Of a stretch of DNA of 64,000 bases, positions 1-64,000 are shown one piece after another. The stretch's first letter is position 1, and the number at the start of each line of letters is the position of its first letter. A program made the translations under genes and the position numbers. Under the pieces are notes generated by a model. That model was not told where the DNA came from. It saw only the letters and a program-made list of their open reading frames with translations, and did not search any database. The stretch comes from Microbotryum violaceum (Eukaryota), in the NCBI GenBank assembly GCA_001244265.2, contig CDLV01000009.1, forward strand, positions 930,001-994,000. The letters run 5' to 3'.

Positions 1-436
1 GTGGTTTCGTGTGCACGTATCGAGATGCGCATGCACGATATTAAATCCGTTAGCGACCCAGTAGTAGTGAAGCCCCACTGGCCGACGGGCCTTCATCGGC
101 CTCTTACCTCTACCTTTGCCACGCACCGCTTACGCCGCGTTTCTAACGCTTCCGACTGCCGGCCCTTATTCTGGATACTTTGAGGACTCGTCGGTACGCT
201 GTACACCAACATAAAAGATACCCCTTAGGACGTTCTTCGCCTATTCCGCACCGCAACGCGATCGCATCACCACCTGAAGCCGAGCGATTCCACCCGCCGC
301 ATACAAGGACTCCCTACATCATCCGTCTATCTATCGCACCGTAATCCGACCCTAGCGCAACAAGAAGTAGTCCACTGCCTCACCTGCGCTCTCACGCCCA
401 TTCGATCGACGCATTTGCTCCCCCGCGTTCTCGGCG

Positions 437-1377
437 ATGGTGCAGCTGTTCGAAACGTCGTGCACATTCGGGTTCCCGTGGACGGCGCAGGTCTTTGCGG
501 TGCTCAACAAGTACCCGAACCCACTCGCGCCCCATGTCGTCAGCATCGACGTCATCAGTCGTACCATACTCGACGACGGCACCATACGTAGCGAGCGGCT
601 GTTAGGGTTGCAGCAGGATTCGCCCAAGTGGGTCAATCGGGTTAGTTCACACAAACCACCGAGCAGAATACTTTCGACCTCGAACACGCTCCGTGTGGTA
701 AATCAAATTTACAATCATCCCCTGCTGAACCTAATGAGCGACTCGCACAGATGCTCGGGTCACAAGACACGACCTATTGCCGCGAGGTGTCGTTCGTCGT
801 ACCTTCCTCCCTTGTAAATCCTGCCGTTTCCTCGACCGAAGCGACCTCTACATGCCACCTCGAGCCGCCCAAACTCCTCATGGCCTCGACCAACCTCACC
901 CTATCGCACATCATGCAGTGCCGCGAATCCATCTCCTACCTCCCACTACCATGGCCCCACGTACCCGAAAAGACCGTCGCACAACTCGCGCCTTCCTTAC
1001 TCTCCTCCTCGACCCCAAGACCCTCAACCTCTTCCTCTCCATCATATCCAACATCCCGCCATCCCCTCAGCCATCCTTCCTTACCCCCTTCGACACTCTT
1101 TTCCCAATCCGCCCTCATCTTCACCACCGGCAAACTCGCCGCCGAACCTTACCCACCAATAGGAATATCCGCCCACTCACCCATCAAACCCCGCTCCTTC
1201 CCATCGGCTTCAACGTTCCCACAACGAGCGGCGGGAAAAAAGATTGAACAATGGGCGCAGGGGAGATTCGAGATGAATGCCGATGGGGGGAGAGGCGCAA
1301 TGGAGTGGGCCGCCAAAAAGTTTTGGCAGCAGGAGTGGGACAACGTCTCGGCTGCATCGGCGGGGGCGTCGTATTAG
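437..1377 (+). CDS. PRELI/MSF1 (Ups1/Ups2-like) mitochondrial lipid transfer protein, 2 exons
   Basis: Exon 1 MVQLFETSCTFGFPW..KYPNPLAPHVVSIDVISRTILDDGTIRSERLLG..PKW is a PRELI signature. Intron gttagt(641)..ctaat..cacag(750). Exon 2 has YCREVSFV, STNLTLSHIMQCRESISY and IEQWAQGRFEMNADGGRGAMEW. Confidence 0.88.
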
Positions 1378-1830
1378 GGAGGAGCAGATCGGTGGAGAGT
1401 TATATAGTATTGGCCGGGAGGAAGGCGCAGATGTAATACGGAATAAAGTAGAGTATAAGGAAATCTTATGTCTCGCGAGCATACGAACGAACAGAGCTGA
1501 GGGGGCCGAGCGCGCGCGATCTCCGATGAGAACGAAGGTCGTCGGGATCCCTTCGTCCGTCGTTCGAGGCAATGTCCTTCGACCGTTATCCTCGCTAGCA
1601 TCTTCCTCCCGTTATCTGCTGGTCACCCACAACCCTCTTCTGCACAGCTCGCAGCACATTCTAGTCCTCCCGTTCATCCCGAGGTGAAACTCGACCAATC
1701 CTGACTGTTCGTACGACGTGTCGCTCGGAGTCGGCGCCAACCTCCACACTCGAACGAACGACTAACCGCCGAACGCCGGTGATAAAAATCGCACCTTACC
1801 GTAGACAGGAAGGAGACCTCCACACACAAG

Positions 1831-4800
1831 ATGCAACGCCTCCGTTCCATTCTCACATCGAAGAACCTGAATACCAATGACCCATGTCGTCCCACTTCAT
1901 ACCGCGTCAACCCAGCGTTCGAAGACGATCTCGACTCCGAGGACATCAACGCCCAACGTCGCGGCGCGGCCGGGCGTCATCACGGTCGAAAACACCTTTT
2001 CCGACGCTCTCGAGCCCTCCCGGACCATCGACCTCGTACATCTTCGACACTTCATAGAGGGACTTTCACGACGCTTATTTTGGCTCTACATATTTTGTCT
2101 TCGCCGATCGCGATTACCTTGCTTCAGATCCTTACAATCGTCCATTGTAACCAAACGGTCAAAGTTTTGGAGGGGTTTCAGGACGGGGCGTTCTTGCCTT
2201 TGAATGGGACTAGGGTGATTCGCCCCGTCACAGGGTCAGCAGATGGTGGGGTAGGATCTGCGAGGAGATCTCGAAGAACGACTGTGGTCTTCGAGGGGTT
2301 TGGATCGGCGGTGCCTTTGGCGGTTTCGGACCAGGAAGGCCATTCTTCGGCAAAGGAAGAAAGGAGTTTAAGCGGCGTGCGGGCCAGAATGTGGAAAAGA
2401 ACTTCCGGACTCGTGATTAACGAGCTTGAAGCATCAGCTTGGACTCTACAAGAATCCACCGACAATAATGGAGAGCTCATCGTCTCGGAAGCGTGTGCGA
2501 CCTACCTCGTGAGTGTCCTCACCGCCGCGTGGCTCGAAAACGAACAGGGGCTAGATGAACTCACCCTCTCACCTCCAAGCTTTCAGAACGAACCAATCGA
2601 ATGGATTGCGCGATTCAAGATCAGCTCTATGACGCTGACGATCTTCCAGATCTGGATGTTGGTCATCCTCGGCGTAGCGTGGTACCACGCTTCGAGTAGC
2701 CATCTCGGTGCGGTCGCACTGTCACAAACGCTGGTATCCTGCTTCGGTAGGTGATTGCAGGCGTGGGTGCCTCTGATAACGAAAGCTGAAGGAGGTGCGA
2801 TTCCTCACCTTGTCATTCCGCAGCCATCGCTCAAGCTGCTTTCACTTACGAGCACTATACGAGCTTCGCAAGTGGTATCTTACTTGGCCCTTGTTCGCTC
2901 GGGCAGCCGTTGATCCCGGGTGAGTCATCCTGCGATACATACTTCGCTGGTCTTCAAATTTAAGAGGGACCCAAGCCTTACGAACCGATTGGATGTCGGT
3001 CCACAGACTTTTGGTCCTTGATGGTCAAATCACAAATCGCTGTCGCCGTATTGCAGCTATTTGGATCCGTCGCAATCGCAGTTTTCGCGGTCAACTTCGC
3101 CAACGTGAGGCTGCGGTGGCCAAGCTTCAGAGAATGCAATCTCTCGTCTCTCCGATCCTGGACATTCATGCAACCTCACGGCCACTACGGGGCCTCGAAC
3201 GAGCCCTCGCAACACGCTCGTCTCCTCGTCTCCTCTTTCGAACTCCTCTCGACGTCTTCGATCTTTTTCGTCATTGCCTTCCAAGCCGTTTGGCTACGCG
3301 AGACTATACATCGCCCTTCTCCAGCATTTGACTTTGCACCGAATTGGCTCGGTGTGCCAGAACAAATTGGTGTAGGGGTTTTGATGGTTCTAGGAACGTA
3401 CGTTATGACCATGGGTCAGGTAGGACTGAGGTTTCGGTTCAGGTCGGTGATGGTCCTTTCGTTGTTGGGCAATGTTGCTTTTCTGTGAGTGACGCACTTT
3501 CTCGTTGGTACGTCAGGAGTTGTATTACTGATGTGCGCCGATCTCGCACTTAGCGTCCACACTAGTTGCCTTTTATCTCAATCGACGTTTCGCGTGGTCC
3601 AAGCTTCGTCTTCTTTCCTCTCATTCTTGCTCGTCATTTCAACCGCATTAGTCCTCCTTACTTTCGTCTTAGGGACTGCCACAACCTTTTCGAGACCAGT
3701 TTGGTCCTCTATCGGAACGGACGGGTCAGAAGGTGAGTTCACCTCAGTGCATGCTGAATTCCAGAAACCCGTGTTGACCCCGACCCTGACTCGGACCCCT
3801 CTATCATGGCCAGTCACTCAATCCGACAGCTCTTACGACGGAGATGCGAAATTATCTGGCTTACACCACTCCACCGCAGCTCCAAACGATCTCTCCTCCA
3901 CCGAAATAGTAGATTATCGTCGTCCCAAACCGGGCCAGGCTCATGTTCAATCGCACATTCTTAACCGCCCGCCGAGCACCAGCTATGCCTCCAACCACCC
4001 TCGGCACTCACGCCTCAGCTCCACCTCAACCATTAACACGACTGGAAAATGGAAGGAGTCCATCTTTGGCCAACAGAGATCCCGCTCGATGAGTTTGGAG
4101 CTGGCAACGTCGAGGATAATACCGTTACGATCATTGGGGTCTCAAACCCTCGTCCACATTGAGGCGCCTGCAACGCAGTCGCTGCGTTCCGAACGGATGA
4201 CCTCTGCAAGTGAAAGAGGGACTATCCTAGCCATGGCCAACGAAGACCTCATCGACGAAGACAAAGACGAAACAGACTTGTTTCGCCAAGTCACACCTCG
4301 GCGCCTGAGGAACCCCTCCAAAGCTTCGATCGACGTACCCATGCCCGCCATTCCGGATGAGGATACCTTGGGAGTTGGAGGGGACGATCCTTTTCGACCT
4401 GTTACACCGAGGAGATTTCGGCAGCCTTCGGTACCTTTGGACGCGGAGGATGCGGAGGATGCGGAGGACGCTGACGCCATCGTGGCGGGCGAGGTGGCGG
4501 TGAGAAGCTCGGCGCGAGGGGTCGATCCATTTAAGTGGACGACGGCCGAGCCATTTGCCACCACCACAGCTTCAAAGGACGAACTTTCAACACACTCAAA
4601 AATTACTCCTGAATCAGGGTTGATCCTCTCCCCGACCCAAGCCACACCTTCCTCGCCTTCCCCGACGCGTTCAGTCCGAGCTCCTAAAGGCCCACCCACC
4701 AGCTCCGCCGTCCCCATACCCAACCTCAAGTTTCCCCTCTCCCATCTCAGTCTTTCGGATTTCCTATTCCAAACGCCCTTGAATGCACCCACTCCCATTC

Positions 4801-5195
4801 CCGTCCCTGTTCCGATCCTTAAAATCACCGATGCTCAAGATTGTCGTGGCCATGGCAGCGAACACGATGTTCCTTTACGACCACTTCCCCAGGCTCAGAT
4901 TTACGATCGGTCGAAGACACATCGGGTGAGGTCGGCTGTCCAGCAGGGAGGGCAAGTCAAGTCGTCGGATGAACGACCTTTTACTCAACCGAGTAAGGAG
5001 CATTCTACGATGGGCTACAAACCTCTCCAAGATGCGTCCATCCAACTTCACCAGGAGGATCGCGCAAACTCCAAGTCTTCGGCCACCCCTACACCTTTAG
5101 GTCCTGAACCGACGGATCGAAGGGAAAGCGTTTTGGACCGCCCTCATCCACTCGTGTACGAACGTTGGACGGTCAATTGGCCTGCACTCGAGTAG
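1831..5195 (+). CDS. Hypothetical multi-pass membrane protein with long Ser/Pro-rich disordered C-terminal tail (about 4 exons)
   Basis: Consecutive + ORFs (1831-2754, about 2824-2920, 3018-3488, 3489-5195) with several hydrophobic segments, linked by GT-AG-like gaps. No family recognised. Confidence 0.6.
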
Positions 5196-5870
5196 AACAC
5201 ACCGACACCCACACACCCACACACCCACATCCTTAGCCTCTGTAGACCTATCACCAGTTCCCATCATCTGTCAATATACTTTTTACCACTTTGAACTTCC
5301 CCGCTACGGAGCTCAAGAGACTGATCAGAGAAGCTGGGCACCTAATACATTGGTTTCTTCTATATCATATGGTTGTGCGACGTTTCGTTAGGACAGACCG
5401 AAGAAGCAAAGAAAAACTATCGCCCCTCCAAGGAAACCCTCGAGGTGAAAGAAGAAAAGGAAAAGGGGGTCCAAAAAAGCCCTAGCACGGAGGGAAAAGG
5501 AACGTATGAAAGCGGGTGACGGTTGACACAATGTCACACGGGGGCTTGAGAACGAGGAACTTGAACTACTCGGGACAAAGATGCGGCGCGGGGTATATAC
5601 CAGAGAGGATGAAGCTGCCGTAGGTCGAGAGGTTCCAACGGACAGAGATGGTCATTAAGAGGCATTACTGACATCGAGAGTCCAGACATAATTCATGGCG
5701 GGTGGGGCTGAGTGTGCCGAAAGCTGGAACGATGATGGAAGTGTGCAGAAGCGGGGTTATTCGTAGAAGCGAATGTGGAGGAGGCAACGGTGCCGTAGGT
5801 TAGAACGAGGATAAAGTCCAAGACCCCAATGAAAGAGTGTTCGGAAGCGTTCGTGGCTGTCGACGATCGA

Positions 5871-7083
5871 TCACAGGATAGAGCAACCCCTCGGAAGCCT
5901 GTTCTTTTTCCCACCCGCTACCTTTGACCCCGGTGTCGTGCCTTCACGTTGTGCTCGGACTGCCACGGTTGAACACAGATAGTCAGCCTCTTCCCTCTCC
6001 TCCAATCGCGATGGGCAGTGCACTCACTCATCCTGACGACGGTGTAGTAAGCCAACTCGAGATTGAGCCTCGTCTTGGCACTTGTTTCGACAAACTCGCA
6101 CCCCAACTTCTTGGCCAAGGCCTGGCCCTCGTCCCTACCAACCTCACGTTCGTTGGCGCGATCGGCCTTGTTGCCGACGAGGACGACTGGGATTGTTTCA
6201 GAGTCCTTGACGCGCGTGATCTGATGCCTGAACCGTTCGATGCGTTCGAACGTGGCGCGAGCGGTGATGGAATAGACGAGTACGAAACCTTCTCCTTCCC
6301 TGTGAGTACGGGGTGCGAGGAGCTCATGGTCAGTGAGCGAATCTCTGAGACGTAAGTAGGGTAAGAGCTCGTACCGAATCCATTGATCCCTCAGTGCTGT
6401 GTACTCCTCTGCAGATTGAAGCAACCGCCGGACAATTGTCAGTGGTCGATTCTGCCTTTTTCTTAAATCGCGCGTGCCTAGACCGTACCTTGTCCAGCTG
6501 TATCGAGGATTTCGAGCAGATAGGGCTGATCATCAATGATAGCATGTTTACGATACGAGTCTTCTGTGGTATGGGTTAGGGCGTTATCGAGCAGCGTGTC
6601 AGCGTTGGGCTACCCAGCGGGCTCGGACGGCGGGCGCGGGGGGTGGGCACGTGACTCGGCACTCCTGCGCGAGCACATGCGAGCACAATGCAGGGGCTGG
6701 GATGGAGGGCGGCGGTGGGGCGAGGGTCTCGCGTGGGGGCCCTCGATCGAGTTGAGCCCGAGCTTAAGCCAACTAACCAATCGTAGGGTCGTATGTCTAC
6801 CGAGGGTGAACAGATGGTGGTCAGTGTATTTGTACTCGCACAGCTGCGCGGCACAGTCGTCCTCGATCGCATTCGACGGGTCGTTGTCGTTGTCAAGCTA
6901 AGCGCTCTGAAACGAGCATGCTCACCTCTGTCAAACCAGCCAAGTAGGTCAGTACAAGTCCGAGTATGACATCGTCTCGCGTCCAGACTGACCAATGAAA
7001 TGATTCAAACACAGCTGGATCGTCAACGCGGTCTTGCCCACTCCACCGTCGCCCAACACCACGATCTTGCAGCTCATCACCAT
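5871..7083 (-). CDS. RAS2: Ras-family small GTPase (fungal Ras2-like); a further 5' exon is possible
   Basis: Spliced translation [87 protein letters not shown]. Ends in CAAX motif CSIL with stop at 5871-5873. Confidence 0.93.
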
Positions 7084-7227
7084 ACTGGGCCAGTGAGCTG
7101 ATCAGCGAGTGAGCCGTAGCGTGGTAATGCAGGTTCCGATACGCGTTGCGCTGTGACTTGTCAGGAATGAACCCTCAACGGGAACTCGGGGCGCGGTTCC
7201 GACTGTGGAGCGGCGTAGCGGGGGCAG

Positions 7228-7268
7228 GCGGTGGCACTGCGGTGGCACTGCGGTGGCACTGCGGTGGC
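7228..7268. repeat. 11-bp tandem repeat (GCGGTGGCACT)x3.7 upstream of Ras2
   Basis: Read directly in the sequence. Confidence 0.9.
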
Positions 7269-7878
7269 CAGTCGGGTCGAACACGACTAGGGCGGTGCGA
7301 GCGAGCGGGTGGGTTGGTGGCGAGAGTAGTGTACGCAGCAAGGGAGCCCAGTCGAAAGGGGTGGATGACGAGAGCGATAAAAGATTTGCGGAGGGCGGAT
7401 CGAGTGGCGTGAGAATAAGAACAAAAAAAGGTGCACAGAGATTGCGGTGCAAGAGGAGCTAGTTTGGGGTCTCGTCCTGTCTCGTCGACACACATCACGC
7501 GCACCGGCGCAGTATCGGCGCAGCCGGCGCCCCTGCCCCACGTCGTCCAACAATTACAACTACTTTGGCACGGTGCCATTTTCATGCCTCAGTCAGCATG
7601 ACCGTCCTTCCAGCAGCACGAGGAGAGATCTCGGATATCTACAGAGAATATGTGATGAACAGGAATATCCTCCGTCGGATTCATCTGTTACAATACACTG
7701 CAACAGATATACTACGGCGATTCAACTCCGCGTAGGAACCACGGATTCGTTGAAATGGCCGAGGCGATTAATTAGCGATCAGGGAAACCAGCCACCATCT
7801 TTTTCGCGCAGGTCAGGTGTCCCCGCATCCCATCGATTTCAGATGCTATTTAAGTCAAGCTTGATTGCATAGACCGCC

Positions 7879-9390
7879 TCATACTCCAAGTTCCACTACC
7901 TCGGTCCCACCCGCGGACTTGCGAGCGCGTTCCATCACCGCCAACCCAACCCCTGTCTGCTCGATCGCCTCGATCAGAATAAGGTCGACCCCGACGGTTG
8001 TCACATCCGCATCGCTGCCTCCATCCTTTGATACAAGACCATTCGAGGCTGGTAATGAATCGAGGTATCGTAGTCCTGCAAAAAGTCGTTGTCCAGCCTC
8101 GATCGGTCGAGAGCGGGAACCCAAAGGGTACGAGTAAAATTTGGGTAGTGTGGGCATCCCGCTGTCATTGACTGAGGAAGCCTTCGACGATCTGTTCATT
8201 CCCAAGGTGACGAGGGAACAGCTTGAACAAAACTCTTGTGTTGTCGTGGGTGACAGTCGTTCCATCGAGTCCGAGCACAGCATCAATCCGACTCTCTCGA
8301 CCCTTCCATCCGGCCCTTGCTCCCGTATCCGCTCAATCAACTCGTTCAACCCCAGCGCTGCCTTTGATTCCGAGAGCCGGACGAGAACGACTTTGGAATG
8401 TGTGGGCGCATAGTGCTTGTACTTCATCCCCGGCGTGGTCGGCTTGGCCTCGAGTTCGCTCGATTTGAAATCCCTCGCGTAGACTTGTACCCGACCTCTC
8501 CCCTTCTGCTTCCCCTTGCCTTTATCTCCAAATCCCCCACCGAACCCGGCTTCCGCTAAGCACTCTTCAATCTCTTCGGCCGTCACGCCTCCGGCCCTGA
8601 GGATTCTCAACTGCCCGACACTATCCTCCTCTCCACGTTCGTTCCCTCCCGACCTCACCCAATCCACCACCGTACTCTCCACTCCGACCGTACACTCCCC
8701 ACCATCGAAAATAGCTCCCAATCCCCTCCCCTTCCCCAAATCGAATTCGACATGTTTCACACTCGTCGGGCTAGGGCGTGAGCTCAAATTCGCCGACGGA
8801 GCTGCCAGCGGTCGATCGGCTTCTTGAATCAATCGAAGCGCCAAAGGATGACTTGGCATCCTCAATGCCAAACTAGGTTGTCCTGCCGTCACTTCTTGAG
8901 CGACTCGGTTCTTCGGTGGCCCATGAACGTCTTCCTCCAACGGAAAGATCAACGTCAATGACCCAGGCCAGAACTTTCGCATCAAGGGACGATAGATGGC
9001 GGGGATAGCCTTTTCGGCTCCAGGTAGAAGATCGAGCATCATTTGGTGGGATGAGACATGAACGATGAGGGGGTTGTCGGAAGGCCTTCCTTTGGCGGCG
9101 TAAATGGATCGAACGGCGGAGGAGGAAAGGGCCGAGGCGCCCAGACCGTAGACAGTTTCGGTCGGGAAAGCGACGAGGCCCCCTGAGCGGAGGATCGAGG
9201 CTGCTTCGGCGATTGCGCTCGGAGAAGAATCAGAGAGGATGGGCGCAGTCGGTTCAGCTACGTAGGAGCTTGTTATTGGAGATTCCATGAGCATAATGTT
9301 GGTAGAGGACAAGGATATGGAGGTCGGATCGGACGATGACTTGAGAAGGGACGACGGGGTGCGCAGGACACGGGCCAAGGTGCGTTGCAT
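7879..9390 (-). CDS. SUA5: Threonylcarbamoyl-AMP synthase Sua5 (single exon)
   Basis: LVAFPTETVYGLGA, IYAAKGRPSDNPLIVH, FWPGSLT, LAAPSANLSSRPSPT, GVESTVVD, PGMKYKHYAP, GLAVMERARKSA. The N-terminus resembles a mitochondrial presequence. Confidence 0.96.
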   Translation of the reverse strand: MQRTLARVLRTPSSLLKSSSDPTSISLSSTNIMLMESPITSSYVAEPTAPILSDSSPSAIAEAASILRSGGLVAFPTETVYGLGASALSSSAVRSIYAAKGRPSDNPLIVHVSSHQMMLDLLPGAEKAIPAIYRPLMRKFWPGSLTLIFPLEEDVHGPPKNRVAQEVTAGQPSLALRMPSHPLALRLIQEADRPLAAPSANLSSRPSPTSVKHVEFDLGKGRGLGAIFDGGECTVGVESTVVDWVRSGGNERGEEDSVGQLRILRAGGVTAEEIEECLAEAGFGGGFGDKGKGKQKGRGRVQVYARDFKSSELEAKPTTPGMKYKHYAPTHSKVVLVRLSESKAALGLNELIERIREQGPDGRVERVGLMLCSDSMERLSPTTTQEFCSSCSLVTLGMNRSSKASSVNDSGMPTLPKFYSYPLGSRSRPIEAGQRLFAGLRYLDSLPASNGLVSKDGGSDADVTTVGVDLILIEAIEQTGVGLAVMERARKSAGGTEVVELGV

Positions 9391-9962
9391 CCACTTGCGA
9401 CGAATTAACAGTGCTTGAAGTCCTTCGATTATATTCAGACTAGGGTATATATAGGCCTGGTCAACTCATGTGCTCCAGCATCGACGACGAAGGGTCGCTC
9501 CAGCTCCAACTCGACGTAGAGTTGCGAAGGTCAAAACGTGATATGGCAAGTGCCGGAGAAACGAGGGGAGGCCACAGGATGATAGATGACATGACTGACC
9601 TGAGAAACAAATGACCTGCCGTGCTCTCAGAATTACCGTGCCAATCAATCGGGCGTTTCAGCAGGGATGCATATGACGAGGCGACGGACAGGAAGCAACG
9701 TGGTCATCCACCAAACGTCGCGCGAAGGAACCCATTACTAATGCTGATCCGGTCTCACCGTTCGTAGTCTGGGTGCTGTTGCAGTGGTTGGTATATTCGC
9801 ACAAGCTCGACACAGAATAATTCTTTTAAGACCCCTTCAAACAGAGCCTCAAAGTAGTTCACGCAGTGGCTACAGCTTGTGAGTTGCAATTTGTAGTCGA
9901 ATCTTGTCGGATCACGTGACCCTATCATGACGACATCCTGTTGGTAATATCGAACCTGCCCA

Positions 9963-11254
9963 TCATCGAGCCACCAACGATTGCAGCAAAAGCTTCCAGG
10001 TCTCTTTCCTCGAAACCACACTACTCCACCTCGTGTCATTATGCAAAATATTCATCCCTGTTTCGGCGTCGATGAGCGAGAAATTCTCCGAAGGTGTTTC
10101 GGCCGAGGCGAAGGGCGAGTCAAAGTCCTGCACTTGGTCGTACAGGGATTTGTCACTCCCCGACGTTGGGATCTGTACCAAGGAAATATGGCAGCATCAG
10201 AAACCATTGCATCGATCGGGGGATCCGCCTCGGACCCAGACTCGCGTTCAATTCGGCAAAGGGATAAGGCCCGAAGACCAATCCTTTACACCGCTCTATA
10301 ACAGGCTTGCTCGTCACATGTAACATGATTATTGTATTTTTCGAGTCGTGCATCCGAAACTGGACCGAGTCAAATCTGTGTCAGGTGTCGCCCTGCCGAG
10401 AGCCTCGGGAGACTGGTCGACGCGGTGGGACTTACCTGATGAGACCCCAAAAAGATGACACAATCGTGGCAGTCGTGGACCATGATCGATCCCGATATAG
10501 GTGGGACGATAATACAACTCTTCCGAATGCCATAAAGGTAAAGGGCCGAAAATGATGTGGGTTGGGAGTTGGAAAGGTCCACGAACGAGTTTTCCAAATC
10601 CGCGAGCAACAGGGCTTGCGATGCTGATGTCGAGGGGAGGTCTTGCGAGCAGAGGTAGCACTCGCTTTTGCCGCTCATAGTGAGCGAGGTGGAGGGGATG
10701 TTGTGAGGTTTCCGACGGTGACTGTCGGCGCCCGGTGGTGCAGCAGGCGGTTGATCCGAGATCGGCTGCGGAAGTTTTGGTGGGGCCGACTTGGGCTCGG
10801 TCTTTCGAAAGCTGAATTTGGACTTTGTCGTCGATAGTCCTCCTTTGGATCTAGACACCGCTTCTTGGACGGCTTTAATTTCCTATAAAACAATCCAAAA
10901 AAGTGATGAGCTGCGGCACCGCATCCCACCCCTCTTCGGCGGAAGTCACAGCCTGACTGACTCGCTCACACCGGCCCAATTCAAACACTGGTATCCTATC
11001 AGCGTTCTGACTCAGTTCCTGCTTGAGCTGTTGCATTGATCTCGACAGTTCGTCGAGTTGGGTTGGTGATGGCGATGAGTTCGTAGCGTTCAGAGTCGCT
11101 CGAAGCTCTGATGGGGACATCGGGGATCAGTTCATTGCGTGTTCCCATGCAGCGCATACGCCCTCTAGACAGGATTACGATCAACTTCACTCTTGAGCTC
11201 ATTGAACCATCGTGCAACGAATTCGACTCGAGTTTCTTCTTCTGCTTCCTGCAT
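9963..11254 (-). CDS. Tubulin-specific chaperone C (TBCC/Cin2-like), multi-exon
   Basis: Helical N-terminus (..QELSQNADRIPVFELGRCE), KSKFSFRK, then C-CAP/cofactor C-like motifs SGSIMVHDCHDCVIFLGSHQ-FRMHDSKNTIIMLHVTSKPVIERC..FGPYP..YDQVQDFD..PSENFS. Start taken at MQEAEEE (11254). Confidence 0.85.
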
Positions 11255-12310
11255 CCTCGCCTGCAACTGGTGGGGTCTGATTCGCAAACGTCGTGTCGTA
11301 CGGTCACTGGCAGGCACAAGACTCGTGCTGAGATGATGGCTCGTCCTTTGTCGGAGGCTTCGGTGATGACCTGGAAGACTGATGGGACCCGCGGTTCCGA
11401 GTGCGGATGGGCTCGACGACGTGCGCGGTAGCTCACAAAGCACAAAGCTCAACTTCCTCCGATGCGATCTTGCTTAGTTGCGCCGAGAATCTATTGACGC
11501 CTTGTGTTACAGGAAACTATTATCGCATGCGCTGGATTGACCATCGATGGCGCACTATGATCTGCTGCATAGGAAAAAGCTTGAGACAGAGGAAAATTGA
11601 GGACAAATTGCAGATTCGTTGGCAGAGCGGCCAGCGCACGGACCTCCTGAGTAGGTCTGGCCCGCGGCCTTTAATTTAGCCCGCTCTTCCGTCTTTGCGC
11701 ATCATTCATTTGCTCACCCCCGAAGAGGCTGAAAGGAGGAAAACACTGGGGGATATCGGAAGAATTGGAATTTATTAACTTGAGCTTGAACTTAGGCCTA
11801 CGACTTGAACCTACTTCAGATCGATTAGGTGGTGATCCCCACGTGCCAACTTGCCGATGTTCCCGTGCGTGGACTACCGTATCAAACCGGATTGATGATG
11901 ATCGCTCATGTGATTTGGAATGCCCAGAACCGAAAGCCATCATCGGCATTAGAGGAAGTACGTTCGCCTGACGGCACGCCACTACTTGCCCAATAATTAT
12001 GTCAAACTGCCGCTGGACACCGGCTTGGCGGTGATGACTCTGCTATGCACGACAGCAGGCCAGGGCGGAGACGGAGACAGTCGACTTCGGCGATAAATTG
12101 ATACGCTTCCGACTCGAACTCGCGAGTAACTCGCGGCGCAATTTCGGTGACTACCCCGCTTCCTCCCAGGCGCACTCTCCCTCCCTCGCCCCATCCTCGT
12201 TCCCGGGACACCCGAACCCGAAGTCTTTGCCCGCCCCAGTATCTACGTTCATACGGAAAACTCTCCCTGTACTCCACTGTGCCCATTCGTACTGAACGAG
12301 ATCAAAGCGA

Positions 12311-13255
12311 ATGGCTACGGCGGCCTTACTCCACTCGTCGTCGCCGCACTCGCACCACCCGCGCTCTCACCAGGCCGCTCCCGCCGGCATCATGTCGACC
12401 CCAGCGACGGCGACGATCGCGGAGGATGAGCTGATGGACCTGTTCGCATCGGATACTTTCTCGCTCGAGTCGGCGCGTGACCGCGACCTGATGGCCTTGT
12501 CCAAGGTGCTTCAGACCTCTCTGCCCAGCTCGCCGCCACTGGCTCATGCAATTGTGCCGACGTCCGTCACTACCGGTGCCAGCTCCGGCTCGAGCTCGCG
12601 GCAGTTTAGCGCAAGTGGCGCTCAGGCTCAATGGATCACCTCGCACCAAGGATACGGCAATGGCTACGGCAGCGACTACCCACACGAGGCCAGTAGCAAC
12701 AATGGATGGAGACCCGATGCATCCATTTCGGCATCCGCGTACCTGCACCAAGGCGCTCCGACCTGCACGCCTTCATCGTCGTTCAACCCTCCGCAAGCCG
12801 GCCTCGGCGCCGTGGGAGCCGGGTCTCATTTCGGCCAAGTCCCTCCGCCCCCGACACCCCAAGGCACACCCATGTCGTATTATGCCCATCTCCCTTCGTT
12901 CAACCTGGATTCGTCGTCACGTAATCTATCCGCGTCCCCCATGAACGATATGGCCGTCAACGCGGCGCCTTCGCCCGGGTATCGAGCCCCCGCGGTTTCC
13001 CGAGAACGGGCGCCAGCCGACATCCCGGCGAACGAATGGTCCAGTCGACTCCGCAGTGCGAGTTCGGCGGGAGGATACGCGATACGACCTCCATCTTACG
13101 AAGATGCGACTTCCGTAACGAGAATGTCGAGATCGTGTGCAGCGCCGAATGGAAGGGGAAGGCAAGTTAACGACGACAACGACGATGCCATGATGAGCGA
13201 GAGGGAATCGGGCGACGGCTCTTCGACGTCGCAGGGTTGGCCAGCCAGATTCTAA
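12311..13255 (+). CDS. Hypothetical intronless low-complexity (Ser/Pro/Ala-rich) protein
   Basis: 314-aa ATG-initiated ORF with coding-like composition, followed by a T-rich 3' region. No recognisable domain. Confidence 0.6.
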   Translation: MATAALLHSSSPHSHHPRSHQAAPAGIMSTPATATIAEDELMDLFASDTFSLESARDRDLMALSKVLQTSLPSSPPLAHAIVPTSVTTGASSGSSSRQFSASGAQAQWITSHQGYGNGYGSDYPHEASSNNGWRPDASISASAYLHQGAPTCTPSSSFNPPQAGLGAVGAGSHFGQVPPPPTPQGTPMSYYAHLPSFNLDSSSRNLSASPMNDMAVNAAPSPGYRAPAVSRERAPADIPANEWSSRLRSASSAGGYAIRPPSYEDATSVTRMSRSCAAPNGRGRQVNDDNDDAMMSERESGDGSSTSQGWPARF

Positions 13256-13804
13256 TCATTCTTCCTAAGGACATGGTCAACGCTTTATTCGTCGAATATC
13301 GGGAGCAAATCCTGACTTTGACCTTCGACACCTTCGCTCGAAGAGCTTTTCGCTCCGTATTGATCCCACCTCACTGGTTCCACTTCTAACCACGGCTTAT
13401 TTTGTACCTCGCATATCTGTATTGATACCTTTCTATGAACGATTAGCTTCTTTTTGGTTGTACCATCATTTGCATTATTCTCTGATTTGTAATTTCACTT
13501 GGTCCCCACTCGAATATTCTGCTGTCAAGCGTGCTCACTTGCGAGCAAAAGGAGGTCAAGGCCAAAGATTGATGACCTCATCACCTAATGGATCCCGCGT
13601 TTCGTGTTCGAAAAAACCCTTTCCAATTGCAGCAATTGCTGCGCAGAAGGTGACGTGAACAAAGGGCGAGCTCGCGAGGGGTCTAGGCCGTCTAGGCGCT
13701 CGCATGGTAACACTCGCATCTCTCGTTCGAGCATGTCGAATATCGCCACTGATGCCATACTTCGAGCGTTGCAGTTGAAACGGGTCAAACGTGTGGCTCT
13801 GTAC

Positions 13805-13822
13805 GGGGGGGGGGGGGGGGGG
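13805..13822. repeat. G18 homopolymer between convergent genes
   Basis: Read directly in the sequence. Confidence 0.9.
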
Positions 13823-14044
13823 AGGGATCTTTATTGCGAGTTACTTCACAAAACGTACATTTTAAGGGGCTCGAAAAGGATGGCGTCTGACAAAAGGGAA
13901 GTCCATATCGAAAGAGGTCAAGGCTGTTATACTGGAAGAGGATTTGTCGTCCAATCCAGATAGGACTCAAAGAAATGGAAAGGGTAAAGAAAGAGGCGGG
14001 TAGTCATGGAACATGAGACGGAAGCACCAAGAAAGGGTTTGGGA

Positions 14045-16283
14045 TCAAACTTGAGGTTGCGGGCACGTCTGCTGAGGTAACGACGAGGGCGCATCGCGAC
14101 CGGTGACTTGGTACCAGAACTGAACCAGCTTGAGGATATTGGATCTCTCTGCCGAGGTATTGGGACCTGTAGGGGTGAATATTGATTGACTGGATCAGAA
14201 ACCTTCGGCGCCGGAAGATTGCAGAAGGATGAGGGTCAAGTGTTGCCCACCGTTGGGATAGTAAATCGAATAGGCGTCATCGTGTATGACATACGACGAG
14301 CATGGGGTATCGTGGGTGAACAAGCTCCAAGCCATGACGCCGACTGCGAACTCGCGACGAAGTCAGCTCGAGACGTTCGCGCAGCACAGGGGCTCATCAC
14401 TGTCGCTCGTCAACTGACCGCTCTTGTAGTTATACAGCAAGTTCAAGTAGGCACCAAAGTCTGCTCCACCATTATTGGGAGTCCAATCCATCTCGCCGAT
14501 GAGGAAGACCTTGCCATTGCTGTGCGCGATGTCAACTTGGCGCTTGAGGAGGGCAATGTTGCGAGGGTAGGCGTGGTCGGTGACAATGTCGACGTAAGGG
14601 GACGTGACACCAGGTGCGACGGCCTTGGCTGTTGGTGGCAGTGGAGGAAAGCAAGTTGAATAATGAGTGTGCGACAGCAGAGTTGGTTCGGTGGGAAGGG
14701 AGAGCTCACTGGTATAGCTGCGGAGTGAGACGAAGGAAGCTGGGGCGTAAATTGAGAGTAATCTTTTAAGATGGATATCGAATCCGAATCATGACTCACT
14801 TGTAGAATCCGTCCGTGCCATCCATTAACAAAGCTTGAGGTGCCAGAGACTTGACGTACTTTGCGATGTCCTCAGTGAAAGACAGGGGTGGAAAGCCTTC
14901 CTTGCCCATATAAGCGCCGAATTCGTTGCCATCCTCGATGATGGCGATGGTGGGGTCTTCTCCGTAGGCGAGGCCGTTGTATTGATTGACCCTCGTCAAG
15001 ACTTTGTTTGCGGCAAGGGCGCGATTATCAGTATGACGAATCTAGTTTTCGGGTAAAGAACCGGAAATGATCACACCACTTACGAAACTTGATGTACCGC
15101 TTGAAGGCGCGTCGCACCTGCCTGTCGGTGAAAAACTGCGCTCCGGCGTTGTCGGTTGGGACGTTAAGCCACCTCAGGAACGTGTACTTGCCGCCATGGT
15201 AGTAGTCATAGTTGTCGGTGAGTGGGAGAATGACTTTGAGTCCGTACTCGCCTGCGGCGTAGATGACGTAGTCGTGGATGTCAAGTTGCTCGTCTGTGCC
15301 GTACGTGTGCAAGCTAGGCTGGACGGCCTGAGGGAAACCAGTACTGATCCCACACGAGTTGATGCGGATAGTGTTGGCGCCCATGGCAACCGCAGCAGCC
15401 AGAGCCTCGCCTGAGGAGATTAGCGTTAAATCGCCGATGCGGCGAATCAGTCACGGCGAGCGGCAGGAAGTCACCAAGTCAGGAATGTCGCAGAGTACTC
15501 ACGAATACGTGACTTGTCGGTATAGTAACCCCGCGGGAGACAACTGAGACTCTCGTCGTTGCAGAGCCCTGGGTAGGAAAAAGGTGTCGAGAACGGTCAG
15601 TAAAAAAGGAAAAGATTGCAGCGTGATTCACAACGTGGATCACAAATTCGCTTCATGAAAGCGCACAGTAGATATCTGGGAATCAGGCCCCAAGGAAGTT
15701 CAAAATAACTAGTTTTAGTAATCTTTGGTAAGACCTTCCTGACGTACTTCAACTCACTGGGTCCGACCGGCCGGAAAGGTTCGCCATCGAGCGTGAGCCC
15801 CGTGCCTGAGGGGTCGACCTCGAGGTAGCTGCCGCTGCCTTGAAAACTTGCGGGTGGTCCATCGATTATGATCGATGCTTCTGGTTGTATCGTATCAACA
15901 GCGCTCGCCGACGAGTTGATCGGCGCGGTCCCGAGGTAATCTGTACCCTGTCCACCCGTGGCCCGCGGGCGGACTGCGAAGTTGCGAGCGCTGCGCGCCG
16001 ATGAAACAGCGGTTCCCAGAGGGGGCAAACCGAGGAAGTCTGGTGCCGGTTCGACAAAGTCGAAATCTTGCTCAAGATTTCGCTTTCGCAAGTCGAACGA
16101 GATGCGATCGCCGTTCGAGTCGCGCCAGACGCCACGCAAGAGCTCCGCCTGGGCTCGAACTCGTCTGGGGCAGCTGCGGTTCCAGGGCTGGACCGTATCG
16201 TCTAATCTCGACGCGGCTTCGTACCATGAGGCCGCAGCGTCGTGGACGAGGATAGAAACCAGCAACAAATAAGAGCGCAGCAT
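14045..16283 (-). CDS. Secreted GH5 glycoside hydrolase (endo-beta-mannanase-like), paralog 1
   Basis: Signal peptide MLRSYLLLVSILV. FRPVGP-NIYW-L, MGANTIR, DYVIYAAGEYGLKVILPLTDNYDYYHGGK, TRVNQYNGLAYGEDPTIAIIEDGNE (acid/base NE), DHAYP, KVFLIGEMDW (nucleophile E), WSL. Stop after ..CPQPQV. Confidence 0.9.
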
Positions 16284-16620
16284 GGTGGCTGTTCACCGTA
16301 AGCGGTGACTGTGATGTCGAGAAAAAGGGGTATCGACTGGAGATGATACGGCTCGTCTCGAGAAAGATAGGGGCAGATTGCAGACGTGAATCTGGCGCTG
16401 TTGGTCGACGTCAGGGACCCAGACAGAATACTAAGGACCGAGAAGGAAAGGTGCTCGGTCGAGGTTGGTGATAGCACGAACGAATTGGATGAGAGCGAGG
16501 TGAAAAAAAAAAACAAGGCCAACAGTAAAGCACAGGAAGATCTCGAGAGGGTTGGCTAAGCCGCTAGTAGGTTTGGGGTGCCTCTAGGCCGCGGCTGAAT
16601 TTTGGAACCGGCAAGTGAGG

Positions 16621-16665
16621 TACTAAGCTCCTACACCCCAGGTGGAGATACTAAGCTCCTACACC
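16621..16665. repeat. 17-bp direct repeat TACTAAGCTCCTACACC x2 upstream of GH5 paralog 1
   Basis: Copies at 16621-16637 and 16649-16665. Confidence 0.85.
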
Positions 16666-17491
16666 ATGGATCGACAAAGACAATCACTTCTGCGGAGTTA
16701 CGAGCGCATTGATGTCCCGGAAGTTAGCGCGGTTTTTGAGTGAACGACATGACCCACAAAAGAGGCTGACGCACGATACAGTGCCTCTCTTGTACTGCAA
16801 GGATCCGCCGTTCCTCGACGTTCCTCACTCTCGAGCGCCATCCTCGCAATGCGAAGTAGCCGAGCAAGAGGGGATCCACACATCTTGTGATGAAAAGCTG
16901 GTACACTCAGGAGTCACTCGTCTAGCGCGTAGATCTGGGCCAATAGTCCTCCCAGATGAAACAGCGTCGATGTGTTGGGTTCCTGCCAAGCACTCGTTGC
17001 CTTGTTGCTTACTCGGGATTTTGCTTGGGAAGCGCGGGATTCGGGACATCACAGGCTTCAGATGCGCGGAGTGTTCCGATACTCGAAAGTCCGAATAAGG
17101 GTTTCCAGACCAAGCTGACCGTGATCGATGGAGCTGACAAACATTATTTCACGCGTCGGCAGCACTCGGCAGTTTGCACGAGGTGTTGGCGATGTTCAGT
17201 TATGAGGTATCTCCGATCGGCTCTCCGGCCCCAGCTTGACCGCCGCCTGCGAAGCGATCCGCGTCCGTGCGCTCACGCCTGGAGTTATCTTTGCATGGCA
17301 TGGATTCGTAGTTGCGATCGATTCTAAGGGTAACGATAAGAATATGTCCAGAGTCTGAGTGAAAGAGTAACGATAATGAAAACTTCAGATCGAGCCTCGG
17401 AATGCAACGGGCGTGGGAAAACGGCAATATCCGACAGCTGACTCCAGCAGGCAAAGTCAGTCGAGTGGTTGGCAAGAAGATCGTGAGGGAG

Positions 17492-19600
17492 CTAAAACAC
17501 CTCCTGGGGGCATGCTTGGACAGGAAGGACCGCGGGGACCGCGCGATCTGTCACGCGGTAGAACCACTGCACGAGCGACCAGATGTTCTGCTTTTCCTCC
17601 GGCGTGTTTGGACCTGCGAGGACATGGAAAGAACGGCGATAAGTAGGCACATCGACCATTCTGTTTATCCATAGGGATCACAACTCACCATCCGGGTAAT
17701 AAATGGAATAGCTATCGTTGTGAAGGACGTATTCTGAGCACTGTGAGTCGTGTGTAAAAAGGCTCCAGACGAGCACACCGACTATGTAGCACATCAAGTA
17801 GTAGCGCGAGTCAGCACATGCGAGTGAAATACCTCGATGATTCTTACCGCTTGGATACTTGTCGAGGACTTCAAGGTAGTCGGACAAGTTCGCATTGGTG
17901 GCGCCCGTGGGCAGCCAGTTCATTTCGCCGAGGAGGAAGACTTTGTTTGCGGATTTGGCGAGTTGTGCCTGTGTTCGAAACAGGTTAATGTCTCGAGGGT
18001 ATGGGTGGTCCGTGACGATATCGATGTGAGGTGACAGCAACCCTGGAGCCGTGGCTTTTGCTGAACGATCATCAAGCGACGGGGTGGGAGAATGTGTCAG
18101 CTCGGACATATGCCACGCGTCCGGCAGGAAGATGGTTTACTGGACCAGCTGCCAGGATGAGACTTGCTCTGTCAGTCCTACGCGCCCTCAAAAAAAGTTC
18201 AAAAACTGTGGACCTACTTGTAGATACCATCCGTGCCGTCCATGACCAAGGCCAGGGGCGCCAGTTGCTTGATGCGCTGCGCAACCCGATCCGTCCAATT
18301 GAGGGGTGGGTAGCCTTCTTTCCCCATGTAGGCACCCAATTCGTTGCCGGTTTCGATAATCGAGACAGTAGGATCTTCACCGTAAGCAATGTTATTGTAC
18401 CGATTGACCCTGCCTAGAACTGAGCGTGCGAGACGGAGATGGATCAGTATCACGTAGCGTGGTCTGTGTGCAACGTCTACGCACCCCACTTGGCGTAGCG
18501 CAAGTAAACTTGAATCGGTCTCTCATCGGCGAAGAAGCGCGCTCCGGCATCGTCGGTTGGTTCCCCGAGCCAACGCAGGATTGTATACTTGCCACCGTGG
18601 TAGTAGTCGTAGTTGTCGGTCAAGGTCAGAATCACCTTGACTGCGCAACGCATCCCAATATTAGGAACGGCCAAATAGGACCCGAGAAAACGATACTTAC
18701 GGTCGTACCGTCCAGCGGCCCAAATCGCATAGTCATGGATGTCCATCCCGTCATCATCAGCATAGTGATGAAGATCAGGCTGAATCGCATCATGGAAGCC
18801 AAGCGAGGTTCCGCAGGAGCCGATTCGCACTGTGTTGGCACCCATCGCGACCGCGGCGGCTAAGGCTTCTCGAACCCGTGTTTTATCGGTAGGGTAGCCT
18901 TTGGGCCGTCCTTCGATGTTTTCGTCGTTGCAAAGCCCTATGATGACACGTAGAGCAGTCGTTAGGAGACGTACTAATAGCCAACACGAGAACGAAGAGG
19001 AGGCAATGCGCGTCACGGTCCGTGCGTGTGAGTTTTGCAACGGACAGTAAATGTCTGGTAGATATGGACATCAGTACATCCAGACCGACTGAATTTGAAA
19101 GGATATCTGACATTTGACTCACTGATCCCCACAGGTCTGAATGGCTCGTCGTCCAACAGCAGTCCCGTACGCGCGTCGTCAAGGGTGAGATAGCTATCGC
19201 TCCGCGGAAGCGTTCCAGGACCACTAATGACGATCGGCTCTTCACTTGGAGGAGGTTGAGGGTGATCGCAATCATCAGCACATGGCTGCAATCCACTTTG
19301 GCCACCAACCTCAACATTGGCTCTGACGCTGACGCTAACACCCGCGGGGACCGCGGGGGACCGTTTACCGAGCCCCACGATTTTCGACATTTGATTTGGC
19401 GCAGACAAAGCGAGGAGGGGAACACCGCGGGGAGCATCGAAGGTATCAGCAGAATGCCTCATCAAAGCATTGGTATGTGCCAAGCCGCGGAAACGCCGAG
19501 AACTGGTACAGTCACCGTTGTTGTATACCTCGGGGGTTACAGCGGTGACGAGTTGACTAAGGAGGCCGAGGCCGAACCAGAGCTGGCGCGAGTAGCGCAT
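17492..19600 (-). CDS. Secreted GH5 glycoside hydrolase (endo-beta-mannanase-like), paralog 2
   Basis: Signal peptide MRYSRQLWFGLGLLSQLVTA. FRPVGI-NIYW-LCNDE, MGANTVR, LTDNYDYYHGGK, YGEDPTVSIIETGNE, DHPYP, KVFLLGEMNW, WSLFTHD. Ends ..CPQEVF. Confidence 0.9.
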
Positions 19601-19919
19601 GGGGCGCCTGCGATGGACAGGGTCAGGGGTGTGTAGAAAGATTCGTTGTGTCTCGTGGTAAGCGGCGCTCGAGCGAGGAAAGGGTGAAACGATAGGATTT
19701 GGGGTATGATGAGTCGAAGCGAGGTAGGAACACGACGAGGGAACTGTAAAAGGGAAAGAGAGACGCGAGGCCTAGAGACCCACGCCGCAGCAGTACTCGC
19801 CTTTCACCATAAGGGGCGACCCTTCGCCGAATCGTTCACTCGGCGGTATTTCCTCTCATCAGGACCTGAATAAATTTCTCGGCATGCGTCATAAATTTCC
19901 ACGCGGATGGTTTCATTAC

Positions 19920-22373
19920 TCATTCGAGGCTCTTCAAGTACTCGATCAAGTTCTTCAGAATCTCCCTCTGCTCCTCTGCTTCATCGATCTCTGATCCTTC
20001 CTTCTCCTCGGTCTTGGCCGCCCCTTCACCAATGTTGTCCCTGTACTCGGATAGAACGCAAATGATGTCGTCGAAAGACTTGTTTCTCCGTGCGAGCATC
20101 ATCAGGATATGCTCTCTGGCCTGTAAGAGCGAGGTCCGCAAGGCAAGAGTCAGCAAAATAGCAACGACGGGATGCCTTCGGCACCAGACCTACGCCATCA
20201 TCTTCCATCGTCATCCAAGCCAAAATATAATCAACCAACTGCAGACTGAACAAGCCCCTCTCGAGCTTCTCTAGGTAAAGCTCGTCCTCGTCCAATTCGC
20301 CGGATTCATCATCCCCATCTCCGGCATTGACGCGCGCCTCGGTCTCCTCCCTTAGTTCGATCAGACGGTCCAGCTTTTCATAGTCTGCTTCGACAAATTT
20401 GGAGAGTAGTCGAAGTCGTTGAGGCGAGTCGGATGCGAGAGATGTCAGGAGGGAGGAGAGGATCGACAAAAGGTGCTCGGTCGATTCGTGTGTCAATTGC
20501 CCTGATGCCTTTTTGGACGCTCCCTGTAAGACACATCACGCACTCGAAGAGGTCAGCTGAATTCCTCAAAGGTGCCAAATAAATTGCACAGTCACCCACC
20601 TTTCCCATGAAAGTCGTGAACAACACCTTGAGACCCAGCACCTCAACGAACTCGACACACAGCTCCATGCCCGCAAAGCCTTGCAGCGCATGATCGAGCG
20701 TCTTGATCGCCCTCGTTTTGGAAAGCCTTTTCTCCTTGAGCATCAAGCACATCAACTCAATCCCTTCACCTTGCATGAACACTTGTTTGACGGTTGGTTC
20801 GGAAAGGGACGAGCACAAAATGTCGAAGATGTTTTCCATGAACTCGGTTTCGTCCGCGCCCGAAGGGTCGCGGCGGCGATAGGTCTGCGATCAAGCTTTT
20901 CCAGTCAGTCGTTGGATAGGGCCTATCTTTGGATCCCAAACATGTAACTCACCGAAAGGATCTTGAGCAATGCATCGACATGACCTTGTTCAGCCAAAGT
21001 CTTCCGCCCCTCGGCCACACCGTCCACGGGCAGGGAAAGCAACAGCGAGAGCATCTCGGCGGCGTAAAATCGGTTCTGATCCCAGTCGGCGGGTTTATTG
21101 TCCATTGATAGGCGTTTGACGAGATACGATAATAGGGTGGCCGTAGGGGCCAAGAGCGATGTGGCGATTACCGGTGTCAAAGAGATGAAATTTTCGAGGA
21201 GACCTGTGGACGAATCGGATTCGCGTGAGCTGCTCATTCCTCCGGCATTGAGCAATCGTCGGATGACGCACCTAATATATGGAACACTCCGCCTCGCTCG
21301 GACTCATCCTCTTCATTCAATCTCGCCAGCCCTGAGACGGCCAACTCGACGATGCCGAAATTAATCAGACTCTCGACCAACTTCTTGGTCGCCTCGAGTT
21401 TCCGTTCACTACCTCCTTCATCCCCACCCTCCTCCTCCTCGTCATCCTCATCCAATGATTCCGGGTCGAGCCATTCTTCAAGCACTTCGACGACGGCGTT
21501 AGAGACGTCGGTATTCTCGTGGGAGAGTAGGTCGGCCAAGGACTCTGGGGTGTTAAGTTCGATGAGGATGGGGTACGAGAGGGCGGGGAAGGACGAGAGC
21601 ACGAGCAAGGCGTTGAGAGCCTCGATGAGGGTGAATTCCGAGTCGACGAATCTGCGAGTGGGATTCAAGAGCTATCAGCAACACCGAATAGTCTTTAAAA
21701 AGTGCTGCGCACTTTGTTGGGTCTGTGGGGAACTTTGTCCTCAACCGCCGGTTCTCGTCAATGGCCTTTTCGAGCGCGAGCAGTTGTCGTCGTACGCCTG
21801 GAGCTGTCAACTCGCCACTGGCTGCGAACTTGTCATCCGCCTTGTCCATCATATTCAGGACCTCCTTTTGTACCGGGTTGAGTCCTCCGCCGCTGTTCTC
21901 GACCGATGATCAGAGGGGGGTTCAGTTAACCTTGCCGGGCTGGATGCTCGCAGACGAACCGCACGAGACGACTCACAAGAACCTTCCATCCTCATCCTCT
22001 TCCGCAAAGTAGTCCGCATCATTCCCGGGTGCGAATTCTCCATCCGGAGCGCCATAGTTGTCCCCATCCTGATCATGATCGTCGTCGTCGGATCCATCTC
22101 GGATCGTGACCGAAGCCTTGCCCTTGCCCTTACCATTCGTATTCGCGCTCGTTGCGGCAGGAGGTGCTCCATTGGTGGGATTGGTGTCGGCCTTGTGCTG
22201 CTTGAAGGATGACATGTCGGGTGTAGGGGCCTCGAGCTTGCGTTTGGTGCCGGCTGCCGCTCCGGACGGAGGCAGTGGGGGCCGCTGTTATGAGCACCAC
22301 AGGGTCAGCTCGACTTGATCGACGTCCCAGAGCGGTTGCTTCTATGTACCTTGAAGATGTCGTTGATGTCCAT
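19920..22373 (-). CDS. CTNNBL1: Beta-catenin-like protein 1 (CTNNBL1), spliceosome/Prp19 complex-associated
   Basis: MDINDIFK start, EEDEDGRF, LEKAIDENRRLRTKFPTDPTK-FVDSE, LLSHENTD, YRRRDP..ETEFMENIFDILCS, EGIELM, KFVEADYEKLDRL, LYLEKLERGLFSLQLVD. Confidence 0.9.
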
Positions 22374-22981
22374 CGCGCGCGGGTTGATACGGTGTTCTGG
22401 TCGAAGCACGACGGACCAAAGAAGCGCTCAACGAGATCGCGATTCGGAGAGGGAACTTTAAGCTTCGCGGGCTATACAGGACCCCAGAAAGCACCTCAGG
22501 CAGACATAGAAAGTACCATTGGTCAGGCGCGCGCGTCCAGACGGCACAAGAGCCGCACTCTCGGCGGGTTGCAGTGCAATCTTGCTACCACTGATGGTAG
22601 CAGAATAGGCCCAGGTTGCGCGCACGCCACTTCATCAAGTCATTTACTATGACTGCATTTGTTCGATAAAGATTAAATCATCGGGTTCCACGCGGGGTAT
22701 CGATTGTCTAGATCATCTTTTGCAGAGAGAGCCTAACTCATTGCTATTACTAGTCTTGGTCGATTCTTTATTCTGCGCGCGCGCCTATCTCTGTCTTTGC
22801 GTCTTCTTTCCTTCTGGGTTTCTTCTCCACGCTATTCTCATCATCTCACTCGTGTATCTCGGAGCCGAGGTCGTGGAGTACCTCTTAGTCTTTGTCGTAA
22901 TAATCCGCACTGCGCACGTCTCGCCCCTGTCTCACTTCGCTGGCCTGGACAAGCGTCATACGAGCTACAATCGAGACCAAG

Positions 22982-23977
22982 ATGCACAGGGTATTCGTGC
23001 CGAAGCTCGTTTACTCGGCGGAATGGTGGGAGGACCGTGTGGTTATGATGATCGTCGGGCTCTTTGGGTGGAAGGATAGGGTACCTGCGGTCCTTCGCGT
23101 GTTCGCCTCGGCCGGCTTTGTGTCTCTCACCGCCGGGGGTCGCCACCAAGTCTACGAGCTCAAAGTGGCCGAAGCGAGGTTTCGAAACCAGAGCCTCAAG
23201 CGCATTGTCGAGGCGATGCTCTTGGTTCCTCTGCTACGCGACAGGGCGACCCACCCGGCCACTGCAGACCCCCAGCTCGAGCCGCTCTCCGTGCCTTGTA
23301 CAAGAAAGCCCACAAGATCATCCCCGATGTCGCGACGTTCGACACGATTTACGCATCCGCCCGCCAAGTGATCTACGACGCAATCCAAGTCGTCGAAGAA
23401 CACCTCGACAAGATGATCGATTCGACTACGCGCGATCAACTCCGCCGCCAGCACACGCTCGGTGAACTGGTGAAGTGAAGGGGGACTTCAAGTTCTTGCC
23501 GACCCAGGTCCTGCTTCCGGCCCTTTATGCGCTCAAGATCAAAAGTGGTCGTAGCCAAAGCGTGTGCTGGCGGCGGAGTTGATCGCGCGTAGTCGAAACG
23601 ATCATCTTGTCGAGGTGTTCTTCGACGACTTGGATTGCGTCGAAGATCACCCCGCGTGCGGATGCGTAGATCGTGTCGAACGTTGCGACATCCGGGACGA
23701 TCTTGTGCGCGGCCCTGTACGAGGCACGGTGGGAGGTCGTCAGGAGGCGAAGGAACGGTTCCAGAGCCTGTTGCCGTAGGCCTGGGGCGATCGGGGGTGT
23801 TTGAAGGGTGAGGAGGCAAAGTGTCGGACTTTTTTGTGTCGAGAGCGAGCACTCGTAGGTGACGCTGATGGTCAGGAACCGAGAGATGGGTGGGCGATTG
23901 GATCCGTGTGCCCACCCCGCCCCAGCGCTGGCGCACCGTCTCCTGTCCGAAATTGATTTCGGGCAAATGACGCACAC
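22982..23977. pseudogene. Two convergent, partly homologous fragmentary ORFs of unknown family
   Basis: The + frame 23296-23478 and the - frame 23525-23977 share ..AHKI(I/V)PDVATFDTIYASAR..DAIQVVEEHLDKMI.STTRDQLRRQHTL. The + copy needs a frame change from the 22982 ORF. Confidence 0.4.
23308..23710. repeat. 152-bp inverted repeat (arms 23308-23459 and 23559-23710, 99-bp spacer)
   Basis: Manual alignment of the arms gives 11 mismatches in 152 bp and no gaps. Confidence 0.95.
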
Positions 23978-24664
23978 CTATGCGAGACGTCAATCGCACA
24001 AGATTTTGGCCCACGAAGTAATGCCCATTAGAGCCTGATTCGCCACTCGTAACCGGAACTTTAGGAGGTGTTGTCTGATCTTGGTTTAAGTTCGTGAGGC
24101 TACTCATGTCATCCGAAAATCAAGAAAGTAATCCAACGGCGATTATAACTCGCAGTGAGAAGTCGGCGACGTGCAAAGCGCCGGATTTTGCCGGATTTGA
24201 CCGGAAAGGTCTCGCCTGCAGGTCTCGCCTTGGCACCTCCTGGCACTTCCCGGCACTGCCTGGCACTCCTCGGCCGAGGAGCTTGGTCAGCCAAGTCGCT
24301 GATTGGACTGCCTGTCGACTTGCTTTTGTCACACCGCTTTTGTCACTCGTTCAACTCGCGCGCAGTCGGCTGTAGCTACTGCTACTCCTGCTCCTTACGC
24401 TCTCTCGCCCGTTGGGCAGATAATTACGTGCAGCCTCAGCCGTCGCGCTGGGTTCCGACTGTATCCGAAGCCAGCCCGCTCGTACGGGTGCGCGACCGAG
24501 ACACCGGTGGTAGCAGCGCGGAGCATTGTGACGACGACCCGCTCCCTAGGGCTACTCAAAGCCAACATCCATAGAGGCCGTCGACCACACTAGACGAGTA
24601 CATTCACCACCGTCGCGTCCCGAAAGACCCGAAAGACCTCCGACGCGAACGAGTTTCACACCAC

Positions 24665-26956
24665 ATGCCCGCCGCAACGAGGAACGCGCTACAACGCGTT
24701 GTCGACGGCATGAACCCGGATACAGAGAACGAGAACGACATTGGCATGATCAAGGGCCACACGCCATTACGCTCTCCGCGGAAACGCACCACCATCGATA
24801 GGCTCAAGCGCAAGCTCATCGCCCATGCCAAGTTCGTCGGGCCGGGTATGTCTGTCTTTCTCTTTCGAGGAGATTGGCCGAATCATTGGTCAAATCAGAG
24901 GCTGACTAGATCCTCGTTACATACAGGTGTCATCGCAAGTGTGGCCTACATTGTGAGCACTCCGCCTGTGATTCGATGGGCTTGACTCACCGCAGTGGGC
25001 TGATATATCCGGCGAGCACGTCCCTTCTCTTGAATAGGACCCGGGGAATTGGGCTACTGATCTTCAAGCCGGCAGTCAATTCGGATACAGCCATCTCTTC
25101 ATCATCCTGCTTTCGGGATTAATTGCGCTACTGTTCCAAGTCCTCGCGACCCGTCTGGGATGCGTCAGCGATCTCGGTCAGTAGCCTTCGATAGTCGGGT
25201 TCTCCGACGTCGTTTTTCCGAGCCCAGCTGACCTTGTGGAGAGGTCGTTGCGCTCGCAGACCTGTCCCAAAACTGTCGAAGAGCATTGTATAATAGACCC
25301 AAACACAAGATGGTTTACCGCTGGGGCGTTCTGTACCCTCTCTACGCCCTGTCCGAGATTGGCATTATCTTCACCGACTTGGCCGAATTGCTCGGTTCGG
25401 CCATCGCCATCAACCTCATCATTCCTGCCATCCCTCTCTGGGGCGCTGTCCTGATAACCTCACTCGACGTGTTCCTCATCCTGCTGCTCTTTGATCAATA
25501 CCCGACCCGAATGATCACTCGCTCGATGCGAATGTTCGAGCTCTTGATCGGCCTGCTCGTCATGACTGTCCTCGGCTCCTTCGTCGCGTTACTCGTCAAG
25601 GTCAGCCCCGTATGGAAGGACGTCTTCCATGGCTACGTCCCCGGTCCTGGGATCATCCGCGGAGGTGGGCTCTATGTTGCCGTTGGTATCGTCGGTGCGA
25701 CCGTTATGCCCCACGCTTTCTTCATTGGATCCAAGATGGCGACGATGAGGAGGCTCGCACCGGATCAGTACGCATACGACGATGACGACGAAGATCTGAT
25801 GGATGAGAAGAATACGGCAGCAGTTCGAATGAGGGATCTCTCGACGATGCCAAACCCCGCGAGGCGACCTAGCCATGGAGGAGGCCCGCACCTTCACCTG
25901 CCACAGCCCGTTGCGTTGGGGAACTTCAACATCCACTCCAATCGCAACAGAGCGATCACGTCGACATCGGCGTCGACCGCTGCGGACATGATCGTCGAGA
26001 CGGGGTCTACATCACCTGCTGAGAACTCTGGTGACGCAGCGAGCAAAAAGACGGACGACGGAAAGAACCCTGCCCCATTGTCCGACCACCCCAAGCCCAC
26101 GCTCGCCTGCGTTCGAGCCCATCTCGGTCATGCCGTCGCCGACGTTGCCGGCTCGTTGCTCGGCTTTGCGATCCTCATCAACTCGAGCATCCTAATCCTC
26201 GCTGCCGCCGTCTTCTACTACGGCAAAGGACGATCCTCGGTCGGCAACGAAGGCGTCTCCGATCTCTTCGACGCCTTCGATCTCGTCAAGCAGTACCTCG
26301 GCCAAGTTTTCGCGTACCTCTTCGCAATCGGGTTGTTCATGGCAGGTCAATCCGCTTCGTTGACGGTCACACTTTCGGGGCAAATCATCTCGGAAGGGTT
26401 CATCGAGTGGCATACGACACCGTGGCAGCGAAGGCTGGTAACGAGATTAATTGGCATTGTCCCCAGTCTGGCTGTCGCCGTCGCCATCGGTCGGGAAGGG
26501 ATCTCCGTTTTGTTGGTGGGATCTCAAGTCGCTCTTAGTATTGTGTTGACTTTTGTGCTCGTTCCGTAAGTACTCTACGACTTACCGATGCCCGCCCACG
26601 CGCGATGCTGATCGTACCTCTCACTCCCGTACAGCCTCATCATTTTCACTTCGCAATCGCACATCATGTCGATCCCGATCACATCACCAGGCGAAAGCAG
26701 TGCACCAATCAGCACACCCGACTCCTTCCCTCAGGCATCCGCTACCCCCCTCCTCGTCGAATCCCCCATCTTCATCCGGCGATCCTTGAAGGAAATTTTC
26801 CGGATCCTGAATCCCGTCCGCAAGCGCGCCGCGCCAGAAGGGCACGTCTCATTTGTCAACTCCGCTTTGATCGTCTACCTCTGTTGGGCCTTGTGGCTTC
26901 TGATCACGATCGCGAACGTTTTCGCGTTGTACGACATCGGTGCATCCACGCAATGA
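24665..26956 (+). CDS. NRAMP family divalent metal (Mn/Fe) transporter, Smf1/Smf2-like; start uncertain
   Basis: [98 protein letters not shown]. Confidence 0.95.
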
Positions 26957-27136
26957 TCCGTTTGAGGTGGGTTCTCTTCTTTTTAGTGATGGTACACTCT
27001 TCAGTCTGAACTGCTCTCTCCAAATGCAAATACTACGGACAACATACGGAAAGCGACCGACGCAAATAATCCAAAATCGCCGATCCCGGGCGCTGACCAA
27101 TGTCAAAAGAAATATCCAAGTCTCACACCCCACCCT

Positions 27137-29639
27137 TCAAGGCGACACTTCCAACACCTCGCACTTGCCCCATCGTTCTTCGTCCCGAGCCTCACGCTTC
27201 AGAGCCCGACCTTTTGACAGTGAAGGAGGCATGTTCCTAAGCTCCCGAACCTCCAATTCCTCCCCACCACTCCCCTCGGAACCCTCATCATCATCAACGA
27301 CCAAGAGCGTAGGCGGCGGCGCGACTTTGATCTTCTTCGGCGACTCTAAATGTTCGGCTGTGCCGATGACTTTATGCGGTACCCGTGGTACAGCCCCAAC
27401 CGTTTTGGGATCTGGTAAATCACCATCACTGTCGTCCTCGTTGTCGCACACGAAAGGTTCCTCCTCCTCGTCGTCAATTACGAACGGTTCGGATTCGGGA
27501 TCGTCTCCGACTGTGAAGAGCGTTCGCCTCATTTTGGTCTTGATGGGTGAGGTAGTGGGCGACAAAAAAGTCTTGAACCTATCAAAATTCTCCTCCTTCT
27601 TGTTCTCCTTCCCTTTGCTCCCAACTTGAGCTTTCGCCACGCCCTCTTTGGTCGCTTTGAACATGAGCGTGTTCGGAGCCCCTTTCCCTTTCGTCGCCGC
27701 TACGACGGGCACCGTCTTGACAGGTTCTTTCTTCTTTCTTGGACTAGGGTTCGCCTTCTTGTCCTCCCACTGTTTGACCGCTTCCCGTCCATCAGGATGG
27801 GCCTCGACATAAGCGACAGGAACCCAATGCATGAAAGGAGTGATTGAATCGCCATAGTCTTTCGGCGCACGACGTTGCTTGATCACAGAACCATCGGTGT
27901 CAAAATCACCCTCACTGACTTCAGTGCGGGGGTAAGGATCGACAGCGGGTAAAGCCTCGTTGATCAACGTTGAGAACGGAAGTGGATCAAGTCGCACACG
28001 GTACGAAAGGACGTTCTGCGTCGAATCGGCGTTCTTGAGGTCCCTAACCTCGGCAAAGAGCGGGCCCTCGTATTCGGACCGATACGGCGCTTCAGGCACA
28101 CTTCGATCGGCATTTCGATCGTCGTACAACGCCCTTCGTCGGATCTCGAGCATCAAGAGAGGTTTGTAGACGAGGCTACGGAAACGAGCTCGTACGTCGG
28201 CGTTGCTCCATTCGAAATTCTCGGAGCAGTAGAGCACCAACTGCTTCAAGTTGACCGGCGTGTCCCACACGGGAGGGTCCAAGCCGGACGAGACGTTGGG
28301 TGAGGTGTAGTGGCGCACGATCTCGGGATTGGGGAAGTCCGTCTGGCCTGGAAGTTGTTGAGATAACTTTGGGGCCTTACGCGCCAGGAACTTTCGAGAG
28401 TCGGTGCGGAGCTCTTCGGCGACTTTGGCTCGCCAATCGGCGAAAGCTCGTTTCTGCTCGGCCGAGCCATCGCGGTGGAGCTCGAGACATCGAAGGAGCG
28501 AACGACCAAAACCACATCTCGCCAGGGCGCAAGCAATCTTGGCACCGACGAACGCAACCCCTTGCGGGTGGTAGTCACCCCCCGAGAGCAATGCGACGAG
28601 GATCAAGGATTCTTGGTCCAGCTCGAGTGTGTCGAGGATATTGAGCGACGAGTAGATGCGGCGGGCGTCTTTTGATGTTGTTGTCGAAGTGGTAGAGGGC
28701 TTGACCTTTCTCAAAGATGGTTCTTCGACTGCACTTTCCTCCGCTTTGGATTGAGTGGGCCCAGCTAATTTTCCCGTCTTGGGAGGGTTGCGAATGACCT
28801 AGAGAGAGTAATCGAAAACTTAGCGGCTGAAGTTTCTCTATCGCCGACAACCCGGAACTGACCAAGGGAGCCCCGAATAACAGAGCGTCTACATCGTCCT
28901 ATGAGACCATTTAGGGTAGTGAGTAATTACACGGGAATCTGCTAACAAAGAGCACAAGGCATCACTAACCGTCAGAACAGCATCAATCTCGCCTCGAACC
29001 GCCATCGCCGCCAACTCGGCCTCTGCTTCCCCCGGAGCAATTCTCCTCCTCATGCCAAAGAGGTCAATCAATCTCCTTATAAGCACGTCCTCTTTCTTCT
29101 TGGTGTTACCAAAACCCGGACCTCCTCCTCCGATCCTTTTACCTCGCTTCCAGTTCGGTTTGCCGGGACCATCGAACACGAAGATCAACAGGCAGCCTTG
29201 TGAGAGGAGTTCGACGATCCGAAAGAAGAAGGTCCGGACATCGGCATTCCTGTCAAGATCGTCGGAGTCTTACGTCAGTCCAACTACTTTCCCCCGCCAT
29301 CCATGACGAGATGCTTCGACCGGGTGAGCGAGCGAGTGCTCCGTCAGTCGACATCGTCCAACTCGTCGACCAATGTGACTACCACTCACGCTCCGACCTC
29401 GCTCGCATCCATCGCAGCCACCTTGCGTATGTGCTGCGACCAGACATCGTTCCCAAGATCAGCTTCGTCGTAGACATACGCATCATGATCTGACTCACAA
29501 AAAGCCATAAGGAGGCATCGATCCCAAGTCGAAAGCCCCGCACGCCCGGGGAGCTCTGGAACTTGGTCGTCGCGATGCCCATGATGGTGTCCCTCTCTTC
29601 CGCCGCTTCCAGTTCTTTCCAAAATGTTGGGACCCCCAT
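27137..29639 (-). CDS. XPG/Rad2-family nuclease, Yen1/GEN1-like Holliday junction resolvase
   Basis: MGVPTFWKEL, FRLGIDASLWLF, FVFDGPGKPNWKRGK, APGEAEAELA..IDAVLT-DDVDALLFGA, LVALLSGGDY..GVAFVG..ALARCGFG. Confidence 0.88.
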
Positions 29640-29993
29640 TCCAAACTGGTGATGTGGCCTGAGAAGAACCGAGGCCGGATGAGGCGTGGACGTCGCCGCT
29701 CGGCCCGTCGATTGACATTGACTGGGTTGCCAGTACAACCGTGTCGTCAATCAACGTTCAACGTTCAACCCCAATCAACCGACGGCAATCGCCAGTCCCG
29801 TCAGTCGATCACCCTCGGCGCATACATTGAGCTCTTCTTTACTAACTCCGGAGATGACGGTGAAATTCGACTTTGGATTTTCTTTCTATGAGATCTAAAA
29901 TGCTGTGTACTCTCTATGCATTGCTATGCGGGGCCTATCGGAGCAAAAAATCATGAAATCCGAGGCGAAGGACTGATCTGGTGATCCGCCGAC

Positions 29994-31494
29994 TCAGTTC
30001 TCGAGAACGTAGCGGTAACGAGCCTTGCCCTTGTCCATGTCCTTAACGGCTTGCGAAGCATCCGACATGGGTCGCACTTGGATCCAGGGACGAACGTTCT
30101 TCTCGGCCGCGACGTCGAGCATCTCCTTGATCTGGGTCGTACCAGCGATGAGAGTACCGGCGAGAGCAACACCCTTGCCGACGAATGCCTGGCCGTACAT
30201 AGCGGGCAACTTGGACTCAGGGAGACCGCACAAAGCCAACGTTCCCTCAGGTCGGAGCAACTTCAGGAAGAGCGACTCGATCGGCATGTCGTCTTGGAAG
30301 GCCGTGCACACGATCAGGTCGAACGAACGCGCCCACTTCTTGGCCGTCGCCGTCTCGTCCTTGGTGATGATGAAGTTCTCAGGCTTGACGCCGAGCTTCT
30401 CCGCATCGGTGAGCTTCGAGTCGCTGTGCGAGAGAGCGAAGGTCTCGGCACCAAGAGCGTTGGAGAATTGCAAGGCGAGATGACCTAGGGAGTCAAAAGC
30501 AGGATGTGTCAGTGACCGTGAGCAAACGAGACAGGGGACGGTCGAGGTGACTCACCGAGTCCTCCGATACCGACGACGGCAACACGCTTGCCGGGACCAG
30601 CACCGAATCGCTTCAATGGGGAGTAAACGGTAGCACCGGCACACATGAGACTATGGAAAGGCAACAAATCGGCGAATCAGTTTTTCGTGATCGGCAAGAT
30701 CTTCTTCAGATTCAGAGGACTCACGGAGCAGCCTCGGCCGACTTAATCTGCTCAGGAATGGCAATAGCGAAGCGACCTTGGCAGCGGATGTAGTCGGCGT
30801 CTGTAATAGGACGAAAAAAGGAGTCAACACCGCTGTCAGATTAGGAGCATGACTGCCTTGCAAACACCACTCACAACCTCCTTGAGCGTAGTTCTCAGGG
30901 TCTTCGGGGTAACGTCCCTGGTAGGTGCCGCGCATGCCCTCGGCGCAGTAGTTCTCCTTGTTGATCTGGCACATGTCGCATTCGCCGCAGCTTCCACCTT
31001 GGGCTCCGACACCAACGCGTTCGCCGATACTGTGGCCAGACGCCTTGCCGGCGCGTACGACGGTGCCGACAACTTCGTGACCAGCGACGCAAGGGTACGA
31101 GGTCGGGCTCGGCCAGCCGTTGGTGAGAGTGTGGATACACGAGCCGCAGATACCACAGTGCGAGATCTTGATGTCAACCTGTGATGAGTTGAGGATTGTG
31201 GAGCGATTGTGAAACCGTCGTCTAGTCAGTTGCAGGAACGAGACAATTTTCCTAGAGAGGGGCTAGCCCGACTTCGGCATTACTCACATCCGCCTCGGTC
31301 CACTTCTTGGGAGTGTCTTTTGGTGGACAAAAGAAGGAAAAGTCGCAGAGTAACAATGATCAGCCGTTGCCCCTCCAGAGAATGCAGAAGCATAGTGACT
31401 TACATTGGATCTTGGTCAAGTTCAAAGCCTTGCCCTCCTCCTCGTTGACGGCGGCATAGCCAGTGAATTGCTCAGGGATAGCTTGAGTCGACAT
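29994..31494 (-). CDS. NADP-dependent Zn alcohol dehydrogenase (Adh6/CAD family)
   Basis: MSTQAIPEQFTGYAA, VDIKISHCGICGSCIHT, GHEVVG, VGVGAQ..CGECDMC..ENYC, APLMCAGATVYSPL, VVGIGGLGH, GKARYRYVL. Confidence 0.93.
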
Positions 31495-32295
31495 AGTGGT
31501 ACTGAAGCGGTATCTTTAAATGTGGGAGGATAGCAATATGAATGAGAGAAGGGCAGGAGGAGAAGAAAGGCGGCGAGAAAAGACTCGGTCCAGCCTTCGC
31601 AGCGCCGAAATTCGTCCGCAATCTGCGACGTCACGATTTGTCATCGGGGGTCCTCCACTTGACCGCCGAGTGTAAGCAGCATCTTCGATATCTGTCAGCT
31701 CGGCTTGTCGCCGTTGGCAGCGAATGTTTTCTCTGTCCTTCTTCACGTCAATGGAGTGAAGCATTGACGAATGACAAAGCCAGTATCTCTGACAAAGCAA
31801 GCATATCTTGCTGTTGGGCAAGCCTAAAATCGTTCTCCTAGACGCTGTCCCTGTGTCGATCGATCGGAAGTTCCTGCCGGTCTGTAAATGTGTGATCGCC
31901 GGCTAACTCGCGGCGGAGGTTTCTGCGATTCCCACTACACTGGCGTGAAAGCTCACAATCTTTGTTAGAGTATACCTCACATCCAGAGAAATCATGATCG
32001 GACCAGCTACCTTCCTACCTAAACAGATCCTACGTAAACATATTATTTCGCCACTGACCTTGGGCATGAATTCGTCAAATTGCGTCGGAGCGGTTCGCGG
32101 AGTTTTTGGGCACCGCCGGTTGAACGGAGCGTGCCGGTCCCGGTGATGGTCCAAGCTCAAAGCTCATGCGCTCAAGTCTTGGCCGGCGCAGATCAGTCCC
32201 GCGTCTGGCGCGAGTCGATTGAAAACGTTGGTTTCCTCTCCTCGAAGGATCCAAAAACACCCGACTCTCTACTTTAACCCCTACACCGCATCACC

Positions 32296-34503
32296 ATGTT
32301 CGCCGCCGTCCCCAAAACTCAGCTGTTGCGCTCCATCGCCGCACGCTCGTATGCGTCCCAGGCCTCGCAGGCGACCCAAGCCGCTGTGCAGCCGATCGTC
32401 GAAAGTTAGTCGGCGTTCGAACTGATGTTTACTCTTGGGGGCTTCGGCTGACCATGACCTTTGGCAAATCCTACCCACAGACAAGCCAGGATCTCAATTC
32501 GCTCCTTTTCAATGGCAGGACCCGCTCAAGATCGAGTCGACGTTGCTGAGCGAGGACGAGCAATCCATCATGTCAGTCTCGAGACTTCTTGCGCCGACGC
32601 GGTCCCCGGGCGCTCGGCAAATCGCGGGGCGCCTCCACGCGTGTCGAGTCAACTCTGTGGCCGGGGCAGTTCAGCTGAATCTGGTGCGCGGTTTACGTAC
32701 CATACCACCTGGCGCAATCTATACACAGGGAGACCGCTCGAGAGTACTGCAAGGAACAGTTGGCTCCTCGCGTGCTTGAGGCGTACCGAAATGAGAGTGA
32801 GTGGACGGTGGAACGAGCTCGTGTGGAACGGCGTGGGCCGAAGGACAACACTGAACCTGACGTCTTTCAAGTTTTGTTCAGACTTCGACCGCGAGATTCT
32901 GAGCGAGATGGTGCGTGAACGCCATGAACATCTTGATGACACTGCTCGCTCTCGAGCTGACCTCGATCTTGACTTATGTAGGGAGACCTCGGTTTGCTCG
33001 GCGCGGCGATCAAGACCCATGGTTGCGCAGGCATCAGTTCGGTCGGCTATGGATTGATTGCTCGAGAAGTCGAGCGAGTGGATTCAGGTTACCGCTCGGC
33101 CATGTCGGTTCAATCTTCGCTCGTCATGCACCCTATCAACGCCTTCGGCTCTCAAGAGCTGAAGGACAAGTTCTTGCCCGACTTGGCCAAGGGCAAGAAG
33201 GTCGGATGCTTCGGGTTGACCGAGCCTGACCATGGATCCGACCCTGCTGGAATGACGACCGAGGCGACCGAAGTTGACGGTGGCTTCTCACTCACCGGTG
33301 CCAAGACGTGGATCTCGAATTCGCCCATCGCCGATGTCTTTGTGGTGTGGGCCAAGTGCAAGTGGGACGGCAAGATCCGTGGTTTCGTGATGGAGAAGGT
33401 AAGGGCGTTCCTTGAAGTCCACTTCGCGAAAGCCGATTGTGAGTATCTGACTGGTCATCTGGGCTCTTTGGTTGTTTCATCACAGGGAATGAAAGGTCTT
33501 TCGGCTCCTCAAATCAAGAACAAGCTGTCGCTTCGCGCCTCGATCACTGGATCCATCTTCATGGATGGTGTCAATGTCCCGCATGGCAACGTCTTGGACG
33601 TGACAGGTCTCAAGGGACCCTTCTCGTGTCTTAAGTGAGTGGTCCGAGTCGATGAATTGATCACGTTATGGCGGACTGACGTTTGAACTACTCTCGATTT
33701 TTCCAGCAACGCTCGATTCGGTATTTCGTTCGGTGTCATCGGTGCTTTGGAGGAGGCGATCGAGCTCTCTCGATCGTACGCGTTGGAGAGGTGCGTTAGG
33801 CTCGGCCTCTCAAGCCCGACACGATTTGTACTTACAGTTCACCTACTGGGTTTGAAACGTTTGTAGGAAGCAATTCGGCAAGCCCATCGCTTCGTTCCAG
33901 CTCATACAGAAGAAGCTCGCCGATGCGAGCTCAGAAGCAGCTCGTACGTCCTTCGTCCACCCGAGTTGATGACTTTATTTGGTGTCGTGGAAGCCAATTT
34001 TTTCTGTTCGCTATTAGTTGGTCTCATCGCGTCTATTCAACTCGGCCGACTGAAGGACTCTGGCAACTGGTCACGTGAGTTCCAAGAGACCACTATGCGA
34101 CAACCTGGGGACTTGGGACTGACGAGCGATGTTGTGTACAGCCGAGATGGTCTCGTTGATGAAGCGCAACAACTGCTACAAGGCAACCGAGAACACGCGA
34201 ACGTTGATGGAGATCTTTGGTGGAAACGCCTGCGCCGACGAGTGAGTCGCGCCGCGCGAAAATGCTGACCGTCTAGATACAACGCTCACCCTACGCATTT
34301 CAATAGGTACCACATTGCCCGAATTGCATCCAATCTTCACACTGTGTCGACCTATGAGGGTGAGTCTCTCCTTTCAGATTTGATGGAACTCCTCCCTCTA
34401 CCGGACGAGTGCTCACCGGGTTTTCGAGCCTTGTGCAGGCACATACGACGTCCACGGCTTGATCTTGGGCCGAGCCATCACTGGCATTCAGGCTTTCCAG
34501 TAG
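32296..34503 (+). CDS. GCDH: Glutaryl-CoA dehydrogenase, mitochondrial (acyl-CoA dehydrogenase family), many exons
   Basis: [123 protein letters not shown]. Confidence 0.95.
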
Positions 34504-35260
34504 ATGTTGTGATTACTCTCGTGCCAATTTGTGTGGGGGTAATATAGAAAGGAGGATTTACTCGCAGCCGCGGCCCGGATAATCTACTAGTTGCGTGCCC
34601 CCCAAAAATTGCGCCGCTTCAAACGGTACTTCCTGCGGCTTACCCATTTCTGGCGAGGTCAACCGCCGATACAGGTAATTCGGACACAATTTCGACAGCA
34701 ACATTAGTCCTCGTTTGCACGGCTCAGGATGGAGGTCAATTGTATCGGCTACACGCGTCGTCCGTGGCGGGACGGCGCAGACGGCTGACGGCAGTTGTGA
34801 CGCTTTGATCGGAAATGAAGGCCGCGTCACCCGTGCTCGCGCGAGGCCGCGAGGCGAAAGGGGCGGGACCTCCAGGCGCTAGGGCGGGCGGGCGTTTGGC
34901 GAATGGCGTGCTCATCGCAACCGAATTTTGGTGGAGACGCTCGCTGGGCGCCCATCGCGCCTGGGGTTTTGGATCGGTCCTGCTTGATCAGCAACCCGCA
35001 TCATTTCATCGCGTCGCACCCGCCCCCCAGACGCGGTTTTTTGTCTTTGACCTCTGTTCAAAGAATCAATCACCTAGAGCCACAGCTTTGACCACCTTCT
35101 TCGCTTCCTTCACCTACCGCCGTTGCTCTCTGTGCGCCTGCTTTGTTGCCTTCCTCCGTCAGTCGTGTCCCCCTGTGATCGTCGCCGAGTCCGAAGTCTT
35201 CAAATTTGTGCCACCCGCCGCCGCCCCACTGCCGCACACCCCCCAACCCGCAAGATCACG

Positions 35261-36416
35261 ATGGCATCCGCATCACCCATAGCCTCGACATCGACATCGG
35301 TCGCCAGCTCTCCCTCTCTCCGTGCCTCCAGCCCAGCATCGTCCGTTTCGGCCGGATCTGAGGCGATCGCTCCCTTTGACGTCTCGACGATCGATGTCGT
35401 CAACGCGTCCCTCTCCGCCGCCACGCCGCAGGAGATTCTCGCGTGGGCGATCGGTCATTTGCCGAACCTCTGGCAAACGACCGCCTTCGGTCTGACCGGT
35501 CTGGCGGCCACGGACATGATTGCCAAAATCACAAAACGCCAAAAGGCGAGCCAACACCTCGTTCCCATGATCTTCATTGACACGCTGTACCATTTCGAAG
35601 AGACGCTTGCGCTCGCGGACAAGATCGAGCGCAAGTACAAGCTTCAGATGTCGGTCTTCCGACCACCCGGAGTCGAGACGACGGCCGAGTTCGAGGAGAA
35701 GTACGGCCAGGAACTGTGGAAGACCGATGAGGATACTTACGATTACTTGGTCAAGGTGAGCTTTGTACGACCCAGGGGTCATGCTCGCCTGGCGAGCAGC
35801 CCGCGCTGGCGAACCGAAGAATTAGCAAGCTGACATTTTGTGTCCGCATCCCGCTTTGTCCCACCCTAGGTCGAACCCGCACGACGAGCATACGAGGAGT
35901 TGGATGTCAAGGCTGTCATTACCGGTCGACGACGATCCCAAGGTGCGGACCGAGCGACGTTGCAACCGCTTGAAGTCGATTCGACCGGCTTGATCAAGGT
36001 CAACCCCTTGTGTCGATGGGGCTTCAGCGAGGTCAAGGACTACATCGACATGGCCGGCGTTCCTTACAACCCTCTGCTCGACCAGGGCTACAAGTCGGTT
36101 GGCGACTGGCACTCGACCAAGATCCCCGTCGATGGTGAGGGAGAGCGTACCGGTCGATGGTCGGGCAACACCCAAAAAACGGAGTGCGGGCTGCACAAGG
36201 ACTACTTCAAGATGTGAGACCATCCTGAACTCCTCTTAGGATTTATGCAAAATCCAGATGCTGACATGCAATTTTCTGATCTTTGTGGCGCACCACAGGA
36301 AGAAGGCCTATGAGAAGAAGCGACGAGAAGCCGAGTTGGCATCCCAGGACAAGGCCCGAGGAGAGGACGTTCTTGGCGAGACCTCGGTACAAATGGATCT
36401 CTTGGCTCTCAACTAG
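35261..36416 (+). CDS. MET16: 3'-phosphoadenylylsulfate (PAPS) reductase
   Basis: LWQTTAFGLTGL, FIDTLYHFEETL, YDYLVKVEP, TGRRRSQG, KVNPL, YNPLLDQGYKSVGDWHST, ERTGRW..KTECGLH. Confidence 0.96.
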
Positions 36417-37321
36417 AATAGATCCTTCCTCCCTATACAATCTGCGAACATTACTGTAGAGCTCCATCGATCACCCTTTTCACCCCAAGTTTCCCTCCTA
36501 AGTGCCCATGTTTTGTAATCGACCCTTGTTCAATTTAGCAGGCACCGTGGATTTTTCGATTCAGGAGGCTCACTGCCCGAGCACTTGTTTGGTACACCTT
36601 ACTTCCCAGGGCTACTTTCACCTCTTCTGCTCCGCAATCGTCTCTAGGTGCACACTTCTACCCAAAGGCGACCATAAGTTTCGGCTGGAATAGGAATGAA
36701 GGACATTGGCCCGGCTGCGGGAAGGTCCTGCTGGAACACAAAATCTGAGTCATCCGCCTCACGGCCAACAGGCTGCCTAAGCTCCCGGGTTCCAACGCGA
36801 AAATGCGCTTCCTCGTCGGCTGCGATGACAGGCCGTGAATGACAAACGATTGGGAGCACTACTGCAGAGCGCATTGCAGTGAAGGACAAAAGCTGGGGTA
36901 CCGGGCCCCGAAAGCCCTTGCCGCGGGCGCAGCCGTACACCACCGGCGCGCCACCGGCGTGTGGCGAGCCGGCCGCCGATCTTCGATGGCGCGCGGAGCT
37001 GCCGGGTGACGTCAAAGCTCGAGCCGGCGCGCGCCCCTACCAATCGCGGTCGAGGGTGCGCAAACATTTCATTTCGCGCCTTGAGAAATAAGATCGATGC
37101 TCCCGCTCGGCTTTTTTGGCCGAGATGGGTGAGCGGCCGTTGTGTTGGTGAGCACAAGGGCTCTCGGAGTGCATTTGCCCCCGACGTTAAGCCTGACCTT
37201 CATTATACGTCGTCCCCCGCCCCTCCCCTTTCCTCCTCCCCCAATCCGCCCAGCCACCAGTCGACCCCTTTCTCGTTTTCTAACTGTGCAGCTTTTCTTC
37301 CGAAGTTCGTAACCCCTCGCC

Positions 37322-39884
37322 ATGCCTTTCGAAGGTCTTGCCCGTTCCATCTCCCAAGAACACGAGGCCGCGGCCGAACTCGAACGAAGAATTTCGGCAA
37401 GGTCAGCTACGCGAGCCCGTACGGGGACCCTGACACGACCCGCCGCGGTCGTAGAAGAAGGCCACGAATCGAGAGATAATGGCGATGGTTCGACCCTGAA
37501 CGGACAGAAATTTGATCTCGAAGCCGGACAGAAGAAGAAGAACGACTCCGAGAAGCAGCCTACGCCGCCACCTTCGCACGACGACGACGATGAGGACGAA
37601 TTCCTCGTGACGCTCAAGGGGCGCGAGCACCTGAATCCTCACACTTGGAGCGAGGTGTACCGGTGGTGCATCACCGCCTTTGCCGGTCTCTTGGTCCTGA
37701 ATGCCAGTGAGTCGAGTATTTCTGGTTCCGCTGGTTCCGACTTTCCTATTTTGCACCGTCGCGCGAGTCCAGCCGTCTGTCGCAGCGACTTGATCCACGT
37801 GCGGAGGCCGAGGAGGCCGGCACGCGGAAGCGCTATGACCGAACGGATAAGATTTGCGCTGACTCATTCCCAAATCATTCCTCGGCGATCTTTCGCTGCT
37901 GCAGCTTTCGCTTCGTCGGCTCCTTCGAATTTGATTCCTTCGATTATCACCCATTACGGGGTTTCTGAAGAAGTTGGCATTCTGCTCATCGCAAGTGAGT
38001 GATCTTACCTTTTTGCCACGAACCAGTGTGCTCCTCGCAGGGTGCCAGCGCGGAAGCCATTTGGGCTTCTAGCGAGGGTCGCTCCCGGTACCGTCGCTTT
38101 AGCCCCTTCTTCTATGTCTGACTCACGAGTCTTCTCCCTGCAGTCTTTGTCGCCGGATACTGTGTCGGCCCTCTAAGTAAGTCGCATGCTTCCGCGGTGT
38201 TGAGCTCCTGGCAAAACCCAATTTGACGTGTTACAATCGCTGGTTCGCGCATCAGTCTGGGGTCCGCTTTCTGAGCGATATGGGCGCAAGTTTGTCATGA
38301 TCGTCGCTTGGGTTCCTTACATCTGCTTCCAAGTCGGTTGCGCCTTGTCGCCTAACATTGGATCGCTTATTATTTTGCGGTTCCTGGGTGGTTGCTTTGC
38401 CGCCGCTCCCTTGACGAACTCGTGAGTAGGCGATGTTTTGTGGTCTACAGGACAGGAGCTAAGCCAAAATATTGATTGAAACCTCTGTTTCGTCATCTCT
38501 ACACAGTGGTGGCGTCATTGCGGACTTGTGGGGACCCGATCAACGTGGCGATGCTTTGGCCATCTTTTCCTTAATGCCTTTCGCAGGCCCGGCTCTTGCT
38601 CCCATCATTTCGGGCTACATGGAGGTGACGCGCACCAACTTCCGATGGATTTTTTGGGTCCTTACCATTTTTGGTGGCGTCTGCCTCGGCGGCATCCTCT
38701 TCTTCCTGCCCGAGACGTACGTCCCTTACCTTTTGCACAACGAAGCAAAGCGCCTGCGCAAGGAGACTGGCGACGAGCGATGGCACGCACCCATGGACAA
38801 CAAGCAAGAGACGACCAAGGAGGTCATTAACCGAACCGTTCTCAAGCCATTCAGGATGGCCGGTGAGTTGGCGCGAATTTACTATTATTAAGATCCAGCC
38901 GCTAATATGGTACTGCGTCCCACAGGCCAAGAGCCCATGCTTTTGTTGCTCACTCTCTACATGAGTCTGGTTTACGGTGTCATCTACTTGATGTTTGAAG
39001 GTCAGCTGGCGTCATGCGGTTGAAGGAAAACTGACCTGGCTGCTGATGCTCATCGCCGTCTCGCATTATCACGTAATAGCCGTCCCCATCATTTTCCAAG
39101 TGAGTTTGAGTGACATTGTCAAAAAATGCACGAGCTGATTAGTTTTCCTGTCCCATCATCAGGGCAATCACGGCTTGAACGCTGGCGAGAGCGGTCTTAT
39201 CTTCCTCGCACTTCTCACAGGCGGTGTCATCGGCGTCTTGACCTACATCTTCTACTTCAACAAGAAGTACAAGCAATACCACCACTTGCTTGAGGGCAAG
39301 CCGGTTCCTGTGAGTCTTTTAAGCCACATTGTATGTGCCATGCAGTCGAGGCTGACCGCTCTCATCACACCCTTGTCTCGCTAGCCCGAGTACCGCCTAG
39401 TGCCCCTTATGTGCGCCGCGCCCTTTTTCGCCGTGTCCTTCTTCTGGCTTGGATGGACTGCGTACCCTAGCATCAGCATCGCCTCTCCGATCCTCGCCAT
39501 CGTACTCCTCGGTTGCACCGTGCTCTTCATCTTCCTGAGCATTTTCAACTACCTCATCGACGTCTACCTGATGAACGCTGCCTCCGCACTTTCTTTCAAC
39601 ACCGTCTGTCGATCTGCCTTCGGTGCCTCTTTCCCCCTCTTCGCTGGCCGTCAGTCGTTTCTCTCAACCCTATATGCGTTGTATCTGGCTCGCACGACTG
39701 AATTTTTGTTTGTTTTTGTTGCTGACCTTCAGAGATGTTCCGAAAACTGAGTATTCCGGGCGCTTCGAGCTTGCTCGGAGGTTTAGCTATCGTGTTCATT
39801 CCGGCACCATTCCTCCTTTACAAATACGGGAAGAAGATCCGCTCGATGAGCAAGAATGCTGTCGTGCGGCCAAACGAAGACTGA
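37322..39884 (+). CDS. MFS drug:H+ antiporter (DHA1 family), multi-exon
   Basis: NPHTWS, WGPLSERYGRK, LRFLGGCFAAAPLTNSGGVIADLW, PFAGPALAPIISG, FRWIFW, LPETY, PEYRL, YLIDVY..AASA..RSAFGASFPLF, YGKKIRSMSK. Confidence 0.93.
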
Positions 39885-41367
39885 TGCGCTATAGTTGGGA
39901 CCCGCACGCTGTGATCCACACCCGCTCCGCCTTCACGAGCGGCTTACAAAGGCGGCGTGGTTCTCTTCTTGCCCTCGACCCTTATAGAGCTGACTCTTAG
40001 ACTATACAACAACTTTAATCACGAAACATCTTTTATATATATACCCTCTCTATCTGTCTTGCCTGCAGATACTATCACCAGAAAGCACAGTTGACCGTGC
40101 CTGTGTGCCAGTGTCCGCTGGCTTTTGATCAGAACCCAGCACAACTTATCAGCGAGGACGTATCGGAGGGTGCGAGCACTTCACTCTTCTAGCTCTTGCG
40201 ATCCACGTCGAGGAAACGAAGTTTCTGCACAAATCTCTTGAGGGCAGGCCGGCTCATGGGACCGCCCTTGCGAGTAATTTCGACGTCGGTGTTGTCTTGA
40301 ACCCGCCACTGGGCACAAACCCGAGTTCGTCGGTGGCGAAGTTTTCAGCAGGAGTCATAATGGTTGTCCGAATCCCAGAAGACACCTCGATTACACCATC
40401 CGCGCGAGCAGCGGTGGACACCCGGCCGTTGGTGTGACCAAGTTGGACTCCGCCGATCATCCCTTCAGAGGCAGCGTCCCGAGGTTTCACGAGGGCAGAG
40501 CATCATACAGGCAGCGACTAGGACCGGAGTGATGATACGGGTTTCAAACCAAAAAGGAATGTGACACTTGGAACTTGTTGAAGGTGTCCGAACCCACACA
40601 TCCGTGCAGCCCCAACGTAGCAGTGTTAGATTTTCACTCACATTTTAATCAAATTGCTTAGCTTATTACCGTCAGCCCTATAGCGTTTTACGGTAGCAAA
40701 AAAACCTGCATTGTCGTTTTCCGCCGCAGTGACTGCTGAGCCCCTGTCGCACCAAGCTCAGTCAAAGTCAGATCCCTTCGTCACCTCGATCGAGGCCTAC
40801 CGAAGGTCAGCATGCAAAGAGTGCAACAATATCAGTGCCATTCCAAACATGCTTCATCTAGTGATACGGATCAAACTTTCGTCCCGTCATTGCAGCGCCC
40901 TGTGAGTCTGGGTGAACTTACCGAGCTCGGGCGACCTCGGAGGAGTTGCCGAGCCTATAAACCAAGGTGGCTTGGCGATCCCGAGCAAACAATACACCAA
41001 AATACATTGTATTTGACGTATCAGGTGGGGCTTAAGAGACGTCGAGAAGGCACTGCGTTAGAAATCTATTCATCAAAGAAAACAGAAGAAGAGCTTCGAG
41101 TGAGGGTGAAACTTTTTTCAAAACGGTCAATTTGGAGCATTAAGGCAATGTACAGGACACCGCAACCAGACGACGCTTTTCAGTAGCCACTAAGCCAAAA
41201 TATATGTGCAAGACAGTGAACGAAAGTTGCTCTTGGGGACGAATGAGCCCCTTGCAGCCTCAGTTGTGAGATGCAGAGCCTGCTGCTCATGAATACCTAC
41301 GCCGAACGGGTATTTGACTACAAGCAAGAGGGTATAGAATGCGAAGATTAAAATATGTCTTATCCAA

Positions 41368-42439
41368 TCAGGAGTTGAAGATTTTGGAATGCAACTGATC
41401 ATGCCGGGCCTGTAAGATTTCCCCTAAGGGCCATGTTGTCGCGACGATACCCCTCACTTCATCACCATCATCTGGCGCGCCCAACCCATAATCTTGCTCT
41501 GCCCTCACTTCCTCTCCCACTCCCTTCCCCACTTCGTGTGTTGGTTCTGGAACCATATACGTCCTTCGGTACTGCTCCAGACTCTGATCGATCAAAGGGC
41601 GCGTATCGTGAAGAAGGATTCGATGGGAGAGGTAAGGTCCGATGAGATTGAGCCGGATCGCGGAGGAGAGGATGGATCGGCAGTGCAGGAAGAGAAAGAG
41701 GTGTTGTGTGGAGGCTTGAATGGTCGGACGAGGTCTGAAAGTCAGCGCACCAGCGGGGCTAAGAGAAGATTCTGCTTGAACGCACCGAGTGATATTCCCA
41801 ATGCGGCGGTCAAGACCCCGAAACATATCGGGAAATGGCCTCGCATCTGCCCCAATTTGGTCGCAGCTTTGAGTTCATCAACCAAGCCCTTCATTATCGC
41901 ATCGATCGGGGAATTGTGCTTCGCCGCGACTCCGCTCGTTTTCGGCGGAGGTGGTGGTGGGGCGGCAAAGGCCCGTTCGTACAAGGTCAATAGCGCAATG
42001 CCTTGTGCTTTTGACGCCCTTCGTACGACATGATTCAACGTCATGGCTTCGAAATCCTGATCCAGCCACCGTAAACTGTCCACCATCTCGTTTCGTACAA
42101 CTTCCGGTGCTACCGTCGGACTCCGTAATCGGGAAACGACGCCGAATGACCGCGTGACGAAAGGGAGGTTCAACCTCGTGCAGGCGTGAAGCGAGTGCTG
42201 GAGAAAAGTGATGATTGTTTCGGGCTTGTTGGTCGAGGTGGAATGGCCATGTTGGAGGTAGGATTCGAGGCCGGAGGAAGCGATGAACCCACCGGTCGGG
42301 AGATTGCTGTTGCGAGACGGCGTCGATAAGCGACTCGGATTGAACCGTGCCGGGGTCAAAGCGATGTATAAGACCGGAAAACTTACGAGTCGGAGAGCAG
42401 TAGCAGTAGATACTGCTCCAAGGAATCTGGATTGGCCAT
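41368..42439 (-). CDS. ureF: Urease accessory protein UreF
   Basis: MANPDSLEQYLLLLLSDS-NLPTGGFIASSGLESY, RRASKAQGIALL, GHFPICFG, FLHCRSILSSAIRLNLIGPY, TWPLGEILQARHDQLHSKIFNS. Confidence 0.92.
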
Positions 42440-42611
42440 GAACGTGGGGGTGGGGCGAAATGAAGGAGCGCATAAAGCGCAGAGGAGCGCCAGAGTGCGC
42501 CAGATGAAACAAGTCCCCGGAGTCGATCGCTGCCGAGGGCTGTCTCCTCTCACTCTCCCTCTCCACGCTCAGCCCCTGACTCGCCTCGCTTCCCATCCTC
42601 GCGCCCCAGCC

Positions 42612-43304
42612 ATGTCCCTTCAATCCCTCAGGACCTCCCTCCTACACTCAACACGGTCCCTGACTCAGACCCGACCCAGCCACAGTACCGTACTCACAAG
42701 AAGCTCGTTCATTCTTCGTCGCTCGCAACATACTCTTTCGGCCACGCCAGAGCAGTTCAAGGACGCGATCAAGTCCGAACAAACGACCCTGGTGGACTTT
42801 TATGCTGAATGTTCGTTCCATCTCACTGCTTGGGGATGCAGCAGTCTATCGAACGTCGAGTCGCAGCTCGCTTTGATCTCCGAATTCCCCACAGCTGACG
42901 TTTACACGTCCTAAATGACATCCCTACACGTTTGCAGGGTGCGGGCCATGCAAGCAGCTCACACCCGTTCTCAAACAAGTAATCCCTTCCGACTCACAGG
43001 ACGTGCATTGTGAGTCCAGTCATTCCTCTCCGGCGCATTCTCCTTCGCCTGCTCCGAAAGCTGACAAATCCTTACCTCACCTCCTCATGGGATAAAACTG
43101 CAACGTTCTGGTGGATCCCCCTACTCTCAACCGAGAACAGTGGTGACAATCGATACCGATGACCACTATGAACTCGCGTCGGAGTACAAGATCAGCGCCT
43201 TACCGACCGTGATCGCGTTCAGAAATGGGGAACCGATTGGCAAGTTCGTTGGAGGGAGGAACCAGAGTGGGGTCGAATCCTTTTTGGAGGAGGTGCAGGC
43301 TTGA
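42612..43304 (+). CDS. Thioredoxin, probably mitochondrial
   Basis: Ser/Thr/Arg-rich presequence. LVDFYAE-WCGPCK (the W codon is split by an intron), IDTD..ELASEYKISALPTVIAFRNGEPIGKFVG. Confidence 0.92.
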
Positions 43305-43495
43305 TGAGGAAGGTAAATGAGTATATCGATTTTTTGGAGAGATACTGCTGTGTGAGCCGGTAGATCCTTTGACATTTTAGAATCGTGAGGTCACGTGCAA
43401 GCGACGATTAGCCCGAACGGGCGCAACATATGCGGTGTCATGGCTATGATTACAACAATGAGGTTCCACATTCCATCGTAAAACACCTAGGGCAC

Positions 43496-44380
43496 TCATT
43501 CTGCGTTCGGTGCAGATGGGTTTCCTTCCCTCTCATTTGTGGCAGCAGCATCTTCATCGTCGGCAGTCAAAGATCCGGTCGTTTCGAACGCATCCTCGGG
43601 TATCTTGCCCTGCGAGTCGGTCAGGGCCCCTGAATGGAAAGAGATACGATGATGAGCTTCGGAGCCCTTCATAAAAGAGATCCTGATGGATTGGGGACGC
43701 ACCCGCTAGTAAAAAAGTGGCATCGCCTTTTCCTCCGGGAATGGTCTCGTACGCGACTTGGAGTTTACACCTCGCGCAATGAAGCGGACCTGTAGACCCA
43801 GAATCGACTTTTGACCGCGTCAGACTCTGAAGAACACAAGAGTCGCATAAGCGGCCCTTGCATTGATAATGCTCAGACCTACGTTGGTACTCGTACACCG
43901 TTGAACCCTTTTCGGGATCGACGAAAGTGGACAAGATTTCGCGCCCTGGCTCGGCGTTAAGTTTGTACACGACGCGATGATCGCCTTGGTTCCTTAGGGC
44001 GTAGGCTTGATCTGATGGTCGTCGCGGAAGGTTCGCGAGTTGGGCTTGGGCGACGAGAACGAATTCACCCTGTGAAATGGGAAATCGTGCGTTAGCGAGC
44101 CGGTGTTGGTGAGTTGGAATATGTGGAGTCGGGGATGGAAGCGTACGCATAGGCAGTAGTAGATGGTCAGGGACTGGAGAACAAGTTCTGTTCGGTATCA
44201 GCCAAAGTTTACACCACTCCTTCCTCTCTGGATCGCATGCTGACTGACGGAATCCACAGGGTCAACCTCATCCTTGCTCTGCGACACCGCGCCTCGCGCG
44301 ATCATTTTGGGCCTAGGAAGGGTGGGCATTCGCGGATCAGCTTGGGAACAAAAATTGGAAGTGAGTGTGACAACGCACAT
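43496..44380 (-). CDS. STEEP1/CXorf56 (UPF0428)-like protein
   Basis: Spliced MPKMIARGAVS..SLTIYYCLC-GEFVLV..QLANLPRRPSD..YEYQRR..HCARCKLQVAY..GAL resembles the CXorf56 family pattern (YYCLCG..LP.RP.D..C..C.L). Confidence 0.8.
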
Positions 44381-44592
44381 GTTGGGCTGCGGGAGGCTAC
44401 GGCTGGTATGTTAATATGGAGGAAGGAGTGAGACAGAGAGAGACGGGGAGAGCTGGGGAGAGAGAGAAAGAGGAACGCGCCAGTTGAGCCAAGTCGTGCC
44501 TCTCGTTCCTTTCCCGTCTTTTCCCCCAGTCTCACCGGCTTGACAACGCACCCTTGCGGAAAGGATCAGCCCCATTCCAATAAAAGGATGCC

Positions 44593-46227
44593 ATGACGGA
44601 CCGATCAACCACCTCGCTCGATCTGACCGAGGTGCTCTCCTCCGCGCTGCTCCTCCCCCACCCCGAGATCAGCGACGAACTACTCTGCCTCGCCGCCATT
44701 TACCCCGACTTGAGCGTCCGACGAATTGACGACCGTTCGATCGAGCTCGAACTTGGCACCTGTCTGAACCACGATGACGACGACGCTCACGAAGACGCCA
44801 AGGGCGCCGCGCGCCGCATCCCTTTTGAGCTCGTGCTTTCGATCCCCTTGCAGAGCTACCCCGAGATCGAACCTCCTCTCATCCAACTATCGTCCGTCTA
44901 CCTTGGTCCTTTCTTCATCCTTCCCGAACTGCACCACCAAATTCATCACTGCTTCATTCAACCCGTGCCATCCTTGCCGGATCCGATCACGGGGAGAACA
45001 GAGTTTTCCTCGGCAACTCAGGGGGAAGATTTCATCCAGGTCGATTGGACACCGGGCCGAGTCATCCTCTTTGACGCGGTGCAGATCATTACTGACAAGT
45101 GTAGTGCTTGGTATCGAGAGCGAGTCAAGGAGGTGAACGAGGTGAAACACGATGCAACGGCGGCAGCGGATTCGGCGCGGGAGGTAGGGGGCAAGTATGA
45201 GAACGGGTTGGCCTCGGAGGATGGGATCTCTGAAGCGGTGAGACGCCTGGAGTCGGATGAAGAAGACGTGTCGTGGGAATCATCGTTCAAAAAGAAGGAA
45301 CGAAGCGTCGCGGCCTCGGATGGCATCAAGATTTGGTCCTCGGACCCGCTCGTCCATAGAAAGTCGGTAGGTGCTTCAGGGCCTCGCCTCGCGATGCTTG
45401 GTCAATTGATGGTTGGCTGACTCAACTGCTTGCGCTATGATCTTCTCTGAAGGTGTTTGTGGGGCACGCTGCTAGAGTTCGTTCACAGGCCGAGGTGAGG
45501 AGCAAGGACATTATTTGCTCGTATTCGGGACTCGTCACCGTCAAAGTCGAGTAATTGACGAGGGCTCGAGCTGACCCTAGCTCATTATCACCACTCGCCT
45601 AACTTTATGAATAGGTCGACCAAGTCATGTCGGAGCTCTTGTCCGACAAGAAGATCGCCAAGGCATCGTGAGTTTTCCATTCCGTCTCGCTGCCAGATAT
45701 GTCTTCAGCTTCCGGAGAGGGTATCGCCATCATTGCTGACAAAGTCGCAACACCACATATTTTCTTATAGACACAACATCACGGCCTTCCGATATCATGA
45801 CTCGGAGACGCACGCACTGTACCATGACGTCGATGACGATGGTGAAACAGCAGCCGGGGGTCGACTAGGGCATCTGTTGAGCCTTCTTGTAAGTCGAAAT
45901 GTCTGCGACAGGGCCGAAGCTTCATAGGTCGTGGATGCTGATGCATCTCAGCTTCAACGCTCATGTAGCAAGTGGAGAACATCTTGGTTGTTGTGACGCG
46001 GTGGTACGGAGGCATTCACTTGGGTGCCGATCGCTTCAAATTGATTAACCAGGCAAGTGGCATCGCATCGGCTTTGGTGCGCTGGAAAATCATGAGCTGA
46101 CTCTCAGATCGTCCTGTCGCATCTCGGGATCTTCGATTGGCCTCAGGCGGCCCGGGATGCTCTTCAAATTGGTGGATTTTTGGCTGATGAAGCTATTGGG
46201 AACAAGAAGAAGTCGGGGAAGAAATGA
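44593..46227 (+). CDS. Yih1/IMPACT family protein (RWD plus UPF0029 domain)
   Basis: RWD domain (DELLCLAAIYP..YPEIEPP). RKS-VFVGHAARV, DKKIAKAS-HNITAFR, DDDGETAAGGRLGHLL, VVVTRWYGGIHLGADRFKLINQAARDAL. Confidence 0.92.
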
Positions 46228-46415
46228 TACGCCTCGGGCACGCCGGTCCAAGGGCCTAGGGAACTTCTCCCGTTGAGGCATGTATTCGAGACTGTTGTTG
46301 TATTGTTAACTCTGAAGGCCGACTCTTTGCTTCATTAGGTGTGAGAAAAATGATGCATTCCACTGCTAGTGATACATAAGATGCAAAGCCGGGACCGTGC
46401 TGTCGACTCGGTTGC

Positions 46416-46871
46416 TCACTTCCACTTGAACCATTCGAGCCAGCTCTGGCCTTTGACGACCTCTCCCCGCGAGGCTCGTGCGATCCCATCCTGCATGCGG
46501 GCGTAGTGCTTGGGGAACGAGGCGGGTTTGAGTGTCTTCTGCGTCATGGGATACTGTTGGTCAAAAGCAAGACGAGGATGTTCAAGGGGTGCCTGCGAAG
46601 AACGAGCACTCTGCGCTCGATGGATCGGCGGACAACTTACCGATTTCAAAGCGTCATTGGCCAACAACCTCGTCAAACTGTCGTGCATCTCTTGCGCCTT
46701 GAGGATCTGCTTCTGACCGAGTTCGGCCGCTGCTGGGGGGGTTGCGAATACGCGATCGACGGCGGCTTGGAGCGAGTCGGAGAATTGGAGGGTGGGGCGG
46801 AGGGGGTCTTTGGGCCATCGGCGCGCGAGGGAGTGCAGGGAGGTGCGCAGTGTTGTCGAGGACATGGACAT
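46416..46871 (-). CDS. Cbp6/UQCC2-like cytochrome b assembly factor (one in-frame intron)
   Basis: RRWPKDPLRP, SLTRLLANDALKS-YPM..LKPASFPKHYAR..SWLEWFKWK. Confidence 0.8.
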   Translation of the reverse strand: MSMSSTTLRTSLHSLARRWPKDPLRPTLQFSDSLQAAVDRVFATPPAAAELGQKQILKAQEMHDSLTRLLANDALKSVSCPPIHRAQSARSSQAPLEHPRLAFDQQYPMTQKTLKPASFPKHYARMQDGIARASRGEVVKGQSWLEWFKWK

Positions 46872-47038
46872 GTTGGGCGGGGTGAAAAGGTGAAAAGGTG
46901 AGTGGTGGATGTTGGGGGTGGGCGCTGTGGAATGAGCTCCGACAAGAAAGCTCCGACAAGAAGCGGGAGCGAGGGCGAAGTGCGATCGTCAACTTACAAG
47001 TGGCGGCGGTGGGTGCGAACCAAGTCAAATCGCCAATC

Positions 47039-47232
47039 GCCGATAGCCGATAGCCGATAGCCGATAGCCGAGCAGAGTCCTGTGTGACCGCTGTTGTAGA
47101 ATGCGCGGGCCCTGCCAGTTACTAGTGAGTGTGGACAAGGTGGTCCGTACTTTTATATTCTACTGACCTTCCTCGGCGCGCCCGACGTGTTGCAGCGATC
47201 GGCCGAAACCACCCGAAACCACCCGAAACCAC
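47039..47232. repeat. Short tandem repeats (GCCGATA)x4.7 and (CCGAAACCAC)x3 in the Cbp6/Rrp7 divergent intergenic region
   Basis: Located at 47039-47071 and 47203-47232. Confidence 0.85.
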
Positions 47233-47399
47233 ACTCGAAATTACTCGCTCTCGATCACTTCAGGGGCCGCTCACGAGCGTACTTCGCAGCCCGCAGCCGA
47301 CCGCCTTCGTTCTGGTCGATCGCGCCCACCCACCCGCGCAGCTTCAACGCGTCGAACGATTGACCCGCCAAGTGATCGCCTCGCTCAAACCGATCACAT

Positions 47400-48839
47400 A
47401 TGGCTCGTCTATCAACCCAACCTACTCCCGTGGCAGCCTCAGCCTCAGGTTCAAGCTCGTCCAAGTTCAAGCCCGTCGCTCTCAGATCCGGATTCTACGC
47501 TCTCCCTCTCGCCGTCGCTTCATCAGTGTCCTCCTCCTCGTCCAAACGCAGCTCCACTTCAAGCATTGCCGTCGAATACATCTTTGTGCGCGCGCACCAC
47601 TCGTTCAACTCGGCACAGGACGATGACGAACCTGAGCAAGCTGTCGCCGCTTCGACTTCGACGACGCTCTTCCTCACCGGATTGCCGCTCGGAGTGACCG
47701 AAAACGCTCTACGGAAACTGTTCAAGTCTCTGTACTCACGCCACAAGATTGTTACCGTGCAACTCTTGCCCTCGCCGAACGCAGCCGCAGCTAGCAATAC
47801 GCTCCTCGCGAGGGAACTCGCTTCCGTCTCGGCCACTCCTTCGATCGACCCTCTCTTCATCAGCTCCGACGCGATTGAAGCCAACTCGATCTCTGTTGCG
47901 CAATCAGCTTTGATGACCTTTGATTCCACACCTGCTCTGCCCCCACCGGTCCCCTCGATCGTCCCATCGTTGTCGGTCCCGAAATCCCCAAATTTTCTCG
48001 CCCGAGCTCGAGCCAAGTACGACCAGGCGCGACCTCATCGATCCATCGTCATCTCTCACACCGACACGTGGATGCAGAACCATGATCAAAAGAAGGCCTC
48101 TCTACGCCCTTCTTCCGCAGCCGCAGCCGCAGCGACGGCCACGACCTCGGCCTCGTCCTCGAAGAAGGGCAAGAAAGCCGCCGCAAGGGACCCCGGACCT
48201 CTACCCGGTTCGGCCGCGTTCGCTTTGGCCCAATACGCGGCCCAACAGGCCCGACTCGCTTCGGCTTCCTACAACCCCGACGACCATACCGGTCCCCAAG
48301 ACGCCGAAGGCTGGACCTTGGTCTCCCGTGGCGGAAGGCACGGTACGTCCGCTTTGGACGTCGAGGCCCTTCAGAATGCCACGACCGACGGGTACGGTGG
48401 TCGAGCCGTCAAGGTCGCGAGCAAGACTTGGCTCAAGGGGCTCGAGGGCGATGGCGCGACCGATTTGGAGACGGGTCAGAGGAACATCGTAGGCAAAGGG
48501 TTTTATCGGTTCACCAAGTCGGACGAGAGGAAACAAGGTCAGTTTCACATTCGGGAGTTGAGGCCAAAGAGAACAGATTTTGGCTGACCCGCTCACGTGG
48601 TCGTCGCTTCTTTTGTTGTAGAACTCGCGGCTCTCAAGGATCGCTTCGAACAGGACAAGGGTCGGTTGAACGAGTTTCGCGAATCGTACCGCGGACGTGG
48701 GGGCCGAGGTAGTCGAGGTGGGGGAGGATCCGGTAGAGGTGGTGGTGGTGGATCGGGGCGAGGTGGGAGAGGCGGCTCGAGTTCGAGAGATAGACCAGGG
48801 CGTTCGAACGACGGTGAGAAGAGGTACAAGCCTTATTGA
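47400..48839 (+). CDS. RRP7: Ribosomal RNA-processing protein 7 (2 exons)
   Basis: YIFVRAH..TLFLTGLP (RRM-like), DAEGWTLVSRGGR, FYRF..ERKQ-ELAALKDRFEQDKGRL..RYKPY. Confidence 0.88.
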
Positions 48840-49154
48840 AAGCAATACCACCCGTCGATGTGACCGACCCTTTCCTTATCAGAGATCGCTCTCGAGCACG
48901 TTTTCGTTCCGGTCCTTTGAAAAGAGTCCGCAGCCGCTCTCAATCGATCAAAATGCGCAAGGAAGACGACGAAATCCTTGGCTCCAAATAACCAGAAATG
49001 TAATGATGTACAACAACGCACCACATTATCCAAAGAGATGATAAATAACTGCGATAACGTTGCTCTAGAGTGACGACAATATGCGAGAAGATACTAATGC
49101 GTGGTCCGACCCTGACCTGATCCTGATATGTTTTGTCCTTCACTTTAGGAAGGC

Positions 49155-52100
49155 TTAAACGACCCCTATGGTCCCACCTAGGACACCCCCTACGGCTGGC
49201 GCAGCATTGTACGCCCTCATTTCGGAGATCCCGACCCCGTTTCTCGCTACCGCGGAGCCGGTGATGGTGAAGCGCAACGAACTCGTCGTCTTGCCCGCTC
49301 CGAGGTTGATTTGGGTACCGAACGGCGACAGGACGCCAACGCGGGCTGTCGAGCCATCTGAAAAGGTCAAGGTGCCGGCTAGGATCGCGTTCAGCAGATT
49401 GACGGGAGGGAACAGGACCACGGTCTTGATGAGGTAGCTCTGGGGCCAGGTGAGCTGAATCCAAGCCGGTACGGTACCAGTGCCTGTCGACCATTCTTGC
49501 GCCGCGTTGCCCGATCCATCGAGCTGGAGACCACCAATAATTCCATCGTTGGCGCCCGACGGCGGAGAGCTGGCACGGAACGACGACGCGGTCGCCGTGA
49601 CCCCGGGGAGGCGAGCGATGTTGACGTTGGACGGCTGTGCTGTGCTCAAGCCTGTGGGGGTCGTGGAGGCACTGCTGGCACTGCTGGTGCTGGTGCTGCT
49701 CGCCGACGGCGACCTCGTGGACGATTGGGGCGTGGTCGTCATCGACAGCGAAGACGCCGGGGAAGAGGCGGTGCTCGAGGCGGCGGACGAGGACAAGGAA
49801 GACGTAGAGGACGAGGAGGCGGCAGTGCTAGATGACGCCAACGAGGAAGACTTAAAGGACGAGGAGGCGGCAGTGCTTAAAGTAGAGGATGGACCCGTCG
49901 TGGTTTGCGGCGCGGTGGTGTTCGACGTATTCGTTGTGGCCGCAACAACCTGGTATTGATAGCATTCACTGCCGATACTGCCCGCGAGAGCAGTGTACGA
50001 TGCGCACACTCCTGGGACGTAATGAACCCAGGAGGCTTCAGCAATGTACATGTTGCCGGCGTTGTCGCCGAAGGGGTACACGTCGGTGTGCGTCCAACAT
50101 TCCTTGGTTCTGTGCGAGGTGGCCCGGAGGCCTACAGATCAGTAAGGGAGGCGACCGATCGGAGGGCCTCGCATAGGTACGTACAAAGCTTTCCAGTCGA
50201 AGGAAGTGCACTGCGTACGGTCGCACCTGAGACCGCACGCGTTCGCTGACAACTCGTTGGTTGAGGACTGCAAGTCGGCACTTCAGTGGATCAGTATTGG
50301 CAGTCTCGACAGACCACCCAGCATCTTCTCGATAACTCCACTTACCGCAATGCCCGCCGTTACTCGGGTACCGTTGTAGGTCGCGTAGCTGCGGAGAGAT
50401 CCAGTCGGCTGAGGAGAATAGGCTGGCGAGGGAGTCGTCGTCGTCTTGGTAGTGGTGGCGGAGGTGATCGACGTCGGAGACGTAATCGTAGTTGATGCCG
50501 TCGTCAACAACGACGAAGCTTTGGTGGAAGGGTTCGTCCCAAGCGTCGAGTTTGATACCGTCGTGTTCGCGCTAGTCGTTGAGTTCGCTAGGGTCGTGTT
50601 GGTCAAGGTCGAGTTTATTGACGTCGAATTGGCCAAAGTCGAGTTGGCGATGGTGGCATTGGGTGAACTCGAATTGGCCAAGCTGGTGTTGCCCGAAAGC
50701 GTCGAGTTCGCCAGCGTCGAGTTCGCCAGCGTCGAGTTCGCAAGCGTCAAATTCGTGCCAGCGCTCGAATTGGTGGTCAGTGTTGAGTTCACTAAAGTCG
50801 AGTTGCTCAAGGTCGAATCTGGGATTGTCAAATTGGCGGAGGTTGAATTAGATTCATTCGTGGCATTGGAGTTTGCCAGGGTCGAGTTGACCAAGGTGGA
50901 ATTGGCCAAGGTCGGGTTGGACAAAGTCGCGTTCCCCGTCGTCGTCGAGTTTGTCAAAGTAGAGTTGGCGAGAGTCGAATTGTACATGGTCGAGTTGGCT
51001 GAGCTGGCGTTACCGGCGAGCGTCGAATTGTCAAGTGTCGAATTGCCAAGCGTCGAGTTAGTGACCGCTGAATTGTACGAGGTCGAGTTGGTCAGGCTCG
51101 AATTGTCCGCAAGCGTGGAATTAGACAGCGTTGAATCGCTCATGGTCGAATTGAGGTCGAATGTCGAGTTCGTCAAAGTCAACTTGGCCGAAGTCAAATT
51201 GCCAAGCGTCGAGTTCGCCAGAGTTGAATTGTCAAGAGTTGAATTGGCAAGGGTCGAGTTGGCAAAGGTTGAGTCACTGAACGTCGAGTCACCGAAAGTG
51301 GAGTTCGAGAATGTCGAATTGCCTGCAGTCGAATATCACATTGTCAGAGCCTGTCTCAAACCAGTTTAGAACGAAGACAGCCGGCGCAGCGACATACCTA
51401 AGGTCGAGTTACCAAGCGTCGAATTGCTCAACGTTGAGTTCGCAAGTGTCGAGTTGCCAGACGTAAGCGTCGAGTTCGTCAAAGTTGAATTGGCCAGGGT
51501 CGAATTAGTCAGGCTTGCGTTTCCCGCGAGCGTCGAGTCAGTCAGAGTCGAGTTGTCGAGGGTTGAATTGGCCAGGGTCGAGTTGGTAAGGGTTGAGTCA
51601 CTGAACGTCGAATTACTGAAAGTGGAGTTCGAGAATGTCGAATTGCCTGCAGTCGAATATCACATTGTCAGAGCCTGTCTCAAACTAGTTTAGAACGAAG
51701 ACAGCCGGCGCAGCGACATACCTAAGGTCGAGTTACCAAGCGTCGAATTGCTCAACGTCGAGTTCGCTAGTGTCGAGTTGTCAAAAGTCGAGTTACTAAG
51801 CGTCGAATTCGTCAAAGTTGAATTGGCCAGGGTCGAATTAGTCAGGCTTGAGTTTCCCGCAAGCGTCGAGTCAGTCAGAGTCGAGTTGGCCACGGTTGAA
51901 TTGGCCAGGGTGGAATTAGCCAGGGTCGAATTGGCCAGGGTCGAATTAGCCAGGGTCGAATTAGCCAGGGTCGAATTGGCCAGGGTCGAGTTGGCCAGGG
52001 TTGAATTGGCAAGGGTCGAGTTGGCAAGGGTCGAGTTGGCCAGGGTCGAGTTGGTAAGGGTTGAGTTACTGAACGTCGAGTTACTGAAAGTGGAGTTCGA

Positions 52101-55100
52101 GAATGTCGAGTTGCCTGCAGTCGAATATCACATTGTCAGAGCCTGTCTCAAACTAGTTTAGAACGAAGACAGCCGACGCAGCGACATACCTAAGGTCGAG
52201 TTACCAAGCGTCGAATTGCTCAACGTCGAGTTCTCTAGTGTCGAGTTGTCAAAAGTCGAGTTACTAAGCGTCGAATTCGTCAAAGTTGAATTGGCCAGGG
52301 TCGAATTAGTCAGGCTTGCGTTTCCCGCAAGCGTCGAGTTAGTCAGAGTCGAGTTGGCCATGGTTGAATTGGCCAGGGTCGAGTTGGCCAGGGTCGAGTT
52401 GACGTTGACGGCTCCGAGCGCCGAGCTGGTCTCGACGGTGGAATTGGTCAACGTCGAGTTGGCGCTGCCGGTCGAATTCGCTGAGGTGTTGACGGGTAGG
52501 GCGCCGTAGACCATAATTTCCGCCAACCCGATGTTCGACGACGAGGGCGAGGCTTCGGTGACGGTCATGGTCAAGACCGATGCAATGATGGGTTGCGCCA
52601 GGGCGACAGAGGTAGCCGAGCCGTTGTTGGCGAGCGCGCCGAACGACACGACCGCACCAGAACTGAACGTGAGCATACCAGCCGTGACATGATCGGCGAG
52701 ATTGGGACGATCGTACAGGACGACCTCGTTGATCTCGACGTTGGAAGGCCATGTCAGCGTGAGCCAAGCACCAACGGTTTGGTCCTGGGTCGCCCACTCT
52801 TGCTGCCAGCTGCCCGAGCCGTCCTCCTTGTAGCCGCTGACCTTGCCGTCGTTGGCCTTGTCGGGTCCTTGGCCGGACGCGCTCGAGGACGCGGTCGCGA
52901 TCGCGTTCAACGCGAGGTCCACGCTGGTGTCCGTGGTCAGTGAGATGATCGCAGACGTCGAGTTGCTCGTGGTAGCCGTGTTGTTGCTCTGGACATAAGT
53001 CGTGTTGTTCATGACGAGGTCGGGGGTTTGCGACTTTGAGTAAAATACGCCCAGCTCGGCCAAGCCGACCGAATTCGACGAGGATCCAGCGCTCGTCACG
53101 GTGAAGAGCAGCGTGGTCGTGTTAACTGCCGCAGTGAGGTTGACCACGGTGGCCGAGCCATCGTCATTCAGGCTCGGAATGGTGACGGTGGTACCGTCGC
53201 TGAAGGCGACCGTGCCGCCCGTGATCCAATCGTCGGGATTGGGCCGATCGTAGAAAACGAGAGAGTCGACCATGTAGTAACTCGACCAGGTGAGGCTGAG
53301 CCATGCGCCTGTTCCTTCTCCCTGGGTCGCCCATTCGGCGGTCCAGTTCGATGGGTAGCCCGAGATGACCCCGTCATTCGCCCGGTCTGCGGTCTGCCCG
53401 CTGGCCCCGACGATGCCGAGGCGGAGGCTGTGAGAGCCAGATTCGAGTAGGCATTCGACGAACCTACGGTGCCCGAGCTCGTCGTCGTTGTCGACGTCAG
53501 CGTCGTGTTGACCGCAGTCGTACCCGACGAGCTTTGCGCTTGTGAGTAGAATACGCCCAGCTCGGCCAAGCCGACCGAATTCGACGAGGATCCAGCGCTC
53601 ATCACGGTGAAGAGCAGCGTGGTCGTGTTAACTGCCGCAGTGAGGTTGACCACGGTGGCCGAGCCATCGTCATTCAGGCTCGGAATGGTGACGGTGGTAC
53701 CGTCGCTGAAGGCGACCGTGCCGCCCGTGATCCAATCGTCGGGATTGGGCCGATCGTAGAAAACGAGAGAGTCGACCATGTAGTAACTCGACCAGGTGAG
53801 GCTGAGCCATGCGCCTGTTCCTTCTCCCTGGGTCGCCCATTCGGCGGTCCAGTTCGATGGGTAGCCCGAGATGACCCCGTCATTCGCCCGATCTGCGGTC
53901 TGCCCGCTGGCCCCCGACGATGCCGAGGCGGAGGCTGTGAGAGCAAGATTAGCGAACGCTCCTGCAGTGGTGGTCATGGTGCCGGACGTGGTATTGGAGG
54001 TGGTGTTTGATCCGGTAGGTACGCCCCCGACTTGGTTTTGCGAGTAAAAGACGGCGAGTTCAGCAAGGCCAACGGATCCCGAAGAAGGGCCCGCGCTGGT
54101 CACGGTGAACAGCAACGACGTCGTCGTGACGGCATTGGTCAGGTTGACGACCGTCGCTGAGCCATCGTTGTTGAGGCTCGGGATTGTGACGGTCGAGCCG
54201 TCGTCAAAAGTGAGCGTCCCCCCGTAATCCAATCACCGAGGTTAGGGCGATCGTAGAAGACGAGCGAATCGAGCCAAATGCTCTGAGGCCACGTCAGGTT
54301 GAGCCAAGCACCAGCGCCTTGGCCCGTGGTAGACCACTCGGCGGTCCAGTTTGCTGGGTAACCCGAGATGACGCCGTCGTTAACGCGGTCTGCCGGTTGT
54401 CCGTTCGCTTCCGAAGACGCCGTCGCCTGGGCCAGCAGCGCGAGATCCGAAAAGGCCGTCGCGCTGATGGATGTTGCGCTTTCAATGGCTCCGCCAGTGT
54501 CCTGGCACCCAGAACAAAGGTCACCGAACACCTGGATTTCGGCTAGACCGACGCTTCCAGTAGCAGCCGACACCGAAGTAAACTTGACGACCAGCGAAGT
54601 CGTGATGACGGTTTGCGACAAAGTGACGAGGGTCGCCGAGCCATCGTTGGCCAGAGCACCAAAGGAGACGCTCTTGCCATCGGCGAACGTGATCGTGCCA
54701 CCTTTGGCCCAATCGTTGACGTTGGGTCGATCGTACAAGACGATCGAGGTGACACTGTACGTGTCGTTCCAGGTGAGGGAGAACGTCGTGCCCGCTGTGC
54801 CACCGTCAGAAACCCACTCCGCCGACGAATTGCCCGGATAGCCCGAGATAATTCCGTCGATGGCTCGGCCCGGGACCTGGGTCGGGCCAGCATAGCTCGA
54901 GGCGGTAGCATTGGCGATGAGGGCGATGTTGGTACCGTTGGGCATGGTGACGGGCGACTCGGCCGATCCGGTGTACGATTGCTGCGCCAGCGCCGACGTC
55001 ACGACGTACTGTCGAGCCAGCCAATAGGACTCGCCACGGCCGGCGCTCGTGCAGTCTGAGTAAGATTGGCATTCACCCGAGTCAAAAGGCGTGTACTGGA

Positions 55101-56308
55101 AGAACGCGTTCGACTTGGCGACGAACTGTGCAGAGCCCGAGGTAAGGGTGGGAGCGAAGTTGTTGATCGGGTAGCCCATGTAGCCAGCTAAGTTGGCACT
55201 AGGTGCGGTGTTGCCGACCAGGGTCGAGGTGATCCTGGCGGTTGTAATGTGGTCGGAATGATCGCCAGCATCGTAGTCGCTCAGATAGTCGAGAGTGCGA
55301 ACGTTCTCGGCCTGGCGAGCCGTCAGGATGTCGCTGATGGCTTTCTTAAGCGTGGCAAGAGTGAAGGTCGCGCCGCCGTCAACGCTCGAGATGCTGGAAA
55401 TAGAACCAAAGTAGAGGCCACGAAGCGATTGGTAGCCGTTGGGGGCATACCCAGTCTGCAGAGCAACACGCAACGCTTTTGGTCAGCTTTCGCCTCCGAA
55501 ACGCCCTCTATGAAGACCGGCGGCGAAGCGTGAGAGCTTGAACTGACCCCATCGACGTTGCCATCCGGCAGCCGGAACCACACACGCTGTACCTGGGGTG
55601 CATCGACCAATGTGCGCACTAGCACTGGCTGCCCGCCGAACGTGGCAACGAATCTACGGCGCAGAATGAAAAGGTTTTCCGAGCGAGTCAGCAACTCTCG
55701 ACGAGGGCGTGCGCAGTTGAGCGTCTGCATCCCTGCCTTCACTCACTCTGTCCAGGTGTCGTCCACGTTAGCCATGTACGAATTTGCGGCTTCATTGCCG
55801 CTCTCACGAGCCTTTGCGTACGTCAGTCCCACGCCTAACGTGGGTTTCAGATGTTCAAGCGGCCATGGCAGCAGCGTCAGTCACGTGCGCGAGCCCGCGC
55901 AACCAGACGTCATCCCTGCAGTGGACTTACCCGAATCTCCAGAGGTGAGAAAGATGGTAGTGATACATGCTCCACTGACGACATCGGTCCACAGATCGGG
56001 AGATTGGAACAGCAGATCATCGTCGGGATGCGCGACGACGTACACGGTACCGCTGCGGAGGGTGGGGGTGGGAGGAGACGAAGAGCCGGGGCCAAGTGTC
56101 AGCGGAATGATCCAGTAACAAGGGAATAGGTTGTGCGCTGCGCTAGCTCGACTACTCACCCGACGCAACTGAAGACCGCGGCCGAGACTGCCGAGAGTTG
56201 GTAGCAGGTGAAGAGCAACACGACCGCGAGCCGAAGTAGCCTCGGAAGCGCGCCGGACGAGCGTTGGCGCGGCATCAGGTGCGCTGGGCGCAGGCGCAGG
56301 CGCATCAT
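49155..56308 (-). CDS. Large secreted modular protein: PIG-L/LmbE-family deacetylase, 6 CBM32/F5-8-like beta-sandwiches, NSTL repeat stalk, PAN/apple-like module (two 1-nt frameshifts in G runs)
   Basis: Signal peptide LLRLAVVLLFTCYQLSAVSA. VYVVAHPDDDLLFQSPDL, FLTSGDSG, ARESG, FRLPDG, DHSDH. Repeated NLAL.A.A.ASS..Q...A.DG..SGY...EW...G.W..LTW.....LYDRPN..D...GG..F.DG..L.NDGSAT..GLAE..V modules. Confidence 0.8.
50530..52490 (-). repeat. Coding 15-bp/pentapeptide repeat array (NSTL[A/S/T/G/D]) containing three near-identical 75-nt introns
   Basis: AA(C/T)TCGACCCTGGCC-type units. Introns at 51323-51397, 51647-51721 and 52115-52189. Confidence 0.93.
53038..53950 (-). repeat. Near-identical tandem duplication of one beta-sandwich domain (about 405-bp copies, 506-bp offset)
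   Basis: About 53038-53443 matches 53544-53950 almost base for base. Confidence 0.93.
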
Positions 56309-57628
56309 CGTTGTCGGGGCGCCGGTAGTGGCGCGCAAGGCTGGCTGGCAGGCGATCGACAGGCTGAGCGTTCCGAGCAATCGCATAATTGCAAGGGGCG
56401 GTAAGCACATCAGCGACCGTGTCCACCCCAACGAAGGAACATTCACCCTAATCACCTGACTACAGGTCCGGGGTATAGCACGTCCCAAGCAGCGACCTTG
56501 CGAATGTCCGATAGGGTTCGAGGGGTCGAGCAGTCGCGGCAGGGAACTGGATCGGCAGCAGAGTTCAGAGAAGGCAAGCCTGCTGGCCTTCAACCGTAAC
56601 GGCGTGTAAACGAAAGTGTAGGTTCTCGTGCGAACACGAGACGGTGTATTAGGAGCTCAAGCAATGAAGTCGAAGGAGCGCCAAGAGGGTGTATATGGCC
56701 GTGAGAGGGCGCAGTCAAAGATCGGACGAAGTTCGAATTGGTGATCCTCCATCGCCCCCGCGCAGGCGCAGCGCTATTACTGCCTCAACTCAGCTCTGAT
56801 AATAAGTTCCGTGCTGCGGTGACCAAGTTGGCCGTTGATTGCCCCGGTCATCCAGAATATCACCTGTGGAATTATAAACGTCTCCTCGCCTACAGGCAAA
56901 TAAACAAATTGTTCTAAGAATGCAGTTCTCTCTGGGCTGCCATGTGTGCCGACGACCAGGCTGGGCGAAGCAATTACCAAGCCCGGAGCTTGCCACATTC
57001 AAATCCTTTCATGAGGCCCGGGAGCCAGAGCCCGGAGCGGCGCGGGGGCGCGGGGGCGCGGGGACCGAAGTCGAGGCGCTCCTTCTTGAGACTTTCCTCT
57101 TTGGACTCGAGGGCGAAACCTAAGACAATGAAGTGCCTGCTCAGAGGATCGCTTCGGGACTTCGATGCCACCTCCTGCCGTTTGTTCTCCGAAAACATGC
57201 CATACACGGAAAGCATGTGATGAAAGTAACAAATCAACAAGAGAGCAAGAAGCTGAACTTACCTAGGCAAAGAGGGTGTTCCGATCTTTTCAGAAGGGCA
57301 CGTTGAATCAAGGCAGCAGCTGCTAGGGTGCGAATATTCACGGTAACAGGGGGATCTCTTAAGCCAAATTGAGCCACCCGCGAGCGTGCGCTGTTCAGCG
57401 CACACTCCCCGCTTCTTTGTCAACTCTTGCCTCGCATTGCCAACCACTCACCACAAGAGAATTGCCAGTCACTTCCTTCACTGCACCGCTCTCTGCATCC
57501 TACACTATCAGCTTCGCTTTTGGGACGCTCTTTACTCTCGATCTCGACCGCTTCTAGCGGCACAACCGCACCTCTACCTCACTCAGCCTCCGTCGCAATT
57601 GTCTCACCCAGCTCTGCGCTGCACCAAC

Positions 57629-58621
57629 ATGCGCTTCACATCGCTCACCTTTATCGCCACGGCTCTTCTGACCTATTCATCCGAGGTCATCGCACACGGA
57701 GTGGGAGCAAAGGCTCCCGGCTCCCTGCGCCCTCGACAGGCACAGTACGTTGATCCGTAAGTCGTCCGGACTCCGGGGCGATGATGGGTTGTTCCTGAGA
57801 CGCCGCCGCCTGCACGCCCTGGGGTGTCGTTAGGTGACGACGACGATCCGTTCCCATGCGAAAAGAATCGGAACGGGACGCCCGGAGTAGGACCATTATT
57901 TTTTCATAAATAAAGTCCGATTGACCAACTCTGGGATCCCTCTTTATGGATTGCAGTCATTACAGGGCCCGTCATCTCGCCGCACGCGCCGATGCCGGCG
58001 ACGGCGAAGTCTTGTCGGATGTGCCCGCCTCCGCAACGGCAATCGTAACGGTCTCCAACACCGCTCCAGCCGCTGCTGGACAAACCGCGGAAGCCAAGGG
58101 GTCGCTTCGCCTGGATGACAACAAGCTGCCCGACTGCTCGTCGGAAAGTGCCCTTGGTGGATCCTGCGATCCGACCACGGGATCTTGCTGGTGAGCTCGG
58201 TCGACCGGATGATCACCCCGCGTTCTGCTTCGCTGAGGCACAGTCGCCTTTAAATTGGTGATCTTCTTTAGCGGAGCTGGTTTGACTTGTCTCCAAAAGT
58301 CGTGCGCTCGTCTCTGCGGGGTAAGAAGTCTCGAGGCATACTGCGCCAACCAATCCGAATGCGACAACTCGCTGGGCTACACCTGCACCAACAACCGCTG
58401 CCGACCCCCATTAACCGCGGCCCACGTCGACAACGGTGAAGCATGTGATCAAGGTGGTGCCAACACCGCTTTTTGGTAAGTTCACTTGCCGCGATGTGTC
58501 GTGATTCCTCCGTGAAGACTGGCCTAATCGGTAACCTTGCCAAAATTCCACATTGCGCAGCATCCCGGGTCGAGGTGTCTGCATAGGGGGGACGTGCCAG
58601 CCTTGCACATTGCATACGTAA
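57629..58621 (+). CDS. Small secreted cysteine-rich protein (4 exons)
   Basis: Signal peptide MRFTSLTFIATALLTYSSEVIA. Spliced DCSSESALGGSCDPTTGSCC-GAGLTCLQKSCARLCG..YCANQSECDNSLGYTCTNNRCRP..EACDQG..FC-IPGRGVCIGGTCQPC. Confidence 0.8.
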
Positions 58622-59069
58622 TTTGTGCAACGATGTCAAGTATTTCAAGGCGTTTCGTCCCAGGTGAAGAATCATATCGTCACTAGAACATGACACATCA
58701 GTACGATCTTCCTGCCAGTCGCGCATCAGTGCACTTTTTGTCAATCCTAGACTTATGCGTGTGTCTTCATACTTTTGCTGCAATTTGACCGTCTATACAA
58801 CACACAATTTCGGCATCGACTGGTTGTGTAAGAGACTGATTCGCTTGTTTTATTTGGCCTTTCACGTACAAAGAAGTATACGAACGCTGGACGTCGGTCC
58901 CTCATGACAAAGGGATGTCACGTAGGGGACTCGGTGCCATGATTTGGAAGGAATTAATGTATTACTGATGACTACAACTACTGCAAGAACTAAATCAACA
59001 ATAATAATACAACAGCTAAAAAATTTGAGAAACTAATAGGGTTCTGACACACCGAGCCGAGCGGGCTCA

Positions 59070-61071
59070 TCATCGCTTGCGGGGTGGGGGAGGAGCACGG
59101 CGGTTCGCCTGCACTTTCGAAACGGGTGCGCCGAACTTTGCTTTATGTTCGGGGCCACTCCATACCGGAATGGCGCAATCACGTCCATCGGCAAAATATT
59201 CGAATGCAAACCAAACATCCGAGCCACAATCGGTGCCTTGTCGAAGAGCCATATTCTGCGCGAAGAGGTGAGAAAAACGCAGGTTAGGACAGGGGCTTCT
59301 GAAATCGTTCCTGACCCAGAGAGCTGCTCGCGAAGTACCTGGACATAGATTCGGGGCCAGTTTAAACGAGCGGCTTGGTTCCAAACGGGTTGCTCTTTGG
59401 CCGTGAACCTAACGCACGCCGAGCAGGAGTCGGATCGTCAGCTCCACACCTACGGGGAGGACGGAAGATCGCAGCCCGTGTTCCGGCGGGCCACCCGATC
59501 CCAAATCATGACTCACTTTTGCAGGGACGACTGTCGAATCGTCACCTTCATCGTTTCCTCTGCCCACCAGTCAATTCCTGCCGCTTTCCCGCCGTAGTAG
59601 CCGCCCTGCAAACGGTCGGAGCGGTCCAATTCGCCACCCGCGGTAGCGCCGTTAACGTAGTCAAGCCCAGGCGCAAAGGGCTCCTGAGCGGCTGAAAGCA
59701 CCAAAGTGTCGTCCGGAACACTACTGTAGATGTGGTCGAGCTTCTTCTCCAATTGCAAAAAGTTGTGCTTGACCGACGAGTCGCGGAAAGCCCCGGCATC
59801 GACCTGTGCGCAGCAAGAGTGGTGGCAGAGGTTTAGTTGATGGGCGCACGTGATCACGTCCGCCGCAACGCCCGGGAAAAAGACTTGCCCAGACAAAGTA
59901 CTCGGAGTTGTAGTAGTCTGCATCCTTGACCTGCTGGACCATCCACGGCTTCGCGGTCCACACCCCGTAAACGTCCGGCACGTGCCAATTCTTCTCAGGG
60001 TCGATCGAGTTCTGCAGCTTTGCCCATTGACGTCCGCCGAGGGTTTCAAGCGGAGGCATATCGAAAGGGTTATCGTAAGAGTCGATGATGGTAATCGGCT
60101 GCAGTGAAGGGAGCGGAGGGGAGGGAATGGGGAGGGAGGGTAAGGATGGCGCGCCAATTGGACGCTGAGCGGACATGATCAGTGAGGGGGAAACAAGTAG
60201 CACTTACTTTAGATCCTCGGAGACCCGTGATCAGAGGGCGCATCTCCGGGGCACAGTAGAACACGATAGGCAGTTCGACGTGACCGAGAAAGTTCGAGAG
60301 CCATGCGTGGTATTCTGCGTCACGAGAAAAGTTCCCAGGGGCAAGAACAGACGCGTGAGCGGACGCAAGATCGGGCGGGCAAGCGCGCGACGGGCGATTG
60401 AGGCATCTCGCGAGGGGAGCACGTGACCCACCGGAAACTCTATGTTTTTTACCGCTGTCGATGCGATAGAACGCAGAGATTAATGTTACTCGGCTCTCTG
60501 GTGCTTCATCCTCCACTACCTCGGCCGTGCCCGAGTGCGAGTGGGCCTTGGAGGCCGCGCCGGCGAACGATTGCGACGGCGCAGGGAACCTGACGAAGGC
60601 CGAGACGTCGAAGCCGGCCTTCGACCCGAGTTTTCCAACGGTTTCCAAGTAGGGCTGGGTGACGTTGCGGAGGCTCATCACACTTGACTTGCGTGATTCG
60701 GCATCAGAGTTCGTCATGGCCATGGCCAGGAAGAGCACGAATGCGACGAGCCAACCCAGCACCGCGACCGCACGAACTGAGTGGCGAGCAGACGGCGTCG
60801 AGGGGGCCGTTAGCCGGCTATACGAATCTCGCCGGTCGATGCGGTGATAGTGTGACGTGGATTCAGTCTTGGGATCTCTCAACTGGAGGCCCTGGTTCGA
60901 GCTGGGTCGCGAATCGTGCTCTTTCGAATAAGGCGACTCGGTAGAGCGAGCGGCCGTCGTCGACGTGCGTCGGTGGAAATTCGAGAGAGGGACGCTAGAG
61001 TTTCGTCGTTCCGACTCATAGGAGTCGAGTGAGCTGGGCTCATTCGAGACGAAAGGCAGCAGCTTGAACAT
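59070..61071 (-). CDS. Type II membrane putative glycosyltransferase (HtrL/YibB-like)
   Basis: One TM segment (VAVLGWLVAFVLFLAMAM). Luminal VTLISAFYRIDSGKKH..EYHAWLSNFL..PIVFY, DPEKNWH..YGVWTAKPWM..YYNSEYFVW-VDAGAFR, LQGGYYGG, KEQPV. Family assigned from remembered motif pattern. Confidence 0.65.
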
Positions 61072-63054
61072 GGTTGTGTCGTCTAGTGTTGCAGAGGGTG
61101 AAACACGACAGGCTGGTGACGGTCGGTCAGTGCACCCGGAGTGCCAGAACTATCAGTGATCGGCTGCTACACCTAGCTCCACCGCTGGCCGCCCCTTTGT
61201 TCCGCTGTAATTTCACCGAAAGGGGGATGGACGCGGGGCCCAGAACACCCTGAAGCCCAAGAGCCCATCTTATAGACTGTTCCAAAGTGTTCCAAAGCGC
61301 GCGAAGCGTGGCGCGAGCGCGAGGCCCTGTGCCTGTGAAGGCGACGAATGCGAATGATCCAGATCGCGCCCTTTATCATATCGCGCCGCTCGCCGGCTAC
61401 AGTTACTGGCCTGTCGATGGTACCTGGGTAAAGTAACTCCGAAATAGCTCCCTTCCCGCTTCATGGGGATTCTTTCTTTTTCAACGTTTTGTGCTGCGAT
61501 TAATTGGAACCTCCGGTTCGGTCTTGAGCATATTCGGAGCAGCAACTTCACCGGGGGCCACTGCACGAGGTGCAGGGACCGTGCGTGCGGTACATGCGCA
61601 CTGCAGCTCTCGCAATCGCCGACATCATCAGACCTTCAAGAAGCAGCCACCACCGAGTTTGGTGATCTAGGCTAGTGTAACCAATTACCGCCCACTCCCG
61701 CCCTTGGACACCCGTGATTTGTGCATCCGCTTTGGGAAGTTCAGCGCAGGCCCGGGTCGCGCGCCTGCGCGTGCACCATCTCACAGCGCACCGGTTCCCA
61801 CCAGCTCCCCAGGCGCAATTTGCGATCGGGACGAAGTACTACATAATTTCGAGTCCCCTGCGGTTGACTGCACCGTCGCGGCCGGCAAAACTTTCGACAA
61901 AAGGGACTTCACCTCCTTTCAATGCAGTTCACTTGCTGATTTGAAAGAGCCTAATCACATCGACCCGCCGAGTGCTTACTTTGCATACATTGACAATGGT
62001 GTTCCTGTTTGTGGGTAGATGAGTCGGAAGGACCGTCCAACACCTATTCAACAGAGCCGGGAGGCAGCGAACTGCTTTCACGCCGAGGCCACACCATAAA
62101 CTTTTCACTGGACTTCGGCAGGGCCTATTTCACAGCCGGTCCGTGCGTGCCCAGTGAGCGTAGCGTGAGAAGCATGGAATGACACTGCGCCGAGGACGCC
62201 GCCCCGATGTCTCAGCTTCACTGGAGCGTGTCTTACTTTGTCGGGATCCGCAGGCTACGGGACCCAGCTCGGCCAGGGCCAAAACGTGACCGCGGGTGAG
62301 TGGTTGTTGTAGATTATTATAAAAATTAGTTGCTTTCCCCGAATGGAAACTGTCGCAATTCAGGACCTACACCGGTCTGATGGGCTACTTACTGCTTCAG
62401 GCACATGTTAGCTTGTGCCGAGAAATGATAATGGAAGAGGCTTGCTCCACGCAATCCTAAAGGCGGGAAAAAGGTTGCGCAGGCTGCGGGGCCGAGAGCG
62501 CGAGAGGGGGGCCGGGCAGTGGGCATTGGGCGCTGGGCACGGCGCATGGCAGGCCGGCAGGCCGGCACGAGCGTCATCTGCTCCGTCACGGTTGAGCTCT
62601 CACCCCCTTGTCACGAACATTGCACTTCGTCTGCGTGCTCACTTACCGAACCATAGGACTGGCCGGCTGCTCACCTGATCATTAACGGTCACCCTGATCG
62701 TACACCAGCCTGGTGCGACGTCTCTTTCTGCAAGCAGCGATCTCTTCGAGGCCGACCATCACGTTCTGATCGCCCATTTGGGACCGACTTTTCGTCACCT
62801 CGACCTCCACCTCGATTGATTCGGCGTCTGCGGTCCTACCTTTTCTTGGACACGAGATAGCACTCGTCCTAGCGCCACTCTCTAGCTTTGCCTCTCTTCG
62901 TCGACCACAACGTGTGTGACTGCCATTCGTCTCACCTGTTTCATCCTACCACAAGATCTCGGCGATCAGATCGACAGTAAGCGGATCGAGCGGCTCAAGA
63001 GGACCGTGTACATCTGCACAAGCTCGAAAGCTCGAGTAGGCGCAAGTAGGAGCC

Positions 63055-64000
63055 ATGTCGAAGGATCTTTCAGTAGTATCCCCAAGGGCTTTGAGTCTGG
63101 CGGCCGTGTGTCTACAATCGACAGTGCTGGCCATCGTGTAAGCCCACGCTCTCGGATCGTTCCTGCCCAATGTGCTCGCCCGATGCGAGCGCTGCTGACG
63201 ACCCCGAGGGGGTTTTGGCTGTAACCTTTGCAGTCTTCATATCTCTCAAGCAAAAGCAAGTCCCGGTGCAAGGTCGTACAAAGCCTCGAGTGCCGTCCTC
63301 TTGACAGGTGAGTTGTACGCTCAAGCGGGCTCGACGATGAGCGAGGCTGGACGATCGCTCCGACATTCGCCAGCCGGGATGGCGGGCAGGTGGGCTGGCA
63401 GCTCGCCGGGCCCATCTCCGAGTAATACGAGGCGTTTCCGGCGTCAATCTTAGATGTTCCCTGTACTCGCACTGACATACACCCCGTCCCACCCTATTTT
63501 GATGTTTGATTTTTTTCAGAACTCGGAAAACTATTGCTCTCCTTGTTGCTGGCACTGCGGGACGTGTGGAAGGAGCGCGAGGCATTGCTGGCGCCTAGAC
63601 ACCCCTTGCCTTCGCCAGAGCTCTATTCGTCGGGCTACGAGAATGGCAAGGACAAGTACTCGCTACCACCGGATGCGGCGCCACCAGAGTCTCGTCGACA
63701 CACACTCCGGCGACGGAGCTCCGCCATCAGCCTCGACCTGCGAATAGAACATCACGAAAAGGTGCGGCGCATGTCTGGCAAGTCGGCGCTCGCGGCGTTT
63801 CAATGGCCTCGCACAATGCTTTTCCCCGTGCCGGATATGAAGGACTCGCCACTGCTGTGTGGTAGTCCCGAGATTGTGAAGAGGCTCAACGACCCGACTT
63901 TGTGGACGCGGCGCCGTCGCCTGGGTCTGCGAGCGATGCTCTGGGAGGACATCTTTGGTTCCGACTGGTGGAAGATGGGGATTCCAGCAGTGCTCTTTGC
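63055..64000 (+). CDS. Nucleotide-sugar transporter (SLC35A/UDP-galactose transporter-like), runs off the window end
   Basis: Spliced MSKDLSVVSPRALSLAAVCLQSTVLAIV-LHISQ..RSYKASSAVLLT-ELGKLLLSLLL...IFGSDWWKMGIPAVLF matches SLC35A TM1-TM3 motifs. The ORF track misses it. Confidence 0.75.

What the first reader, a model, noticed from the sequence alone, without database searches (positions are those of the whole stretch)
49155..56308. Giant secreted PIG-L deacetylase with six lectin-like domains, a glycosylated stalk and a PAN module
Seen: after manual splicing, a protein of roughly 2,100 aa. It has a signal peptide and a PIG-L/LmbE domain with both metal motifs intact (AHPDD and DHSDH). Five tandem beta-sandwich modules follow (about 54930-52505), then roughly 580 aa of NSTL repeats. 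Next is a Cys motif ACGLRCDRTQCTSFDW..KECW resembling PAN/apple, an S/T linker and a sixth beta-sandwich. Established: eukaryotic PIG-L is a small ER enzyme of GPI synthesis; AHPDDDLLF-type secreted LmbE proteins fused to CBM32/F5-8-like modules are more typical of bacteria. Inference: a surface or secreted GlcNAc-glycan de-N-acetylase/adhesin, possibly from a horizontally acquired core later expanded in the fungus.
Basis: partly seen in the sequence, partly recalled or inferred. Interest (0 to 1): 0.8.

Follow-up and report, generated by a model that had tools for sequence, protein, structure and literature searches.

The report
Giant deacetylase in fungal glycan cluster
An anther-smut fungus encodes a real, expressed, very large secreted sugar deacetylase that is the last gene of a four-gene, starvation-induced cluster also found in red yeasts, which suggests these fungi build and then de-acetylate a cell-surface sugar polymer that nobody has yet identified.

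Summary
This is one Microbotryum gene of 2,129 aa: signal peptide, LmbE/PIG-L domain (H58-D60-D61, H224), five DUF7402 (CBM32-like) modules, about 545 aa of NSTLx repeats, a PAN-like module and a variant sixth DUF7402. Introns 1-4 are spliced in RNA. The 'stalk' models as a pentapeptide beta-helix. The backbone is inherited across Microbotryomycetes; only the pentapeptide rod and PAN are Microbotryum-specific. The domain nests among Actinobacteria, but one fungal origin is not rejected (AU p=0.087). The main new result lies outside the coordinates: the gene ends a cluster with a nucleotide-sugar-transporter/GT47 fusion, an HtrL/YibB-like membrane protein and a Cys-rich secreted protein. Order is kept in a Rhodotorula-like yeast, three of four in R. 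toruloides, and all four are induced on water agar. Best reading (0.5): it de-N-acetylates a self-made surface glycan, like Agd3 in the Aspergillus GAG cluster. The substrate is unknown. The scan noted bacterial exported PIG-L proteins before, no fungal one.

The parts
56364..56455 (-). 5' UTR intron (92 nt)
   Evidence: Loose end of spliced contigs X10, X11 at 56367; GT..AG ends located
56180..56308 (-). Signal peptide, aa 1-43 (basic n-region, hydrophobic 24-43, AVSA|AVFSC)
   Evidence: Hydropathy; orthologues carry a leader before the same conserved mature start. The published model of the matching locus is SigP4_No
54997..56179 (-). LmbE/PIG-L de-N-acetylase domain, aa 44-308, over exons 1-5; H58, D60, D61, H224
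   Evidence: orthologue P0003 over the PIG-L cut-off; Z 14-16 to Dac, BC1534, MshB; introns 1-4 spliced
52503..54930 (-). Five DUF7402 beta-sandwich modules (aa 331-1140); modules 3 and 4 are near-identical recent copies
   Evidence: fold matches CBM32 and F-type lectins
54217..54223 (-). Frameshift 1: G run one base short; assembly error
   Evidence: Extra base in 3 of 3 runs that cover it, one unspliced and two spliced; orthologues read through
53405..53408 (-). Frameshift 2: G4 where the twin module has G5; probable assembly error
   Evidence: Twin alignment; unique contigs end at 53408 and a shared contig at about double depth carries G5 (indirect); orthologues read through
50541..52400 (-). 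NSTLx pentapeptide array, aa 1175-1719, with three near-identical 75-nt introns duplicated along with it
   Evidence: AlphaFold model of one exon pLDDT 91, Z 19.0 and rmsd 1.4 over 129 residues to MfpA
49959..50396 (-). PAN/apple-like Cys module, about aa 1768-1862, over exons 8-10
   Evidence: Motif; PAN_1 E 0.15 in P0003 and 7.5e-4 in paralogue P0037, both under the cut-off; alignment
49206..49622 (-). Sixth DUF7402, a conserved terminal subtype lacking the DRP arginine
   Evidence: DRP-type motif in 1 of 18 terminal modules against 181 of 184 internal ones
49155..49205 (-). Short Gly/Val/Leu tail and stop; no transmembrane helix or GPI signal evident
   Evidence: Hydropathy and C-terminus; similar tails in orthologues
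57630..58621 (+). Cys-rich secreted protein, divergent from the deacetylase (matches MVLG_01175 by position); exons read by eye
   Evidence: syntenic homologues in L094/L096/L097 and L100/L102/L103; no Pfam hit on two exon pieces
59033..61071 (-). Type II membrane protein of about 512 aa (one TM near aa 101-119); matches MVLG_01174, annotated HtrL_YibB
   Evidence: Model and hydropathy; annotation from PMC4469406 supplement; my Pfam scans of exon pieces found nothing; syntenic in L096/L097
62500..64000 (+). 5' part of a nucleotide-sugar transporter / GT47 exostosin fusion gene that continues past the window end (start approximate; matches MVLG_01173)
   Evidence: PF04142 at G000:C7:994246-995071 and PF03016 at C7:995867-996409; same fusion in L096

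Best explanation
The protein is a secreted zinc de-N-acetylase that edits a glycan the fungus makes itself. Shown: one expressed gene, intact HxDD+H metal site, CBM32-like modules, and membership of a conserved, co-induced four-gene cluster. Inferred: the transporter/GT47 fusion and the HtrL-like type II membrane protein build an N-acetylhexosamine-containing glycan in the Golgi; the DUF7402 array binds that glycan with avidity; D60 activates zinc-bound water and acetate is released, leaving a cationic, sticky surface polymer; the N-glycosylated rod, PAN module and terminal variant module hold the enzyme in the wall or matrix without a membrane anchor. This would serve adhesion or protection of starved yeast-phase cells on surfaces, not late infection.
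For: Cluster genes confirmed in the genome. Same four genes, order and orientation in a 69% GC Rhodotorula-like locus, with no match beyond the deacetylase 3' end. R. toruloides has consecutive RTO4_8465 (UDP-galactose transporter, 3,382 bp), RTO4_8466 (785 bp) and RTO4_8467 (PIG-L + FA58C + CBM1). Matching loci MVLG_01173-01176 are all higher on water agar than on rich medium and in late infection (68/22/12, 344/25/0, 380/53/7, 95/15/12), while 5 of 5 flanking genes checked, the small PIG-L and the other 2 GT47 genes are absent from the differential-expression table. Bacterial homologues lie within about 4 kb of GT2, GT4, Wzx or GtrA genes in 29 of 80 loci, Wzx in 14 of 80 from five lineages, against about 0.4 expected from 11 Wzx matches in 18.1 Mb. 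Metal motif as defined in PMC4101496. DUF7402 is also fused to an AA14 LPMO in this genome, in a genus reported to lack cellulases and xylanases.
Against: No activity or substrate is shown, and the LmbE fold also matches the hydratase GalB. Water-agar induction is a broad starvation response; the table holds about 1,431 of 7,364 genes and the neighbouring rows are mostly lipid and transporter genes. Two of the four genes share a divergent promoter region, so they are not independent. Only one flank of the synteny could be tested, in one species (L094-L097 are 98-100% alike). In R. toruloides the HtrL-annotated gene is RTO4_11030, away from the cluster by gene number. The C4 paralogue is induced more strongly yet has no glycosyltransferase among four neighbours checked. 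51 of 80 bacterial loci show no such neighbour, 8 of the 14 Wzx loci are Curtobacterium, and the seeds came from the same loci. The published model is SigP4_No.
Confidence: 0.5

Rival explanations
1. It is a starvation scavenging or wall-recycling enzyme that deacetylates chitin or chito-oligosaccharides (Dac-like); the cluster is only conserved gene order.
For: Best catalytic-domain match is diacetylchitobiose deacetylase (Z 16.0, rmsd 3.6, 188 aligned). DUF7402 matches chitosan-binding CBM32 among its ties (Z 16.2) and modules 1-5 are acidic. Both paralogues are starvation-induced and the paralogue lacks cluster neighbours. Many Aspergillus homologues are lone 275-aa secreted domains.
Against: The genome annotation already lists nine CE4 deacetylases, and two of four checked are the infection-induced ones. 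It does not explain the co-induced GT47 and HtrL-like neighbours or the bacterial Wzx context. Structural Z scores are tied within the family and do not give a substrate.
Confidence: 0.2
2. It is mainly an adhesin or surface scaffold; the lectin modules and rod matter, and the deacetylase only trims its own or neighbouring glycoproteins.
For: Over 85% of the chain is non-catalytic; module number varies between close species (five before the repeat here, six in M. saponariae); the slot before the terminal module holds PAN in Microbotryum and CBM1 in Pseudohyphozyma; 125 sequons.
Against: No membrane or GPI anchor is evident. Catalytic residues are nearly invariant over 60 fungal and bacterial homologues, and lone catalytic domains exist.
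Confidence: 0.13
3. It acts on foreign N-acetylated glycans (bacterial or fungal competitors, or host signals).
For: Secreted, modular and with a variable targeting slot (CBM1 binds cellulose); nearest bacterial kin include phyllosphere genera such as Curtobacterium and Frigoribacterium.
Against: Induced on water agar without plant or microbes, and low in late infection. Conserved in saprobic yeasts. Neighbours are biosynthetic.
Confidence: 0.1
4. It is a pseudogene or two separate genes (a short N-terminal gene and a separate PAN/DUF7402 gene).
Against: Contigs restore frameshift 1 and imply the same for 2; spliced depth is equal on the unique pieces before module 3 and before module 4 (261 and 259 in X10). 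M. intermedium P0003 is one 2,073-aa model with the full architecture. 18 class-wide proteins end in the terminal module. The published gene span of 7,666 bp covers the whole locus.
Confidence: 0.04

Closest known systems
LmbE/PIG-L superfamily (Pfam PF02585; CAZy CE14 recalled): Pyrococcus Dac, BC1534/BshB, MshB, teicoplanin deacetylase, eukaryotic PIG-L
   Same: Fold (Z 14-16) and HxDD+H metal motif.
   Different: Secreted, 2,129 aa, multi-modular; 14-17% identity to solved members; spacer between ligands 2 and 3 is 162 residues against 97-148 in PMC4101496; no NCBIfam equivalog reached its cut-off; substrate unknown.
Aspergillus galactosaminogalactan cluster with the extracellular deacetylase Agd3 (PMC4817252; abstract and section 6 read)
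   Same: Logic: a co-regulated cluster of glycan-synthesis genes plus a secreted de-N-acetylase that would leave a cationic surface polymer.
   Different: None of the four genes here was found to be of the GAG families: LmbE fold, GT47 fused to a nucleotide-sugar transporter (Golgi-type synthesis), HtrL-like and Cys-rich proteins. No polymer is known.
Actinobacterial exported PIG-L + DUF7402 (+PKD) proteins (Curtobacterium, Blastococcus, Modestobacter, Actinomycetospora, Solirubrobacterales)
   Same: 35-44% identical catalytic domain, signal peptide, DUF7402 modules with the same DRP motif; often beside polysaccharide genes.
   Different: Intron-bearing fungal gene with a terminal variant module, pentapeptide rod and PAN; no PKD domains. 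The bacterial proteins are also uncharacterised in the papers searched.
CBM32 / F5-8 type C modules and F-type (fucose) lectins
   Same: Fold (Z 16-17.7, rmsd 2.0-2.7), sequence match to a CBM32 (E 7.9e-5), DG and C-terminal E positions, loop arginine.
   Different: Belongs to Pfam DUF7402; no histidine at the CBM32 WHS position, so galactose or fucose binding cannot be assumed.
Pentapeptide-repeat (Rfr) beta-helices: MfpA, Qnr, SV2 luminal domain
   Same: Period 5 with L/F at every fifth position and a small residue two before; model Z 19.0 to MfpA, 14.2 to SV2A.
   Different: About 82 units in a secreted fungal protein, nearly every unit an N-glycosylation sequon; arose within Microbotryum from an irregular N/S/T linker.

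Membership tests
LmbE/PIG-L superfamily | PIG-L domain PF02585 over the curated cut-off | tested here: met
   Orthologue P0003 (93% identical domain) scores 34.9 bits against 28.2; window exons alone score below
LmbE/PIG-L superfamily | HxD1D2 + H metal-binding motif | tested here: met
   H58, D60, D61, H224; definition from PMC4101496 passages
LmbE/PIG-L superfamily | Rossmann-like alpha/beta fold | tested here: met
   Model of homologue P0123 (65% identical) matches 3we7, 2ixd, 1q7t at Z 14-16
LmbE/PIG-L superfamily | Metal-dependent hydrolysis of an N-acylglucosamine | not testable with these tools
   Needs an assay
GPI-pathway PIG-L/Gpi12 | Small single-domain ER membrane enzyme (recalled) | tested here: not met
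   2,129 aa with lectin modules; a separate 1,618-bp PIG-L gene, MVLG_04145, is annotated
GPI-pathway PIG-L/Gpi12 | Needed for growth (recalled) | tested here: not met
   R. toruloides insertion mutants of the two large PF02585 genes seen have fitness within +/-0.26 (supplement cut when stored)
DUF7402 (PF24135) | Score over the cut-off of 27 bits | tested here: met
   Six modules, 65-175 bits
CBM32 | F5/8 type C beta-sandwich fold | tested here: met
CBM32 | His-Arg-Asn galactose site (recalled) | tested here: inconclusive
   Arg kept in modules 1-5, lost in 6; no His at the WHS position in sequence alignments; no residue-level structural alignment was available
F-type lectin | His-Arg-Arg fucose triad (recalled) | tested here: not met
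   Module consensus has one Arg and no conserved His
PAN/apple domain | PAN_1 over cut-off; Cys spacing | tested here: inconclusive
   Cys pattern present; E 0.15 (P0003) and 7.5e-4 (P0037), under the cut-off; not folded
Pentapeptide-repeat beta-helix | Five-residue period and quadrilateral beta-helix | tested here: met
   model pLDDT 91 from an alignment padded with overlapping window pieces. Holds for the unglycosylated chain only
GAG-type (Agd3) exopolysaccharide cluster | uge3, gtb3, ega3, sph3, agd3 homologues clustered | tested here: not met
   Neighbours are NST-GT47, HtrL-like, Cys-rich, Rrp7, RWD, STEEP1, UreF
GAG-type (Agd3) exopolysaccharide cluster | Co-regulated glycan-synthesis genes with a secreted de-N-acetylase (works-like test) | tested here: met
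   product not shown
HtrL/YibB (PF09612), neighbour gene | Pfam match | tested here: inconclusive
   No hit on exon pieces and the genome search rang nowhere, controls included; label comes from PMC4469406 supplement

The most novel reading that the evidence does not exclude
Microbotryomycetes (anther smuts and red yeasts) have an undescribed Golgi-built, de-N-acetylated surface glycan made by a dedicated cluster: a nucleotide-sugar transporter fused to an exostosin-type GT47, an HtrL/YibB-like transferase and a bacteria-derived LmbE deacetylase. This would echo the EXT-plus-N-deacetylase logic of heparan synthesis (recalled) with unrelated parts. In Microbotryum the enzyme's own 100-sequon beta-helical rod may carry the glycan, making it a self-editing proteoglycan-like coat for starved, mating-competent cells.
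Probability: 0.3. Interest if true: 0.88.

Novelty: new variant of a known kind. Interest (0 to 1): 0.68.

Why it matters
Extracellular de-N-acetylation makes bacterial and Aspergillus exopolysaccharides adhesive, but no such pathway turned up for red yeasts or anther smuts in the searches made here. The cluster names four genes whose deletion can be tested at once in genetically tractable R. toruloides. It offers a first functional handle on three orphan families (exported LmbE enzymes, DUF7402, fungal HtrL/YibB). It also shows a pentapeptide beta-helix arising from a low-complexity linker within one genus. Practically, the locus is intact despite two assembly frameshifts, and two database models are truncated.

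Tried and rejected
Pseudogene reading: rejected and orthologues. First acceptor for intron 9 (50132): out of frame. GPI-pathway PIG-L: rejected (size, separate small gene, no fitness cost). F-type fucose lectin: tempting because fucose is reported in the Microbotryum wall, but the triad is missing. Ice-binding role for the Thr-rich helix: considered, no support; only 12 of 82 units have T-x-T, not tested further. No RNA holder was on record; X10 and X11 proved spliced when laid, X1 gave only fragments. phmmer of the catalytic domain against PDB found nothing at E<=10. Pfam scans of exon pieces of the HtrL-like and Cys-rich genes and an Atlas search of one exon gave nothing. My splice search for the Cys-rich gene failed through an off-by-one. 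No shared 9- or 10-mer upstream of the deacetylase, HtrL-like gene and C4 paralogue. tblastx with sum statistics gave spurious hits and was redone without. The careful tree did not finish, and longer searches timed out, so the AU test rests on fast LG+F+G4 trees; two long rows (P0223, P0230) were left out. Literature: no paper for Microbotryum + PIG-L, MVLG_01294 (24), MVLG_01176 (82) or AN8908 (65); DUF7402 appears once, as a predicted K+ binder; listings showed no study of this family. The library lacks most subscription papers and bioRxiv supplements were closed. No complex prediction or representative search was run.
Full report
Source and gene model. The window is G000:C7:930001-994000 of a 33.2-Mb, 20-contig assembly. 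The large exon is 99%, 97% and 87% identical to proteins of Microbotryum silenes-dioicae, M. saponariae and M. intermedium, so this is an anther-smut fungus. Ten coding exons (56308-49155, minus strand) are separated by nine GT-AG introns. Spliced as deposited, the frame stops at aa 594. Two G runs are each one base short, near 54220 and at 53408, where the twin module has five G. Bridging them gives one frame of 2,129 aa that aligns end to end with the 2,073-aa M. intermedium model P0003.

The breaks are assembly errors. I laid 4 of the 11 listed runs on 53340-56450. All 3 runs that cover 54217 carry the extra base. Two of them (X10, X11) skip introns 1-4 at my coordinates and show a 5' UTR intron, so the gene is transcribed and spliced. 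For the second break the evidence is indirect: unique contigs stop at 53408 and a shared contig at about double depth carries five G. Depth on the unique pieces before modules 3 and 4 is equal (261 and 259 in X10). Database models P0001 and P0002 end at or inside the repeat, so a shorter isoform is not excluded.

Catalytic head. Residues 44-308 hold H58, D60, D61 and H224, the HxD1D2 + H motif of LmbE enzymes, in which D1 is the general base (PMC4101496, passages). These positions are nearly invariant in 60 fungal and bacterial homologues. A model of the 65% identical homologue P0123 (pLDDT 84) matches diacetylchitobiose deacetylase (Z 16.0, rmsd 3.6, 188 aligned), BC1534 (15.9), the hydratase GalB (15.2) and MshB (14.1). 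No NCBIfam equivalog reaches its cut-off. It is a member of the superfamily, not of a characterised subfamily, and not the GPI enzyme: the published annotation lists a separate 1,618-bp PIG-L gene.

Modules. All six sandwiches are Pfam DUF7402. They fold like CBM32 and F-type lectins (Z 16-17.7) and match a CBM32 by sequence (E 7.9e-5). The loop arginine is kept in 181 of 184 internal Microbotryomycete modules and 295 of 301 others, but in only 1 of 18 terminal modules that follow a long linker. The sixth module is therefore an old, distinct subtype. No histidine sits at the CBM32 WHS position, so the ligand is open. In the same genome DUF7402 is also fused to an AA14 LPMO on contig C11, and a paralogue of the whole enzyme lies on C4.

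Repeat and PAN. The NSTLx array (aa 1175-1719) has period-5 self-identity 0.61 and 82 regular units, with 97 sequons. Three of its introns differ by 1-2 of 75 bases, so exon-plus-intron units were duplicated recently. AlphaFold folds one 130-aa exon as a beta-helix (pLDDT 91) that superposes on MfpA (Z 19.0, rmsd 1.4, 129 aligned) and SV2A (Z 14.2). The alignment was padded with overlapping pieces of the same array, and the model ignores glycans; dense N-glycosylation could instead give an extended brush. Seven orthologues from other genera or classes of isolate have irregular N/S/T linkers (period-5 identity 0.14-0.32). The PAN-like module was found only in Microbotryum proteins among 234 searched and scores under the Pfam cut-off. 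Pseudohyphozyma has CBM1 in the same slot.

Evolution. Of the 120 proteins listed, 42 are named Microbotryomycete PIG-L + DUF7402 proteins with 3-9 modules. The backbone is thus class-wide. In trees of the catalytic domain (73 and 71 rows, 261 columns) these group with Saitozyma, the chytrid Zopfochytrium and three ascomycetes (SH-aLRT 99 under LG+G4, 94 under the mixture model), next to Mixia and Actinobacteria such as Curtobacterium, Blastococcus and Modestobacter; ten Aspergillus rows form a separate clade. Forcing all fungi together costs 41 log units and is not rejected (AU p = 0.087, fast trees). An old bacterial origin is likely from the nesting and patchy fungal spread, but the root, direction and number of transfers are not shown. 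Fungal sampling is limited to the best 120 of 1,200 hits.

The cluster. Supplement rows of PMC4469406 (files 2, 10, 15) list MVLG_01176, a 7,666-bp PIG-L gene. One offset places MVLG_01174-01178 on the window's genes over 15 kb, and MVLG_01179 is an RWD gene as in the window. I use this as the matching locus only. Upstream lie a Cys-rich secreted protein (57630-58621), a 512-aa type II membrane protein (61071-59033) annotated there as HtrL_YibB, a family tied to lipooligosaccharide loci (PMC4172580, passages), and a nucleotide-sugar transporter fused to GT47, confirmed just past the window end. Expression values on water agar, rich medium and late infection are 95/15/12, 380/53/7, 344/25/0 and 68/22/12; the C4-type paralogue has 362/23/11. 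Five flanking genes, the small PIG-L and the two other GT47 genes are not in that table. A Rhodotorula-like metagenome locus (L096) keeps all four genes in order and orientation, and nothing beyond the deacetylase 3' end matches the window. A 51% GC yeast keeps the Cys-rich gene before a tandem pair of the enzymes. In R. toruloides (PMC5922974, supplement rows only, file cut when stored) a UDP-galactose transporter, a small hypothetical gene and a PIG-L + FA58C + CBM1 gene have consecutive numbers and no clear fitness defect, but its HtrL gene is elsewhere, beside an O-fucosyltransferase.

Bacterial context. Among the best 80 of 575 bacterial loci, 29 have a GT2, GT4, Wzx or GtrA gene within about 4 kb and 14 have Wzx, from five lineages. 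Five of these genomes hold 11 Wzx matches in 18.1 Mb, about 0.4 expected in the 0.67 Mb examined. Eight of the 14 are Curtobacterium, one Wzx call (L085) was not confirmed by Pfam, and 51 loci show none.

Mechanism. Best reading (0.5): the cluster builds an N-acetylhexosamine-containing glycan in the Golgi, and the giant enzyme binds it through DUF7402 and removes acetyl groups, giving a cationic surface coat in starved yeast-phase cells. This works like Agd3 in the GAG cluster (PMC4817252, abstract and section 6) but shares no gene family with it. Against: no substrate is shown, starvation induces many genes (about 1,431 of 7,364 are in the table), the paralogue has no such neighbours, and general gene-order conservation was tested on one flank only. 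Rivals are chitin or chito-oligomer scavenging (0.2; but nine CE4 genes exist and two of four checked are the infection-induced ones), a mainly adhesive role (0.13), action on foreign glycans (0.1) and a broken or split gene (0.04).

Verdict. The protein is a real but catalogued kind of domain assembly, inherited across its class. The new elements are the conserved, co-induced cluster, the terminal module subtype and the genus-specific pentapeptide rod. No paper on the family was found. Earlier notes of this scan describe bacterial exported PIG-L proteins; none was found by sequence, place or cluster words. New variant of a known kind; interest 0.68.

Noticed in passing
L010:3269-6064 (G000:C11 about 642300-645100, +): AA14 LPMO (E 6e-44) fused to one DUF7402; the same fusion with two or three modules occurs in Rhodotorula and Phenoliferia.
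   Followed up: partly
L009:1625-7131 (G000:C4, -): Paralogue with PIG-L, four DUF7402 and PAN-like modules but no pentapeptide array; the matching published gene is induced about 16-fold on water agar.
   Followed up: partly
L106:1200-4841 (G000:C7:993200-996841): Nucleotide-sugar transporter fused in one gene to a luminal GT47 domain, conserved in L096; a transporter-transferase fusion worth study by itself.
   Followed up: partly
window 59886-59804: Intron 3 of the HtrL-like gene keeps the frame only with a non-GT donor, probably GC-AG.
   Followed up: no
window 49158-49205: C-terminal Gly/Leu/Val tail; red-yeast orthologues have a longer GxxxG-rich version that may be an oligomerisation or wall-binding helix.
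   Followed up: no
L026, L048, L056, L074, L087, L089: Saccharibacteria carry the PIG-L domain at the C-terminus of 870-1,020-aa proteins, several beside GT2 and GtrA genes.
   Followed up: no
P0237, P0256 and relatives: Aspergillus has both lone 275-aa secreted forms (A. nidulans AN8908) and 510-aa PIG-L + PKD + DUF7402 forms like the bacterial ones; no paper found for AN8908.
   Followed up: partly
L099-L102: A 51% GC yeast has two giant deacetylase genes in tandem, with hexapeptide-like NSTLIG/NGTLIG linkers.
   Followed up: no
R. toruloides RTO4_11029-11033 (PMC5922974 supplement): HtrL gene next to an O-fucosyltransferase and a DUF3431 gene: possibly a second glycan cluster.
   Followed up: no
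window 53601: The window has a different base from all four runs laid, in module 3 (Met against Thr); another possible assembly error or strain difference.
   Followed up: no
window 41742-48587: Downstream neighbours are housekeeping genes: Rrp7, RWD, STEEP1, UreF.
   Followed up: yes
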